Origin: Paraspadella gotoi
Lineage: Eukaryota; Animalia; Chaetognatha
Assembly: GCA_051294375.1 (NCBI GenBank)
Contig: JBJCIZ010000194.1
Location: 1-9,748, forward strand
Direction of reading: 5' to 3'
Length of the DNA stretch: 9,748 nt
Shown in pieces: positions 1 to 9,748 of the stretch (position 1 is the first letter of the stretch; the number at the start of each line of letters is the position of its first letter). The translations under genes and the position numbers were made by a program. The notes under the pieces are model-generated. The model had not been told where the DNA came from. It ran no database searches and saw only the letters and a program-made list of their open reading frames with translations.

Positions 1-167
1 CCAATCCGATAGATAATCCGATAACAAAAATTAAAGCCAAGTACAAAAATATACTTTCAAAAGTACAGATTAGAGGGAAATATTAAATTGCCTCATTACC
101 AACCAACTCACGCTGTCTAACCAAATACTTAGTTATTATTCGAATTATCCGTTATATATAACTCTCG

Positions 168-173
168 TTTATT
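168..173 (-). promoter_or_regulatory. Candidate poly(A) signal of the ABCB gene
   Basis: AATAAA on the minus strand about 60 nt downstream of the stop codon. Confidence 0.45.
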
Positions 174-232
174 TAAAAGATATCATCACACAGTGATAAA
201 TCATTTTAATCTAATTCGACTAATTCGCCCTG

Positions 233-1850
233 TTAAGTTCCGCCCCTGCCGCCCTCGGGCTCAGACTGAGAAGCGCGGTGAAGTCCGTAATAAACTCCCT
301 TCATTGCGATTAACTCGTTATGGTTCCCGATTTCAAGGATTCGACCCTGAAAAATACAGAAAAGACGATTTTTGTCAAACAAGATCGGTTCATCCAATGT
401 GTTGCGCCGCAGTGACTTCATTTTCACGTGTATTTCCTTTTTATCACATATGACGTGACATGACTAAAAAACTTTATTATGAAATGCACTGCAACAAAAT
501 TAAGTCTTTTATTCCTTATCCTATAGTTTATAGTTTTAGGATTCGTGAAGGCGGCGCTAGCAGTCACTTAGATTTGAGGTATTTTCCTCTCTTAACAAAT
601 GACCATTATGCGAATTATCATTTATATGCATTTTTAACGTAAGTGGCACAGACCGACCGACCGACCAAAAAGTGACTTATACTACAAATACTAAAGGTTT
701 TCAAAGGTAAACAGAACAATGGCACCAATACGTCAGGCTTTACCTGACCCACGACTGCTATTTTGTTTGCGCCGACGATCGTCGAAAGCCTATGGGCGAT
801 GGTGATGACGGTTCTGCCTTCTATCACTTTGTCCAGAGCCGCTTGAACGACCTTCTCGCTCTGAGAATCTTTGAGGGCGGAGAGAAGATTAGCATTGTAT
901 ACAAATTTATTCATTGACCCCAACGAGCCCCGTCAATTCACCGAGGGCACTCGTGGCCTCGTCAAGGAGAAGAATCATCGGTTTGCGAAGGAGGGCTCTG
1001 GCGATGCAGAGGCGCTGCTTTTGACCTCCTGCAAAAGAGGGCCATTGACAATGGCATTGTCTTCTCTTTTTTAAAAAAAACGTTCGCGAGGTTCTTTTTT
1101 TCCCCTTTTTTTTCGAAAAGGCCTACATCGCGTGCTACTCACAAAAAATCGATTTTACCCGAAAGGGATCCTCCCTTATAAACCGACATTTGTCTCGTAT
1201 GACAGCGGGAGAGTCGTTATGAAGTTGTGACAGTTTGCCTCCGAAGCTGATTATCGGAATTGATTTCTTCATAGATTCCGATTTAGTATTATGGGGTGGA
1301 TAGGGAGAGAATGAGAGAGACACGCACCTGACTCTACGATTTGGTCATTGAATATTTCTTCTCACCTTCGCCGAATGTATATTTTCAAAATAGAACCAGT
1401 GAACAAATCGGGTCCTAATTAAAAAAGTTTGTAGTAAGGTTTGCCTTATGGACTTTTCTGGCTTTATTTATATAAGGAACTGCATTTGCAATAAATATTG
1501 TTTTTCACCTGTGATACGAGGCCGATGTTAGACGAGCACTTCACGTCCAACTTTTTCACGTCCGTTCATCAAGAAGAATCCTCCTTGATAGGTTCGTAGA
1601 ATCTAAAGTTAAATTTATTATATAAATCTATAAAATGTATATATTTATGTTGATTGATAATGATGAGGTTCATTTGTAAAGCTCCCCTCTCCATCATCTT
1701 GATTATGGTGCTCTTCTTCCGCCTCCGCTGCGCCAAACGCCAGCGTCTGGCCCGGCGTCACTTCGACGTGGAAGTCATCAATGACCCGCGCCAACGACGA
1801 CCGGGTAGCGAAAGGCCACGTGCTCGAATGTACGGCGCCATCCACCGAAT
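233..1850 (-). CDS. ABCB nucleotide-binding domain 2 and C-terminus
   Basis: [32 protein letters not shown] (frameshift-corrected Walker A), [129 protein letters not shown], then TAA. The last three exons splice cleanly in frame. Confidence 0.95.
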
Positions 1851-4800
1851 CTGCGTGCGTTGTTTGTATCGTCTCTTTTTTTTTGTGTTTTTTCTCACTA
1901 ATTTCTTTCTTTCTTCTTTCTTCTTTCTTTCTTTCTTTCTTCTTCTTTCTTTCTTTCATAATACCTGGCCGGAAGTTTCACTCGCAAGGTCAGGCGTCGG
2001 TCGCTGTAAATGAATCCCAGCATGACCTTGCGGACTCTTTGACCTCAGAGTATGGCGGAAGCTTGTAGCTCATGTCGTCATGTAGTTCCGGCGCCGACCA
2101 TAGCTGATACATAATAATATATATACCGGGACTAATTGGCTTTATGAATTGTACAACCAATATAAAAATTATCCATTCGTTTTAAAAAAAAAGACTATGG
2201 ATTGTGATTAGGGCTTCATCACTGTATAAACATAATAAAAATTACAGGACCGTGCAAGCTTTCAATCAATCACTCTCACAGTCAAGTTTATTCACTCCCA
2301 GAGGATCTGGTTTCCCATCATTGAGTGGTATAATGTTTCAATTTTTTTAATTTTATTATAGGACTTCTCCTCAAGTATTAGCTCGGGGAACTATGTTTAT
2401 TATTATTTATATTTATATTACTTTATTATATTTTCTAATGTAGTAAATCACCTGAAGTCAACTGGCTTTTACTAGTACCTATCAATTTTCATCGCCTGAT
2501 CAATTTTGCAGAACTAATTTAAAAAGAATTTGTCATTCGGATACCTATGTTTTGGTATAGATGTCGCTGATTCTATGTTCTGCAGAGTTGAAGGAGTGAT
2601 GCCCAGAGGAGGACGCGACGGACGCTACCTCCCGATGATCCGTAGTCCAGGGGCAAAGGCAAAGCTGTTGAAAAGATCTTTCGCTTCTTCTGGCGTGCCA
2701 CTTCTCCAGCATATCGCGAAAGACAGCGAAACGGATTCGCTCCAGGCAAAACTGTTACCATTCGCATGTTTTGAGGGTTTCGATCGCGTAGACTTCCGCC
2801 TTATATGAGAAAGATCGAAGTAGTTCATGTATAAAAATTGAGTAAGCGACCTATTAATAACACGTTTGTTAAACTCAATTTTAACTATGAAGTTATAAAT
2901 CTATAAGTTCCTCCTAACCTCGGCATCCAAATTATCTCACCGGTTTCGGTTTGTACAGCAGCTGACTATGAAGGACGGTATCAGAATCAAAGGTATGAAA
3001 CCTGTAATTAAATAGGAATTCGTCAAATCATCGGTAAATTACACTGCTCGTCCATTGTTTGATTTAGAGGGAGAGACCCACTGAGAAAAGGAAGGCCGAT
3101 CATCCAGCGATGCAAGGAGATGAAGGCGCAGAGACAAACGCTCGTCGACTCATGATAAAAACCGAAGAAATTCGGAACGAGGGCCGGCGCCAACTCGCCC
3201 GCTTCTGAAGAGCAGCAGTCACTGGGCCGTGGAGTGGTCCGGGTCGTCGTGCATCTTGGTCTGTGGATGATCGCGCGAAAGGCCAGCTTTCGGAGGCGTT
3301 GCGTCAGATTTGGGAGCATTTTGTCAGGAGATAGATAGAGAGGGTATGCTGTGTAGAACGTAGGTGGAGGAGGCTCTTGCTGAAATTCTTTATCAATTAA
3401 TGCTATCCAGAAACCTGATGCAACTACATGGCCAATATCTCCTTGACACCAAATCCAAAGGAGAGGCTTGTGAAATGCCTTGGTTTTTTTAGGATCGGAC
3501 AGAGGGCCTGAACAAAGATGAATGCGAGCAAGAAGGGGAAAAAAAGAATATTCTTCAACCAATCATTAGGGATAAAATGAAGAGAGCGTTAAGGTGTTGC
3601 GTCGATCGATTATCCACACAAGAGGGCAAGTCAAAAGGCATCCGTCTTCTCTCGGCACATCTCAACATCCTACACATCAGACGTTTGTTTTGATTGAATC
3701 GTTCTTCCTTTCTACCAAAGGCTCGGGAAAACTGAAAATTATATCATTTTTTTTTTCGTTTTCTTAATTTCCGCGCCTCGATTGGACTGTCGAACCTTCG
3801 TCGACTTCCTCGTCGATTTCTTCGCGGTCTCGAGATCCTTGCGCGATTGGTCAACGACTTGGGCACCTGGCTATCACCAATACGACGTGACAGGACTCAG
3901 CCTTTGCTGTGTAATCCTGAGGCAAAGTCAGAGTCTGGACAGATTTTTCTGCCTCTGCGTTCGGTCGTCGCCTTCTTGACCTTTGACTGGGAGTCGTTAA
4001 AATTTTCTCATTTTTTGTTTTTCTTTCCCTCTCCATTGTTACAGGCTGTTTGTATCTAATCCTAACCAGCGGCGTAATACATTCCTCCGATTGTCATGAG
4101 TTGGTCATGATTCCCCATTTCGCTAATGGTCCTTGTTAAGGACGATAATAACATCTGCGTCCTGATGGTGCTGAGAAGATGAGCGATAAATAAGGGTCGT
4201 CCGCCCTGTCGAAAAAAAATAACGTTGATGTGAATTGGTTCCAAAATCTAAATTAATTGCGTTCCCCAATCCTACACATGCAAATCAATATAGACTTTTA
4301 AAACTCTTACTAATATAATTTTTATTAATACTTTTTTCCCCTTTGAATTTACAATTTTTAGAAAATTTCTAATTCTTAAGCTAAATTAATTATTTCAAAA
4401 TTTATATTTTTCTTTGCCTAGAATAGAATTATTTTTTGATACACATTTTAAATTGATCATTTTATTTAAAACAAATCGGATTGGAACAATAACATCCTAA
4501 TAAATATATAAATTAACAACGGGCCTCATTTAGGTCCAAAAAATATTATTTGAAGCATTAAAGCTACGTATATAGAACCAACTTTTTAAAATATTTAAAT
4601 TATACTTAGAACTTTTAAACATTTATTAGGTAAAGTTTGTTTCAAATTTTTTGGAAAAAAATTTTAAAAATTAAAAAAAATTTCATGCTTAAAAATTCAT
4701 TGGGGAAAAAAGTATAAAAGTAAAGGTATCTAAATAAGTATTTTTTGCGAACTTCGAGATGAGACCTGTTATAATTTGATTTCCCTAACTATTTAACGTT

Positions 4801-7800
4801 ATTTAGTTCCAAAAAACCTCAATTTTTTTTTTAGTTTTTTTATTAAGTGTGCTAGCAATTAATACGTTGAATTTTGGAAGAATAAAAGCCTACCAGAAAA
4901 AATTAGCATTGGCAGGAGACCATTTTGTACTATAGTGCTAATCTCGTTGAAAAAAGAAAGGAAAAATTTCGGCAAAGTATATTGCGCAACCTTTCTCGCT
5001 TTTCTCCAGTGCCTTTTGCACGAACCCTCTCGCTCTCGTTGTCCAACGCGCTTGGTCGCTTCGTCGAGAATCAAAATCTTTGGGGATTACGCATCAAGCT
5101 CTGGCGATAGCAATTCTTTGTTTCTGGCCGCGGAGAATCCGCCGCCTCCTTCATCCCATCTCGACGAGCACCATAGCATTATTGTACTTTATCTCTATCT
5201 GTTTTGTTAACTCGATCTTACCATAGCATTACCATTGTGTCGTAATTTTTGCGGCAGAGCCATTATGAACTCATGAATATTGGCCATGTTGCGGGCCATC
5301 TTTGATTTATCCATGCTGGGATTTACAATGTACCAGCGATGTTGTCTTTATGGTGCCGGAGAACATTGTCGCATTTGCGAGACGACTCCTGAACGAATTA
5401 CCAACGGAGGAGAAATATTCTCCCTCGACCGGTTCGAAAAAAATCACATCGGCTTACCAATCTGATTTCGTAACCAACATGACGTTAAATTTTTTAGGTT
5501 GACGTTATCCAAGGTCACTTGTCCATTCGTCGGGATCGTATAAGCTGTGAAAAGCCAACTGTGGTAAACTCTGATTTTTAAAACAGATACATCTCTGGTT
5601 CAAAATTTTTTATGAAAATTGAACCTCAAGATGAGTTGCACGACGGTGGATTTTTTTCCGTTTCCCGATTCTCCCACCAAAGCGTAAGTTTTTCCCAGAT
5701 TCAAATATTCAACGTCAGCCCTGGTCGATAACACATACATACAAACTTTACACGAGCAAAAATTAAAAAACCAACAGAAACGTCCGAAACCTGGTAAGAT
5801 GACATTCGTCTTCCTCGTCGGATAAGCGAAGACGACGTCCTCGAAGCGGATGTCGCCGGACGACTTTGTCGGGACCAATCCCGAGTTCCCCAGTGGATTG
5901 ATGTGGCTTCGAGTCTCGATGATCTCGATCATCGCCTTCATCGCCGATCGACTTCGAAGCAATTGTTCCAAACCGTTCATCCGAATGACATCAGTAGGCC
6001 CCCTGCGAGGGCGGGGGAGCTCTTAAAGCCGCGACACCGGAGAAAAGATCGGACACGACACTCACAGCACCGAAGTGACGAAGATGGAGAAAAAACTCTC
6101 GAATTCCGTAAGTCTTCGGTTGATCGATGAAAGGCGGATACATGTACCACATCGCCAGCGCGCCTGACCCGCCATTACAAGTCCCTCGGCGGCGCCTATA
6201 AAAGAAGTAATGTTAAGCAATATGCATTCTCAATCAAAAAAAACTTTAACTACTATACTACTAATATTCCATAATCAATAATCGTCAGCGCTAAAGTTCA
6301 GTTTAAAATGCGTGGCTTCCACCCCCTTTTACCCTTGAGATTGCCGATTTGAATCCGGCGATCGAAGAGGCGTGGCTCACGTTGTCCAAAGTCCTCGAAT
6401 AGGCGGAGATACGCTGCTCTTGTCCGTTGAAAGCCAGACGACGTGGATGCCCCGGAGGCGCTCTCGTCAGCGATGGTCGCCGCTCGCCGTACAACTTTTC
6501 TGCTTTTGAATTGAGATCTTCCCGGAGCCAGAATTCACCATCCTGTCATCAGACAGACGAGTATGTTGCAGTAAGTTTAAGGGTTTATGATAAGGTACTG
6601 TGTTGGCAAGTCATGCCGAGTGAAAATCTCGAGAGCATTAAGAAGACTAGTACCTCATAGCATAGAGTCGGGTTTTCCGCTTTCGTTTTATGGTTTTTTG
6701 CTTTTATCAATTTATGTGTCTTTTTCGTTTCTGTTATAATTTGGTTTCAGGTCTCGGCAAGGTTCGTTTTTTTAGGGCACTTGGAAATGTTTTTTCGAAA
6801 GGTGGTCGTTCTGTAGTTGGCGCTGTGGTCAGTCTAGTAATTGTTGTTTTCGTTGTCGTTTTCGATTTCACCCTTCACCTGAATACGTTGGCCGGAATCA
6901 TGACGCCGTTTATAAGAAGCGAGAGTTGCCACCCTTGTGGCGTCGTCCCGATGAAGGCGACGATGGACATGGCGATCTTAAAGGCCGCCTCGCCAACGAC
7001 GCTTCCGGTAGAGCGCTCTACCTGCGACATCACCACGGTGAACAATTCCGTCAGATATCCTGAAAATCCGGAGTGAATTTGAGATCATTTGATTCCAGGC
7101 AAATCGTATAAGGAATATTAAAGAATTAACCTATATCGTTTTGATCGTAACCACCCGGCGTCTTAACGACAGCAGCTTTGCGAAAAAGAAACCAATTTTA
7201 GTCTTTTAAATTGTCGAAATGTTGTTATGCGCATAAAAGCGTCCAACAGCAAACAGGAACAAGTGACCTAGTTGAGAAAACAATAATGTAACGTAATAAT
7301 TTGATGTACCAATAAATCAGACATGTTTCGACTTTGCAGTACAAGTCTTCATCAACGCTTTTCAAGTTTAAACTTAAAAAGAGCTGATGAAGACTTGTAC
7401 TGAAACGTCGAAACATGTCTGATTATTAATAAACCATCGTTGTTGATTAAAAAAAAAAATTTTTCTATCTAAGAGGGAAAAGTTAAATATAGATTAAAGC
7501 CAACAACATTTCAGAAACTCCTTATCTTAGCTTTAGTAATGGCAAAATTGCTGTCCAAGTGACGGCAAAATGGCGTAATTACTATACTATACAATACCTT
7601 TGTGCCAGGTGTCAATTTTTTCTGGCGCAAGAAATTGAAAGGTGACTTTTAGTTTACTGTTTTTAAAACTGACCCAAATCCAAAACGCTAAGTCGTAGAG
7701 TAGAATAAATTTAGATTTGTAATCTGTTGGTGTATTTGTCAAAGAGGAAAAACTAGGGGAAAATCCAAATTATTAAATTATCCTGGCACTTTGGATCTGT

Positions 7801-8794
7801 TAATGACTGGGACGAATAAAGAAGTACTTCAATAAATGGAAATAGATAAATGATACACCTATCAACTTATTTTTTCGCTAAACACATCAATGCTGTAGCT
7901 CAAGGCTCATTGCAGCTGAGCGCAGTTGCTAAAGGGTACTTAAGAGTCATTCATTGAGATGATTAAGGCCAATCATGATTGCAATGAATGAATTTGGTTC
8001 TTGAAACATTTTACATTGATAAAATAACAGGTTCTATTACTTCAAATAAATTTTTTAACAAAAAGTTCAGAAAGAGTTTGAAAACCCGGTTATTCCATAC
8101 CCAGATCAAAATCAAGGCCAAATAGTAAAAGTTCCACACTTTGTCTTTGTTCATGACGTAATTGAAATAAAGTTAGAATCATTTTTTCCTTCTTTGTTCA
8201 CAAGTAAAATTTTCTTCGCTTTTGTTATTCATCACTTTTCGTTATCTGTGGTAAAAAGTTTTTCTTTTTTCGTTTGTTGCTATTATTTTTGATAAAGGAG
8301 CAACGTGACCCCAGCGCCTCCTACGAAGATTGATGTCGCCCATGTAGTAAAACCAAAAACGAGTAACTTCGCGATAATCGCAAACAAAAACCCAAAAATG
8401 TCAAGAATCCGTCGATTCTCGTGCGAGTAAAGAAGCGTCTCGCGTCGTCGGTTGTGCTTTCTGGGTCTCGGGTGGGTTTCCTTCGGGGGAGGAGAGAGGG
8501 AGGAGGAGAGAGAGAGTAGAGAGAGAGAGAGAGAGAGTCTGAAAACTTTCCTTTCATATTGAGTTGCTGTTGTAGTAAGGGAGTTCAATATTTCCATACG
8601 TTAAATATATCGATGGTGCGTATTTCATTGATGTTGACGTCTCGATCGTAAGCCAACTCGTAGCTCGTTCTTCGGTATTCGTGACCCTGGTGGCTGAGAG
8701 ATACATAGACTAATCTATAATCTATTGATCGCTGTTGCGCAAATTCTCTCAAAAATGTTCACCTCGAAAACAAGGTAGCGGGCAGAGGATTCAT
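233..8794 (-). CDS. ABCB1: Full-length ABCB1/MDR (P-glycoprotein)-like ABC transporter, about 28 exons, many apparent frameshifts
   Basis: Manual minus-strand exon reconstruction using GT/AG boundaries (approximate): 8794-8763, 8693-8600, 8480-8310, ~8157-8086, 7267-7131, 7059-6879, 6542-6333, 6195-6066, 6002-5791, 5720-5625, 5544-5458, 5388-5233, ~5159-4991, 4205-4067, 3986-3796, 3731-3560, 3507-3415, 3348-~3081, 3001-2941, 2850-2545, 2103-1965, 1850-~1686, 1602-1509, 1414-1328, 1246-1159, 1028-942, 868-744, 346-233. The peptides follow P-gp in colinear order and include two NBDs. The symbol denotes the family only; orthology is not established. Confidence 0.9.
1902..1957. repeat. TTTC/TTC low-complexity repeat in an ABCB intron
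   Basis: Direct reading of the sequence. It produces the spurious K/E/R-rich and F/S/L-rich ORF segments. Confidence 0.85.
1965..3986 (-). CDS. ABCB linker and TMD2 exons
   Basis: Linker [17 protein letters not shown]; [23 protein letters not shown]; [13 protein letters not shown]; [17 protein letters not shown]; [13 protein letters not shown]; [10 protein letters not shown]. The order is colinear with P-gp TMD2, with several indels. Confidence 0.8.
4067..5720 (-). CDS. ABCB nucleotide-binding domain 1 exons
   Basis: Walker A ([23 protein letters not shown]), [31 protein letters not shown], signature region FS(G)[11 protein letters not shown], Walker B ILDEAT, H-loop IAHLLST, and [16 protein letters not shown]. 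Confidence 0.9.
5791..8157 (-). CDS. ABCB TMD1 exons and start of NBD1
   Basis: Peptides (some frameshift-corrected): [13 protein letters not shown]; [20 protein letters not shown]; [55 protein letters not shown]; [19 protein letters not shown]; [44 protein letters not shown]. These match the order of motifs in P-gp TMD1. Confidence 0.85.
7320..7355 (-). ncRNA. Second minimal hammerhead core, inverted copy (C3-to-U variant)
   Basis: The minus strand reads TTGATGA-A-GACTT-gtactgca-AAGTC-GAAACATGTC, with a 5-bp stem II and a GTC triplet ending at 7320. Confidence 0.55.
7384..7419 (+). ncRNA. Minimal hammerhead ribozyme core (Penelope-like element type)
   Basis: CTGATGA (7384-7390), an extra A, stem II GAC..GTC, GAAA (7410-7413), palindromic ACATGT stem III, and a GTC cleavage triplet ending at 7419. 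Stem I pairing is weak. Confidence 0.65.
8310..8794 (-). CDS. ABCB N-terminal exons 1-3 (N-tail and first TM helix)
   Basis: Exons join in phase: [11 protein letters not shown]|[31 protein letters not shown]|[18 protein letters not shown]. After frameshift correction this continues [18 protein letters not shown], resembling the P-gp 'FRYS..LD...GTLAAII' segment. Exons 1-2 rest only on splice sites and phase consistency. Confidence 0.55.
8488..8537. repeat. Degenerate GA/GGA microsatellite forming the polypyrimidine tract of an ABCB intron
   Basis: GA-rich run that lies just 5' of the minus-strand acceptor at 8481-8482. Confidence 0.8.
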
Positions 8795-9050
8795 GTCAGT
8801 ACGATCAAGAAGCTGAATTCAACGTTTTATTAGAGATGAGATTGAGTCGTCAAAAATGTCAACGGCACCGGCTTAAAGTTAAAAAAAAATTATTTGTCAG
8901 TTGATGATAGAGGCCAGGAAAATCAATCATTAATATTTATTTTGTCTTCCTTTTGTTCCATGACTTTCACCACCTCATCGCTCTCTCTAAGTTTCTCTCA
9001 TTATGGTCTAATTATCATCCTCGCAATTGCTTTCATTCCTCTCCTTTCAG

Positions 9051-9238
9051 GACCTCCGCACGGAGTTGTTGAGCTCGTCGAGAAAAGATCGACGTCGTCG
9101 ACGATCGACTGCGTAGTCTGGTCTCGTGGCGCCGGTAAGAGAGCGCCGCGACAAGTCAGCGCCGGTCGAGGCTTTGATGAACCGATTCCAGGCGGCGCTG
9201 TCCGGCGTTCAGTCAGCAATAGCGGACGTTGGAACGGG
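9051..9238 (+). CDS. Internal exon of a spectrin-repeat protein (nesprin/plakin/dystrophin-like), with frameshifts
   Basis: Polypyrimidine tract and TTTCAG acceptor ending at 9050, GT donor at 9239. The frameshift-corrected peptide DLRTELLS..EKIDVVDDRLRSLVS..EALMNRFQAALSGVQS..RTLER resembles spectrin helices B/C. Confidence 0.65.
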
Positions 9239-9391
9239 GTACTGCTCAATCTTATTATTTAAGAATATTCTGTGGCTCGCTAAAATACTATAGAGTAAAG
9301 AAAAATCTTAATCGGAATTTTTACAAAAAAATATTTAATTAAAGTCGCAGAAGGACTGTTGGTGACTGATGGAGAAAAAGAGCAGAAAAAG

Positions 9392-9513
<122 letters not shown>

Positions 9514-9556
9514 TTTAAATTTAAAGATTTAAATTTCGCCTAATCCACCCTTCTAG

Positions 9557-9740
9557 ACGCTTCTCGCTCGGGCGACTACGACTCCGCCTATGAAGACGCC
9601 GTGTCTTGGTTGGAGACGATGAACCGGAAGTTGACGACGAATCGCGACGCGAAGGGAAGCCTCGTCTCGGTGACGGAGAGATTGAGGAATCTCCAGGATC
9701 TCCATCGCGGCGTCGTCCAAGGGCGGGAGAAGTTTGACCG
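9557..9740 (+). CDS. Internal exon of a spectrin-repeat protein
   Basis: TTCTAG acceptor and GTGAGT donor. Open frame DASRSGDYDSAYEDAVSWLETMNRKLTTNRDAKGSLVSVTERLRNLQDLHRGVVQGREKFDR has the conserved helix-A Trp (SWL) and a helix-B pattern. Confidence 0.75.
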
Positions 9741-9748
9741 GTGAGTTA

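What the first reader, a model, noticed from the sequence alone, without database searches (positions are those of the whole stretch)
7311..7427. Palindromic pair of hammerhead ribozymes inside an ABCB intron
Seen: a near-perfect ~117-bp palindrome whose arms each carry a hammerhead core, one per strand. The plus copy is CUGAUGA-A-stem II-GAAACAUGUC and the minus copy is UUGAUGA-A-GACUU..AAGUC-GAAACAUGUC. Known: minimal hammerheads with an extra A after CUGANGA and a palindromic stem III mark Penelope-like retroelement pLTRs and can cleave as dimers. Inference: this is an inverted pLTR/retrozyme relic or a small foldback element family. The long hairpin would sequester the ribozyme on whichever strand is transcribed. 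Stem I pairing is poor, so activity is uncertain.
Basis: partly seen in the sequence, partly recalled or inferred. Interest (0 to 1): 0.8.

Follow-up and report, generated by a model that had tools for sequence, protein, structure and literature searches.

The report
Mirror-image Penelope stump with caged hammerheads
A 110-base hairpin in an intron of a multidrug-pump (ABCB1-like) gene carries two mirror-image hammerhead-ribozyme motifs; it is likely the short dead end of a Penelope-type jumping gene, a known kind of insertion, and the hairpin is predicted to keep both motifs from cutting.

Summary
A 110-nt inverted repeat (7315-7424, 50 of 55 Watson-Crick pairs) has a minimal type-I hammerhead core on each arm. 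A public contig spans it with no differences. Spliced contigs place it in an 833-nt GT-AG intron (7268-8100) of an ABCB1-like gene. The core is a dispersed repeat: depth is about 19-57 times the flank, and many contigs break exactly at the core edges. The same core occurs in 27 metagenome loci with covarying stems. In two of them it sits at the end of an RT/GIY-YIG frame, and 8 of 21 distinct places hold head-to-head pairs like this one. Papers describe opposite-strand min-HHR pairs and head-to-head inverted pLTRs with a one-sided tail, and this scan met the same thing in at least 11 other genomes. Each arm has a lesion (plus: stem I broken; minus: C3U). The antisense arm is transcribed first on either strand, so folding predicts both cores are locked. 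A second haplotype lacks 61 nt (the plus core and centre). A Penelope ORF in this organism, a target duplication and cleavage were not shown. Verdict: ordinary inverted Penelope pLTR stump, low interest.

The parts
7315..7424 (.). Head-to-head inverted repeat, 55+55 nt, no spacer (extends to about 7311-7427 with one bulge)
   Evidence: read-confirmed
7320..7355 (-). Minimal type-I hammerhead core on the host-gene sense strand: C3 replaced by U, extra A before a 5-bp stem II, palindromic stem III, cut site after 7320; stem I pairs 5 of the first 6
   Evidence: model R1 29.0 bits, E about 7e-7
7384..7419 (+). Minimal type-I hammerhead core on the antisense strand: canonical CUGAUGA, 3-bp contiguous stem II, palindromic stem III, cut site after 7419; stem I broken at positions 2 and 3
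   Evidence: model R1 30.7 bits, E about 2e-7
7356..7383 (.). 28-nt palindromic centre, inferred inversion junction of the two 5'-truncated copies
   Evidence: sequence; role inferred from PMC3846280
7358..7418 (.). 61 nt absent from the second haplotype (2-nt CT microhomology): removes the centre and the whole plus core
   Evidence: joint 7357>7419 in X3, X5 and X6, X7
7422..7455 (+). One-sided 3' extension, likely the PLE 'tail'; shared with another locus, not mirrored on the minus side
   Evidence: opposite-strand joint 7377/7422 in X1, X3, X9; mirror test not significant, p about 0.3
7268..8100 (-). Host intron (833 nt, GT-AG) of an ABCB1/P-glycoprotein-like gene; the minus cut site is 52 nt upstream of the 3' splice site
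   Evidence: spliced X9 contigs, splice sites, gene identity

Best explanation
This is likely a very short, dead, head-to-head insertion of an endonuclease-bearing Penelope-like retroelement, whose two hammerhead motifs are predicted to be locked by pairing with each other. Penelope elements carry a minimal type-I hammerhead in their pLTR, and insertion often leaves a 5'-truncated copy beside an inverted 5'-truncated copy, with a 30-40 nt tail on one side only (from papers). Here both copies were cut down to the ribozyme plus 14 nt (inferred), giving the hairpin, with the tail on the plus side (inferred from sharing with another locus). On either strand the antisense arm is made first, so the ribozyme emerges into a duplex 70-80 kcal/mol more stable than its own fold (computed). 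The host pre-mRNA should therefore not be cut (inferred), and the intron is spliced normally in the RNA-like run (shown at contig level). Freed from selection, the arms drifted (5 of 55 positions, including C3U and a stem I break), and one haplotype lost 61 nt by a microhomology deletion (deletion shown; direction inferred).
For: Dispersed family: summed contig depth over the core vs flank is 1262 vs 68 (X1), 9796 vs 193 (X3), 538 vs 23 (X5) and 748 vs 30 (X6), 374 vs 15 (X7), 344 vs 6 (X8). Loose ends pile up exactly at 7320 and 7354-7355 and at 7383 and 7421, with unrelated flanks, so what is shared is the ribozyme core. The consensus flanks at 7354 read as canonical C3 with G2.1 in X1, X3, X6, X9, and those at 7320 give C1.1 in X1, X3, X5, X6, X7, X8, X9. 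Same core in 27 metagenome loci. Across 28 cores aligned from them, 87% of stem I/II cells pair, 8 of 9 pairs change on both sides, and the covariation score is 0.656 vs 0.205 shuffled and at most 0.174 when slid. In L015/L007 the core sits at the 3' end of an RT plus GIY-YIG frame on the same strand, with a 39-nt inverted copy at the 5' end of L015. Nine matched head-to-head pairs occur in 8 of 21 distinct places, 37-565 nt apart against 29 here. Stem I/II pairing probability is 0.0 in the full hairpin on both strands and at every prefix that contains the core. Papers: PMC4209133, PMC3846280, PMC8557442.
Against: No Penelope ORF in the window (tblastn with 4 locus proteins gave no window hit), and the organism's genome is not held, so the family's parent here is unseen. 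No target-site duplication was found (only two 6-mers), and no empty-site haplotype in the 7 runs laid. The Pfam hits of L007 (GIY-YIG, 20.7 bits, cut-off 22.6) and L015 (RVT_1, 16.7 bits, cut-off 29.6) are below threshold, and the other 19 of 22 frames scanned gave nothing, apart from a similarly weak RVT_1 in L023. The 27 loci were picked by a pattern copied from the plus arm, so model R1's hits on the window are partly circular. Summed contig depth is not a copy number. Rfam has no hammerhead hit.
Confidence: 0.88

Rival explanations
1. A single solo hammerhead was already in the intron, and the palindrome arose later by a local fold-back (template-switch) duplication. The haplotype with one core would then be the ancestral state.
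For: A one-core haplotype is present in 4 samples (S1, S2, S3, S4) and as a minor contig in S6. No TSD was found.
Against: The one-core haplotype still carries 7419-7455, the 3' end and tail of the plus arm, which another locus also carries beside a hammerhead core. The break has 2-nt microhomology. The arms differ at 5 of 55 positions and the haplotypes at 5 of 85 in 7273-7357, so the palindrome is not a fresh copy of either. Head-to-head pairs recur in unrelated DNA.
Confidence: 0.06
2. A self-contained fold-back (MITE-like) element or a non-LTR retrozyme family that moves as this unit.
For: The core is multicopy, and a second locus shares a reversed core and the 34-nt tail.
Against: Depth rises only over the 35-nt core, not over the centre 7358-7381 (10.3, 6.7 and 0 in X6, X7 and most X8 bins). 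Flanks of other copies are unrelated. No tandem direct copies are in the window. Retrozymes are defined as tandem units, each with a hammerhead (bioRxiv 10.64898/2026.07.22.740005, part 1 read).
Confidence: 0.04
3. A host-selected regulatory hairpin, such as a miRNA/siRNA precursor or a splice regulator of the ABCB gene.
For: Long stable hairpin; miRNA models score it at E 1e-5; it lies 47 nt from the 3' splice site; one low-depth X9 contig uses a cryptic GT inside stem II.
Against: The miRNA scores are under half of the gathering cut-offs (41 vs 91 bits) and reflect shape only. The hairpin is missing from a common haplotype. The cryptic splice is depth 2.4 against 168-289 for the normally spliced contigs, and comes from the haplotype without the hairpin.
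Confidence: 0.02

Closest known systems
Minimal hammerheads (min-HHR) of metazoan Penelope-like elements (Cervera and de la Pena 2014, PMC4209133; parts 1-2 of 4 read)
   Same: Type-I core, one unpaired base between positions 9 and 10.1, G10.1-C11.1, palindromic 15.2-16.2/loop 3, short stem I, many dispersed copies; the paper reports dual min-HHRs about 100-700 bp apart on opposite strands.
   Different: The pair here is only 29 nt apart and fully palindromic; stem II is 3-5 bp rather than 7-8; the minus core has U3 with G8, not the U3-A8 covariant.
Complex insertions of EN+ PLEs: inverted 5'-truncated pLTR, palindrome at the junction, 30-40 bp one-sided tail (Arkhipova et al. 2013, PMC3846280; Craig et al. 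2021, PMC8557442; passages read)
   Same: Head-to-head orientation, palindromic junction, about 34-nt extension on one side only.
   Different: No ORF remains; no TSD detected; arms are 55 nt against about 200-nt pLTRs.
Metazoan non-LTR retrozymes (bioRxiv 10.64898/2026.07.22.740005, part 1 of 5 read; PMC7229834, search listing only)
   Same: Type-I hammerhead of PLE origin in non-coding DNA.
   Different: Retrozymes are tandem direct repeats with a ribozyme in every unit; this is an inverted pair.

Membership tests
Minimal type-I hammerhead of PLEs | Core boxes CUGANGA, GAAA, UH | tested here: met
   Plus arm exact. Minus arm has U3 where 28 of 28 aligned cores have C, so met fully by one arm only.
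Minimal type-I hammerhead of PLEs | Extra base before stem II, G10.1-C11.1, palindromic short stem III | tested here: met
   Both arms; features from PMC4209133
Minimal type-I hammerhead of PLEs | Stem I of 4-5 bp in register | tested here: inconclusive
   Minus arm 5 of first 6 pairs; plus arm broken at positions 2 and 3; family flank consensus suggests G2.1-C1.1
Minimal type-I hammerhead of PLEs | Self-cleavage as a dimer | not testable with these tools
   Folding predicts no active fold in the hairpin; cofolding two single arms did not give the dimeric hammerhead as the MFE
EN+ Penelope-like element insertion | Linked RT plus GIY-YIG ORF in the same family | not testable with these tools
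   No genome held; none in the window; seen for the same core in L015/L007 from other DNA, with sub-threshold Pfam scores
EN+ Penelope-like element insertion | Head-to-head inverted truncated copies with palindromic junction | tested here: met
EN+ Penelope-like element insertion | 30-40 nt tail at one end only | tested here: inconclusive
   7422-7455 is shared with another locus and not mirrored, but no family consensus was available to define the tail
EN+ Penelope-like element insertion | Target-site duplication (optional in the papers) | tested here: not met
   Only two 6-mers found, both AT-rich; no empty site to define the boundaries
EN+ Penelope-like element insertion | Dispersed multicopy family | tested here: met
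   Depth peak and loose ends at the core edges in 6 of 6 DNA runs laid
Non-LTR retrozyme | Tandem direct units, each with a hammerhead | tested here: not met
   No direct repeat of the core in the window; only 2 descriptor hits, on opposite strands
Rfam hammerhead families | Score above gathering threshold | tested here: not met
   No hammerhead family matched at E<=5

The most novel reading that the evidence does not exclude
The hairpin is a polymorphic cage for an intronic ribozyme 52 nt from a splice site of a P-glycoprotein gene. The deletion haplotype removes the antisense arm (and in one contig has the canonical CUGAUGA), freeing the hammerhead to cut pre-mRNA as a trans-dimer with abundant family transcripts, or exposing a cryptic 5' splice site, so the two haplotypes differ in drug-pump output.
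Probability: 0.04. Interest if true: 0.55.

Novelty: new member of a known kind. Interest (0 to 1): 0.15.

Why it matters
Little on its own. It is one of the shortest head-to-head Penelope stumps seen here (29 nt between cores against 37-565 in the 9 pairs from other DNA). It also shows a likely decay path, a 61-nt microhomology deletion that turns a caged pair into a solo motif, which would explain part of the many solo min-HHRs. The two haplotypes form a natural test of whether an intronic minimal hammerhead affects its host gene.

Tried and rejected
Rfam: no hammerhead model hit; the miRNA hits are shape-only and below gathering score. Own-genome search: no genome is held, so copy number and Penelope linkage in this organism stay open. 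Idea that the inverted repeat extends to the 3' splice site (7268) and supplied it: alignment of the outer flanks was not better than shuffles (p 0.24-0.56) or AT-rich background; rejected. TSD search: nothing convincing. Assembly artefact: rejected by contigs with 0 differences. Two protein searches meant to place the organism's taxon found 0 hits among 55 and 33 candidates, so the taxon is not determined here. L015 RT against PDB: best hit telomerase RT at E 0.07, not significant; the other hits are chance-level. N-terminal ABCB fragment against PDB: no significant hit. The dimer-cleavage paper PMC5785218 is not held; it is known here only through the review PMC6765202 (passages). A search for 'hammerhead' plus 'C3U' found 0 papers, so the effect of U3-G8 on activity is recalled, not checked; PMC11167929 shows only that C3G and G8C abolish cleavage (passages). 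No RNA holder on record was listed; X9 is RNA by guess, supported by its GT-AG joins. Absence of the palindrome haplotype from X5, X8 and X9 contigs is not evidence of absence. By-sequence look-up of earlier findings gave nothing. Supplements of the papers were not read and may list similar palindromic pairs.

Full report
Observation. The repeat finder gives arms 7315-7369 and 7370-7424, 55 nt each, no spacer; 50 of 55 positions are Watson-Crick pairs. The region folds at z -12.4 (plus) and -16.0 (minus), with 0 of 200 shuffles as stable on either strand. Each arm holds a hammerhead core pointing outward: plus 7384-7419 with canonical CUGAUGA, minus 7355-7320 with UUGAUGA, both with an extra A before stem II and GAAA-CAUG-UC. 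A descriptor finds these 2 and nothing else in the window; its strict form had 0 hits in 300 shuffles. Rfam has no hammerhead match at E<=5.

It is real DNA in an intron. No genome is held, so I used public runs (9 runs, one organism code, 3 studies; 7 of the 9 were laid, X9 twice). Contigs match the palindrome with no differences in X1, X3, X6 and X7; X7 record 10 spans 7273-7444. The window has 1-nt indels against reads in neighbouring exons, so the frameshifts seen in the ABC gene are at least partly assembly errors. In X9, RNA by guess, a contig ending at 7268 continues with window 8102-8131, which skips 7268-8100, beginning GT and ending AG on minus. The gene's second nucleotide-binding domain matches ABCB1/P-glycoprotein best (E 6e-20; ABC_tran E 6e-10). 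The minus core is thus on the sense strand, its cut site 52 nt upstream of the 3' splice site.

It belongs to a dispersed family. Summed depth over the core is about 19, 51, 24, 25, 25 and 57 times the flank in X1, X3, X5, X6, X7, X8. The tool warns that this is not a copy number, but many contigs start or stop aligning exactly at 7320 and 7354-7355 (or 7383 and 7421) with unrelated flanks. What the copies share is the ribozyme from its first box to its cut site. Their consensus flanks read as canonical C3 and a G2.1-C1.1 pair in most runs, so the window's U3 and U1.1 are likely departures. The centre of the palindrome stays at single-haplotype depth or zero in X6 and X7, which argues against a mobile 110-nt unit. 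A different locus (a 1605-nt X9 contig, with the same joint in X1 and X3) carries a reversed core followed by 7422-7455. That 34-nt stretch is not mirrored on the minus side and fits the one-sided tail of Penelope insertions.

Two haplotypes. A second version lacks 7358-7418, with 2-nt microhomology, in X3, X5, X6, X7. Its depth is similar to the palindrome version where both are seen (X3 77 vs 122-128; X6 12.2 vs 10.3; X7 7.7 vs 6.7). Whether these are alleles or paralogues was not resolved. It keeps the plus arm's 3' end and tail, so it is best read as a deletion from the palindrome (inference). In X6 and X7 it also has 7325 G>A, a G-U wobble in stem III. One X9 contig of depth 2.4 has this version with canonical CUGAUGA and joins 7343 to 7267, a GT-AG skip from a cryptic donor inside stem II; the normally spliced contigs have depth 168-289.

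The motif elsewhere. One exact-pattern scan of metagenome contigs returned 27 loci, 21 distinct places after merging 6 overlapping pairs. The descriptor found 42 cores there, 15 of them not selected by the pattern, all with C3 and an in-register stem I. I aligned 28 of the 42, leaving out duplicates and edge-cut ones. Of the cells, 87% pair, 8 of 9 pairs change on both sides, and the covariation score is 0.656 against 0.205 for shuffles and at most 0.174 for slid controls. A model from that alignment scores the window arms at 30.7 and 29.0 bits with the next hit at 7.8, near the bottom of the 59 hits overall; this is partly circular because of how the loci were chosen. In L015 and L007 (97% alike over 973 nt) the core ends an RT plus GIY-YIG frame on the same strand; the Pfam scores are below cut-off and 19 of 22 frames scanned matched nothing. 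Nine matched head-to-head pairs lie in 8 of the 21 places (L001/L006, L004, L011, L016, L017, L022, L024 twice, L026), 37-565 nt apart; the window's 29 is the shortest. The one tail-to-tail neighbour pair listed has cores with different stems.

How it works. Shown by computation: in the full hairpin, stem I and II pairs have probability 0.0 on both strands. The hammerhead fold scores +3.5 (plus) and -2.1 (minus) kcal/mol against -67 and -80 for the hairpin. In growing prefixes of the sense transcript the core is already paired to the antisense arm made before it. Even single arms rarely form stem II (under 0.1), and cofolding did not give the dimer form. Inferred: the element is inert, and the host intron is spliced around it. 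Untested: cleavage, small RNAs, allele effects.

What is known. Cervera and de la Pena 2014 (PMC4209133, parts 1-2 of 4 read) define these min-HHRs, report pairs 100-700 bp apart on opposite strands, and find no monomer and low dimer cleavage. Arkhipova et al. 2013 (PMC3846280, passages) describe head-to-head inverted pLTRs with junction palindromes and a 31-bp tail at one end. Craig et al. 2021 (PMC8557442, passages) generalise this. PMC11167929 (passages) ties the tail to two RT start sites and shows that C3G or G8C abolish cleavage. PMC6765202 (passages) reviews dimer cleavage. A search for hammerhead, Penelope, 'opposite strands', 'head-to-head' (3 of 4 terms) listed 3 papers, only PMC4209133 relevant. 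This scan's notes hold 12 findings of the same kind in at least 11 other genomes; I consulted them after forming my reading and treat them as leads, not support.

Verdict. Observation confirmed, interpretation supported, novelty low: a new, very short member of a known kind of Penelope insertion. Membership in a Penelope family in this organism is likely but unproven, since no ORF link or TSD could be shown. Interest 0.15.

Noticed in passing
window 7268-7342 (-): One X9 contig (depth 2.4) splices from a cryptic GT inside hammerhead stem II to the normal acceptor, keeping the upstream intron; about 1% of the normal spliced depth.
   Followed up: partly
window 236-8460 (-): The ABCB1-like gene shows many apparent frameshifts; four checked in exon 7132-7267 are 1-nt insertions absent from reads, so the assembly is error-prone and the gene is spliced in X9.
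   Followed up: partly
window 7456-7568: The second haplotype replaces this 113-nt stretch with 16 other letters (X1, X3, X5), a further intron indel polymorphism next to the element.
   Followed up: no
X9 record of 1605 nt, laid on window 7377-7418 and 7422-7455: A contig from another locus with a reversed core plus the same tail has depth 109 in the RNA-like run, so a family copy may lie in an abundant transcript.
   Followed up: no
window 9544-9741 (+): Exon with a weak spectrin-repeat match (Pfam E 0.013) after a long (GA)n tract at about 9395-9509; a homologue search found nothing.
   Followed up: partly
window 4325-4379 / 4664-4718 and 4481-4512 / 4614-4645: Nested AT-rich imperfect inverted repeats (72-73%) in another ABCB intron, possibly an old fold-back element.
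   Followed up: no
L011, L024, L026, L016: These loci are dense with palindromic Penelope stumps of several hammerhead families, some nested within 3-6 kb.
   Followed up: partly
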